This document shows, one piece after another, positions 1-64,000 of a stretch of DNA of 64,000 nucleotides. A model generated the notes under the pieces. The model was not told where the DNA came from and did no database searches. It saw only the letters and a program-made list of their open reading frames with translations. Numbering within the stretch: the first letter of the stretch is position 1; every line of letters starts with the position of its first letter. The translations under genes were made by a program, and so were the position numbers. Source of the stretch: Microthyrium microscopicum (lineage: Eukaryota); contig MU004243.1 in NCBI GenBank assembly GCA_010405405.1, positions 429,340 through 493,339 on the forward strand, read 5' to 3'.

Positions 1-701
1 TACATTTTTTTGGGCAGACAATCAATCTCGCTGATCTAGCTGTATGAGCAGTTATGCTGATGCTCATTTTGGTCAATCAACTTTTTTATCAATCACTGGT
101 GCCTATCAGCCAAAGCGTTGGACTTTCAGCCTATTTACGAATAGCAAGTTGGCCCACCCGCCGTTGAGTTGCACGCTACCCTTTTTCTTTAAAACTGAGA
201 CCTGCTTTGTGGTCGTGGCACACAGTATACTTGATTGCTTCAGCCAGCCAGTTTCTTGCAACCCTTTCATATTCATTATGGTCGGTCGTTCCAACCAAGC
301 AAGTCACCGCAGCCTGTCGAATACAATGTGAAATCGTGGCTCCTTTTAGCAGACTCGTTGTTATCTGATCGTTAACTTGAGGCACCTCAAATCTCGGCAG
401 AGGAATTCAAGTATGTTCGTGGGCATTGCGGTTTCGTGAGCACCTTTGAGGACGAATCTGGTTTGCGATCTATTGAAGAGCTGCTAAAGACCATTCCTAC
501 TGTTCAAGACATGGTTCCGGTTTGAGCTAAGGTAATAATCTCATCGTGTGCGACTTTGTAAGAAGTAATTTCCCTATTTAGAGCTAGAGTTCAGTTATAA
601 CAGCTTTCATATGCTTGGCAATGCAGTGTCACTCTTATCATTGTTCGGGCTACTTTGCAGACAGCAGCTGAAAACTTCTCGAAAACTACAGGGCGCAGCA
701 A

Positions 702-2706
702 TCAAGCCGAGTTCAACAATGCATCCAAGACAGCCGGCATACCACTCTCCACCTTCTTAACCACTTCGGGCAACATCTCTGTCAACTCCTTCGCACTTCC
801 TGTCCTCACAGCCCATAGCTCACCTCCCGCAGCAGCCTTCGCAATGCCTCCATAATCTGGGCTTGGATCGAAATCAAGATTCATATCCTTCCTCGAAGCC
901 TTACTCGCCATGCCTTCTGGATGTACCAACAACAACGAGCGCCTTGGTGCATGCCAGCCCTTGTTGTTCAATACCACCGTCAGCACAGGAATTTTGTACC
1001 TTCTTGCAATCCAGTAGACGCTGCCGGGCACACTGAACAAATACGAGCCATCGCCAACGATCTGGCACACAAAGCGAGGACGCTCAGATGCCTTCATAGA
1101 GGCAAGTTTGATACCGAGAGCTGCGCCGCCGCTCCAGCCAAGACCGCCGCCGCCACAGTTGAGCCAAGTGCCGGGGAGGGTGCATTGGAGTTGGTCGGCG
1201 CAGACAAGAGTTTGGGTGACGGCTTCGATGACCCATATTGTGTCCTTTGGAAGATGTTGGCGTAGCTGGGCGACTAAGAAAGGTGTGTCGTAGGTGTCAT
1301 TGTCAGTAGGTTTGGCGACGTCGGATATGCTGGTCAACAGAGCTTTGTAAGAATTGTCGCGGGCTTGACGACGCTCCGAGTAAGCGGAGGATGATAGGGT
1401 GGTAGTGAAGGAGCTCTCGGATTTGATGTAGGAGGTGATTTGGTTGATGGAAGCGGCGGCATCGGCCTTGTAGCGAGCGAGTGCGTTGATATAGAAGACT
1501 GGCTGTTGCTGTTTCAGCGGATCGACGTCGATGTGGTAGATTTTTGCATCGCTGTTTGGTATATTTTGGGTATTGATCCAGGGGACGTCGCAGTCAAGGA
1601 CGAGGATGACATCGGCTGTGGTGATAGACTTGTCTACACTGAATCGTGTACTGAGCCAGCCCCTGCGAGTAAATGTTAGTGATGATGTGGGTTGATGGCC
1701 AGTGGACTTACGGGTGATCAGCTGGGAAACACATATCGCAGCCACCAGTATCCAGGACTCGAAGTCCTGATATAGTATCGGCGAGTTTGACTAGCTCGCA
1801 AGGGCAGGACTGATCTCGACCAGAATAGCCAGTTACAATCAATGGCTCTTTTGCATTCACCAAAGCCTCCGCAATCATCTTCACTGCAGATATGGGTAAA
1901 GCACCAGATACAACTGGTGTCCAGTACCGTTGATCAAGTTTGTATGGCTTAATGTCCTCTTCCATCGGCTCTCGAGCGCCATACAAATATACTGGACCTT
2001 TAGGATCGCTCATGGCAAAGCTCAGCGCCCGATTCACCATTTGCTAGCACGATCATTATGGTGATCTGTGAATAAGTACAAGGCCAGACTTACCTTGACA
2101 TTCTTTCCACTCTTGATCTCTCCAGTATATCTGCAATACTGAGCGACTATCTGCTTTTGATCGGGAACATCTTGAATCCAGTGAATGAACTCTGTTCGAC
2201 TACCACGCATCTCACCCTCGATCGTGAAAGGTGACAGCCCAGCAAATACGAGGACTGGTGCCCTGCCACAAGAAGCGTTATGCATGGCTGCTCCCAAGCC
2301 TTGAGTACCGACATCGACGTGAACTATCACACACTGTGGCTTGCCAGTGACTCGAGCATATCCGTCGGCCATGGACATAGCAACCATCTAGACTAACTTC
2401 AGCATACATCATGAAAACGAACGTACCGCCTACCTCATTTGGACAAGTGATGATTTCTGGGAACTCGCCTTTTTTCTCACTTTGGCCCTTAACCATGGCC
2501 TCGATTATACTAGGATGGTCTGAGCCGAGATTGACTAGATGAATGATGAGTTTCACAACAGTGGTAAGAGTTCGACATTATATTACCGAAGCAATGGGTA
2601 ATCCCAGCCTCCCAAAGAGCTTCATAGAACGCATATGAAGCTGTATATGACCTGTGTATACTTAGTTTTGATTATTGTCTCTCAAGGGATACCAAGGAAC
2701 TCACAT
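702..2706 (-). CDS. Thiamine pyrophosphate-dependent enzyme (acetolactate synthase / decarboxylase-like family), 6 exons
   Basis: Spliced N-terminus MSYTASYAFYEALWEAGITHCF-VNLGSDHP..CPNE-MVAMSMADGYARVTGKPQ..HVDVGTQGLG. TPP-binding motif GDGSYLF..NNKGW. Introns at about 2704-2652, 2586-2535, 2433-2388, 2093-2046 and 1711-1663. Confidence 0.9.
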
Positions 2707-3709
2707 TGCGATATGCTCTACCAATCACAACGAGTTGTAATTGAAGTCAAATAGTCCAGGCAGTGACGAATTCAGCGAGTCAAGAGAATGAACAATAACA
2801 AACACACAAAGCCCCGCTTGTCTATTATTTATACTTGGGTCCCTGTTTGGTGGATCTATACACATGTTTGCGTGTCCCGCTTGTAGCCGTGTACTGGGCG
2901 ATTAATGTCGCCTCCACCCCATGACTGGGCACTCGGCCAATAATTTTCAGTTGACTGGCGATTGAACACCTCCACTGGCCGTTGGAATATGGGCTACCTC
3001 ATGGCAACCAAAAGGTTAGAATAGGGTCTCTGATGTTAAAATGTATTAGCAGTTTGCATGAGTACCGTACTCCCATCGTCTACCACAACACTTCTTAAAG
3101 AGTGACCACTGTATTCCATCGCATTCAATATCCTTATTTGAGTTTACGCATATCATGGCAAATAATGCACTCGATCAATCGCGCATTATATGGTGGACAT
3201 CATAGCTGGTGGGAGTAAACTTCGAAACATGACTCGAGTGGTTCAACGGCCAGTGACCGAAAAATGGGTTATGACCTGAAGCGAAAACTCGATTTCAGGT
3301 CGAAAACATCAATTTATATCGCACTCGATGATTCCGCAAGAATCTAACGCACTCGATGAGTACTAGAGCCGTTCACATTTAGCAGCTGTCGTGGCAGACA
3401 TCGTGACCGATGGGAGTCCTATAAAACAGGATGCATTATTTATAGACCAGTGGTTCGCTAAATTTGACTTGATTTTCCGTTCATCCTACCCAATGCAATC
3501 GCAATGCTCCTGAATGTGTGTATACATTTATAGTACAGACAATGGTAGAAATAGTAAATTGGAGAGGATCTCAGTTTCGGAGAAAAGAGCTGTGACCAAA
3601 CCGAGGCGACCGCTAGTCGCTTTCAGTTGCCGAGCTATTATCAGATGAGGTTCGTCCATTCCTAGAATAGACATTAGAAAGCTAAGAGAAAAGAGAGAGT
3701 ATATTGATC

Positions 3710-6700
3710 TTACTTGTTCTGGTTACAGACACTGGCAAAGTGTGCTGCTTCTGAAGGACTAGGGAACGTAACCATATAAGTCTCGAGTCCACCTCCCTGT
3801 TGTGGTACCGCGAACTGAACGCGCTTATCTTGTGCAGCAACCTGCTTGTACTCGACACCGGCAAACAGATTACAATTTATGGCAATTCTTCCCGACGGCG
3901 ATACCTTCATAAGGATACTACATTCCCCAGAACTCTCGTTTTGCCGAATTAGTAAGGGGCCTTGGCCAACAGAAGGCCATGCTCCAGCTGGGGCAACTCG
4001 TTTGGCAGCATCGGGCTCAAAGCGCCGCGCTTTAACCTTTCCAAATAGCTCTATCTGGCTGTGGCCGACTAAGTCGAGTTTGAAATTGGCAAGATCCGTG
4101 TTCTCAGCTTCGCTGACTGCACTCTCAGCCGCACTATCGGCTGCACTGTCGGCGGCGCTGTCTTCATTGCCTGGACTACCTTGAGATGTCGGAGTTTCAG
4201 AGACCTGCTGCACAGGAGTTTTCCACGTCGGGAAATTTTTGGCGACCAGTCGGTCCATCACTGCCTGAGAGTTTTCGATTGAAACAGGCTGACCTCCTTC
4301 TGCATCATCTTCCGCCTCCTCATCATTCTTTTCCTCCTCTTGTTCGACTGGCTGCTGAGAAAAGGAGAAGAACGGTTTTGCGGTAGGTCGAGGGCCGCTT
4401 AGTACTGAAACATCAGACTCTGCAGGCGAGGCGGCAGCGGTGGGAGAACCAGCAGGCGAGATGCTGGGAGGTGATGGTGCAATGGGTTGGTCCAATAAAT
4501 CTTTAACCATTCTAGCAGTTGCCGAAGCTGCCTTCGTGGGTGTCTCCACAGAGGATTTCGGCGTCCCGGAAGACGCCCCGAAAGAGAATTTTGGTGTCTC
4601 AGACGCAGGTAGGAATAGATCAGCTTTCGTCTTCTTTGATGCGACTTGTGAGTCTGAAGGCGCCTCGACTGCTGGGCGTTTAGCTGGGCGCAGACCTTCA
4701 TTATGGGATGCTTTCCCATTCGGCAATGAGCCTGTCTTCGCCTCGTATTCGCGCAAAATAGTCTCCCACAATTCGATGTAGCTAGCACAACTTTTGACAA
4801 AACTAAAGTCGCATACACCGGACTTGGACGTATCGACTGATTGGGCACTAGCCAAGAAAGACTTGTTGAGCCTCTTCGTTCGGACCTTCATCTCAACCCA
4901 GGGATTATTGATGTGCTCCAGATTCAGCGCGCCTGGATTGGCCGGTGGCACAAGTGGAGCAAAGATGCACTCACGTTGTGAAGGAGTGGCATATCCGGAG
5001 ATATTGAGGAAGGCATGAGGTGCAGATGGATCAAGGGTAACAGACTTCGTCGCACTGCCCATCGTAAAACCCTTTGGGCTTCCCGGAGGAGAAGTGCTTT
5101 CAGATGCTGCTGCTGCTGATTTCGGCGCTGAAAGTGCCACCGGAGATGCTAGCGGAGCGGCTGATTGTGAGGCCGTCTTAGAAAACGGTTGAAAAGGGGC
5201 AGGTGATGCCGCTGCAGAAAATAGAGTGGCTGGTCCTGCAGTTGATGAAGGAGTTGCTGGTGGTGGAGCAAAATAAAATGTCTTTGGTGGAGTGGGCGGT
5301 GGAAACGAGAATGAGGGTGTCGACTTTGATGGAGTTGGTTGAGCTGTAAAATTGATACTCTGTGGTTGTAAAGGCTTGCTTGACTGGGTGTCTTGCGATC
5401 CCGAGACTTGAGACGTTGGCGCCGAACTCTGTATGGACTGCGGAGGTTGAGAAGACGGGGACGATGGAGCGAATTTGAAGATATTTTGAGTTGGGGTTGA
5501 TGCTTTGTGCGCTGAATCGGACGACGATGTATTGAAGATGCTTGTGGAAGGAGCAGTAGAGGTGGTTGGAGGAATTGTAGTTGTTGAGGAAGGAGCAAAG
5601 TTGAAAAGGGAGGGTGCCGCTTGAGTTGTTGCAGTCTTGGCAGGAGTGGTAGAATCTGTAGCAGTGGTTGAGCCAAAGTTGAATGAATTACCATTGGTAG
5701 CTGGCTTGGCCATTGAGCCGAATATGTTTGTAGCCGGTGGGACAATGGCATCACTCTTTGCGCCAAACAACGGAGGAGTCTCTTTCGATGAGCTGAACAT
5801 GTTGGTACTGGTCGAGGCAGCAGGCTTCGATCCAAATGTGAACGGAGAGTTAATTGCTGGCGCAGCTTGAACTTATTAGCATAATATTCTAAAGAAAACT
5901 CAAACATCTCGCAGCCAATTGTGGTGACCAATAACTTGTTGCCATGCAAGCATGCTTCTATCAGCTGCAAAATAACTTCGACATATCCAAGATGACTTGT
6001 TTGCAATTATATGCAGTGACTTGGATAAAAGTCATGTATATAATGTCAGTTTATGTCATTACGATAAGCGAAAATAGAGCAGCAGTCAATAGAAGCACGC
6101 TGAGCATGTGATCTAACCACTCAACTGGGCAAAGAATTGCGGTAAAGACGTACCTTGATCCTGCTGGGTTTGCTCCTTTGCTTGCGCTGGGGCACCAAAA
6201 TTGAATGGCGAGGTCGAAGGTTGAGCATTCAAGTTGCTATTGTTGGTTGGCGGAAAGCTTGAGGAGGAAGCAAAATTGAACGGGTTCGTCGCCGCAGGCT
6301 GCGATGCCGTTGTCGAAGATCCAAATCCGAATGGGTTGCCGAAACCATTCGACGTCGTAGCTTGCGCTTGCTGATTATCCTGTTTAGAGCCCATGAGATT
6401 AAAGCCCGTCGATGGAGCTGCTTGCGCAGACTGATTTTCTTGCTTTGCGCCGCCAAATGAAAAGCCCATTGAGGGAGCTGAGGGAGCCGGCTGACCTGCT
6501 TGCTGTGAACCACCAAAGGAAAAGCCCAGTGAAGGGGTTGCTTGCGCTGGCTGGTTTTCGTGGTTTGGCGCGCTAAAACCAAAGCCTGACCCAAATCCCG
6601 TGGAAGGTGCTGTCTGCGCTTGCTGGCCGTTCGCATTCGTGGAATTGAATCCAAAGGATGGGGTAAGGTTAAATGTAGACGCGGCGCTCGAAAGGGATGG

Positions 6701-6978
6701 TGATCTATATACATTAGTTGAGCAACTTTTTGCATTCAAGGATGCTTACTGCGCCGATGGGGAGTGTTGACGACCTCGCGGTAGAGATTTGATTCTGTGA
6801 ACGAGTCAGTAATTGATAACTTTAGTAGCGCATATGCGCCATCATCAGGATAGGAAGGTACTCACTTCCGCTTGGCTAGTTGCGCTGCCGTGGCACGCGA
6901 AGGAGTGTCGTTGTTCATGGTTCGGGAGTCCTCAGGACCGTCCTTGATCAACTGAACATCCGCCGAGCGTTTCGACAT
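3710..6978 (-). CDS. NUP2: Nucleoporin Nup2/Nup50 family (N-terminal NUP50 motif, FxFG repeats, C-terminal Ran-binding domain)
   Basis: ATG at 6978 gives MSKRSADVQLIKDG..RATAAQLAKRKI (importin-alpha-binding NUP50 motif). Many FSFG/FNFG repeats. C-terminal RanBD (WPSVGQGPLLIRQNESSGECSILMK..GRIAIN). Three introns, the third about 280-290 nt. Confidence 0.85.
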
Positions 6979-7724
6979 GTCGAAGACAATTGGACACCAG
7001 TTCTAGCACCAGAGTACCCAAGGTCAAGGCCGAGGCCAACAGATGTCGATAACTCGATGCAAACTCGTCGCGACGGCTAGGTGCAGATCATGCGCAACGA
7101 TGTCGTGGTAAGTATTTAACGCGTTGGACGTGTAGTAGGAGTCGAGATAAGGGACGATGGTCAGGAGCAACGTAGCAGATGACGGTGATAGTGGGAAGTA
7201 TGTGTTTAAAAGTAGAGATGGTTGGAACCAGAAAGTTTTGGTGTTGTGGAGTTAAGCAATGTTGGGAGTGAAGTTGCTCCTGAGGTGCACGCACGACATG
7301 TGGGCAAGGCACTATTAACTGCTGCCTCAGGCTTTCATATAGTGCATTTTCAAATCTCCAAGTATGTATGCGATGACCATGAAGACATCGGAGCACCAGG
7401 GTGATGCTCACCAGATTTACGAATGAAATGATTCCTGAGTGAATCGACTGATAAAATGGACGGCACGTTTCCACCGGCGCCGATCGCTCCCCCAACGCTG
7501 TTAAAGAAGAGATGCCGGATTTTTCATCGATCGTGTCTCATAACAATTTAACAGTGAAACGCAAAGCACGCGATGTAGGAACGTAGCACATGGAAGCCAG
7601 CGAGGCTGATAGGAGCACGCCACTTATTTGGTTATTGCGTTGGGAGCTGTCAAGGCCAGAAGATGAAATTGAGTACTCAAGAGAGCCACTGGCAATGAAA
7701 ACATTTATGTCTCTGTATGCCCAT

Positions 7725-8874
7725 TCACAAGCTTTGAATCTGAACCTTGATAGCTCCAGTCTTTGCATCCGCCGCCGTCTTGAAAGCCTCCACCGCATCC
7801 TCCAACTGGAATCTGTGAGTTACCAATTTCTTCAAGTCCACCAGCCCACTGCTCAGCAACCGAATAGCTCTAGGCCAAGTGTTGCTATATCGATATTGAA
7901 ATTTCAAATCGACTTCTCTAGTACTCAGCCGCATAAACGGGATCTTGATCTCATTCTTCCCAACACCAATGACAAACACTGTACCTCCAAACTTGACTGC
8001 TTGGATAGCTCCAGCGATGCTCGACTCGACGCCAGTACACTCCATAGCAATAGCAGGCTCTTGTCCATCCATGGCCTCCACTACACGTGCAGCAAAGTCC
8101 TCTGCTGATTCTCCGATGTTGACCTTGATGGGCCGAACCCCTGCTATCGTCTCTTTTGCAAACGCAAGTCTTCCTTCGTCAATGTCCGTAATCACTAATG
8201 GCTCGCATCCCGCCGCCCGCGCACATAGCGCCGTCACAAGACCAATTGGACCTGCTCCGCACACGATGACGGGATCGCCTAGTTGGAGATTGGCACGATG
8301 GATGCCCGCCAGTGCCACGCTGAGTGGCTCCAGCATTGCTCCATCCTCGTAAGTGAGGTTCTCGGGGAGCTTATGGCACCAAACAGCTGGATGGTTGACA
8401 TAGCGTCGTAACAAACCAGGCACAGGCGGAGTGCTCAGGAAGTCAACGTTTGGGCAACCGTTGTAGCGGCCGACGAGGCAGGGCTCGCAGGCAAAGCAGG
8501 GAATGTTTGGCTCAATGGCTACGCGATCGCCAACACTGAGGTCCTTGACGGAGGAGTGAACTGCGATGATCTGTCCAGCTGATTCATGGCCTAGAATATG
8601 GTCGGCCTCGACTATCATAGGCCCAATGCATCCAGCATGCCAAAAGTGCACATCAGAGCTTCTCTTTGTTAGTGACTGTAGTTCAGTGAAATTGATGATA
8701 AACCAACCCACAAATCCCTGTGCTCTTGATTGCAATTGTCACTTCGCCAGGCTTGAGAGTATCTCCATTCTGAAGGGATTCAATGCTTGGTTCTGCGGGG
8801 GCAATCCAGAGGTCATGCGCTGGATTGGTATAGACGCCGATGTTTGGCTTTTCGATTGTGACTTTAGTAGCCAT
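7725..8874 (-). CDS. lad1: L-arabinitol 4-dehydrogenase (Zn-dependent medium-chain dehydrogenase), 2 exons
   Basis: [44 protein letters not shown], structural Zn CxxCxxC..C, GAGPIG, and C-terminal [25 protein letters not shown] typical of fungal LAD. Confidence 0.9.
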
Positions 8875-9366
8875 CGTTTAATGTCTGAAAGCGTGGAGGT
8901 GGAATGATATTGTTTTCAAAATAAGGTTGATACGAAGAAGTACAAGTTCAAAGCTCTATGATCAAATGTTTGATGTGTTGTCTTCCGATGGCGGGGAACT
9001 CTACACAAGACTACTTAAGTCCAGAGGCTCCAGGCACTGGATATGTACATTCACGATTCATGATCTCAGACTCGCTGCACCTAGGAGCAGGACTGCACTT
9101 ACGCTTTCAGCCATTGCTGATGATTCTTTTTGAATTGGAGAGCCTACTATTCCTTCAGCTTACCCCGGTGCAGCATACTGCCTTGCGCGTTCGAGGATGC
9201 TGAGGAAATTCGCTGACATTGCGTCTACCATACTTTCTTGGAAATCAAAAAGGGTGTTGCCTGCGTAACTCACATCATCAGATGCAGCGTATTGGGAAAA
9301 CAAGGAACCAGGCCAGATTTCTTCGACCTCGCGGGTCTAGATAAATGCCTTCGTGTTCCTTCCACC

Positions 9367-10578
9367 TCACGAGGAGGGTAAAGGTCTACGAGTAGGCACT
9401 CGGAGAATTCCTTCAAGCTCTTCAACACGCTTGGCAGCTTTATCAAGTGATTCCTGCAATCTTGCGGTACTCTTCGCAGACTCTCTAAGCTTCGCGTCCT
9501 TCTCATCTAGTTCCCGGCGAAGCGTATCTTTGGACTGAAGAGTTTTTGCATTCAGTTGTCGGAGCTCGTTGTCTTTCTCTACGAGCGCTTGCTGCAGCTT
9601 TTGGTCCTTCTCTTCAAGCACCTGCTGCAGCTCTTTAGCTTTATCTTCTAGCGCTTTCTGCAGATCCGCGCAAACCCGTCCAGATTGCAGCAGTTCTCGG
9701 TCCTTACATTCAAGCTCATGTTGATGCGCCGATACCATTTCAGCAAGTTGGCGTTTTAGATCGTTGGTCTCCTCCTGGTGGTTCTGCTTTTGTTGGTCGA
9801 GTTGCTCGTGTCGTAACAGACTACTTCGCCGTTCTGGATACGATGGTGGATACGATGGTGGTGGAGTTGGTGTAGAATATTGCGGTGGTTTTGATGTCGG
9901 AAACTCTACCATTGACCTAGGCGCATTGAACCCCGCTTGCGGCTGGCCATTTCTTTCAAATGTGCCTGGGTGCCTCGGACCTTGTGATGTAGTAACGCTT
10001 GTCCTTGAAGGAAGTGCCATAGAGTGAGGTCTTTGCCCTGGTCTCCTTACAGGTAGAGGCACGACGGCCCCGTTCTCGGACATCACGGATGCTCTGACAC
10101 TTGAGGTAGTGGAATTGGTGACTGAGAAGCCATTCGACTGAACTGGACTCCACTGGCTGCCAACAGCGCTGCGAGTAGTAGTAGGCTGATAAGGTGGGAA
10201 TCCGGGTATTAACGAGGATGGGATTGGTTCTTCACGCATTTCATTGATCTGGGGTAACTTGGGTTGACGATGTGAAGGAGATCCATACATGGACATCCGT
10301 GAAGATTCATAGGCGATATCTGGCGGCGCGCTGACTCTGTTGATTTTGAAGCTCGTGTCTGCATGGCTAGATTCCTGGACTGGCGAGACAGGCGCATTTC
10401 CGTAAAAGCGTGTTTCCCGTGGCTCTGTCTCAGAGGATTGCCTCCTCAAGTCGACGCTTGGTGTAGGAATGGTAGAAGTATCAACTTGAGTACTGTTGAG
10501 TTTGATTGGAGGCTGAGTAGCGCCGGACCGGCCCTTTTGGCTCTTTTGGCTCTTTTGGCTCTTCTGAAGCTTAGGCAT
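9367..10578 (-). CDS. Hypothetical protein: disordered S/P-rich N-terminus with C-terminal coiled coil
   Basis: 403-aa ORF. C-terminal heptad/EKD repeats (LEDKAKELQQVLEEKDQKLQQALVEKDNEL). No recognisable domain; ends uncertain. Confidence 0.6.
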   Translation of the reverse strand: MPKLQKSQKSQKSQKGRSGATQPPIKLNSTQVDTSTIPTPSVDLRRQSSETEPRETRFYGNAPVSPVQESSHADTSFKINRVSAPPDIAYESSRMSMYGSPSHRQPKLPQINEMREEPIPSSLIPGFPPYQPTTTRSAVGSQWSPVQSNGFSVTNSTTSSVRASVMSENGAVVPLPVRRPGQRPHSMALPSRTSVTTSQGPRHPGTFERNGQPQAGFNAPRSMVEFPTSKPPQYSTPTPPPSYPPSYPERRSSLLRHEQLDQQKQNHQEETNDLKRQLAEMVSAHQHELECKDRELLQSGRVCADLQKALEDKAKELQQVLEEKDQKLQQALVEKDNELRQLNAKTLQSKDTLRRELDEKDAKLRESAKSTARLQESLDKAAKRVEELEGILRVPTRRPLPSS

Positions 10579-10954
10579 GGCGGGATGTCGTTGATGTCAG
10601 CGGTAACCAGGCAAGAGATAGAGATCATCAACAAGATAGAGGGAGCGAATGACGAGTAGATTAGTATGTCTTGTCGTAGGAAGCGCGGTTGAGGATAGAT
10701 AAAGCTGTGAAGTCAACATATCCACCCTACCCAAGCGGAATCATAGGAATACTTTCACAGCCCATGACAAGCAGCTCTGCGGTCATTTCCCAGAAAATTA
10801 AGAGGGAAGTAATACCAGAAACTGGGCACAAAAGTTAACAGCAGGATCCTGGATTACAATCATGCAGGGTGACTGCCCCAAGGTAGTTGTTTGAAGAGCA
10901 TATGAGAGCCCATGTGTGATTGGCTACCGTAGCCTCTCCCATCAATGATAGCGT

Positions 10955-10966
10955 TATCACGTGATA
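10955..10966. promoter_or_regulatory. Perfect 12-bp palindrome TATCACGTGATA containing a CACGTG E-box, about 60 nt upstream of the RNase P RNA
   Basis: Seen directly. Followed by a TTTAAA element and a CT-rich tract. Function is inferred only. Confidence 0.35.
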
Positions 10967-11027
10967 TCGAAATCTCCCACTACCTTTAAAGATTCTTTTG
11001 ACTCAACCATCTTCTCTTTCTCCTCCC

Positions 11028-11460
11028 AAGCACCGTCCTCACCATCGCTGCGTTTCTTTGCTTCCAAACAGACAACCTGACTTCGGTCAAGTCAGTCCTA
11101 TACATCGCAAATGAGTAAATTCGGAGAAATCTTCAAAACACCGCTATACTCCGACCCATCTTTTTAGGACGTGAGCTCTGGCAACTGCCCGCGAGGGTCT
11201 GGCGCGAGAGCGTCTGCATGCGGCATCAGAAAACTCGGGGCAATACGTTTCATACAATACCAACGCCTTCATTTTTATGTTGGTGGAGAGTTGAGTTCTT
11301 GGCGTGTTTTTTGCAACCATGGAAGCTGCTGCGAAGATTGTATGTGCTACGGCATAAATACTTGAGTGCAATACGCAGCATGTTGGATATTTCTTGCTCA
11401 CTTGTGGGCGAGGATTGATGGCATAATTCGATTCCGATTATACTGGCGAGGACGGTGCTT
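11028..11460 (+). ncRNA. RPR1: Nuclear RNase P RNA
   Basis: P1 helix 11028-11044/11444-11460 (16 of 17 bp). P2 GCTGCGT 11047-11053/ACGCAGC 11373-11379. CR-I GAGTAAATTCGGAGAA 11113-11128; CR-II AGAAA 11228-11232; CR-III ATGGAA 11319-11324; CR-IV TTGAGTGCAAT 11362-11372; CR-V AATTCGATTCCGATTATAC, which pairs with CR-I (P4). UUCG/UACG-capped hairpins. Order and spacing match yeast RPR1. Confidence 0.93.
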
Positions 11461-11741
11461 CAATTTTTTTCATTCTCAGGTATGTGCTATCTACTGCTTT
11501 GCATCATTCAGTTTAGGATACTACTAATTTTCTTGTGTATATACAATGTTGCGATTTCTTGGTTGCGTGGTTAGAAGAACTTTGGTGGAATCCAGTAGGC
11601 CAGCCACAAATGCATCTTTAGTGTCGACAAGACCTCAGACTCAATTCCTATCATTCTCGTATTTACCATCCATTACGTGCCTCCCATCAAATACGATGAC
11701 TATCGTGTGATGCGCCATTTATCGAGTGCAACGGGAGTCGT

Positions 11742-12583
11742 CTACTTTTTCTCGAGCGGCTCTATGGCGAACAGCAAATCGCTTCGCATCGTGTACTTGA
11801 TGCCCGAAAGCACTGGCTCACCACTATGGTAGAGCTCTGCATGTTGGAAGAAGAGTACGGAGCCAATTTTGGGATCATAGTCAAGTCTGTTCTTTTCCAT
11901 GTGGTCCATGAAAGTAGTCGCACCACCAAGAAGCTTGTCGCCCTTTGCCTGGTGCTCGGCATCATTGAGATAGAGATGCAATGTAAACCAGGTTCGTTCT
12001 TTAGTCTTTGGATCGGTATAAGAACCATCGTAATGCGCTATACACCAAAACAGTTAGCAACAGATTCACGTTACATCAATCATATTCTCAAACACTTACG
12101 TCTAAAGTATTCTGCGCCCGCCGTACCACCAACATATTTGAGAAATCGCATACGTGGATTCACCCGAGTCGCTTTCCACGATCTTTTGCCCACCAACAGC
12201 GGCCACGACTTCTGACTCAGCTCTTGGACTTCGGGAACCAATGGAGCGCATCGAGCCCAGAGCTTGTCCATGAGAGTCTGGTCGTCCCAGATGATGCGAC
12301 CGCATCGGCGAACATCTTCCATAAGTTTTTGCGTGCCGCCGCCAGTATTGATCAATGCTCGATCCCATGTACCTTCATTGTGCGATTCGGCGGCCATGAG
12401 TAGCTGGTTGCACTCTTCGACAGTAAGAATACCATCGAGGCTTACGGCGTAGCAGTTGGCATATTGTGGGAGGCCGCCTTTTTTGAAGTCGATTGGAGTA
12501 GCTGTGGGATTTGGAGCTGGGCCGGAGAGATAGTCGTCTGGTAAGGTGTAGCCTGTTTTACTTGAAGCTTTAGTAAATGGCAT
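11742..12583 (-). CDS. 2-oxoglutarate/Fe(II) dioxygenase (prolyl 4-hydroxylase-like), 2 exons
   Basis: RVNPRMRFLKY..YFR/PHYDG (HxD across intron 12099-12038), TLHLYLND..GGATTF, YHSGEPV..KYTMRSDL (distal His and 2OG-binding RxD). Confidence 0.88.
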
Positions 12584-14386
12584 TGTGGTTTTTTCGGTAT
12601 TGAGTTGGAAGTAGAGGAGTCAACCCGGTATCCAAGGCTGGAACGAGATGGTGGAGACTAGATACAAAAGAACAAACAGGTTTTGTGAATATGCGATGAG
12701 AACACCTTTGAGTTGAACTCGAGTCTGACTACCGTGGTTGTCGGGACTCATGTTACAGCACGGACGTTTTTCAAATTACTAGTAAATGGTCGCGGGAGAG
12801 GCGTTTTTAGGTCCAAAGAGAGACTTTTCAGGCTTGCGAGGCATAAACTCAGGCTTTCGCCGCCTTACGTAGAAGGCAAAAAGAAAAAGCTCGTACAAAA
12901 TTCGTCGGTGCACCGCTTAATGCCTAACTTTTTGTGTCCGTGCTGTAACATGAGTCTCGACAACCACGGTACTAGACGACCTTTGTTGATTTGAGGTGAC
13001 CAAATGAACCTGAATGAATATTAACTTACCTCAGCCTTCCATTGTAGGCAGCAGTGAAAAAGCCATGCGCATTTCAAGGCGGTGTTCCTTGTTCATACAT
13101 TTCTGACAGGCATTCATAGATCGCCGCATATAGAAGTTACACGCCTTCCAATCATACAAGTATAATGATCATTCTGTGAAACTTTTTGGAAAATCTTCAA
13201 ACAAAGAACACGCTTCAGCCTTCCCCACGATACCTACAGACACGTTGGAACCTCAACGTTGTTGACGCCAAAAGCTTGGTCCAATGGATCTCGACGAACT
13301 CCACATTTGGAGCGTTCTAAAAGGCGTCTAAAAGGCCGATTGCAATCGCCAAGACCCAGCTCACCACAATTATAATGAGCAAATCTTCTAGAAGACAGCG
13401 AATCAAACCAGGCAAAAGAGCTCGCAGGCGTTGAAAATAGCGGCTGACCTTGGAAGGTTAAAAGAGCGCTTGGATCAGGATATGAACAGTAGATGAAGTT
13501 CAGCCAATGGAATAACTTTCCGAGGATCGGCCTAGATTGGCCAGTCCAACGCGTTGCTGAGGCAGGACCAATGCATTCTGATGCTAGGCGACGGTAGCGA
13601 CGACTGTGTGGCTCCTGCGCGATTCGCCGATTGCCAGTTGCTCCTTCCCTCGCTTCTGGTTTCTGCCCCTGGGCCTGTCTTGCCTGTCTCTCTTCAACTC
13701 GTTGGCAAAGCTCAACTCTCGTGAATTGACTTGTTGTATCTAAGTGCTGGGGACCGGGTTGTTGCTCTTCCTTTTTCTGTCTCGTCTCTTCATATCATTG
13801 ATCTTCTTCCTTGTCCAGCTATTCCCCTTTTAATACAGTATCACCGTCTAATAATCGCCTTTCCTTGCGCAGCGCACTATATCCGGAACACCATCAACAT
13901 TTGAACATCCAGCAACAGCTTCACGCGGCCCGATTGTTTCGATTGTTTCGAGTACCTGAACATCCAAGCCCTCTTGAGCAACTGTAATCCTCGAAAAGTC
14001 GAGCCTTCCCAGTTCGGTCGCGTTGCAGTCCCGTTCCGCTCCTTCTCTGTTCTCCAAGCGCTCCTTCCGCACCATAAACCCTGGGCAAATCATCTGGAAA
14101 GCGCAACTCGACCGCTCCAGTGCTCCTGCCGAGTCTGTTTCAACTTCCAACCCCCATTCGAGCCTCACCTCCAGTTTTCACGTTGCGCAACCTCATCTTT
14201 GCACAACATCCGCTTCCGATTTCCCTACAACGCGGCCACCCGGATACAGCCCTGTCCAACGACGCTTGTATCACCAACGGCCAGCCACCACGCTTCTTCG
14301 CCTCGAGAGCGCTGCGCCTAGGGCCATTCCTCGACTCTCTTCAGAGCTTATCGTGGCCTTTCTGAACAACAACTTCAATAATCAAA

Positions 14387-15681
14387 ATGGACGCTGAAAA
14401 GGGTCCTCGTCGCCGACGCGGCTTGACTGGAGCTCTCTTCACGACGCCAGAACGGCACCCGACTCTTAACGATGTACTCAATCGAAGGACTCGCGCCCCT
14501 ATCGACCTTTTCTCCTTTTACATTTACATGCGCGACCAGCAACGATCCGTCGATTATTTGGACTTTTGGTATGCGACCAGTAAGATTTTCTGAACTAGTT
14601 ACTGACCATAATATAGGCTTGATGTATCGCAACATATGACTCTCTGTCGACATTATGTGCGCGACCTTCGGCGATCCGTCCTGGCTGATACACCAGAAGG
14701 CGCTAGTAAACGATCATCTGGAAATACTGCTGGTGGAATGGACGTTGCCGAGGCATACGATTCAGCTGCTGGACCATCGGAGAAGCGATCGGCATCGGAT
14801 AATAGAATTTCCCAAGTCCTTCGCGATAACCGAAGTCAACATTCCAAATCCAACAGTCAGAACAGCAACAACACTTCAGCCCCTTCGGTGCCACGTCGGC
14901 CATCGCATTCTCCATCAGCACGATCTGGACGCTCTGCGCGATCACTACGTTCAGCACGCTCCGCTCGACATCTTTCGTCATCCTCAGCGACTCCAGGTAC
15001 TGGCCATGAACGATCCGGAAGCTCAAGCACGCCACAGACCAACGTCAATAGAGCAGATGTACGCGCGTCGGCAGAACGTATTTTGTACACCTATTTGCTC
15101 CCTGGTGCTGAGCGTGAAATCATTCTCCCACAATCAATTGTGAATGAGATCACGGAAGAGATTGAACAGAATGGTCGAGATGATCCTGAAGTCTTTGATG
15201 CAGCCAAGGACTACGTCTTTCAAGCTATGGATCGTGATGCGTTCCCAGGATTTCTCCAGAGCAAAGCGTTAGGAAACTTGGTGTCTGGCAGTCTCATGCT
15301 TCGCCTTATACTCGGCCTATTGGGCCTCTTTGCCGCATTCTGGGCGGGATTCATTCTCATATTTCTTGACAAGTCAAGTTCAACCCGATGCTGGGTAAGT
15401 CACTTGCCTCATCATTATTTGCATTCGTCACTAATTATCATTAGCTTATATTGCCTTTTACCATTGGAACTTATACACTCAACTCGTATGAGTGGATGCT
15501 TGATCCACTTCTTGCATTCATCGGCCTCTCGGAATACACCTTCATGAGCTTTACCCGAATTCACGAGCCATATGTTCGCCAACTACTTCTCAAGCGAGCA
15601 GCCATTGCCTTTCTCACATTCCTTATAATTGACGTTGCTCTGTGCGTCCTTTTCATCCTCGTTCCTGGAAAGCGGTTATAA
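14387..15681 (+). CDS. RAX1: RGS-domain polarity protein Rax1, 3 exons
   Basis: PTLNDVLNRRTRAPIDLFSFYIYMRDQQRSVDYLDFW/LDVSQH, ASAERILYTYLLPGAEREI, GRDDPEVFD, three C-terminal TM helices ending VPGKRL. Confidence 0.9.
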
Positions 15682-16560
15682 TCAATACAGACATCGACTC
15701 TTTCAAATTTTGGCCTTTCGACTGCATTCGGCGCCGAGCATTCATTCACGATACTTTTCATGATGTCCGAGGCAAAAGGAGTTTTCTGTTGGTTACCGAT
15801 TGATATTCGAAACCATCCATACTGCGAGTCGAATACCCACATTATGGCTAACAGTGCACCAGATCCACTGTCAAATGTATATAGATATCCGGTCAGCTAT
15901 TGCTTGCCTTTAATCAGCTAATATAATGGACATCTCCCATGAGATTGTCACACAATGACTTGTCGCGCTCTCATGTGAATTCAGCATGCGTTCTCAGCTT
16001 CTCTAACCCATTTAGCTTGAAAAAAGTCTTCATGGTAAGTCTGGGACCCTGTAACTAAGTGGAAGGCTAATAATACTCTACCTGTCCAGGCACAGGGTAA
16101 AATTAGTGCCCTTCTCGAATCTCGTAACGTGGCTCACTTTGGAGCGGCCACTGCTAGAGCAACCAGCTCCATCCAAGTGCTCCGTGCAAAAAGATATCGA
16201 TTTACATACTGTTCAATGGCCTGTGAAGAAATACCAATCAGGATGAATATGTCCTGCGCTCGTAGATTCGCAACTCAGCTGAAACACCCAAACAATAGCA
16301 AGCAAAGAGTCCATCTTTCCAACAATGTAGCGCCGAACAGCTATGGATACAACCTCAAAAGCTGTGGTCAAAAACCAATAATTCTTAGCATCTCACCCAG
16401 CCGCGTACCAACAACCCACACCCTCTCATGTCAACAAAGATCTCCACCACAACTTGCCTGAGAGGGGGCCATTTTCGACCTTGTATCTGGCTCTGTAACC
16501 ATCTTTCGACATTCTTCGTTGCCTTTTCGCGTTCTTCTCCATTCCCGTGGTTCAAAAACG

Positions 16561-18126
16561 ATGTTCTCGTTCAGTCGTTCAGTTGTTGTTGCTGTCCTGC
16601 TTGGTGGTGCTTTGGCATCGCCCGCTTGGTATGGACCTCGTCCTGCTGATGGGCCGTCGAGGCAGCAGCGAGTTTGTCCTTGTGCCGAGAAACCTGCTCA
16701 TTACGATGAGTTTGTTGAGCTCTATGAGGAGGAGCCTGAGTATGTGACTGAGTTTGTGAGGGCGCCGGAACATCTTTTTGGTCCGTTTGAGCATGAGCAT
16801 GAGCATGAGCATGAGCATGAGTATGAGCATGAGAATGATCATGGGCATCACCATGAGCATCAGCGTGAGCATCATCGTGAGCATCAACGTGACCATCATC
16901 GGGAGCCTTGTGGTTGTCAGGATCAGATTACGGTTGTGGAGTAAGTTGCTCTTGCGTTTGTGTTTCTGCTCCTCAGTTTCTGAGAACGATTGACCCTGGG
17001 CGGGATGTTGTCCATGCTAGCAAGCTGTAGCTTGACAGCTTCTACAATGTCGAAGCTCGAGCGCTTTGATATTGATGGAAGAGAGCTGACTCCTTATTTA
17101 GAGTTCAAGAACATCAACCAACTTGTTCTCATGGCAATGCATGCCATCCTAAGCCGTACTGCAAGCCACCAGTAAGAACTCCGCTTCTGATTATCGTATG
17201 AATCCAATTGACGCTTCTAGACATACTGCTACGAGCCAATAATCCAAGTTCCAACTCCCCCACCTACCACCGTTACTTGGGTACCAATTGGATGCCACGG
17301 AGAAGCAGGTAAATGTCTTCAACACTCTCACACTCAATCCATAACTCACATTCTTCCTTACAGGTCATCCTCCTTATCAACAACCACCTCCACCACCACC
17401 GTACTACCCACCACCACCACAGCAGCCGCCAATCTACCAAATGCCATGCCAAACCTGCCAGCAGAACGGCGGACGCTGTCCCGCGAACCCGCTCCAAAAC
17501 GGCAACTTCAACCAAAATGGGCTCGCAGGCTTTGTACGTAGAGCCCTCCCCTCACCTTCCTCGGACTCCACCTCTTCCTCGGCGGAATCCGAGGACTAAG
17601 AGGAGGGTTCGCGGCCTCCCACAAAACACCATCCACACACACACTTCCACCATCTACACCAAACAACAGCACGACTAACCGTCCTTCCTTCCAGACCGCC
17701 AGCAACGCCGCAGCCGTAACACCCGCCCTAGCCCCGCTCGCCCCAACCTCCGAAGGCACCGCCGGCTCCATGTCCGTCTCCTTCCTAATCACCGCCGCCA
17801 CCGCACCAGCCGGCATCTCACTGACCCAAAACGTCGCCATCTGCGCCACCAACCGCGGCTACACGCTCAGCTATTTTGAAGCCTACGATCAAAACGCTGT
17901 AACCGCAGGCTGCGTTCTAAACATCTCGTTGGGCGGCGTAGCGATTGTGAATGCTCCGCTTGTGGCGCCGCTGGTGCCGGCGGGCGCAGTGCGGAATGTT
18001 AGTGTGGGTGCGGTTGCGGGGGCTACGACGGCGCCGTTTACGGTTACGTTGGTTTGTGCGAATGCGGCGGGGGCGGCGGTGGCGAGTGCGGTTTATTATG
18101 ATGCGTTCAATTTGCAGCCTTTGTAG
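16561..18126 (+). CDS. Secreted His/Glu-rich, polyproline protein with C-terminal beta-sandwich (CBM-like) domain, 5 exons
   Basis: Signal peptide MFSFSRSVVVAVLLGGALA. Exons join in frame via GT..AG introns at about 16941-17101, 17171-17220, 17309-17364 and 17534-17694. (HE)n, then PPPPPYYPPPP, then NPLQNGNF..ISLTQNVAIC..YTLSYF..YYDAFNL. Confidence 0.75.
16789..16830 (+). repeat. (GAGCAT)n hexanucleotide microsatellite, 7 units (one variant), encoding (EH)n
   Basis: Seen directly. Confidence 0.9.
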
Positions 18127-18770
18127 GGTGGTGATGGGGAAGTGTGTGGTTGTGGGTGTGTGGTTGTGGGAGGGATATATGGGTGGAATGCTAGGTAGAG
18201 TGAGGTTTATCATTCGCTATAAAAATACAGTCGTTGATTTGTTTGATACTTGTGTTTATTGGGATGTGATGTGTACAGTATCTGTGTATGTACCTAAGGC
18301 AGAGATGGTGTTGGTGTTGTTACTCTGTGCTGTGAAGGATTGAAGGGCAAGTCTGGTAGACTATCACGAGCATCTTTTGCTTCAAGATGTGATTGGCTTG
18401 TGCTAGACCACAAGGTTGCTTCATGTTCAATGGAAGTAGTCGCGGGCCACGTTTCTGCTGTGCAAACTATCATGCGCTAAGAAGAAGACTACTCAAAAAT
18501 GAACCGGCAAGACGAGTGATTGAAGTTCTGTTAGCTAAGAGAGAAGAAAAATTATCTGGAGAAGCTGAATTTGACTACAAACCCCAAATCCCTTTCGATC
18601 ACGCCAAAAGACCCCACCCACCTCTATCAAGCATTTTTTAATTGAGTTTTGAGCATCTTTGATTATTTTGAACAGGATTGATTCTCACCAAACCACGGCT
18701 GAGCTACAAAGTAATTTTGACCTCCATTAACAAACTTTCCATCAAAGCAACTGCGAAATCGACAACGAAC

Positions 18771-20093
18771 CTATGCGTGAGCATTGCTGTAGTCCAATGA
18801 GAACTGATCGAGTGCAATATTCAACAATGGCACGCCAGTGAGACCCAGAAGACCACCAAAAGTCAAAGTAGTCGGGTTACCAATAACCGCGCCTACCTGA
18901 GCAATAAGTGCAGTGAGCAGATCAGCAGGAATGGCAGTGCCGAACAATGGGCAGGCAATTCCAGCAACAAGCACACCAGCAGTCTCATTTGGCCCTGACA
19001 CAAAGTATGTCGTCAGACGGTTCCAGCCCTGGTTGCCACCAGCACCAATGACAATGGTAGCGATTCCAGCATTCGCAGCAGTCTGGTTGGCCAAATTGAA
19101 CGTATTGATGTGGTTGTTCAACTTGACTGTTACCTGGCACTGAGCGAGTGTGGCGAGCGGGAAGGCGGCTAGGTTGGCGGGCAGATTGGTGACGCCAATG
19201 GTGGTGAGGATTTGATTGACGAGAGGGACGTTCAGGTTGATCAGGGCGGTCGATTGGTCTGTGTATAGGAATACGTCGAGGACGTATTGGGCATTGGCAC
19301 AGAAAGTGACTGGCTGTGAGAGGGTTACAGCGCCATTGGGAGCATTGGTGGCCAGGCTGAAGATGGCTGAATCCAGAGTTGCGTTGGATGGGTCAGGGAG
19401 ACCGATTAGAGCGCTGAATGCGACGCCGCCGCCGACGTTGGCGGCGCTGTTTACTGTCCAGCCAGCTCCTCCTTGCACAAAGCCTTGGTTGGCGATGGGC
19501 TGTACTGCAGCACATGGTATTGTAGCGTTGACGGTAGTGTTGGTTGGTGGAGGCACTACTACAGTTGCATTACAACAAGGCTGGAATGGCGGCGGCGGTG
19601 GTGGTGGTGGAGGTGGAGGTGGAGGAGGAGGTGGTGGTGGTGGTTGCTGATAGCATGGTTGATTTTGATAAGGGCATTGTTGCTGCGGTGGTGGTGGTGG
19701 TGGTGGAGGTGGTTGATGATACACTGGTGGTTGATGATAGTACGGTTGGTGCGGTGGCTCATAATGGTGAGGTCGATGGGTTGGAGTAACTTGAACTGTC
19801 TTGTATATAGTCTTGTGAGTTGGTCTGCGGCAGCCTTCGCAGTGCTCTTCATAAGGCCGATATACAGTATGGACTGCCGGAGGCTTTTGGTGATATTTTA
19901 TCGTTTTGGTGTAACGATGGCTATCACCGCCGCAGGGACGACGATGTCCCCCGGGTCTGTGGTCGTAATAGTAAGGCTCATCATCGTAGCAACCCGCAAC
20001 GTCGGGAGAAGGAGTAGGCGATGGCGCTGGGATAGGCTCAGCAAGACATCGCTGTGCCAAATTGGCAACGGCCAGCAACCATGAATGCCTCAT
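18771..20093 (-). CDS. Secreted His/Pro-rich (polyproline) protein with C-terminal CBM-like domain; paralog of 16561-18126
   Basis: Single 440-aa ORF. Putative signal peptide, long poly-Pro tracts, PIANQGF..GWTV..VTLSQPVTFC..YVLDVF..IALDQFSL. Confidence 0.8.
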   Translation of the reverse strand: MRHSWLLAVANLAQRCLAEPIPAPSPTPSPDVAGCYDDEPYYYDHRPGGHRRPCGGDSHRYTKTIKYHQKPPAVHTVYRPYEEHCEGCRRPTHKTIYKTVQVTPTHRPHHYEPPHQPYYHQPPVYHQPPPPPPPPPQQQCPYQNQPCYQQPPPPPPPPPPPPPPPPPPPFQPCCNATVVVPPPTNTTVNATIPCAAVQPIANQGFVQGGAGWTVNSAANVGGGVAFSALIGLPDPSNATLDSAIFSLATNAPNGAVTLSQPVTFCANAQYVLDVFLYTDQSTALINLNVPLVNQILTTIGVTNLPANLAAFPLATLAQCQVTVKLNNHINTFNLANQTAANAGIATIVIGAGGNQGWNRLTTYFVSGPNETAGVLVAGIACPLFGTAIPADLLTALIAQVGAVIGNPTTLTFGGLLGLTGVPLLNIALDQFSLDYSNAHA

Positions 20094-20617
20094 ATTGACA
20101 ACAAATGACTGGCGAAACAGAAAGAAAGGAGGAAATCAAGGAGCTCTTTGGCCAGGGAACAAGAAATTCTCCGTATGTAAGCTGGAGGAGAGCACCACCT
20201 TTGTTTACCCACTGAAATCTCTGCTGAAAAAATGCATATTGAATGTGGTACTGTTCATGCGCTGCTTACCTAGCTTTCACAGGTCCAACGACCTAAGAAT
20301 CAAGCAAAGCCAATGGTGGTTGAAAGCATGAGGGTAATATGAAGTATGGCACCTAGGACCAAGTATATTGTTGAGCCGCCTGATTGACTTGCTTGGGTGT
20401 CCAATTGGCCAGGCTGTTGTGAAATAGTGGATGACCAGTGGACATTCACAAGTCTGGTACCAGGTATATCGACGAGAACTACCAGAATTGCAAAAGGGTC
20501 CTCCCCAACAAAAGCCCGATCGGACTTAGATGCGGAGAATATGTTACAAAAGGCGGAGTCGACCATGTCAAGAGAAAGACTCTGTTCCACATATATTTTG
20601 CTACAATTCGAGTGATT

Positions 20618-21703
20618 CTAGCTTTCAGGGGCACCGATATCTCCTAACTCTTCATCTTCCTCATAGCCCTCATCCCTGACAAGTGGAATGAATCGATAGT
20701 CTACAAAGCTGACCCCTCCCCCTTCCAGGTTTTCGATCATGAACTGGAGGCTCAGCACACCTTGACTGTCTCCTCTGATACTGACTTTGATAGCGGATTG
20801 CAAGGCCTTTTTGGTATTAGAGATGTGGGAGAATTTGTATGATTGACTGAAGGATTCACCAGAGACTTGAAAAGTCTCCAGAATCCCACGGTTTCGCTTT
20901 GGTACAGCATTGGGACCAGCGGCCAATGCATCGTTCTCCTGCACCGCTTTATTGTCCCGATGGAATTGGACAACAGCGGAACCGTGATCACCCGAGGCCG
21001 AAAGGATCAGGAACGTGTCTGTAGCTCGAATTGTCAAGTGCTCTGGATTGGATGTTGAAAGTTCGGTAATGGCGTCTGCTAGATAGGACGCCTGCATAAT
21101 GATCTTCATGCCTAGTTCAAGCCGTGCAAATGGAATATCGGAATCATATGCGGGCTCATATGTGACCAATTTGCATGTTGTTGATATGCCAGCCTCTTCA
21201 AGAATTATCACAAGTGGACTACCGACAGAATCATAGCGGAGACGGCAAATACCGGACAATCCTAATGCTTGTGCGGAGAATGCATCTCTGTTATATGGAT
21301 CACGATTCCACGGAGTGGGCTTTGAGAGTTCACTTAAGCCGAAAATTTGTAAGGTTTCAAGTAAAGCGGCCAGAGAGATGGAGAAGGGATCCACATCACC
21401 ACTTTCCTGGGTAGTGTCGACAGTATCAGGCTGGACCTGAGGAGGAGTGAACTGGAAGCTGGAAAATAGCGTCTTCCCTAGAAATGCCATGCCTTGATCC
21501 CTTAGCGAAATTTACACGGGATTAACGGACATTGGCTTACCCTCCATGACACTTGATTCTTCCACTGAGAATCGTATACCATCTTCTGTAGGCTGGACTT
21601 GTGCTTTGGACCCAAACCCAATGCAACGAAGAAGAAGAAACAATTGGCGTGCTGAGCTTGATACAGCGCTCAAGATTGGAGGTGATTCAGGTTGGGTTGA
21701 CAT
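20618..21703 (-). CDS. rad1: 9-1-1 checkpoint clamp subunit Rad1 (Rad1/Rec1/Rad17 family), 2 exons
   Basis: PILSAVSSSARQLFLLLRCIGF..GIRFSVEESSVMEG/MAFL, LETLQIFG, STTCKLVTYEP, KVSIRGDSQGVLSLQFMIE..FVDYRFIP. Confidence 0.9.
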
Positions 21704-21819
21704 GGTCAACGATGATGTTCTTGCGACAGAGAGACACGACTAGGCAGGCATAAAACTTAGCAAAGTCCAATTGCTATTGGGTATCTCAAAGTATTTTACA
21801 GGTAAAGGGAAGCCGTAGT

Positions 21820-22219
21820 TTAGACGTAAACACCGACGGCACAGATCATGAAAACGGAGCCGAACCTGATATGTTGTTAGATGAGCACCTCCTGAACAGA
21901 AGAGATGGCAGCTTACCCAAAGGCTAATGAGGCGGGAACTCCCAGTGCTGGAAGAGTGAGGATGGACCGATCTGTATTATTGTTGGCGTTGCACTTGCTA
22001 TGGAAGGGAGTGCTCTTACTAAGGCCAAATACGCCAGTGAGTAGAACAGCTAGATGTCGGTTAGTGTATGATGGATGAAGGTCGAGAAAGGATCTTACCA
22101 GCTATGAGGAGGGTAAAGGCAACGAAGAACTGAAGGTCTTTTGCGACCAAAGGTTGGAAAGGGGACGATTTGGCAGCTTCCCAGAGCTGCAGGAGGTTTT
22201 CGGAGCTTGCAGCAGACAT
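21820..22219 (-). CDS. OST5: Oligosaccharyltransferase small subunit Ost5/TMEM258, 4 exons
   Basis: Spliced: MSAASSENLLQLWEAAKSSPFQPLVAKDLQFFVAFTLLIA/AVLLTGVFGL/NRSILTLPALGVPASLAFG/FGSVFMICAVGVYV*. The C-terminal GVYV is characteristic. Confidence 0.85.
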
Positions 22220-22817
22220 TCGGGAGAGAAGTTCAAAGGAACGACTGTGTATAAAGAGGGGATTGGAATTGTGTAGAGGAGGGCTGGGAAGAGAGTTGAA
22301 GATGGAGATAGCGGGCAACAATAAATTGATGAAGTTGGGACACGCTTCCAAAAGTATCGCGTTCCCAACTAGGCAAGCGCAATCGACAGGGATTGTGAAT
22401 CTCAGATCTTATCTTATCTTAACTTACCATTTAACCTCACTTGGTACTGCTAAGCAGACATCGCCATTTAAGTCCGCAAAATACACGACCTAGCTTTTCT
22501 TCCTGTCCAAGCCACGCATACAGAAAGTTCGCGTTAAATTGCACACATATCTCCTGCCTGTTTGCTGCCTTGGTGCTGCCTGTTTGACATCAGATCCATG
22601 AAGCAACATGCCATATCCTCCCAAATATATCTCTCGACATCCATGGTCGACTTGACAGCAGATGAGCAACGTTTGATTATCTTACTGGGCTGATTCCGTC
22701 TCAGCTATCAAGTCTGGTACCAATCACCTGACCTGATCTGGCCTATTTCACCTTGAGCACTCCCAATATTGATAGTTGGTACTCCCTCATCCATAACACC
22801 TCAGACGTTGTGTCATC

Positions 22818-24078
22818 ATGGGTCCTACCAATCTTTCCAAGCGTCAAGCCGAGGACGCCATTCCAAACAGTTCATCAAAACGTCTTAAGAGTCTGAGTAT
22901 AAGTGCTGCCAACTCTAACGCCACCACACCCATGCCCTCTGTACACGCTGTACCATTTCCGGAAAAGGGCGCTGTACTGGAAGAAAGAAGCGGAGTAATT
23001 GAGTTCTGGGTAGTCAACAATGATGGCGACAGAGACAGCACTATAGTACTCACCGGGCTCAAGAATGTCTTCCAGAAGCAGCTTCCAAAGATGCCAAAAG
23101 ACTACATAGCCCGCCTTGTCTACGACCGTACCCACTTGAGCTTGGCCATAGTTCACATGCCTGACCTGGAAATCCTTGGAGGCATCACATACCGGCCCTT
23201 CAAGGGACGCCAGTTTGCCGAAATTGTCTTCTGTGCCGTTAGTAGCGACCAGCAAGTCAAAGGCTATGGCGCCCACATGATGAATCACCTGAAGGACTAT
23301 GTCCGCGCATCATCCGACGTTATGCATTTCCTCACATATGCAGACAACTATGCCATCGGGTACTTCAAAAAGCAGGGCTTCACTAAGGAGGTTACACTGG
23401 AAAAATCCAAGTGGATGGGCTACATCAAAGACTACGAAGGCGGTACTATAATGCAGTGCTCCATGCTTCCCAGGATCAAATACCTCGAAGCTCAAAAACT
23501 CCTTCGAAAACAAAAAGAAGTTGCTGAAGCCAAGATTAGATCAGTTTCAAAAAGCCACATCATCCATCAACCCCCTAAGCAGTGGAAGAACGGAGCTTTC
23601 CCCATCGATCCCGAGAGCATCTCAGCCATCAAAGCCTCCGGCTGGTCACCAGATATGGATGAGCTAGCCCGAGCGCCCAAACATGGGCCAAACTACAATC
23701 AACTCCTCCATCTGCTCAATGATATGCAAAATAACACCAATGCCTGGCCATTCCAGACAGCAGTCAACAAGGACGAAGTTGCCGATTACTACGAAGTGAT
23801 TAAGCATCCCATGGATCTCGGTACTATGGAGGAAAGGCACGAAAAGGACCAATACCCAACACCCGAAGATTTTATTCGCGATGCCATGCTCATCTTCAAC
23901 AATTGTCGGAAATACAACAACGAAACCACCCCTTACAGTAAAGCGGCAACTCGACTTGAGAAGTTCATGTGGACCAAGATCAAGGAGATCCCTGAGTGGT
24001 CGGTGAGTAACATTGTTCATCCCTGTGTGAAGCATCAGCTGACGTAAATAGCATCTGGAACCTAAGCAATTCTCGTAG
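22818..24078 (+). CDS. GCN5: Histone acetyltransferase Gcn5 (GNAT + bromodomain)
   Basis: [49 protein letters not shown], bromodomain [16 protein letters not shown]. Last intron 24003-24051, then HLEPKQFS*. Confidence 0.96.
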
Positions 24079-24082
24079 CGCG

Positions 24083-24205
24083 AGCCTACTCTCAATCCCC
24101 AGCCTAATCCTGTTCTTCGGCCTACTTCTAATCCCCAGCCTACTCTCAATCCCCAGCCTACTCTCAATACCCAGCCCACTCTCAGTACCCAGCCTACTAC
24201 TCAGC
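24083..24205 (+). repeat. 18-bp minisatellite (AGCCTACTCTCAATCCCC consensus), about 7 degenerate copies
   Basis: Seen directly, immediately after the GCN5 stop codon. Confidence 0.85.
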
Positions 24206-24954
24206 AAACCCAAGGAGAGGATAGATTGGCAAGGCAACTGAAGAAATTACAGTCCGAATTGGGTCCTGAATTTCAATAGTACCATCTTGGCTGGCTGAAT
24301 CTCCCATTGCTACTTTGCAAGTCTATGTATCGTTAGAACCACAATCAAGTCCCATTACTACTGATACTACTGTGCTTGGTGTTTTCAAGTGCACTAGGAA
24401 TCATAGCATGTTCTCAGTAGTATAGAGTACAATAGAGGATCAAGCACTATTCCTTTAGTAAACGCGATGGTAAATACTTGCATCGATAGGCATTTGGTTG
24501 AAAAATGGCTTTGCGCCTGCAGTTCGACATCTTAGTATGAGAATAAAGAATTAATCAATACCTCTGTAGCAAGCGCGATGGTAGAAACCCACTTCTATCG
24601 GCATTTGATAGTTTATCACCTTGCGTCTGCAGTTCAATATGAGAAAGATACGGAACCACAATCAAGTCCCATTACTACTGACTACTACTCTACTCCTACT
24701 TCTGTGAATGATACAGCCTCATACCCTCACAAAACAACTATAAAAAAGTTACGACAAAGTGTGTTCGCTTGTAACAACTCCCCCGAAAATATTACGACCC
24801 AGCACAAACAACAAAAACGCCTGCTAGCACTACACTGCCGTCCTTCAACAACAAGTATACATGAGAAAACAAAAGCCCAATCGCTCTATCCGTTCTTTTT
24901 AAAGTAGTATCGCAACCCCTTCTACTGACGCTTTGGGGACCTATGAGATGGTGC

Positions 24955-26614
24955 TTATAGCAGCATCTTCAATGGATCCTCCACAATCTTCTTAAGCTCA
25001 CGCATGAAATCGCCACCAACAGCACCATCCACCACCTTGTGATCAAAGCTACCACTCAACACAATCTGCTCGTCCCATTTTACACCCGCCTCGCCGTCCA
25101 GACTCGTATCTGGCACTGCAACCTTCTTGACTGTGCCAACAGCCACGATGGCCGCTTGAGGTGGGTTGATGACAGCCGTGAAGCGATCGATGGCATCGTT
25201 CATGCCCATGTTGCTGATGGTGATGGTGCCTCCTTGGTACTCCTCCGGCTTAAGCTTGCCATCGCGTGCACGCTTACCGAGATCTTTGACTTTGGCGCTG
25301 ATTGCTTCGAGACCGGCTGCATGTGCGCCCTTTACGATTGGGGTCATTAGACCAATTGGTGTAGAGACGGCGACGCTGACGTCGACGGTGTTGTGTTTGC
25401 GGATAATGACTTCACCGCCCTTCTCCATCCATGAGGAGTTGGCGGCGGGGACTTTGAGGGCAGCGAGCGCAAGTGCTTTGACAAGGAAATCGTTGACGGA
25501 GAGTTTGTATGCGCCAGCAGCGGAAGCGTTGAGAGCAGCACGAAGTTTGAGCAACTTGCTGACGGATACGGTGGACTGGACAAAGTAGTGTGGATTCTTC
25601 TGCGTGCTTTCCGTCAGACGGGATGCGATGGTCTTGCGCATGGAGGTTGCGGGTGTATCTTCGTATGAAGCGACGGCCGCGCCAGCGGGAGCAGAGCCTT
25701 GGGTATCACCACCCTTGAATTTCTCAATGTCTTCGGTGGTAATTTGACCGCCTTTACCGGAGCCTTTGAGGGAGCCGATCGGGACGCCCTTTTCGAGAGC
25801 GAGGCGTTTGGCTGCAGGTGAGATTTTAGGTGCGCGGTCGAGCGAGGTTTCTAGGCGGGCGCCGGTGGAGGTGGACTCTTGAGCTGTGATGCCGGATCCA
25901 GCGCTCTCGCTAGACTCGGCCGTCTCGTCTTTCGAGGACCCGGATTCTTCTGATGATGATTCTTTCTTGGGAGCTTCTTTTTTGGGTGCTTCACCGCCTG
26001 CGTCGTCCAAGGTGAACGACTCGAAAGCAGAAACATCTCCACCCTCTTCAATGAGAACAGCAATGGGCTGAAGATTTAGTTAGAGCGTCCTATTGAAAGA
26101 GTAGTAAAGTACGTACCGCTCCGACTGGCACGTCCTTGCTACCTTCTTCTTTGAGAATCTTGGCAAGTACACCGTCATCTTGAAATTCAAAGTCCATCTG
26201 TGCTTTGTCTGTTTCAATGCTGACAAGAACATCACCCGGAGCAAGAGTATCTCCAGGTTTCTTATCCCAAGCTCCAATGTTACCGCTCGTCATGGTTGGG
26301 GATAAGGCAGGCATGTTGATGACCTGATGGCTCGGGAAAGCTATAATCGTAATGAATTAGCATGACATGTTCCATTTGCTCCAGCTTCGTGTATCGCGAG
26401 AGGTAAAGACCAACATTTTGAGGCATAATATCTAGAAAGTGCGGTGAAAGCTGTTATCCGATGTCTGTCAACACAACGTCAGCATACGGTCCCGATAGGC
26501 AGAACAAAGGGGTCGGATAACGCACCTGGAGCCAAATGAAGCTATGGAAGGACAGGCAGCTGGTCGGACAGCAGCTCTAGAGACCAATTGAGCGGATAAC
26601 CGCGATATACTCAT
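24955..26614 (-). CDS. LAT1: Pyruvate dehydrogenase E2, dihydrolipoamide acetyltransferase (mitochondrial), 4 exons
   Basis: Presequence [18 protein letters not shown]. Lipoyl domain [20 protein letters not shown]3/E1-binding ISPAAKRLA. Catalytic [10 protein letters not shown]. Confidence 0.95.
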
Positions 26615-27276
26615 GGTAGAGGCCATGATGTTGGATGGTTGTATCGGAACAGGGATATCGGGAGAAGCGGAGACAGGGAGGCAAAAGACCGGAGTTGCTC
26701 GATGGCTTGAGCAGAGCAGAGGAGGATGGGAAAGAAGTCAATGGCTAGAGCCTGAATCGAGGGAGGAGGAGTAGAGAGGAGAAGATTGTGATTGTTGAAG
26801 ACTGAAGAAAAAGTTTTGAAGATGGAAAGTTGATGATCAATGGCTCGGAGAACTGTGGAGCTTTGGCTTTGGCAGAGAAGGAGCTCAAAGCTTGGACCCC
26901 TCCCCGTCCGCCTCCACTCTCCGTTCTCTTCAATTGATATTGAGATCAAGATGCAGACAGTATTGTCCTGCGCGCAACCCGATTGGAAATGAGTTCTTGA
27001 GATTCACTGAGGCTTCAAAAGTGCCTCCGATGAAGCTAGTCGACATCACCATTTAGTACAATCTCAACCATGTCTACACACACTCTTGGAAATACCAACA
27101 ACAAGCTTCTATGCAAGTACCTTGATTGTATTATTACCTGATACCTTGGACTAAGAACGACTCGAATACAAGTGATCGAGCCTCATATCCATCATCAGTA
27201 CCCGTCGTCCTCATCATTGCCGTAAACCATCCATTGCCTATAGCACTAGCAATCCCCCAGCATTTAAAAAACCCGC

Positions 27277-28380
27277 TCAATTCTCATTCTCATCATCCTC
27301 GTTCAAATTGGTCTTGCGCACCTTATCGGCGACGTACTCCTCAATGTACGCATCCATGGGGTGCTACAATCTCAAGTTATTAACAACATCATGGCAGAAG
27401 AGGGTGGGGAACATACGTAAGCCGGATTCTTGCCCCATTTGCTCTTAGCAGGAGGAGGAGGAGCACGACGTGGTGCTGTGGTGCGTGTGCGGCTGGACTT
27501 GGTGGTGATGTTGTTCCATTTGTTGGCAACAGCGTCTTCATCGATGACCTTGCCGCTACGAGTTGTGTAGGTAGATGGAGCAGCCTTGACCTCATCACCT
27601 GGTTGATTTTCATCCTCGGCATCGCTGTCCGGACCGAACATATTCTTGAGGCGTGACTTGTCAGCCTTAGATGCCTGCTCGGAAGAAGCAGTGGCAACAG
27701 TGGCCCAAGATTTGGAAGTCTTGGTGTTGGAAGCCGCGGTGTTTGAAGCCAATTCAGCTTGGGTGTCGGTTTCGGTCTCAGATGGAGTTGCATACTGAGA
27801 GTCGGAAGGAGTAGCATATGGGTTGGTCGTCATGGAATCCTGTTGGGACTGGGTTTGGGTGATGATGCTTGAGGCGTCATCGCCCTGGCTACCATTGTCC
27901 TGGGTGTCGTCTTCAAATCGCCAGCTTTCTGCTTTCAGGGCACCCATACGGGTGTCACGCTCCCACTCGTGCTCCTCGATCCATTTGCAAAGCTTACATT
28001 TCTAAGAGCCATTAGTACACTGATTTGTCATCTTGGCTACGATTGACTTACGGCATTGTCGGGGTCCTTTTTGGCATTGTTGGAGAACTCATCCTTGCAC
28101 TTGGTGAGCTCACATTGGACGCATTCAAGAAAGCGGTTTGCTTGGTTCTCAGCAGTGGTACACTCGAGACAACGAATGTAGCCACGATAACCGCCTAGCA
28201 GAGCTTGCTGGGCGCGGGTCATTTGTCCATCGCTGTACGCATTGAGTGGTCGAGGGCGGCGGCATCCCCAACACAAGAAGCTTGAACACAGTTAGCACAT
28301 TGATAAGGGTCACGGGGTACGGCTGCTCACCCTTGAGACTGAGCGGGGTTAATAACCACGGGCGCTCTCTTAGGAGGCAT
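27277..28380 (-). CDS. Stc1-domain (tandem Zn-finger) protein with acidic disordered tail, 4 exons
   Basis: MPPKRAP../CWGC..YSDGQM..CLEC..CVQC..KCKDEFSNNAKK../KCKLC: four CxxC pairs with the 'FS..Q' spacing of the Stc1 family. Last exon HPMDAYIEEY..ENEN*. Confidence 0.7.
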
Positions 28381-29072
28381 TTTTGATTTGTGCTGTTGTT
28401 TGGTGCTGTTGCTGGTGATGTGCTGGAGCTGTTGCGCTCTGAGAGGTGCGGAATGAGAATCAGAATAGAGCTCGAAGGCCCAATAGGAAGAAACGGTAGT
28501 GACTAGACTGAATTAATAATCAGAAGAATACCGTGCGAAGGACAAACTCAAAGTTTGGACCTTGACGATAGATATGGAGTTGTGTGGAGGAGAGGTGGGA
28601 GGACGCAGGACGGTGGTCCTATAAGTTGCTGGATTTGATTTATAGGCAACAACGCAAATCCCAAAAAGAGATGGAAAGAGCAGGTGTATCTGTATCTACT
28701 CAATTATTGAGCAGGCAAGAGCGGTGTCGTACTGTCTGGGTGATGAGGGGTGAGTTTAAGACTAGTACTCTAAGCAGGAACCCGTCAGTATCGAGCGATG
28801 AGTGGGACTTCAGTCACACCCAATCTAAAGAAAGGAGGTTCCCAGAGAACATGGAAAGAGAGACTAACCCAATCTTAGAGAGATATAATTGTTGAGAGTG
28901 CATGAGAATGTCAAAGGTTCAAAATGTCTCTATCCATTTCAGTGGATACGAAGCTCATGCTAAGGCCAAGTAGTCTTGAAACTAAGGAAACTAGGTGCAA
29001 ACTGGTATATTATGAGATATGAACAAAACGGCTACGGACCTGTGGTACATTGCCGGACGAAATCCTTAGAAA

Positions 29073-31240
29073 TTAGAATCCACCGACTCCTCTTACTCTC
29101 TGCACTGCTCCAATTACCCCCTTTGCCCAGGCAAGATGACCCGGGTCGGCACCGATTGCAAATTTTGTCTGATTGCCGTCTTTATCTCGCCAGATTCCGT
29201 CTTCTGGGCTGCCAATGCCGTAAAGATGTGTATCTGTTATGAGTTAGCATGAATACAGGCCGCGAAGTGGTAAGAGACAACAAACTTTGATTTCGATGAA
29301 TACCGTCCTTCCAAGCTGTGCATATCGTCTTGGAGTCAACCATGAGATTGACTTCTTGTGAATGGAACCATGATTGTGCATCTTGGTTACCATTGCCTTG
29401 TATACCAACTTGATCATCGGCGATCAATAGTTTTACTAGGAAATAGTTAGCAATGTTTCACTAGAAAATGGTCGACAAGACATACTGTGACACGTTCGGC
29501 CCTGCTCCTTCTTATGTATGGGGCGATTTTGGTCCTTTGCTGTATACCAGCCCACTTTGAATCGTCTTCTTGTGTCCTCATCTTCGCCTCTAAGATCATC
29601 CGAGATTTTCTTTGCGATCATCTCGTTAGTGCCTCCTTGTCCAGGAAGCAACTCTCCAGCATCATTGTATCCAAGACATACCCAGTACTCGACCTCCACT
29701 CCTCGCTTGACAGCTTTGACAAGCTCGGGAAGCAGTGGTTTAGCGTTGAGATCAGGCGTTTGAATGAAGATTTTCTCCTTGGCATTTCGTACTGCTGATA
29801 GCCATGCTGCATTTTGAGGGACGTCGACTGAAGAATTCGTCGGATGGCCAACAGGTTTTCTGTTTACCAGAGCCATTGGCACTGGCGCATGAGGTGGTAT
29901 TAGCACAAAAGGATTGAAATAATCCTCTGACGATGTCGGGTCAGAAACTGTGGGCTTCTTGTCTGAGTGGGTAGAGATGCTGAGATGTTTGGCGACCAAG
30001 TCAATGTGACTCTCAGTAGCAGTTGGTGCCAAGGTAGATTGCATTCGAACGAACTCTGTTGCTATCGATGTATCGTAATGAGGGTCGCCTGGGTTATGAG
30101 CAGGTAATCTCTCCTGATCCTGCCCAGCAGTGCCGACTGTGCTGGGCGTTTTCTTAACAGTACCAGCTTCATCAAAGATGGCTTTGTAGCTTTCATCCTC
30201 GAAGCTGGGGAATCCGTGGTCTATTGCTCTGGTGTTCAATTGTGGAAGTGGTGGTTTAAGAGCATTGTTCCAAGATATCATGCAGGTGTCGTACAACGAA
30301 TCCACAATTGGACCTTCGATATGAGACATCATCTCTAAGTTCTCGTTCTCCTGTTCTGTAAGTTAGTGACTGATGTATCGAGAGGCAGAGGTTCTTACCA
30401 TGATGTTATTGCTGCACACTAGTCCGAATTTCCTATCCACAACCACAAACTTGGAGTGAAATGTGCCCAGCATTGGTCGATGGTAGTTCATTACTTCCAA
30501 GTCAATGTTTGGGATTTCGCTAGGATCAGGTATCTTAAGTTTGTCTGTTGTGTACTCCTTTGGAGACATCAAAAGATGATTCTTGAGCATTTGCTTTGGG
30601 TTTCCTCTATCAAACATTATTTTCATCACTACTCGTTGTTGTCGTTGGCCCGCTCTTCTGTCGAGTTCCCTAATCGCATCAGTGATAAGTGTGGTAGCAC
30701 CAGATGCAGCCCAGAAGTTAGTGGCAAAGAACACCTCCTTCTCTGCGCGAACTATCAAATTGGACTACAATATCGGATTAGGTATTGCAATTGCTTTGTG
30801 TGTCAGGTTCAACTCACCATATGTCGGCAAACATCCCAGATTACACCAATGATGGTTAGGGGAAGCGTCCCAGTGGCCCCCATAAGGCTCGGGCTGACGA
30901 CGCCTAACAAGGGATCTTTGTCCAGGGTAACGAGAGCATCATGCCAAACTTTCAAAAAGAGATCGCTTGGTCTAGTGGCCCCAAAGTTGCCGCACTGTAG
31001 TGCTCTTTCTAGATCATTATCTGTTGGAACAACATGAATTGGTGTCCTTGAGCCTTGAGAGGGTCTTGGACTTGGGGAGCCTTCAGAGGCATTTTCATTG
31101 CCTGTTGCGACAGCGTGTTTGCCGAATAGTTCTTTGCCTATGGTTGCAGCCGACTTGGTGGGATCTTTGGCAACCTCTGAGCTGATTGAAGGTGTTTGAG
31201 TACACCAGTGATATACTCGGTCGCTAATTGTAGACGCCAT
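29073..31240 (-). CDS. Phospholipase D/nuclease superfamily protein (two HxKxxxxD motifs), multi-exon
   Basis: FHSKFVVVD..SNN and, across an intron, CH/IKLLIADD..GNGNQD..S.EVN. Last exon ends VQRVRGVGGF*. Confidence 0.85.
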
Positions 31241-32149
31241 GTCGCACGGCAGTCTTGTAGGTTGTAGGATGGTGAGAGTCGGGACTGAAATGAAATGTGG
31301 TAGAAATTCGGAGAGAAAGGAATGATGAGCCAAAAGATATTATGGAGTTTGGGCCTTGGGGCTGAGTATGGTAGTTCGCCAATAACCGCGTTCATACAGG
31401 TAGCATGAGCAGCTCTCGAGTCTAATTACTGCCTTGGCACGAACGATGCAAGAAGACGGCCGTCGCCTGTACGGTAGGCCACGTTCCTATGCACGCGAAA
31501 ACCCCGCGTTTACCCATTGTTGGTCTAGATCTCTACAATAGGCTACTCTGGCCCTGTAGCTAAGCGAAAATGACGCTGTTTGCTTCCATGATCTTGGTTG
31601 AGCTTCGCACGTCATAGGGCATAAATTAAGGTTTTTAACCAAGCATTTTTAGCCAAACTTGGCAATCTTGGCTTGGGATTATCTTCAGCCTTGTCAGTCC
31701 AGGTCCAGATCTGCATATATTCCAGAGGTCTCGAAGACCTCGATATAGTAGACGATTTCAAAAATGCTATGATTGAAGTGATAGGTGATGCTCGTTATCA
31801 GGTCTTGACTATCAAGTCAAATCCAGGTCAAATCTACAGTCCTGGAGACCAAGTGAACCAAAAGCTATACCTTATCCGTTCTCTCACCCAGGTCCCCACC
31901 AGATAACAGGTGCAAACCCTATGCCTAAATTAAGAACGTCGTCATTCAGGACTTCATACTTTGAGCGTAAGCCAATGGACCGATTGAATAAATGGCATCC
32001 TGCCATCAACTGTGATGTCTACTGCCGACAGTAACTAGTTTCATTAATCCTCATCGTGTCAAACTGCCAATTATACCCACGGCTCTCATGTCGATTCTTG
32101 ATATCCAACATATCCTTTTTCCAGGTAGAAAGGGGATGAATGGCATAAG

Positions 32150-32960
32150 TAAAAGACCTCCAGTACAGGCTCTTACAAGCATTTGAATCCTCAGTTCAGT
32201 CGTCCCGTACATCCTGATAGTATTGTCGTCCTCTCTATACCAGACCGGTCCATCGGCTACGACGATCGCTTCCGCGTATTCTACCGCCTTCAATAAAATG
32301 TCAAGTCGACAATGCCAAGCACTTCATTGGAAATGTCCTGAAAAGAAACGTTACCAGCCAAATTTCTATGCACTAGCTGGCTAGGAAAGTCACCTGGCAA
32401 TAGCGGTTTCTTCAGTCTCTGCAGTTGCTTCAGAACCGATGTTAATTGGGCAAGGATAGTTTGATCACATCAAGAACTTCCAGGTCTTCCAAAGACTTCT
32501 CGTCCCAAGTGACCTTGTCAGCTCCATACCAACGGTTGAATCGGTTGTCTAAATTGCTGGCTTGTCGTGTACCAACTCTGCAAGATCCGCGAGGAAAGAA
32601 CGGGAAGCCTGGTAGAGTCATCAAAGTGACTTTTCGGTCCAGTCTTGCCGGGAAGTACGGATGATGCGGTCCAGCCATCGAATACATATCTTCCTGGATC
32701 GTCAACTACCCATCTGGGGACTGATAATTGATAGGATGTCGAGAAGCGAGTAGATAGCTTTATCGTTAGCTCAGATACCCATTGTGCCTCAATGTCGTTG
32801 TTAGATGGCTTGTGTATAGTATCGTCAACTTGATAACAGTTGCCTTTGCCGCCTGCTAAAGAATTGGGAGTCGATCTGTTGCTTTGTCCGAAGGCACGCA
32901 TGATTCGCTCGGAGGATGGTGGCGTGCTGACTCCGAAGAAGTATGAAATGCTCTGTCCTG
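32150..32960 (-). pseudogene. Pseudogene of an aminoglycoside-phosphotransferase-like kinase (resembles the TIGR02569-type family)
   Basis: Fragments in several frames: PPSSERIMRAFG..LAGGKGNCYQVDD..KP..EAQW..YVFDGWTASS; NRWYGADKVTWDE; SQLVHRNLAGNVSF (degenerate HGDLxGN); GIVDLTFY*R; EYAEAIVVADG.VW. At least 3 frameshifts and a W-to-TGA stop. Confidence 0.7.
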
Positions 32961-33511
32961 TCACTACGAAAGAGCCTGACTGTACATAGATAGCTGTGAT
33001 CAGATCCAAAGTCAGAATAGTGTATGATGTCAGCTGTGTGGATTTTGGATGAAACACAGGCAACATGTATCCAGACTTGAGACTTCTATATCTGATCTAA
33101 TGTCAAGATAAAGCTAGTGCTCGAGCTTCTGTCCCATGGCATAAATGACTAGAATCGTTCTTGAACTCGCAGGCAAGCACATGACGATGTGACGGACGTT
33201 CCAATGTTGGTGTTGAATTCGAGGTCAACTGACCACTCGAATGCAATAGTTATAGGAAATCTGCTCACCAAGCAGTCTTTTCGACGTTGAAGAAGTCATA
33301 CAAGAATGTAAGAAGCTCAACATTGCATTGAACATCGCGAGGGAGGTCTACCTCAGACGCTAGTACCCAATCAAGCCTAGCGCCCCAGCCAAGCAAGACC
33401 TTCCTTCCGCATCATCATCAAGCAGCAAAGCTCCATCCATCGAGTCGCCCATCAACACCGCCCAACACCAAAAGATGACCCGCCTACCAATCCTTTAGAA
33501 ACGAAAACAGA

Positions 33512-34284
33512 ATGGAGAACCTCTCACTTGAAGACCGCCCGCCCAGCGGCCCCGGCGGCCCACAACAGCATCTCCAACAACCGCCCATGCAGCCCACACC
33601 ACCACCAATGGCACCACAACTCCCACCGCAAATGTTCACGACCGCCGCACAACTCCTCAACCTTACCGACAGTGAGACTCACTACACGCGCGTATATACA
33701 CACACATACAATGATGGCTGACACTGGTGGCTGGGTAGAGAAGTTGATGGTAGTACTACGCGACGGTCGAAAACTCATAGGCGTACTACGAAGTTGGGAC
33801 CAATACGGTATGTTGTCGAATGCGTTTAGTATGGTGGTTTGTGAGGGGTTATGGCTGATGATGGGGAATAATAGCGAATTTGGTGCTACAGGATACGCTG
33901 GAGCGCATATTTGTGGGGGTGAAATATGCAGATATCAAACATGGGTTGTTTATCGTTCGCGGCGAGAATGTTCTGCTGTTGGGTGAAATAGTAAGTTTCG
34001 CCATCTCTCCCAAGGACACATGTGGGGATATCATTATATGCTCGATTGGTTGTGTGTGATTGGGTTCGTGCGATTGGCGAGGATGGTGCTGATTTGTTTT
34101 GTTTCATTAGGATCTCGATCAAGATGATGTGATTCCCGAGCCCTTCACCGAAGTTCCGGCGAAAGAAATACGACAATTACAACGAGAAGAGGAGGCGACT
34201 CGCAAGAAGAAGGAGAAGTCTCGGGGGAAGCTGTTACGGAAGTATGGCTTCGAGCGAGATTTTGGCGGCGATGCTATTATATGA
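33512..34284 (+). CDS. LSM1: Lsm1, Sm-like mRNA decapping activator, 4 exons
   Basis: [68 protein letters not shown].. with C-terminal helix. Confidence 0.93.
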
Positions 34285-37104
34285 TTCCGCTGAGAGAACG
34301 TCATCACTGATTGATATACTTTTGGAATATGCGGTTTGGTGCTTTATCTGTCATTGAGGTCACGGTATTGCAAGCAGGAATTCAAGAGCAGAATATTGTG
34401 AAATGCTCTCCTGTCGCCGTAAATAGTTGTATCAAAACGTTGTCGATTGCGCTGCCGAGAGAATTGTTGAACAAACTCAAAGTATAATATAGTTCGCGGT
34501 TTTTTGGTGATAAAACCAAACATCTACCGTTCCACCATTGGCGAAACGGTGGGCTTAATTGATGAGCTATTGGCCGTTGACACTGGTTGGCCGTCTCCTT
34601 GACACCAAGAACTATGAACAATCTGTTGATCATCCATTGAAACACAGAACTATTACTGCATTTGACTTCATGAGGGTGGCTGTGTAGGTTTGGTATTTTC
34701 CAAGGTTGTGGGGAGAAGTAACGGTTTCTAGAGTACTCTATCCTTCAAATATCTTCAATTTGGGTGTAGAGTACTCGAGTACGGTATGTACTCTACTTTG
34801 GGCAGCGAAATACTGAGCCGATTATCTCTACGACCACCGTACACTAATGGGCTTGAAGACATGAGCGACACAATACTTCTAGATCACGAACATAGAAGCT
34901 ATTCTTGCTTGCTCTAAATATATATTGAGCATCAGAAATTGCAGTGTTAAATGGTTTGATATCGTCAAAACATCTTGCTGAACCATCTTGATCGCAAAAC
35001 ATGCAGTTCATGAGGACAGACCAGCGGCCCAATATTTTCAATCAATAACGCAAACAATTTCAAACCATTACCAAATATAGAAACGAATAGCTTTCTATCT
35101 TGAGCCCTGTGTGATGACAGCCTGACAACACATTGCATACCAAGCCACGATGATCTTACTCTACTCTAGTATCTCACCCAATGCTGTCGAAACTATGGCA
35201 GTAGAAACGACAGTAGCTGATGCAAATGATGTAGACACAATAAAACTCCAATATTTTATCACTTACACCATCTACATTCAATTGAAATGTGAAGAATAGG
35301 GGGAGCTGCACGGCATAAAAGAACAAGTAGGATGATTTCGTTGGAAAACTAAGTTCCTAAGGCCCATGAAAAGCTGCATATACTCTATGACTTACGATTC
35401 TTATTCTAGCTTAGGGGCCTGGAAGCTCTCGAGCAACATGCAGTGGATTGCGTGTGGAGAAAGAAAAATGGAATTTCCGTCTGGTAGATGGAAAAAATAT
35501 TCAAAAGAGCCGAACTACTAATGCATTGAATGCATATGTTCGCACAGAGGCGGCTGCAGAGAAGGGATACATGAAGCATGAGAGGCTGGGGGATAAGTGA
35601 GCAGAGTGACGATCAAGCGTGGCGCGTTCTTGAATTGTTTTTCTGCGCGATGTATCTTTCGCGACACGGAGAATAGGAGTTTGCATTGTATTTGATCAAA
35701 AAGCAATTGAAATTGTATTCTTTTCTTGGAGGTGTAGGACAATTTGCAAAAGCAGCATCAAAAAGAAGTGAGACCTTCCTGTTGTGGTGAGATTGCTGAC
35801 TCAAGCAAAGAAAGAAGGAAATTGTTGAATTGCTTTCTCTCGCAGTGTAAGTACTCTAGTCTGGAACGGTTCAACGGTGGAGTGCCTGAGTTAGCTGGGC
35901 TTTTTGATGTACTGGAGGGATGCATAATGCAGGACTTGCAGCATTGACAATGGCTCCCGCGTAGTGTGTCTCGACATGGGCGCAGGTGTTTCGGTCAGGT
36001 TTAAATAGTTGGCGATGGAACTCTTGGAACGGTGGAGGAGAGCGAGCACGAGCAATATTGGTTTTATTTTGTTGAAGTGAACTGATTTGGTTCCAAACCA
36101 CAAGCTGATACCACGAACGGAACTGATTTGAATCTTTAATCCACAATTGGTTTGAGAAGAGCCGCAAAGATCGACAATCGCAAAGTGACAAGGTCGCAAG
36201 CAGTCAGACGAACAACAATAGAAAGAGTAGTGAGCACGGCAGTCTTTTGATATCTTGCTGATAACTGACCCATGGAATAGGAGCGGTACAGCCCGTTTCA
36301 AGTCTCGAAAAGCCCAGGATATAACAAGGCTTGGTGGTTGTTAAAGTCTTGAAATAGGAATATTGGTGATTGGACTTGCCCTGGTTTGGTTGGAGATCCT
36401 TGAAGACCACACTGGAACGGCAATCGCAGCCAACCAACCACCCTTGTCCCTGCAATAATAAGACAGGCAAAGGCAAGGCAAGAGCACCTGGGTCGTAGAC
36501 TGCAACGGCAACAACACCAAGTCCGACGTTCAACTCCCAGACCTCCCCAGAGCTACCGCCAAAACAACCTCCACGAGCTCCCTTCTTTCTCTACCACCAA
36601 CCCACCTACCCACTTCTCCATCTTCTCCCTACTTCCGGTCCCATCATCATAAATCCTGGCGCCAATTACATTCGCTTCAACAACCACTTCGTCTCCATCA
36701 ATTCTTCTCAAAGCTCCACTACCCGACAACCTTCGCTTGCAATCCCCGGCAAACTCCATCCATTGCTTGTTTACTACCCTTGAATCAGAGCCCACCCTCA
36801 TGATCAACGCCATCACCTATTACCATTCAACACTTGAGCTTCTTTGTTTGCACGCCGACTGAGCATATAACATTCTGTCCATTCGTTCACTCTTTACATT
36901 CACTCTGCAAATTCATTGGCCATTCACTGCCGGCACCCGCTCTCTTCTTTGTCTGGCCCGTCGATGCGCATATCCTTGGCACCCATATTCTAGTCTCCCT
37001 TGATTCTAGCAGATCCAGGCTCAATCGTTCAATCAGCGCTTATCAAGCACTGGTTCCATTAATTCTACGCTAAAAGCAGTCCGTCGCTGAACGAGCTGAG
37101 AAGA

Positions 37105-39268
37105 ATGAACACTCACGATATAGAAAACTCCTTCTCCCCCGTTCGGCCCAAAACTGCACAAACCTTTCTCCTACCTCAGCCTTTTGGGTCCAGCATACGC
37201 ATGGGATTCAAGGAAGCTGCGCCTCGAACCAGCTTGAATGATCTCATATTTACCGGTTTCCATGGTTTCTCAAACAAGGACGACCAACGGGCTTGCAAAG
37301 ACAAATCCCGAACCAGACTGAAGAAAACCATAAAGGGTGTTGTGATGTCTGGTGTTGAGAAGATGACAAGTCACTTTGGATATACACGATCAGCTGTTCA
37401 AGACAGCCGTGCTTCAAGAGCAGGTCGGTCAAGCCGGCGGGGAAAGAGTATAAGTGAAAAGAGAATGTCAACCAGCGGAAGAGTAGAAAAGAGTGGATCT
37501 GGCTTGTGCAATCGGATGGACGTCAAGATGACCAATTCGATATCACGATGCATAGAAAATGCAACAGGTGAAACCTTCGATGGCTCAACACTAGCAACAC
37601 GAATGCCCCTGTCTCCCTCCAACAATCCTCTTCTTCCCCATGACTTTCACCCAACAGCAGGAGCAGGCGCACGTGCCGCTGTACAGCAAGCTGCGACCTT
37701 AAAACTAGGCAATGACCAAACGGATACTTTCTACCCTTTTGGTCAGCACGATTCGCCGATTGAAACTCCAGACAACTACTTGGGAAAGATGAAGGAGCAT
37801 CGCGATGACTCTGTTTACGATGATTACATGGATATTGACGATATCGATGATATCTGTACCCATAGGGAGGTCAAAACATATCCAGGTAGGTCCCAAGTGC
37901 TAATCAGGACATGTAGAGCTCGTAAACTAACTAAATAATTCTGTAGATCCGGCTCCTAAACTTCCATTGGAGATTGTCGACATGATCTTCTCACATCTCG
38001 ATCTCAACTCCCTAGTTTCAGCAAGCCGTGTCTCCTGGACCTGGAATTCGATTGTCGAGAAGAATGCGACGTGGCGATCCTTATACCTCAAGACCTATTC
38101 ACCTCAGCGATATTCCAGAGACGCTCCCAAAACCCAATTACAAATAGGTGGCCGTGGACTTGGTCGGTCTGATCGCTGCCCGCAAGATTTCAAGGCCATG
38201 GCCAAGGCGCGGCGTCAAATAGATCAAAACTGGCAGAAACACAACCCAAAAGCGATATACTTCAATGGACATACGGACAGTGTATATTGTTGTCAATTTG
38301 ACGAAAAGAAAATCATCACCGGCAGTCGAGATAGGACCATTCGAGTGTGGGATATGAATACGCTCAGATGCCTTCGGGTAATAGGATCGCCCGCGAATAA
38401 GCCTACCAAGGCAACTCATCCCCGCCTCGAAGAGCACAAATCTACTGTCCACACTGTCTTTTCTGTTAATGGCACTCGGGAAGGAGACGACATTTATCAT
38501 GTCCCGGCATATTTTCACAACGCTTCGATCCTGTGCTTGCAATATGATGACAAGATTCTGGTTTCAGGTTCTTCAGATACAACTTGTATCGTATGGGATG
38601 TGGATACTTTTGAGCCAATAGCTCGACTGCGTTGCCATACAGCTGGAGTACTGGACATTTGCTTTGACGATACTTTCATTGTATCGTGCTCCAAGGATTG
38701 GAAAATATGCGTATGGTCCCGCAAAACTTATGAGCTTCTGAATGTCCTAGAAGGCCACCGTGGACCAGTCAATGCCGTGCAAATGCGAGGAAAGTACCTC
38801 GTCTCTGCATCTGGTGATGGAAGCGCGAGACTGTGGGACATGGAAACCATGCAGGAAGTCCGACAGTTTGCTTCTGAAGACCGTGGCTTGGCGGCGGTGG
38901 AGTTTAGCGATGATGCCCGTTTCATCCTTGCAGGAGGCAACGACCAGGTCATTTACAAATACGACATTAGCACTACAGAGTGCGTCATGAAGTACGAAGG
39001 TCATGACAACCTCGTCCGCTCGCTCTTTCTGGACAGTCAAAACGGTCGTGTGCTTTCCGGTAGCTACGATCAAGGCATGCGCGTGTATGACTTCCAGACT
39101 GGCGCGGATATGGGCGTCTACAACAATTGGACAACCTCATGGATCCTTGCTGCCAAATCAGATTATCGCCGCATCGTGGCAACGAGCCAGGATGGCCGTG
39201 TGCTCATGATGGACTTTGGTTGGGACGTTGAAAATGCCGAGCTGCTCGCAGATACTGCAGTGCACTAG
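37105..39268 (+). CDS. F-box/WD40 protein, beta-TrCP/FWD-1/Pof11 type, 2 exons
   Basis: F-box LPLEIVDMIFSHLD..VSWTW after intron 37886-37946. WD repeats GHTDSVYCCQFD..TGSRDRTIRVWD, HTAGVLDICFD, GHRGPVNAVQ..SASGD, RGLAAVEF. Confidence 0.9.
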
Positions 39269-39872
39269 AAGCGCACTCCTGATCGAACGCATACTATCGA
39301 CTTCCTACCACCAGAGAGCCTCGCAGAAACTCCCGCCTACCATGAATGGGTCTTTCCTAACTCCACCTATACCTTTTCCCAGTGGCAGGAAGCCCAGGGT
39401 TCCCTTGAATGACGATTCCGGTCACAGCGACTCATCTCACAGAGGTCGAGACTGGTCTCATGATGCAGATGTCGGCTATACTTCGTTTCGATTACTGTAA
39501 TCATCGGCGGTCACTAATTGTTTGAACGACTTGCCAGAGCTCTTGGAGCTAATGTTTTTTTCTTTCTCATGTCTGCATTTTCAGACGGTAATGAATGCAT
39601 AGCGTGTCTGTTTTGTGTTTGGGGTTTCAACTACAGTTGTGTCAGCAAAAGCGGTGTTGGAGTAATACATATTTACACTCCTCAATCATCCCATCGATCT
39701 CTTATGTACATAGTTTCTAGCATTACTAGCGACCATTGTTTTTGCAGCGGGCTTTAATGTTTGGACTTGATGCTTGATATCCAAAAAATGAGATTTGTTC
39801 ATTATGGTAGAAAATCTCCATCATCTATTACCATACATTGTGATTTCTCTTTCTCCCTCTCCATTAAATCAT

Positions 39873-41143
39873 CTAATACCCATCATCCTCCCCCTCCTCC
39901 ATGGGCGGCCATACCCTATTCCCTGCAATCCACGTCTGCTTCACGTTCCCTTCATCATCCAACACCACGAAATCCGCCCTCCTTCCTTCCTCCAATTTGC
40001 CCCGATCCGTCAAACCCATGAAATCAGCTACATTCTCGGTCGCTGCCCTTATCGCGCTGGCAATATCTCCGCCTGTCCAGGAAGCCATGTTGCGTACGCA
40101 TGTATCTACGTGGACACAACTACCCACTAACGTCTCTGTGCCCTTTAGCACGATCCGCCCATCCTTCTTCTCCTGCGCACCCTTGATCTGTGCGTTGCCT
40201 GGATATGTGCCGTCTGGCAGACCGGCGAGTTCTATGCTATCGCTTACTAGCATTGCGCGCTTTGGTGCGGCGTTGAGGAGCAGTGCGGCGGTGCGTGGGT
40301 GCAAGTGTGCGCCATCTGCTAGCAGCGCGAAGTACGGTGGTGGGGGACCGTGGTTTACGGGCAGTGATATTAGGCCCGCTGGACCGGGTGCGCGGGACGA
40401 TAGCGTGGGCACGCAGTTGAGTGTGTGGGTGAGGCCTGTTGCGCCGGCGGATAGGGCGGCGAGCGCAGAGTCGTAGGAGGCGGATGTATGGCCGAGGGAG
40501 ACTTTGATGTTGGTGGAGACGAGGGTGCGGATGAGGGAGGGTGCGGAGGGGAGATCTGGGGCGAGGGTGATGTGCTTTATGCTGCTGTTTGATGTTGCGT
40601 GGGCACCGAATATGCTGGTGGGAGAGGTGGTTGCGGGTTGGAAGAGGGATGGGTTGTGGGCGCCGGCTTTGGAGGGGTGGAGGTACGGTCCTTCGAGGTG
40701 TGCGCCGAGGAGGGATGCGCCGGTGGGGAAGGTTTTTGGTTTGAGGGAGGGGAGGATCTGGTAGTGTTGGGTTGGTGATTATGAGAGCTGGAAAGAGGGA
40801 GCGGTACCTTTGTGTAGAGAGATTGTTCGACGGTGGGGATAGTGGCCCAAAAGCTGGTGATGCCGTGGGAGGGGAAGAAGGCTGCGAGACTTTCTAGAGA
40901 TGCGGCGTATTGTGCATCGTCACTATAGCTTGTAAAGTGGAAGCCATTGGAGCCGTTGGTGTGTAGCTCGAGGAAACCGGGTGCGATTATTGCATCGTCG
41001 AGATCTTCGATTTCGCCGCCAATGTAGCCTGTAGAGGGCAGGATGAGGCCGTCATCCTGTGAGACGACCAGCCGTTCACCTTCGACGAGCTCGCCGTTGA
41101 TACAGAGGCGACAATTGGTAAATGTGGTGAAAAGGTTACCCAT
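39873..41143 (-). CDS. N-acetylglucosamine-6-phosphate deacetylase (NagA/Dac1 family), 2 exons
   Basis: APGFLELHTNG, GAHLEGPYL, SLGHT, LTHTLN, ADGAHLHP, VSDSI, GKLEEGRRADFVVLD. Confidence 0.88.
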
Positions 41144-42902
41144 TGTCTAGGCAAGTAGATGGTGGATGAAGTTGGGCTGGCGGCACGAGCCGCAGAAGAG
41201 AGATCTCGTCACGGCATATCTTGACTAGGATGGTAAGCCGGCGCGGAAGGGGAGCCGGATACGGGCTTCGTTTGACATGATTCCTTGTTAGGTGAGATAT
41301 TAAATCTACTGGGGATGATACATCATTCTTGAATGGATGTGACGATAGGCCTTTCAAAAAATCATGAGATTCGAAGCAGGTAGTAGGTGGTCGTCTTTTG
41401 ACTTCACCCAAGATTTGGAGTTGACATTTGGTGAAGAGTAAACAATGAATAATTAGCGCTCAGCCATCCGATGAGGTCTCTATGATCAAGTGCTTTATTT
41501 TCATGAAAATGCGCACAGTAAACTTTGCAGTCTGATAGAAAACAAAGCTATCGTAGAGTCAGATCGTAAAAATTGGCAAAATTTTCTAGCATTTTGTGTA
41601 GGTTTGGTTGATCGATATAAAGGTAAAGGGGCAAACAATACTAGTAGATAACTTAGCCGAAGAGAAAAGAAATAAACGAAATGCTCCCATCAGCTTGAAC
41701 GGCGGCCTCGTCAATGTTTGTATCAATTACTCAATGCAAGCTTTCGATAATAGTTTTACTTTTCTTCGCCGCGCAATGGTCAAGTAGTAAACAAAAGAGT
41801 TCAGGGGTAATATTAGATCGCCGGGACTTGATGAATGCAGCAATTTCATCCTTTAACAGTCATTATACCCACTAAAGGTCAAGAAATCAACCAGTCTGCT
41901 TACCTCAGTCATCACTGTACTTACACTTACTTCGCACATAAGTCCCATGTCAGAGGCGGCAGAATCCATTACGATCAAGGGCTTTGAAGCCACGGCGTCA
42001 ATCGAGATGTTCTCTGCCCTTTGCGTACCTAGAGTATGTTGCCTATTGGTTCAGAATTCGCATTCTCGCTTAGGTTTAACGAGAAAAGGGAAGCTTTTGA
42101 CAAGCCTTTTGCACCAGATCTGACGGTGTATCGTAGCGTGCGCAGCTCCCAGCAAGCTGGAATCAGATCATTTCTTAAGCCACGTTCATTCCACGTTCCA
42201 CCCACGTGCCGGTGGAGCCAATCAACACGCACGGTACAGTCTGTGCCTGTCAGCCTTATGGGTCTATCAAAAGAAGCAAGTCCAACATTGAATCTTTTTT
42301 TCTCCCAAAATTGTCTCACCATCTCCTAAACCCTGGCTTCGTGATCTCCAGTCCTCAAACTCTGTCTAACTCACCAGCTTGTAGACAGCATAGAGTTGTT
42401 TGCAGCTTTGGTCTAATTTGCTACATTTACACATTTGGGTCATGGTCTGGCTAGGTAATAGTTCGCGCCTCAACGTAGCGACAATTCGCGCACTCAGTGC
42501 TAGATTCAAACAATAGTCACATGTCCTTTTTGAACCCAATGTCAACAGCACAGCAAAAGTGGCTAGCTCAAAAGTTTTACAACCCCAGATTGTGAACATG
42601 GCCTAGACTTTCGAACAAATAAAGTAGGTATCCAATACCGATACTTTCTAATGTTTGTGCCCCTGAAGCCTCTTTCGGGCTTACCGATATAATGGCTGTT
42701 TTTCACAAACCGATGTGTCTTCAAAATCAAGTGTCTATCCCTCTCTGTTAACTGTTGTACGTCTAATCGACCTTTCTTCATTCCATCACATTCATTTAAA
42801 GTTATGCTTCATCATATTTGCTTGTGATTTTGCTATTACCATTTCGGACATTATATTACTTCACTCACTTGAATATTCCATTTGTCATTCATTTAGTACA
42901 AC

Positions 42903-45900
42903 ATGAAAATCTTCGTGTCCTCACTCTTTTTGGTCCTTCTTGGACCTGGTGCTTTAGCAAAAACCGTAGTCTCTACAAACGGAAAGTGCGGCACTGGTAT
43001 TACCTGCATTGGGAGTTATTATGGAAATTGCTGTAGTCAATGGGTTAGCAACATCTCACTCCACATCAAATACTGAACACTCCTAATATGATATAGAATT
43101 GGTGCGGCTCCACTGACGACTTTTGTGGTGCTGGATGCTTATCCGCGTTCGGTTCATGCTCGTCGTCTCTGTCATCCACTAAGGCGTCAACGCTTTCTAC
43201 TTTGAAAGGATCCAGTTCCTTGGTCCCATCAAAAGCTACCACTTCAGCGAAGGTATCGTCGAAAGCTGCAACATCATCCGGCATCTCTTCAACAGGCTCA
43301 ACAGCGAGCTGTGGATTAGTTGGCTATGATAGTCAAAACCCTTCATCATACGATTATGATGGCACTGCAGCTGATGCGACTCTTGCTGCATGCGGTTCTC
43401 GCTGTCAGAAGTCTAGCACATGCTTGAGTTTTGCCTTTGGCTCTTCAGCGTGTCTGTTGTATACCAAAGTTGTAGCCAACAACATCAAGTTGGATTCAGC
43501 CAGTCCGTACACTTTTTATGATGTTTCTTGTTTGAGCAAGGCGTCAAGCATTGCACCTTCAAGCACTTCCAGTAACGTGGCTCCGAGCAGCTCGAGCAAA
43601 GGTTCATCTTCATCACAAGTCTTGGTAACCACAAGCTCGACAAAAACAACATCTTCATCAAAGGTCTCAACAACCGCAAGCTCGACCAAGACAACATCTT
43701 CAGTGTTCTCATCCAAAGTTTCGTCCTTGTCTTCCGCATCTACTGCCAGCTCAGCAAGGTAAGTTGGTAACATCTACAAAACGCTTGCATATCATACGGT
43801 GCTATATCTAATACTAGCGATCACAATAGTCCTTCTCCTTCCACTATGTCGTGCGGCCTAATCGGATACGATCTACTCAAGCCCGCATCCTTTTCATACA
43901 ACGCAAAAGCCTCTCTGGCGACACTTCCAGCCTGCAGTGCACTATGCAAAGCAACTAGCGGATGCTTGTCCTTCGCATTCGGATCCGGAATATGCGATCT
44001 CTACAAAGCTGTCGTTGCTGGAAACTTCAAAGCGAATCCTTCGTCTCCCTACGCCTTTTATGATCTTATATGTCCAACCAGCTCTGCTATCAGCAGCTCC
44101 TCCCTGATACTGAGCTCGACAGCTTCATCGTCCATCTCAAGTGTTGTGTCGTCGTCTAGCCCTACAAGCTCATCAATCACAAGCACTATGTCTACCGATA
44201 TGAGCTCGTTCACCTCTAGCGCTTCTGTATCTGCCTCTTGCGTTCCAGTATGCCCAATGGGTAGCGTGTCGGTCGCCAGCTGCGACAATCTGCAAGATCA
44301 AGGCAAGTGCGTTAACGGGCAGGTCGTCAGTTGCGCTTGCGTTTTAAAGTCTCGTTTGAGAAAGCGCCAGTCTTGTCAAGTGCGACTTAACCCTGTTCAA
44401 TGTCAAGCTGCGAGTCCAAGTACTAGCAGCTCGATGCTATCAACCTCCTCAACGTTGCCAAGCTCCTCGACATTGTCAGACTCCTCAATTTCATCGACTA
44501 CATCGACGCTTACTAGCTCAGCATCAGCATTAGCTGCTTCTTGCACTCCTGATTGTCCATTAGGAAGTGTGACATCCATCACCTGCCTAAATGGTCAGGA
44601 TCAAGGGAAATGTTATAACGGACAAGTTATCACCTGTAGTTGCTCGAACTTGCCAACAACCAACAAAAAGCGAGCTCCTCTCTTGGCTTATTGCTCCTAT
44701 ACTCTCAGCCCTGCTCAATGTGTTCCCAGCAGTTCAAGCATTAGCTCTTCCCCTCCACCTGCTTCGTCTTCTGATATAAGCTCATCACTTGAAAGCTCTT
44801 CAATAGCTACGACGGCATCAGCGCTTTCCGGCAGTCCAGCATCCACAGTTTCCAGCAGCTCGGCTTCATTATCAGCAACCTCCTCTTGTATACCCGAATG
44901 TCCCTTAGGTAATGTGGATTCAATCAACTGCGACAACAATCAAGATCAAGGGAAATGTTATGATGGACAAATCATCAACTGCAGCTGTCAGCCTTTGCCG
45001 ACAGCTGCCAAAAAGCGAGCACCTATCCCGTATGGAGTAACTTGCTCCTATACTCTCGGCCCAGCTCAGTGTGCTGTCAGCAGTTCAAGTGTTTCCAGTT
45101 CATGGTCGGAAAGCTCTTCAACTGATGCAAGCACATCAACCGCCTCCAGTAGTACTGCTTCAACAACTTCCAGCAGTGCACCATCGATATCGTCCAGCAG
45201 CCCAACATCCACAGTCTCAAGTATTTCAGCCTCATCAACCTCATCAACCTCAGCATCTTGTACACCGAGCTGTCCCTTGGGCGTTGTAGGTACGCTCTCG
45301 CCGGATTGCATCAACAACCAAGACGACGGAAAATGTTGGAATGGACAAATCGTCAATTGCGGCACCTGTCAAGCAATAGCTACTAGTATACCCAGCAAGC
45401 GTTCAGCATTACTCCTGGTATATTCGCCGTCAACCTGCTCATATACTCTCACTCCTATACCTTGCCTGGTTAGCAATTCGTCCAGTACCATCTCTGTGTC
45501 TTCTTCATCAAGCGATATACTAGGCTCCAGCACCACATCTGTGTCAGCGTCTCAAACTGGGTCGGCCAGTTCCTCTGACATTGCCAGCTCGAGCAGTCTT
45601 AGTACGGCATCCTTGACCCAGAGTTCAACCGTGTCGTCAGCAGTTCCGTCCGCTTCATGTACTGCAGACTGTCCAAATGGCAGTGTCGACTCTGTTAGCT
45701 GCCCTGACGATACTGGAAAATGCTACAATGGCGAAACCATCGTGTGTAGCTGTATAGCGACCGACAAACGGAAACGAAGTCTATATTCAGAACCACTGGC
45801 TTGTTCATACACCCTCAATCCTGCGGTATGTGTGAGCAGTTCCTCAGCTGCAATCTTGAGCAGCTCCAGCGATACGCCTAGTATACCATCGACCGCCACC

Positions 45901-47913
45901 AGTTACATGATTACAACCTCCCCCAGCATGTCATTTTCCCAGTCTGCTTCCCCAAGCACTTCGGCGTCGAGCACTGCATGCGCACCATATACTGTCTATG
46001 CGGAAGATACCCTCCCCGATGGCGCAGTCATTACCCAAGGAGTAGCACTCAGTGCTGAAGAATGTTATACAGAATACTGCGCTTCCGATCCACAATGCAC
46101 AAGCTTCGTATTTTCAGCCAGTATCTTCCCAGGCAACCAATATTGCCTAACTTTTCACCTGATAGCTGGTTCTGTGAGTGGCAATCCCGAAGCTGGCGCA
46201 GACTACTACTCAGTGAATAACTGCCCTTCTTCCGCTACCAACAGTGGCTCTCCTATGCCGTCCGCTCCGTCTAGCAGCTCTTCATATGTACTCAGTCCAC
46301 CAAGCAGTATGTCAAGCAGTATGTCAAGCAGTATGTCAAGCAGTATGTCAAGCAGTATGTCAAGCAGTATGTCAAGCAGTATGTCAAGCAGTGTTCCAAG
46401 CATTATCTCTGGCTCTGTCACATCATCTGCAATGTCGCAAGCGTCGAGCTCTGCTTGTATAGCATCATATAACCTCTATTCGACAGACTACGTTCCCAAC
46501 GGCAGTCTCTCCATCTTTGACAATGGTCCTGCCGGCAGCGTTAATGACTGTTTCAACACATATTGCGCTTCCGACTCACGGTGCACAAGCTTTGTGTTTT
46601 CAGCCTCCTCCGATAATTGCTGGGTGTATAACTTGGTACCTGGTGTTGATGGAGGCAGTACTGCTACTGGCTTCGACTATTATGCGGCAACTACATGCCC
46701 TCTTTCCTCCAATATTATTGCTTCGGCTATCAGCAGTACTTCCTCAGACAGCGCGACCACCAGCAGTGGTTCTCTTACGCTATCATCTCCGCTTAGCAGC
46801 TCTTCGGTCATTAGCAGCGTTACAATCAGCTCTGCTGCTGTAGTCAGTTCTTCAAGCTCTAGCAGCGCCCCAAACAGTATCTCTAGCTCTGCCACATCTT
46901 CTGCGTTACCATCAGCATCGGCCTGCGTGGTCTCGTATAGCCTTTACCTGAGCAATTTCCAACCAAGTACAGTTCCTTCCAGCATTATCAATTACGAAAG
47001 CGCCAACAGCGTTGATGATTGCTATTCTACCCGGTGCGCCCCTGACACAAGATGCAAAAGCTTCCTATACTCAAGTGATTTCGGATATTGCTGGATCATT
47101 GGCGCCGCCGCCACTTCCTCAGGCTCCCCATGGACGGGTTATTCTCTTTATGCCGTCAACAGTTGTCCTGTCATCTCCCCCAGCTTAAGCAGTTCCGCTG
47201 CTGGCACAAGCAGCATAGTTTTCATCAACTCTTTTATGTCGTCTACAGTTTCCGGCACTCCTTTGGTTACAAGTAGTTCCTTGAGCAGTTCCACGGATAT
47301 AGTCAGCTCATCATCAAGTCCCAGCAGCATTAGCCTGGTTCCAGTGGTCTCGCCCGTCAGTACATCTAGCGCTCCTATATATTCGTTGTCGTCCAGTGTG
47401 ATGACTTGGTCAGAGTCTTCATTTGCAACTAGCACTAGTTCACTCTTATCATCGTCAACTATCACCACCAGCTCGTCACTGTCGTCATCCATTTCGTCAT
47501 CATCATCTAACGCACTATCATCTTCCCTTCTCGCCACATCTTCATCAAGCAGCGCTGCCGCGGCAGCCTCTCCAGTCTGTCCAGCTGCTTGTCCCTCAGT
47601 CGTCAGTGCGCCAGCTTGCAATGCCAATGATGGCGCATGCACTGGCTCAGGTACAAGTACAAGCCTAAGGTACTTCAAGACCTATTGCCAGTATGCATTA
47701 ACTGGCACTTTGTTGCAGACTTACAATTCTGTATCAGATTCGGCTTGTCTTACGCTTTGTAGGGGCACAATGAATTGCAGTGGCGCCGACGTATCAGGTA
47801 CTTCCTGCAAGTTATACAATACCATCGGTCTGAAGTTGGTGCCGTCATCTGGCAGTCAATCGATGGTCTTAGTGGGTGCTGCCTCGACTGGGTCGCTCTG
47901 CGCTCCTCTTTGA
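42903..47913 (+). CDS. Very large secreted Ser/Thr-rich protein: hevein/CBM18 domain, PAN/Apple-like modules and five unrecognised 8-Cys repeats, 3 exons
   Basis: Signal peptide MKIFVSSLFLVLLGPGALA. Hevein motif NGKCG..C..GNCCSQW/NWCGSTDDFCGAGCLSAFGSC. Apple-like CxxxC..CxSF..C modules. Main 1355-aa ORF at 43846-47913. Confidence 0.85.
46301..46392 (+). repeat. Perfect 12-bp tandem repeat (CAAGCAGTATGT) x7.7 encoding (SSMS)n
   Basis: Seen directly; the copies are identical. Confidence 0.95.
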
Positions 47914-48191
47914 TAAGTAGATATAAAATACATAGGATGAAGATCTTGTTCTGATTTCATCATTCTGTCCCTCAGTGTCTTGTTAGCATGAGGCCTAAAA
48001 TTATAGTTCTCGAGGTTGATTGCTTTCCTTGCGTTACTTTCGTATAGTGCTCCCGATCATCCTGACAGGTGTATTTTGCCAAAGTATTCCCGGTTGCTAG
48101 GTTGTTTCTAACTTTCGAATCCCAGACTTCAAGTAAGCCTTGGATTAGCTTTTTGTTTAACTCAATACTCTCCGATTGCTGGTTCTATTTT

Positions 48192-49121
48192 CTAAACGTC
48201 TAGATGCTCTCTCAAGAAAGCCTCCAAGTCTTGTGGTTTGACACTAAGATATTTCCCATTCTGCAAGTCCTTCATATTCCACACACCAGTAACGCAATTC
48301 GCATGGAAAAGACACCGGTGCCATTCCCAAAATCCCGCCCTTCCGAGCTTCTGTTTCCCTTCCGCTGCACGTCGATATAGCTCATCAACAGATCCCAACT
48401 TTTTCACCTCGACTTCTCTGCTAGTGACACGTTCATAAGTCGCCCTCAAACCATTCAAACTCGTCTCAAAAGAACACAAGTTTACAAAACCTCCCTCCTC
48501 CGCATCATCGGCAGTGACAACCTCGACGCCCCAAGCACCAGCATCGCGCTCCGTAGTAAACTGCCAAACCTCATCGCCAGTGCCCCAAATCTCCATAGAG
48601 CGCGGAGTGGTCGTTGGATCCCAGACGCCATTATACTCCGGCGAGAAACCCACCTGTCCACCCGCCCCAAAGAAAACCTCAGCCAACATACCACTGAAAA
48701 TATGCAGCGGTTTGATACTCGAAGTAATCGATGCTTGCGCATGAAACATTATTGCCGCATCATACACAGGCTCCGACTGAAACGGGATCTTTCGCCAGTC
48801 ATAGTTCCAACCAGCTGCCAAGAAGCGCTTAACGCCAGCTCGCTCCGCGGCGCGCAGAAGGAGGAGTTGCCCGTCGAGATGGAGTTCCGGGAGGCCAGCG
48901 TAGGCGCAGATGATGGCGTCGACGTTGGTGCAGGCAAGGTCGAGGGAGGGGATATCGTAGTAATTAGCACTTTCGACGAAGGATTCAAGACGGGATGTGA
49001 TGGATGGGGATAGTTTGGATGGAGTGCGTCCTAGACCGCGGACTTGATGGCCGGTTTGCAGGGCGTGGTGAACAGCATGTTGGCCGATGTTGCCTGTTAT
49101 TCCGACGATGAGGATGAGCAT
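48192..49121 (-). CDS. NmrA-like NAD(P)-binding oxidoreductase
   Basis: MLILIVGITGNIG (Rossmann GxTGxxG), GQLLLLRAAERAGVKRF, WGTGDEVWQFTTERD. Confidence 0.85.
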   Translation of the reverse strand: MLILIVGITGNIGQHAVHHALQTGHQVRGLGRTPSKLSPSITSRLESFVESANYYDIPSLDLACTNVDAIICAYAGLPELHLDGQLLLLRAAERAGVKRFLAAGWNYDWRKIPFQSEPVYDAAIMFHAQASITSSIKPLHIFSGMLAEVFFGAGGQVGFSPEYNGVWDPTTTPRSMEIWGTGDEVWQFTTERDAGAWGVEVVTADDAEEGGFVNLCSFETSLNGLRATYERVTSREVEVKKLGSVDELYRRAAEGKQKLGRAGFWEWHRCLFHANCVTGVWNMKDLQNGKYLSVKPQDLEAFLREHLDV

Positions 49122-50140
49122 TTTGGATGTATGGTTCCAAGATTCGTGAGAAAGATTTATTCTAAAATCGGTATATCTGAAGCAGAGATTCACAACTGCT
49201 CAACGTTTGCGGCTGACATCGTTTAAATATCTAGCTACCAGGTAATTGATTATTATGATTCATTTTTGACCTAACCATTTTGGACTACCATGGCCTGGGT
49301 AGTAATCAAAATCTGCCATTTCAATTACAGTTTTGCACAATTGACGGTATGAAGAATGAAGATACGTGGACCCAAATCAACTGAGGAGTGGAACCGCCAG
49401 TGGCCAGATACAGAATACTCGGCTATAGTATGTGTGTTAAGCCTGCTGTAGGACATGGCTCAAGTGTGGTGCCGATGAAATGTCCCTAAGATTTGATGCA
49501 CGAGAAATGCTCGTTACATTGTACAACATTTCGCCAGCAGTTCCATGAAGAATTACGAAACGACGCGGAAGCAAAGCATGCTCTTAAATGATCAACGAAG
49601 TTGACGCGTCGCGTTTGGTGGGTGTGGTGATAGACTAGGTACTAAGGTCCAGACCTGTGGACAAAGATCTGGGGAAATCGATGATGAAAGCCCAGGAAGG
49701 TCACCGCATTGGGCAGTTTACGGTACCAAGAAATCGATAGCTTGGTAAGAACCCTTGTCGCGCCCAGGAGCAGCCTTGTTTAGAAGATTTCCTAATTGGT
49801 AAATTGGTGGAGTTGTTGGTGGTTGGGATTTGGTGTTTTGGTGGGAGCTTTCGTAGCACCGACGTCATCGTGCAGCTACAGTTCAGCCTCTTGCTCCTTG
49901 GATCTTTGATGCCATCCACATGCATGCCAGTCTAGGCGAGCGACAGCAAGGTTACTAACCAGTTCATAGCACTGCATACCTTTTACATCATTTCCTTCCA
50001 TCAAGGTGCTTGTCACTTGAAGCTGGCAAATAACTTCGTAGCTGTGAAAGCTATCCTCATCCCCACATCCACCGCTTCAGCATTCCTCCCATTGTCTTCT
50101 GCCTTGTCTGTGGCTCATCTTACCCTCCATAGCAAGCAAA

Positions 50141-53100
50141 ATGTCACAACAATCTCAATCCGCCCCGGGTGGTGTAAGTTTATCGTATCTCAGCAATTGA
50201 CCTAGCTAACTATCGCATCAGCACTACTCGGGAGCCAACAAGATCCCAAACATCAAGGAGTTTATGGAGAAGCTCGATATATCCAAGAAAGATCGAGACC
50301 AAAAGATCGATAGCGGCAATAGTGGACGACCTACAACAGCTGAAGATGCTCAGAAACCTAAATCGAATACAGAGCTGAAAGCTGGCAAAGGCCAGAGTGC
50401 TGTCACAGACCCAGTTACTGGCGGGTAAGATCCCTCTAATGCCCGGATGTGGTGGTTGAATGACAATCTTTACCATTTCAAAACGCTAGACACCGGCATT
50501 GGAACTAGGGCCCTAGTAGCAAATCTATACTAATACTTTGCAGACAGGTAGTCATCGAGAATGCTCACAAGGACATGGTGAACGAAGTCAACAATCCTAA
50601 CCTGTCCGTCCCAAACGCGAACCTAAATAAAGACACAACTGTCAAGACCGATGCTTCACAGTCCGGTGAAGAATATCGACATAATCAAGATGTCACGGCA
50701 CCACCAGAGCCAGTGGAGCCTGGCAGTACAACAGACGTTCCTATCCATGGCGAGAAGACTAATATTCTTTTCCATCCAACTCCATCAGTTAGCTACGAGC
50801 CTATGTTTGCATCGCTCGAAAACCAAGCTACTGGTTTATGTGTTGGCGTCTTCGTTGCCATCGTCGTCGTTGGGCGCATGTTCGGTGGTTCGCTATGGGG
50901 GTTGATTCCTCTGGCCATGTGCGTTACGTCCGGTATCTGGCTTTGGATGAAAGAAATTGTTCGAAGTGGCCGTGAAGTTGAATGGCACAGTGAGAAAACA
51001 CGAGGCAAAACAGTATGTTGTAAATCTTCAAAAGACAATCTCAAACTAACAATTACAGGCTACCGCGAATCTCCTGCCAGAATCTGTCGAATGGTTGAAC
51101 ACAATGCTCGAGGTTGTATGGGGTCTCATCAATCCAGATATGTTCCAGGCCGTTGCGGACACCCTTGAAGACGTCATGCAAGCTTCCGTTCCTGGAATCA
51201 TTGAGAACATTCGTGTTGCAGAGATCAACCAAGGGAGCAATCCATTACGAATCCTTAGTCTAAGGGCTCTACCCGATGACCACGTTCAGGATATGAAAGA
51301 CCACATTCACGAAGAAAACAAAAAGTCCAAGGATCCACAGGAGGCAGCTGCTGACGAGGAAGGCGGCGACTATTACAACCTTGAAGTTGCCTTCGCTTAC
51401 CATGCTGCGCCATCTGGCTCACGAGCCAGCGATAAAGCTCGAAATATGCACATGCAACTCGTCTTCTATCTTGGTCTCAAAGGATTCTTTGGTGTACCCT
51501 TCCCAGTCTTTGTCGAACTTCAAGGCCTGGTAGGTACTGTTCGATTACGCCTGCATATGACTCCAGAACCTCCATACCTCAAGACCTTGACATTTACCCT
51601 CATGGGTGTTCCCCATGTATCAGCCGGATGTATTCCAATGTTCGAGAAGGCTCCAAATATCTTGAACCTGCCACTGATTTCTAACTTCGTCAACTACGCC
51701 ATTGGTGCAGCAGCTAGCATGTATGTCGCGCCAAAGTCTATGATCATGGACATGAGATCTATTCTTCAAGGTGACGACATTCAAAAGGATGTTCGGGCTT
51801 TGGGTGTTCTCTGGATTCGCATTCACCGAGCCATGGGTCTCAGCAAACAAGATCGTCGTGGCAGCAAACATGGTGGCAGCGATCCTTATATCACTCTTGC
51901 ATTCTCCAAATATGGGAAGCCCATGTACTGCACTCGTGTTATCACGGACGATCTGAACCCTATCTTCGAAGAGTCAATGGCTCTTTTGGTTACTCCGGAA
52001 CTCATTCAGGCCGATGAAAACTTGAGCGTCGAACTTTGGGATTCCGATCGGCACTCCGCTGACGATATTGTCGGAAAAATTGAGCTGTCGCTCCAAAAGA
52101 TGATTCAGCACCCTGGAAAAATGTTCCCTCAAACTTCGAAACTTAGCGGAATGGATGCTGACTCTGAGATGCCTGGAGAGCTTTTCTGGGAAATCGGATA
52201 CTTCAACAAGCCGCAATACCGCTCTGCTCTACGCACTGATGGTAAGAATACGAATCTTCCAAAGGAGCTTCGGGACAGGGCAGAGTTCCAGGATGAGAAA
52301 GGCACCGCCAATAACGCTGATGATGATGCCGTTCAACATACTCCACCAGATCCACTCTGGCCAAGCGGTATCGTCAGTATCGTCGTCCATCAGATTGTAA
52401 ACCTTGAACTCGAGAACATCAAAGGTTCTCAAGGCAATCGCAATGGTCGTGAATTTGAGCCAGCCAAGCCATATGGAGAAGGCAAAGAAGAATCAGGAGG
52501 TACACTTCCCACCAGCTATTGTACAATTTGTCTTAATGACGAATTGGTGTACCGTACTCGATCGAAGGCTGTTAGCAGCCAGCCCATTTTCAACGCTGGT
52601 ACGGAACGTTACATTCGTGACTGGAAGTCAGCAATTGTGACCGTCACCGTTCGCGACCAACGCAACAGAGAACACGATCCTGTTCTAGGTGTTGTACCAT
52701 TGAAACTTTCTGACATCCTTGATACTAGCTCCCAGGTTACTCGCTGGTATCCTATGGATGGCGGCATTGGATTTGGTCGAGTAAGAATCAGTCTGCTCTT
52801 CCGAAGTGTAGAGACCCGCCTCCCATCAACCCAGCTAGGATGGGATGTCGGAACCTTTGAGTTCCTCTCAGAACGTATCCTTGCTGTCGGCTATAACGAG
52901 AATGCTTCCATCAAGCTCCGAACCGGAGGCAGCACTGGACGCGTCTCTAAGAGCGTATGCTCTAAGCTTACTGAACAGGACGGTGTCCACTGGGAGCTTT
53001 CAAAGCTTGAAAAGGCCAAGAAACCACGCCTTCCCATCAAGTTCAGATATCGCTCACCAATTGTTTTCGAGTTCCACCTCGCTGGTAAGCGAAAGGCTGT

Positions 53101-54015
53101 CGCTTATGCCACTATCTGGCTGCAGCATCTCGTGGACAACGAAGACACACCGATTAACATTCCTATCTGGACCACTAAGAACCCTGCTCGAATTACACAG
53201 AACTACATCACTGAACAAAACTGCAAGAATGAACCTGGTCTGGAAGATCTGCAAGAGGTTGGCCGTCTGCAGTTCCGTGGACGCTTCAAGGCTGGAATGG
53301 ACGAATCGCATCAAGCGTTCATCCAGGATAACGACTCTCGCGAGACCTATGAAACATGGGAAGCCTGCCTTGCCGAAGGTGTTCGAACCCGTGTTGTCGA
53401 AAAAGAAATTCCAGACAAAGTGCAAGATATGCACGAGAAGAGTCTCCAAGAGGGCCGTGACGTCTTGAGTGACCGGCCCAAGCTCGAGAAGGGTAAATAC
53501 GTCTCCAAAGACGGCCAAGACTGGAGCGGTGCCTTTGGACATAACCCTCTTGCCTATATGGACGACGAAGGCAACAAGTTGCGCGAGCCCGGCGTCGAAT
53601 CACCCATCCGTGATCCTCACCACCCCGAGCTTGACCACGATTTTGAGCAAGATGAAGATGAAGACAGTGATGAGGATGACAGTGATGACACTAACCCCGA
53701 CTTGGGCCTTGTGGAAGGCGCAGATGGAAAGCCACGTGAAAGCATCTCGACAAATACCGATCATTCAACCTTCTCCGGCAATGCCAACAGCCAAAACAAG
53801 CGCACCGAGACACGTAAACATCGTGGTATGATGCAGTGGAAGCCAGCGCGTAATATGAAATTTGCGGCAGACCAGAGTAAGCTTAGCTTGCAGAAGTTGA
53901 AGAAAAAGGTTACTGGTGGCCTTGATGGACGACAGCCTGGTGTTGAAAGCGGTAAGTGCATCAACTCCACATTCATAAATCAATTACTAATAAATGTGTA
54001 GAAATCGGTCAGTAG
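50141..54015 (+). CDS. SMP/C2-domain membrane-tether protein (Mug190-like, tricalbin-related), 5 exons
   Basis: MSQQSQSAPGG/HYSGANKIPNI..VTDPVTG; TM hairpin; PESVEWLN..SMP region; C2 SDPYITLAFSKYGKPMYCTRVI..WDSDR..DDIVG; HRGMMQWKPARN. Confidence 0.85.
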
Positions 54016-54632
54016 AAATGATTGGTATTGGCTATTCATGCTTCAGATGACGTCCTTTGTATGATTATGCATGGCGCTCTGGATTCTCTTTTGCGATGAC
54101 TTTTGCGATGGTGTCCAAGGCTTGGAATTTATTCATTGTTGGAATGGCTACATCTTGGTAGCTTTGGGTAATGATATCATTATATATGTATATATATTCA
54201 AATTGCAAAAGTTCTTGAGTCTCCTAAGATGATTGTACTGGCATTGCCCAGTGTGCGAAGAAAAATTGCAAAATACGAAGCCATGTAATCTGAATGGCCT
54301 ACTGAAATCCACAATCCCTTGTTCATCCGCAACAAAACCACAATGATTTTGTCTTTCAAAGTCGTCGAATAGGCATAAGGCTGAAGCAAGGCTGAGCCGA
54401 CTCGGGCCGGTATGTGATCAACAAGGATCTTCGGCCCGGAGGCTAGCTCGACCTTTCATGTTGAGTTGCCGACCTGTCATGTTAAACATTCCCATAACAC
54501 GTTTGCCATTTTCTTCTCCTGATATTCGAGCCCTCTGATCTAGTGTAACACTACCCAAGAAATAGACAATCGCCGTACCCTTCATCAGACATCATGAGAT
54601 GATTATTCTCGCCGTCACTCAGCCCCAAAACC

Positions 54633-56870
54633 ATGCCTAAACGACCCCCTAAATCCGGCTACGCCGTGATCTCACAAACAGAGGAGGAGGAAGACTATTT
54701 GAACGATGAAGACCGCAACGATCCAAACAGAGGTATCCCCTCTTCTTCCACGAATGGCCCCCAGTACGCGCCTTTACAACCGGGCAGGCGATCGGATCGC
54801 ATGCAAGTTTCAGGCCACGGAGCGTCTCCACGTCATTTGCGCAAACGGAGCAATTCCGGAGTCGATCTGAAAGCTCTCAATGCAAGATTAGAACGCTGGG
54901 CAGATGAGATAGCATCAAAGTTGAAGATCAAAAAGGGCTCAGCCCAATTCGTGGACACGGAACATCTGGAGATTCAGCACTCTGTCTTCCAGGCGCCGGA
55001 TTGGATACGGCCAGCCACAAAGGAGGCATTGGAGACGGAGTACGCAGATGCGCCGGGGACAAGAATGACGAAAGAGGATTTTGATCGCACGATAGAGACT
55101 GTGCAGATAGCTATCGAGAACGATATACATCCTACACTAATATCACAGGGTAGCTCTGGCAGCTATTTCGCTATGAATTCAGCCAGGGAAGTTGTAGGAG
55201 TCTTCAAACCAAAAGATGAGGAACCATATGCTTCGAGAAATCCGAAATGGACGAAATGGATACACAGAAACCTCTTTCCCTTTTTCTTCGGCCGAGCCTG
55301 CCTTATTCCGAATCTGAGCTACGTTTCCGAAGCGGCTGCATATGTTCTGGACAAACAGTTACGTTGTAATCTGGTGCCATATACTGATGTTGTGGCATTT
55401 TCATCGAAATCCTTTTTCTACGATTATTGGGATCGGAGGGCGTTCTACCGGAGGAGAAAGCCGTTACCGGACAAAGTTGGAAGTTTTCAGGTTTTCTTGA
55501 AGGGGTATAAAGATGCGACGCATTTTTTGAAGGAGAATCCGTGGCCCGATCAGAATAGTACTGGTATTGAGGCCACTGCGCCAAAGAGAAGGCGGCGGAG
55601 ATGGACGGATGACTGCTCAAGAGCTGCAGCATCTGATGACGAGGAAGAAAGAGAGACCCCTACGGAAGAAGAATCGAATCGAAGACGAGTTTTTTGGACC
55701 GAAGGCATACAACGAAAGTTCCGTGAACAATTGGAAAGACTGGTTATTCTGGATTATATCATGAGAAACACGGATCGAGGATTGGATAATTGGATGATCC
55801 GAATTGATCGAGATAAAGAAGAGGCGGAAATTATAATCGAACCAAATTCGATAGGGAGTGGACACGCGAACGTATCACAAGAACCATATCGAAGGCCGCC
55901 AGAACAAATGGTAGCCATGAGTCGCTCCAACACTCCATTAAACGTCAAAGAAGAGAAGGCTACTGTAAGGATAGGGGCGATTGATAACAGTTTGTCATGG
56001 CCCTGGAAGCACCCTGATGCATGGAGAAGTTATCCTTTTGGCTGGTTGTTCCTCCCAGTCTCTCTCATCGGCCAGCCATTCACAGAGGCCACACGACAAC
56101 ACTTCCTTCCCTTACTTACGTCGAAAGCTTGGTGGGCAGAGACACAGCTTGCATTACGGAAATGCTTCATGCAAGATGTTGACTTTCAGGAGAAGATGTA
56201 CGCAAAGCAAATCGCTGTCATGAAAGGTCAAGCCTGGAACGTCGTCGAGACCTTGAAATGTCTCGACCACGGGCCCCTTGAGCTAACCCGTCGAGCTCGC
56301 GTCTGCGTCTGGGACGATCTCGTCGACGTGCCCATCGCTGTGCCGCTTCGCGCTCAATCTACTGAAATTACGCGCTCCAAATCCGCTGCAGATGAGCCCA
56401 ACGATGAAATGGACCTCTCCGTCGCCAGCCTCCCCGCACCAAATCGCAAACTCGCCGATATTAACCCTGAACCTGAGAACCCCTTTAACGACAACCCATT
56501 CAACGTTTCTCGACAGTCATCTCAGGTAGACGTGCGCGAGCCCCTTGACCGCACCAACGGCACCCTCTCGCCGCCCAACGTGCGCGCCATGAGTAAAAGC
56601 AATTACGCCGACAAAGCTACTTCACGACCAGGCCATCGGCCATGTATGAGCTTTGACGAGAGCCGGCGACCAGGTCGGCGGGACCGCGGAGCAAGGCCGC
56701 CACATCGTAGGCTGTCGCATTCTTCGCGGCTGTTTAGTACGCTGCCTGATGACGACGATGGCGATCTGGGTTATGCGGCGGCAGAAGATCGCGAGGCGAA
56801 TCGGAAGAAGGTTATCGTGGAGCGGCTGGAGACAGTGAAGAGCAAGAATCCGGTATTTACTTGGTGCTAG
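54633..56870 (+). CDS. LSB6: Type II phosphatidylinositol 4-kinase
   Basis: ISQGSSGSYF..VFKPKDEEPY..NPKWTKW, LDYIMRNTDRGLDNW, AIDNSLSWPWKHPD, C-terminal PVFTWC. Confidence 0.95.
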   Translation: MPKRPPKSGYAVISQTEEEEDYLNDEDRNDPNRGIPSSSTNGPQYAPLQPGRRSDRMQVSGHGASPRHLRKRSNSGVDLKALNARLERWADEIASKLKIKKGSAQFVDTEHLEIQHSVFQAPDWIRPATKEALETEYADAPGTRMTKEDFDRTIETVQIAIENDIHPTLISQGSSGSYFAMNSAREVVGVFKPKDEEPYASRNPKWTKWIHRNLFPFFFGRACLIPNLSYVSEAAAYVLDKQLRCNLVPYTDVVAFSSKSFFYDYWDRRAFYRRRKPLPDKVGSFQVFLKGYKDATHFLKENPWPDQNSTGIEATAPKRRRRRWTDDCSRAAASDDEEERETPTEEESNRRRVFWTEGIQRKFREQLERLVILDYIMRNTDRGLDNWMIRIDRDKEEAEIIIEPNSIGSGHANVSQEPYRRPPEQMVAMSRSNTPLNVKEEKATVRIGAIDNSLSWPWKHPDAWRSYPFGWLFLPVSLIGQPFTEATRQHFLPLLTSKAWWAETQLALRKCFMQDVDFQEKMYAKQIAVMKGQAWNVVETLKCLDHGPLELTRRARVCVWDDLVDVPIAVPLRAQSTEITRSKSAADEPNDEMDLSVASLPAPNRKLADINPEPENPFNDNPFNVSRQSSQVDVREPLDRTNGTLSPPNVRAMSKSNYADKATSRPGHRPCMSFDESRRPGRRDRGARPPHRRLSHSSRLFSTLPDDDDGDLGYAAAEDREANRKKVIVERLETVKSKNPVFTWC

Positions 56871-58330
56871 ACATTTGGATCAGCATTGCGGATGGCGTTT
56901 CTTCTGCGCGCATGGAAAAGACTGGGATCTTTCATAGAATACACTCTGCATCATGGGAAAAGCAACCAGTTGGATGTGCACTTGTAACCTTACTACGCTC
57001 ATATAGCTGCAATATCTAGTCTCTTTCAATATTTCTATATCGCTTCCGCCCTGACAACGGGAGCAAACAGCGCGTACTACACAACAGCTTCTTCATGCGC
57101 AGGGCCAAATTTTCCAGGAAGAACAAACACTCTGGTATGATTAGACTCTTAATATTGCAATGATATGAAACGGCAAGGCTGACCAATGGCAAGTGGATGC
57201 CTCTTTTGGTCGAATATCCCGAAAAGCTCGGACCACGCGTCTCTCGTTTCCTATATCAACCAACTCCCCTTCTTTCTGCTCCCACACTCGACACACTCCC
57301 TAGCCTTTACAATCTAGCCAGTCATCGGCGCTGTGAAAATGAACCTGTGCTCTAGATAATACCTGAAGAGCCCGGAAGAAATTATGTGGACGCTCTCTGT
57401 TGCCTGGACGGCTTCCAGTCACTGGCCTCGAAAGCTCACTTCGTCTGGACATCACTTTGAAGATATTACCTGAGAGTCCTTCCGATTTTGGGACCGATTT
57501 TCATATCTTCAATTTTCTAGCTCTCAATACTGTGCTTCTCAGCGATTAGAATCATACATTGGAGTCTTGCTTGACCACACTTTCCTCTTACGGCTTGCTT
57601 TGCTCAAGTGTCAAGACTCGGTTAGTCGCTGGAATTGCCTTGTGGACGACGACGATATCTTTACTTATTCCTACACTATCTGTGATACCTTGCTTTGGCT
57701 GCCTGTTCTCGACTGTTCTCCGTCTTGTTGACTTATATCGCTAGAACCAACACCTTGTCATAGGCGACAAGTTCTACAGCATTTCTGGTTGTACTGCTTT
57801 GAAGTGGGCCAAGATCGGGACTTTACAGACCTTCAGGTATTCTCGAGAGGACTCACTATTTGGCGAATATTCAGGAATTGTTGACCGTCAGCATCTCTCC
57901 TGTTGAGGGGAGCTCACAACTCCGAGTCCAACGCGGAAGGCGCGATCAGCCTTGCACTCGCACCTCGACCTTCTCATCACTATAAAGCCTCGCCAACTTC
58001 TTCCTCTCCACCACAATCTTCCTCCACCACAATCTCCCTTCATACTCCACAATTCACACTCGACTTCGACTCCATTCACACAACAATCTCTACCTCTTTT
58101 GCCTCTATTCCCAGTTCTCCTTTATTGCTAGCTCCACTCATATCAAGGGTACCAATATCCACGTCAAGGCTGCTATAACGCCTTGATATAGGACATTTTC
58201 TTTCCAAAAACCTTTTTTGCTGTTGCTCAACTACTTTCAAGCAGCAGTATTTCCCAAATCGACAACGCCTGACAGTATTCAACAGCAATTCAGTGCTACT
58301 TTCGGTTCTCTTATTGGTCATTCTTCCAGC

Positions 58331-61300
58331 ATGGATCCAACTTATCCATCCGACGTGATGGAGGACATCGACTCCACGAGAATGGCCCAAATATTCGCAC
58401 AGCAAGAACAAGCTCTCAAAAATAATGCTCCTGATGATGTTCATGCCCACTGGAATGGCGATCCTTTGACCACCTTTTCCGCCGAACATGAACCTGCTCC
58501 TTCCGTTGCTGCAACGGAAGAGACTGTCGGAAACACACCGATGGCGATCGAGGAAGACTTCACGTCACTTCCAGTTACCACTACTCCGCCTCATGAGCAT
58601 ACCTCTTTCACTCCAGGAGCTTCTCCCACCCTAGCCAATGTTGCCAGCGACACTGAGACGGAATTGCCAACCAATGGTCGCTTTTCTGACCAGTCCATGT
58701 CCCGGAAAGCTGTCATGCCGCCCATCGCGAGTGAACGTCCGCTTTCTGGTGGCTTTCCCAGTGGCGTGCCGCAAAATGTAATGCCACCATCTGCTATGAG
58801 CCTGCCATATGGCAATTCAACGCAGCACGGTCAACATCCTGCAAATTTCCCGTCTGCCCGCAATTCTCGACAGGCAGCCTTCCAAAACAACCAAGCTATG
58901 CCCTATGGTCAGTTCATGTCGAATGGTCAACCTTCGCCCGCCGGCTTCTCCTTACAGCACGGTCACTCGATGCCAAATATGCCAAATGGCCAATTGGTGT
59001 CGAACAGCCAGTCTCCATCCATGATGGCAAACCACCAGAGCTTTCCGCCAACGAACCTGCAAAATCGGCCCCCACAATCCCGACAGGAATACGAGCAGAT
59101 GATGTTGCAACAGCGACAGCATGCGACCCACCAAGGGTTTCTGCTTGGACAAGGCAATCAAGCCCATCACCGCTCTCTGCAACAGCAGTATCAGCCTCAT
59201 CACCACCCTCAAACTGGGACCGTGCCTAGTGGTTTCACTGCAGTGAATATGCCAGCTCATGATAATCGTCATCCAAGCAACCACGCCAATTGGTATCCTG
59301 CTACTCCAAATACTTCGTATCAGCCAAATGGCAATATTGCCAATGGAAAGCGACGGGTTGAGGACACTATCACCATTTTAGACAGCGATGAAGAGTCCGA
59401 AAATGTATCGCTCACTCATCCCGCCAAGAAGATTCGACAGGTCAACCATGACGTCCAACATACCAACGGAAACGTCCAATATGTCAACGAAAACGTTCAA
59501 CAGGTCATGGATAAGATCCAGCAGACCTCCGGAACTATTGACCTGACCAATTCGGACGACGAGCTCAAAATGGTCAAAGTCAGCACCAAAACGCACAAGG
59601 ACAACAACCGCATTGTGTGTCTTGGACGTCTCGAACCGTGCAAGGCCATCGCTTACAAAGTTCCAAATCCTGGTCACATTCCAGAGAAGCTCAAAGAGTG
59701 GCCTCGCATGCGGATTCGCATTCGAAACATTCGGCACTTGAGCGGCCAATTCTTCGTTCTCACTGATCCTGCGAACAACGACTTTGCAAAGCTTGATATC
59801 GAAACTGCACGTTTGCTCCGCAACATCAATGCCCTGTGCAAAGGTGCTTTCAAGCTTGACAAGTTGGACATTCAGCTTAAGCGCCGTAGAATGGGCCTTG
59901 GGGAAGAAGTAGGCACTTTCTTTATGGGCGGTGTCAAACCGCATCTTGCTATAGATATAGCGTTAAATGTACCGAAGAGCGTCGCCCGTGAGGTTCTAAA
60001 AGCCGTCGAAAGACAACGCTTCCGACTCGTCGCAATCCAGTCTCGAGGCGTTGATGCATACATTGAGGACGATGATGGCTTCGAGGATGAAGTTGAACAT
60101 TGGGTCGTCCCTGTCACGGAGCGTACTGCAGACTATAGTTCTGAACAGGTCGAACGTGAAGCGCTGCTTCTTGTCAACCATCATACTCAGAACACTGCTA
60201 TACCTGGGATGGAACAGCCAGACATCTTGGCCAGCACGCTCATGGATCATCAGAAACAAGGCCTTCACTTCATGACGGAACGTGAAAAGGATCCGTATCG
60301 TGAAGCTGTTGAAGAAAAGTACCAAATGTGGAAATTTCACACAGTTGATGGCGTTCCGCAATTCTACAACAAAGCACTTGGTAAGAGATCGGCTTATGCT
60401 CGCCTGAACTTTGCTAACTCTGCCAGATCGAAGCTATGCCCAAGCACCAAAGCCCACACTGGGTGGCATTCTGGCCGACGACATGGGTCTGGGCAAGACT
60501 TTGAGCATCATCGCGCTCATTGCTAGCACCATCGACAAAGCTCGTGCATTTGCTGCTCTTGCTCCCCGACGAACTCTGAATGGCCAGGTGAAGCCTAATA
60601 TGAAAGGAACGTTGATCGTGGTTCCGAAGACCCTCTTAGAGGCAAATTGGCTCAAACAGATCCAAGATCACTTGAAGTCCGACACCCTCCAGACTGCAAT
60701 GTTCTACGGATCCAATCGTGCCAAGACAATTACCGAACTCGCAAATGCCGACATCGTCCTTACGACTTACAACATTCTAGAGTACGATTCTCGTCCTAGC
60801 AGCCCTCGCGTTCTCTTCAATGCCAATTGGTATCGTGTTGTCCTTGACGAGGCCCACATGATCCGCGTAAGCAAGACAAGCCGCGCAAAAGCATGCTACA
60901 CAATAGAAGCTGCACGTCGATGGGTTGTTACTGGAACACCCATTCAAAACCACATCAGCGATCTTGGCTCGCTCTGCACTTTCTTGAAACTATTCCCATT
61001 CGATAGTTCAGCCAAATTTTCGCAGTATATCGAGACACCTTTCAAAGCTGGAGATCCTATGGTCGTTGCTCGCCTGCGGCTAATTGTTGACACCATGACC
61101 ATTCGGCGAACCAAAGACACCTTAGACTTGCCTCCAAAGACCGACATTGTGCAATACGTCCCAATGACTGAAAAGGAGAAAAAGATGTATGATGTCCTTG
61201 CTGACCATGCCTACAAGAACATTCAAATCTACACTCGAGGTAGAACAACACTTGGGGGAAAATCAATGGGCAAGATTCTGCACAATCTACTTGTTCTGCG

Positions 61301-62414
61301 AATGTTCTGCGCTCACAAACAGGATATGCTCAGCCCTGAAGATCAGAAGCTCTTGAAGGGCATCAGCCCTGAAGATCCTCTCGAAATTACGGATGATGAC
61401 GATGTCCAGAATGTGGAAAAAGCGGCACTGGATATCTTGGTCATGTTACAGGAAAGCGATGCTGATTACTGCGAGTACTGCAAAGAGCGATTTGTTGTCA
61501 ACCCAGATGAAGCTGAAGATGCCGAAACCACAGTTGCAGGTAACGTGGCCCCAGATCAACCCTTTGCTTTCACCAATGAATGCTACCACATGGTCTGTCC
61601 TCGTTGCAAACCAAAGTGGGAAGCTGATATTGAGCAAAATCTGTGCCCCAAGGAGCCAGCCTTCTACAACTGCAACTTGTGTGGCCAATCTCGCGTTCAC
61701 AAGCATCTCGTCACGCTTATGCGTGAGGTCGTCCAAGAATTCATGGCACGTCGCGAGGAGATGCGATCTCAGCGAAAGCTTCACAAGCAGCTTGGCACAT
61801 ATACCGAACCATCCTCCAAAGTCGACTACCTGTTGAAGTGCTATGACGAGTTTGAGAGACTAGACGCTGAAAAACCGGACGAGCCACCAAACAAGGCAGT
61901 TGTGTTCACCTTCTGGACAACTCACTTGGATCTAATCGAGATTGCCCTCCGTGAGCGTGACATCAAGTTTGCTCGTCTTGATGGTCGTATGGGTCACAAA
62001 CAGCGCCTCGAGGCTATCACCGCTTTCGAAACAGATCCTTCTATTACCTTCTTTATTGCCAGCATTGGAGCGGGTGGTGTTGGTTTGAACCTGACCGCAG
62101 CCAATTTCGTATTCATTATGGAGCCACAATGGAATCCTCAAGCTGAGCAGCAGGCTGTCGACCGGGTTCATCGTATCGGTCAAACTCGTCCTGTACAGGT
62201 GATCCGCATGATTGCTCCTGGCTCGATCGAGGCGAGAGTCAAGAAGCTTGGTCAGAAGAAGCTTGATTTGGCGAAAATCACTCTACAGAAAAGTATGGGC
62301 AAGCGCGAAGAACGCGAAAACAAGCTGAAAGGCATCCAGAGCTTGTTTTCGAAGCGTCATGCTAAAGATGAGGAGGGAGATGATGAGGAAGTAAATCTAG
62401 CTTTCGAGGCTTGA
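58331..62414 (+). CDS. SNF2-family helicase with RING finger (Rad5/Rad16/HLTF-like), 2 exons
   Basis: LMDHQKQGL; GGILADDMGLGKT after intron 60381-60427; VLDEAH; TGTPIQN; RING CEYC..CYHMVCPRC..CNLC; GVGLNL..WNP..QAVDRVHRIGQ. Start codon uncertain. Confidence 0.9.
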
Positions 62415-62605
62415 GTTGAATGATCAGGGATATGAAAAAGGGGTTTCAGCCAAAACTGATCGATCTTGAGAGGGCAGGTGTAGGTACTGATAATTGAAAA
62501 TACAAGAACATGTATCATAAAACCTCTCAGGTATTTCTAACGATGCAAGATCACAACTGCTCACTAGGCTTTAGGAAATCCTCCACAATTGGACACTAAT
62601 GTTTC

Positions 62606-63381
62606 TTAGATACTCGCCGCGATCCCTGGCACAAATGCACTCGCTGTACTCGGGATCTTTGCCGCAATGAGCTGCGCAACCAACTTGCCAAAGACTTCAG
62701 TCCCTTCAGCCGTTAAATGAGTTGTATCGACACCATTCGCCGGGTTGAACTTCTTCGCAGCCTCCGGTCCAATCGTATTCAAATACTTCATACTTTTACC
62801 ATTCAACTCAATCAACACTGCAGCACTGGCACTCGCCGCCTCCCTCGTCCTCGCACTCATCGCCGCCAACGTATCCCTCACCTTGTCTCCATCGAAATAC
62901 CGCTGCGACAGCGGCGTCAACAGTAACTACACCATTTAGCCTACCAAGCTTCTACCACAGATCAAAAACATACCGGCGTCGCACCCGCACTCTTCACCTC
63001 CCCGGCCAAGGCCTCCAGATTCGTCCTAAACTGCGCCTCACTGACCCCACTGCGTTCCGTATTCTTGTCATTATGTCCAAACTGGATCGTCACATATACA
63101 CTGGCTTTTGCAGTATGATTCTTGATCTCGGCGATCACATTATCCCAGTCTGGATGCCTGAAAGATGCGGTAGTGCGGCCATTGTGGCCCAGGTTGATAC
63201 CAGCGGCAGGCGGGGCGAGGAGCGCGAGAAAGCCATCACCCCAGCCGCCGGTTTGGCCGTTGGATTTGGCGGTCGTGGAGTCGCCGGCGAGGATGAAGTA
63301 GGGTGGGAGAGGTTGCCGTGGGAGGAGGAAGGCGGTTGTTAGCAGCGGGAGGAGGGCTAGGATGGTGAGTGGGAGGTGCAT
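62606..63381 (-). CDS. Secreted SGNH/GDSL esterase, rhamnogalacturonan acetylesterase-like (CE12), 2 exons
   Basis: Signal peptide; LAGDSTT, GGWG, NGRTTASF, IQFGHND, DTTH catalytic motif. Confidence 0.88.
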
Positions 63382-64000
63382 TTTGGCGGAACGGGAGAGT
63401 TAAGGGGGGAAAGAAGAATGGGATTAGATTCTGATATTGGAGATTGTGGTTGATGGTCGTTTTTGAGTACTTGGTGGTGATATAAATTATATTGATAGGG
63501 TTGATGATTGGTTGGATATTTGACATTCTACGCTATGATATATAGTTGTTAGGTCTTGATTTGATACGCAACCTTATACTGACGCCTACTGGAAACCAAC
63601 AAATCGGACGAAGATGGCAGTACATGAAGTCTTGAGAATGGACCTGATATAACATGAAGTACTAGAGTTCGTTTCAGTATTCCAGATCAATTAGACACCA
63701 GAACGCCACTTCAGGATATACCAGATCAAGTTGGAGAGGCTGTTTCTATTCAGGATATCTTCAATTATATAGAACGTTACTATAAGGTATGTTGAAGCTG
63801 GCAAGGCCGGCAAGGCTGGGTGAAATCGTATGAGGCGGGGAAGATTGTGGCGAAGCAACCTGCAACCATCCATCCATCGCACTCTTTGATATCAGCTTGT
63901 TCCTCCTCACATCACTACTACTAATGCCCAAGCTGTATATCGAAACTAGCAGCTTCGTCCCGCATTACAGTCATATCGAGAGCCTTAAGGCACAATTGAC

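Follow-up and report, generated by a model that had tools for sequence, protein, structure and literature searches.

Conserved splice signals behind the nuclear RNase P RNA gene of ascomycete fungi suggest 3'-end formation by the spliceosome

The nuclear RNase P RNA gene found in the window (the whole 64,000-nt stretch of DNA analysed here) is followed by a module of splice signals, which consists of a U/C-rich tail, a 5' splice site (donor) and an extended branch box. The module is real, is positionally tied to the 3' end of the RNase P RNA, and is deeply conserved. We consider it fairly probable that, in the window as in a deep clade of relatives, Pol II transcribes the RNase P RNA and the spliceosome forms its 3' end.

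Results

The RNase P RNA gene and its 3' module

The gene listed in Table 1 encodes the RNA subunit of nuclear RNase P in an ascomycete fungus. In an Rfam scan by E-value, the RF00009 model (RNaseP_nuc) aligns over its full length (1-301) to positions 11035-11453 of the plus strand, with 27.3 bits and an E-value of 7.7e-6. This score is just under the curated cut-off of 28 bits, and a scan of the window at gathering thresholds gave 0 matches. The CR-I, CR-II/III-like, CR-V and CR-IV blocks are all aligned, as are the P4 strands (TCGGAG and TTCCGA) and the GAAA and TGGAA blocks. P1 is a perfect 13-bp helix, in which 11029-11041 is paired with 11448-11460. The RNase P RNA call of the preliminary description is thus borne out by the E-value match, P1, P4 and the CR blocks, and all of its coordinates (P1, tail, donor, branch, first AG and internal T runs) are reproduced. 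The window gene, lying just below the Rfam cut-off, illustrates the risk that Rfam-based pipelines and genome annotators would miss or mis-end such genes.

Table 1. Features of the RNase P RNA locus, in window coordinates
Feature	Position	Strand	Basis or remark
GATTGG (CCAAT-box complement)	10918-10923	+	sequence; weak evidence
CACGTG E-box, about -70 from RNA 5' end	10958-10963	+	sequence
TGACTCA site, about -30	10999-11005	+	sequence
CT-rich tract directly before the RNA; putative Pol II core promoter/initiator (C/AAGC, slash at RNA 5' end)	11006-11028	+
Nuclear RNase P RNA	11029-11460	+	432 nt including full P1 helix; RF00009 match, P1, RNA contigs
U/C-rich tail, 19 nt, ending in CAG	11461-11479	+	sequence; putative 3' extension after spliceosomal cleavage
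5' splice site GTATGT	11480-11485	+	preceded by CAG (11477-11479)
Extended 13-nt branch box GGATACTACTAAT	11516-11528	+	includes TACTAAT (11522-11528); putative branch A 11527
First YAG (TAG) after branch	11572-11574	+	candidate acceptor; unconserved
Convergent protein-coding neighbour	11742-12583	-	ORFs; outside the module, which its 3' UTR faces

The tail of the window gene contains AATTTTTTT (11462-11470), in which the T7 run occupies 11464-11470. T runs are also found within the RNA itself (T5 at 11161-65, T5 at 11272-76 and T6 at 11307-12). The first AG past the branch (11573-11574) is 46-47 nt from the branch A and belongs to the first YAG as well.

By window counts alone the splice motifs are unremarkable. 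GTATGT occurs 26 times on the plus strand and 12 times on the minus strand, and TACTAAT occurs five and three times, respectively. GGATACTACTAAT is matched just once in the window, and at least one match to the 13-nt box with no more than one mismatch was obtained in 13 of 100 shuffles. The significance of the module derives from its recurrence at the same place in relatives, not from window statistics.

Conservation of the module among relatives

Relatives were defined as the 116 metagenome loci that match two RNase P blocks. These fall into 67 clusters which, together with the window, give 68 representatives, and CR-I and P1 were located in the loci by scanning with Rfam and by means of a 5' anchor motif. 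The Rfam scan took in 60 of the 67 representatives (L043, L085, L087, L089, L091, L093 and L105 were left out); among these, 45 matched RF00009 with E ≤ 0.01, and 39 reached the cut-off, their scores being 28.7-63.6 bits. Several candidates were dropped before the counts were made, namely L045/L101, L048, L065, L084 and L109, which are chance pattern matches having neither an RF00009 match nor a P1-like tail, L026, whose sequence ends 17 nt past the block, and L001/L063, which run on into unrelated sequence.

Of the 68 representatives, 54 carry the module, the window being counted among them, and three further clusters carry a variant form, while four RNase P-like clusters are without it. The preliminary description had held that relatives without conserved downstream splice signals would speak against its proposal, and this comparison gave the opposite. 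The depth of the conservation may be seen from the RNA bodies of the relatives, whose identity has a median of 0.51 and a minimum of 0.40.

The position of the module varies little. In all 54 module-bearing representatives the donor lies 33-44 nt (median 39) past the CR-IV block, and its distance past P1 is 17-21 nt. The branch A follows the donor at 35-91 nt in 51 representatives, while the other three have a spacing of 235-260 nt. Each column of the box, GGATACTRCTAAY, is conserved in 45-54 of the 54. The strict box was encountered 39 times in 183,058 scanned bases, in every case (39/39) at the module position and never elsewhere. Pyrimidines make up 86% of positions -18 to -4 before the donor in the module-bearing representatives, and the exon end is CAG in 30, TAG in eight and AAG in seven of the 54.

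The mean identities over 24 pairs show how far this conservation extends. They are 0.86 in the RNA body, 0.79 in the tail, 0.67 in the intron interior and 0.94 in the box, and past the box they fall to 0.61 at 1-40 nt and 0.55 further on. Conservation stops at the box, and the downstream sequence is unconserved. Two elements of the preliminary description do not generalize. The distant AG is not a conserved feature, the pattern being one of YAG avoidance close to the branch and clustering somewhat farther away (see below); nor does a site of the Sm/Lsm type appear to be general, the tail being U/C-rich. An Sm-like A-U(n)-G form was seen by eye in a few relatives, e.g., L104.

Signs that splicing may halt after the first step

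Only 3 of 53 representatives have their first YAG 20 nt or less from the branch, whereas control offsets give 26% (binomial P = 1.5e-4). A further 20 of the 53 have it at 21-30 nt, where about 10 would be expected given none within 20 nt, an expectation derived from the null fractions of the YAG control offsets. The excess at 21-30 nt implies that complete splicing may occur in part of the clade. In 17 of 53, YAG is absent within 45 nt of the branch. Among the relatives no pyrimidine enrichment was found past the box.

The donors are also distinctive. C is found at position +3 in 12 of the 54 modules (GTCAGT, GTCAGC or GTCTGT), ten of them having GTCAGT, and the optimal donor GTAAGT is found in one. 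Donor type (with or without C at +3) and acceptor distance showed no clean separation by eye.

The box can form 9 bp with nucleotides 34-42 of U2 (-12.0 kcal/mol, calculated with the U2 sequence from PMC4712673). For comparison, the corresponding values are -3.2 kcal/mol for the canonical 7-mer and -3.5 kcal/mol for the normal branch region of the neighbouring gene. The strongest pairing is in a register shifted by 3 nt, without a bulged adenosine. The 9-bp pairing may act in a stall of step 2, a role that lies outside the established mechanisms. A partner for GGATAC inside the RNA body of the window gene was looked for by eye, and none was found. YAG depletion, U2 pairing and C+3 donors are all features that could impede step 2, and they are present here as sequence signatures.

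Promoter and polymerase

The sequence upstream of the RNA exhibits a distinct composition in 35 relatives, the pyrimidine fraction being 0.86 at -30 to -1 and about 0.5 farther upstream. The C/AAGC at the RNA 5' end is conserved in relatives. Within 150 nt upstream, TGACTC/GAGTCA is found in 16 of the 35 relatives (shuffle mean 2.2, maximum 9; controls 1/32), and CACGTG in eight (shuffle mean 1.0, maximum 5; controls 0/32). Sites of the CACGTG type bind Pol II factors, and the present reading of the promoter is an indirect one that draws on what is known of fungal Pol II promoters. TATA is not enriched upstream (TATAWA in 4/35 relatives versus a shuffle mean of 2.2), and neither is CCAAT/ATTGG (11/35 versus 8.5). 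CCAAT-like sites similar to the GATTGG of the window occur in some relatives. No leader was seen, the X1 contig (see below) beginning in the 5' strand of P1.

T runs do not appear to be avoided within the RNA. Runs of T5 or more were found inside the RNA of 9 of 43 relatives versus a shuffle mean of 11.6 ± 2.8, and runs of T6 or more in three versus 3.5. In the tail, the longest T run is T3 in nine of the 54 modules, T4 in six, and T5 or more in 39, including the T7 of the window. The T7 run as sole maker of the 3' end, which the preliminary description had considered, is weakened by the 15 of 54 tails with at most T4 and by the internal T5+ runs at chance rate; in the 39 tails that keep T5+, Pol III may still terminate. 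Taken together, the tails, the T runs and the promoter suggest that the RNase P RNA is transcribed by Pol II.

RNA contigs and the neighbouring gene

The RNase P RNA is covered by contigs from two runs, X1 and X2, in line with expression as a stable RNA. The X1 contig spans 11036-11956, and nothing covers 10834-11035; it is taken as RNA solely from this uncovered intergenic gap and from the spliced intron of the neighbouring gene. The neighbour has a weak match to the 2OG-Fe(II) oxygenases (Pfam PF13640, E-value 1.6e-4, below cut-off). Its intron (12038-12099, minus strand; GTAAGT...TGCTAAC) is spliced in X1, the junction being read from the loose ends of contigs, and has 16 nt from branch to AG. 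The preliminary description had given 8-20 nt as the usual branch-AG distance of coding introns in the window, which holds for this intron, the one RNA-verified case on which it was checked.

In the X1 contig there is no joint across 11480-11574 and no 11479/11575 junction, contigs being blind to rare spliced forms; assembled contigs cannot reveal 3' ends, lariats or strand. The stretch of X1 over the 'intron' may represent 3' UTR sequence belonging to the convergent gene, not an RNase P precursor. In the soil metatranscriptome X2 (share 0.09), RNA contigs of two relatives cover 11042-11303 and 11184-11232/11425-11445, and nothing was found downstream of P1.

Discussion

A possible route to the 3' end

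The proposed route may be outlined as follows. Pol II would use a CT-rich promoter lacking a TATA box and would begin the transcript with the first base of P1. U1 would recognise the donor 17-21 nt past P1 (11480 in the window), and the unusually extended branch box would be bound by U2. The first transesterification would then set free a 5' exon, the RNase P RNA, with ...CAG-OH at its end. Several features would disfavour exon ligation, namely the lack of an acceptor within 20 nt, the very stable pairing with U2 and, in part of the lineages, the C at +3, and the splicing intermediates would be discarded. The short U/C-rich tail would presumably be trimmed in the 3'-5' direction, back toward the U run or P1. 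We infer both the first-step-only chemistry and the tail trimming from the arrangement of the signals.

A more far-reaching version of this proposal is offered tentatively, and we hold it to be rather doubtful as a whole. It states that in a large ascomycete clade the RNase P RNA has moved from Pol III to Pol II and has its 3' end formed by means of a dedicated 'cleave-only' intron, for which the box GGAUACURCUAAY would be purpose-built. The box would offer two registers to U2, a perfect 9-bp one without a bulged A and, overlapping it, the canonical one. U2 would thereby be held so tightly that step 1 is followed by discard of the products.

Alternative explanations

One alternative is an ordinary complete intron (11480-11574) that is fully removed, the mature RNA being freed by other nucleases or the intron just boosting expression. 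Donor and branch are both of a canonical type, and the 20 of 53 representatives whose first YAG lies 21-30 nt away are more than chance would give, at a distance inside the 15-30 nt range usable in yeasts; moreover, S. pombe TER1 also gives some spliced by-product (both from bioRxiv 10.1101/224170). Against this reading, neither an acceptor nor a second exon is conserved, the identity dropping to a background of 0.55 past the box. A YAG within 20 nt is found in only 3 of 53, while the normal intron of the neighbour uses 16 nt, and 17 of 53 are without a YAG within 45 nt. X1 has no junction contig, though the junction of the neighbour is visible in it. Furthermore, the ligated RNA would carry a long 3' extension with an undefined end, and the extended box and the C+3 donors would be left unexplained. 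The conventional 95-nt intron put forward in the preliminary description is thus weakened by the missing conserved acceptor and exon 2, the YAG depletion and the lack of a spliced contig, yet it is retained as an unlikely alternative. It is also improbable, in our view, that the gene is a Pol III gene stopping in the T run, with splice signals that act as a fail-safe on read-through or stray Pol II transcripts and so shield the downstream gene. T5 or more right behind P1 in 39 of 54 tails, the T7 of the window among them, would agree with such a gene, and spliceosome-mediated decay does exist (BDF2; bioRxiv 10.1101/224170). The module-less, outgroup-like clusters L035 and L115 have long T runs at P1, so that the T run looks ancestral. 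On the other hand, 15 of the 54 lineages hold the module with just T3-T4, internal T5/T6 runs are not avoided, and a CT-rich tract with TGACTC and CACGTG takes the place of any TATA or leader-type signal. The fixed gap of 17-21 nt between P1 and donor over about 50% divergence likewise suits a definition of the 3' end better than it suits an unspecific fail-safe.

The remaining two explanations carry far less weight. The signals might serve a downstream feature, such as a neighbouring gene, whose first intron this would be, or another ncRNA lying after the intron, and a few close pairs are indeed similar over 40 nt past the box (e.g., 0.90 for L005/L021). We regard this as very improbable, considering that the next gene in the window is convergent and on the minus strand, that the identity past the box is at background over 24 pairs, and that the position of the module follows the 3' end of the RNase P RNA and no downstream feature. 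Chance splice-like motifs behind a Pol III terminator would fit the motif frequency in the window alone, which is about that of chance. The presence of the module in 54 of the 68 representatives, and of the strict box 39 times in 183 kb exclusively at the module place, leaves next to no probability for this explanation, and coincidence is excluded by the recurrence of the module at about 51% identity of the RNA body.

Novelty and significance

No prior description of spliceosomal 3'-end formation of an RNase P RNA was found in the literature covered, which lies outside most subscription journals. The literature from 2015 on that uses the term 'spliceosomal cleavage', again with most subscription journals not covered, concerns telomerase or general splicing only. 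According to Kannan et al. (PMC4299874), attempts to find further spliceosome-cleaved RNAs by computation were hampered. If the proposed spliceosomal origin of the RNase P RNA 3' end is true, spliceosomal cleavage would have a second, unrelated, essential and abundant substrate, and what has been a telomerase curiosity would become a general pathway of RNA maturation. It would also mean that, in fungi, Pol II has taken over the RNase P RNA from Pol III, in parallel with insects and crustaceans and by a different mechanism. On the more far-reaching version of the proposal, the box would be a portable signature for finding further spliceosome-cleaved RNAs, the candidates being RNase MRP RNA and further RNAs once made by Pol III. 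The 54 independent variants of the module are a natural experiment on the stop after step 1, in that they differ in donor type, acceptor distance and loss of the T run.

Comparison with known systems

The closest precedent is the telomerase RNA of S. pombe, TER1, as described in PMC4299874. Its 3' end is made by spliceosomal cleavage with the first step only, and step 2 is blocked by a strong branch site and a long distance between branch and acceptor; the 5' exon thus set free serves as the functional RNA and is trimmed until Lsm2-8 binds. As in S. pombe TER1, the donor of the module lies shortly past the mature RNA behind a U-rich stretch, the window donor is GUAUGU, the branch is strongly complementary to U2, the branch-acceptor distance is long (47 nt), and the functional RNA would be the freed 5' exon. 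The differences from TER1 are that the substrate is RNase P RNA, that a near-invariant box of 13 nt offers extra U2 complementarity shifted by 3 nt, and that an Sm-type site does not appear to be general. The arrangement described here is also conserved over a far deeper set of species, and it is known from sequence.

In the TER1 of S. cryophilus and S. octosporus, a GUCAGU donor hyperstabilises U6 and blocks step 2, and this donor is found in 3 of 5,702 and 1 of 5,350 introns of the two species, respectively (PMC4299874). GTCAGT is likewise the donor in 10 of the 54 RNase P modules, the rarity figures being those of the yeasts, whereas the window donor is GTATGT. The telomerase RNAs of Aspergillus and other filamentous fungi have an AUAAGU donor (PMC4299874). 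Aspergillus probably belongs to the same broad fungal group as the window, and the spliceosome makes the 3' end there, as is proposed here. In contrast to its AT start, each of the 54 RNase P modules opens with GT; any stalling of step 2 in these modules must therefore differ from the AUAAGU route.

Among RNase P RNAs, those of insects and crustaceans lie within an intron of a host gene transcribed by Pol II (PMC4287351 and PMC6797745). If the proposed route holds, the fungal RNA would resemble them in being off Pol III and reliant on Pol II and the splicing apparatus. The arthropod RNA is intronic and has both ends trimmed, whereas the window RNA would be a 5' exon beginning at the transcript start and would have only its 3' end made by the spliceosome. 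The intron-embedded arrangement is absent in the window, in which no upstream exon or joint is found and X1 starts at 11036 without a loose end. The window RNA is exonic, not intronic, since it lies upstream of the donor. With a Pol III-type RNase P RNA gene, the window gene shares the RNA family and the T run directly behind P1. It differs from such a gene in its CT-rich, TATA-less upstream sequence and conserved splice signals, in the loss of the T run in 15 of the 54 modules, and in the tolerance of internal T runs.

Spliceosome-mediated decay, or interrupted splicing, is known from BDF2 and SPBC530.07c (bioRxiv 10.1101/224170). As proposed here for the RNase P RNA, step 1 occurs in these cases without step 2 for want of a usable acceptor. 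For BDF2 and SPBC530.07c, the outcome is the destruction or regulation of an mRNA, whereas the 5' exon released from the RNase P RNA precursor would be a stable and essential ribozyme.

RNase P RNA gene and its neighbours

Direct reading of positions 10700-11900 showed all coordinates of the preliminary description to be correct; they are listed below together with the neighbouring reading frames.

Features of the RNase P RNA locus and its neighbours in the window
Feature	Position	Strand	Basis or remark
Upstream ORF, no Pfam match	9367-10578	-	ORF
P1 helix, 13 bp, perfect	11029-11041 with 11448-11460	+	Sequence read
T7 run	11464-11470	+	Begins shortly past P1 3' strand
Donor CAG/GTATGT	11477-11485	+	Sequence read
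Branch site TACTAAT	11522-11528	+	Sequence read
First AG past TACTAAT	11573-74	+	Sequence read
Convergent gene, weak 2OG-Fe(II) oxygenase Pfam match	11742-12583	-	ORF and Pfam

At gathering thresholds, Rfam yields no match of any family in the 64-kb window. The assignment of the gene to RNase P RNA is nevertheless upheld by a scan on E-value (E 7.7e-6), in which the nuclear RNase P model RF00009 matches 11035-11453 over its entire length. The score is 27.3 bits, the cut-off 28, and the alignment takes in the P4 strands as well as blocks CR-I, CR-II/III-like, CR-V and CR-IV. The gene thus falls 0.7 bits short of the gathering threshold, several relatives reach only 22-27 bits, and in part of the clade the RNase P RNA gene would consequently escape standard annotation. 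The closest protein clusters of the convergent oxygenase-like gene are from Ascomycota. The CR-IV/P4 block TTCGATTCC (window 11428-11436, found in all loci) is similar to the B-box core of tRNA genes, TTCGAnnCC. The likeness could go back to a former internal Pol III promoter or be a coincidence with the conserved ribozyme core.

Conserved module downstream of RNase P RNA

Public metagenome contigs were scanned with a two-block pattern, the CR-V-like 8-mer and the CR-IV/P4 14-mer of the window RNA, which finds only RNase P RNAs having both exact blocks. At least 116 loci match; among the matches listed, 80 loci have 800-nt flanks and 36 at most 300 nt, and the 116 listed loci form 67 k-mer clusters. 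RF00009 is found at E ≤ 0.01 in 45 of the 60 cluster representatives scanned with Rfam among these matches (39 reach the curated score; maximum 63.6 bits). Five clusters were rejected as chance pattern matches with no RNase P context.

Past the P1 3' strand, almost every listed locus continues with U/C-rich sequence, followed by (C)AG/GTNNGN and, some tens of bases on, GGATACTRCTAAY. Of the splice signals that the preliminary description had seen behind the gene, the donor and branch box are conserved in relatives, whereas the acceptor is not. Among the matches listed, the module is present in 54 of 68 representatives, the window included. The other fourteen comprise the five chance matches, L026 (whose contig ends 17 nt past the CR-IV block), L001 (which runs on into unrelated sequence), L111, a clade of three with a variant module (L006, L016 and L029: donor GTTGGC or GTTAGC at an unchanged offset, with GGTGCTGAC about 38 nt on) and a clade of three without it (L035, L096 and L115).

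The 37 full-length module-bearing RNAs among the matches listed have a median identity of 51% and a minimum of 40%, and the closest listed relative of the window RNA is 59% identical. At such identity the module reflects deep conservation rather than recent common descent; the clusters are not phylogenetically independent, although outside the conserved motifs the flanks of most clusters can no longer be aligned with one another.

The loci L001 and L063 are short contigs carrying the 3' two-thirds of RNase P RNA (RF00009, 24.6 bits, 5'-truncated). Right after P1 this RNA is joined to an unrelated stretch, at whose end lies a sub-cut-off tmRNA match (RF00023, 26.3 bits). Both contigs appear to be chimeras assembled from abundant RNAs, in which case a mature 3' end might lie at the junction.

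In the 54 listed modules the distance from the CR-IV block to the donor is 33-44 nt (median 39), or 17-21 nt counted from P1 where P1 is well defined, and the branch A follows the donor by 35-91 nt in 51 and by 235-260 nt in three. These three (L002, L040 and L095) have weak donors (GTACGA, GTATGG) and represent a long-intron version. The exon ends in CAG (30), TAG (8) or AAG (7), and the 15 nt preceding this triplet are 86% pyrimidine. The donor hexamers are unusual: they include GTGAGT (11), GTCAGT (10), GTAAGA (8) and GTATGT (4), C occupies position +3 in twelve, and GTAAGT, the commonest fungal donor, occurs once.

Branch box and the limit of conservation

The 13 columns of the box read G49 G50 A45 T49 A48 C50 T53 R(A20/G34) C54 T54 A52 A54 Y(T38/C16) in the 54 listed modules; the last nine positions were partly fixed by the search expression, and the two leading G were unconstrained. 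In 183,058 bases (all representatives, both strands, listed matches) the strict 13-mer occurs 39 times, always at most 420 nt downstream of RNase P RNA and on the same strand; in the window it is found once. With the yeast U2 sequence (nt 31-46, from the methods of PMC4712673), box positions 1-9 (GGAUACURC) can form nine consecutive pairs with U2 nt 34-42, one or two of them G-U and with no bulged A, and positions 7-13 (URCUAAY) match the canonical register with bulged A. The two overlapping registers account for conservation at all 13 positions. The pairing energy of the box with U2 is -12.0 kcal/mol by RNAduplex, against -3.2 for the canonical 7-mer and -3.5 for the branch region of the neighbouring gene. 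By analogy with TER1, the telomerase RNA of fission yeast, the extra pairing may slow the transition to the second splicing step.

In 24 pairs of moderately diverged loci, selected out of all pairs, mean identity is 0.86 in the last 120 nt of the RNA, 0.79 in the tail, 0.67 from donor to box, 0.94 in the box, 0.61 in the following 40 nt and 0.55, the background for such alignments, farther downstream. In these pairs, therefore, neither an acceptor nor a second exon nor an RNA farther downstream is conserved, and the functional unit stops at the branch box. With YAGs counted from 6 nt past the branch A onwards, the first one falls within 20 nt in only 3 of 53 listed loci, against 26% by the same measure at 313 control offsets farther downstream in the same loci (binomial P 1.5e-4); in the normal intron of the neighbouring gene the distance is 16 nt. 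It falls at 21-30 nt in 20 of the 53, an excess over the roughly 10 expected from the control-offset null fractions if none lies within 20 nt; an acceptor that is usable but deliberately distant may therefore persist in some lineages. No YAG is found within 45 nt of the branch in 17 of the 53. The 30 nt past the box are 51% pyrimidine in the listed modules, several being G-rich.

Promoter and transcripts

The 30 nt upstream of the conserved 5' end C/AAGC are 86% pyrimidine in 35 loci, with no TATA enrichment upstream (4 of 35). Within 150 nt upstream, TGACTC/GAGTCA occurs in 16 of 35 loci (shuffle mean 2.2; control regions 1 of 32) and CACGTG in 8 of 35 (shuffle mean 1.0; control regions 0 of 32). 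The window has both, CACGTG at 10958-10963 and TGACTCA at 10999-11005, in the upstream stretch 10918-11005. Pol II promoters of filamentous fungi typically have CT-rich tracts at the start site and factor sites of this sort. TGACTC/GAGTCA is a Gcn4/CpcA-type and CACGTG a bHLH-type site, which would tie RNase P RNA synthesis to amino-acid or phosphate control.

In favour of Pol III, the tail contains T5 or more in 39 of the 54 listed modules (T7 directly past P1 in the window). Since long T runs at P1 are also seen in L035 and L115, which lack the module, the T run appears ancestral. Against Pol III speak the upstream region just described and the tails of the other 15 modules, which have only T3-T4. 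Inside the RNA of listed relatives, T5+ runs occur in 9 of 43 (shuffle 11.6 ± 2.8) and T6+ in 3 of 43 (shuffle 3.5), so that internal runs are not selected against. It is thus likely that the RNase P RNA gene of this clade is transcribed by Pol II, which implies a polymerase switch.

The module-less clade shares another element, GCAGGGTAAC, about 30-60 nt past the CR-IV block, with a short complementary stretch after it, so that a hairpin could form; a long T run precedes the element in L035 and L115. Possibly another group of fungi has here a 3' end of a different kind, perhaps of Pol III type. Farther downstream, CCGGGTAACC is present in L111 and L115.

X1, a presumed RNA sequencing run of the same organism available as assembled contigs, behaves as RNA, because the intergenic stretch 10834-11035 is uncovered and the exon junction of the neighbouring gene is reproduced: loose contig ends at 12037 and 12100 flank its 62-nt intron (12038-12099, minus strand; GTAAGT as donor, TGCTAAC as branch site and TAG as acceptor 16 nt beyond the branch A, verified against the sequence). 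A single contig runs from 11036, 7 bases inside P1, to 11956 with no joint across T7, donor and box; the 5' end of the RNA would therefore fall at a transcript start. The assembled X1 contigs, which do not tell strand or ends, include no spliced 11479/11575 form, and the part past P1 may come from the 3' UTR of the convergent gene. Over 11927-12029, several short X1 contigs differ at 1-4 positions, which points to alleles or paralogues of that gene's exon. The soil metatranscriptome X2 has RNase P RNA contigs of two relatives, one over 11042-11303 and the other over 11184-11232 and 11425-11445, all within the RNA; these RNAs are thus abundant in the RNA of soil.

Proposed processing and alternatives

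In the most likely scheme, Pol II would initiate at the first P1 base and the nascent RNA would fold, with U1 and U2 assembling on donor and box. The RNase P RNA would then be set free by the first splicing step, carrying a U/C-rich tail of 17-21 nt that has CAG-OH at its end, and the lariat intermediate would be discarded. The tail would be trimmed, perhaps to the U run, leaving an oligo-U end like that of the ancestral Pol III transcript.

An ordinary intron behind RNase P RNA, spliced completely, would agree with the YAG cluster at 21-30 nt; it is improbable, as it offers no conserved acceptor or exon and leaves both the depletion of nearer YAG and the special box unexplained. We give equally little credence to termination by Pol III, in which read-through transcripts would be caught by the module as a fail-safe: the T runs agree with it, but they have been lost in 15 lineages and are tolerated inside the RNA, and the module spacing is fixed. 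Ownership of the splice signals by a downstream gene is very unlikely, and a coincidence of splice-like motifs is effectively excluded.

Release by the first splicing step would make RNase P RNA a new substrate of a spliceosome already known as a maker of 3' ends. In the openly accessible literature that was searched, neither splice signals downstream of RNase P RNA genes nor a processing of this RNA by the spliceosome is described, and the box sequence appears in none of the relevant papers. Its papers on 'spliceosomal cleavage' since 2015 concern telomerase or general splicing throughout, and a spliceosome-profiling study names only BDF2, TER1 and SPBC530.07c for interrupted splicing (bioRxiv 10.1101/224170).

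According to PMC4299874, the second step is blocked in the telomerase RNA intron of two fission yeasts by a GUCAGU donor (3 of 5,702 and 1 of 5,350 introns) that hyperstabilises U6 pairing, Aspergillus telomerase RNA depends on an AU donor, and S. pombe TER1 (GUAUGU) combines perfect complementarity between branch site and U2 with a long branch-acceptor distance and is trimmed until Lsm2-8 binds. The window module is of the S. pombe TER1 type, with GTATGT, a strong box and 47 nt to the first YAG, and its branch element is, by its sequence, distinct from those of the known systems.
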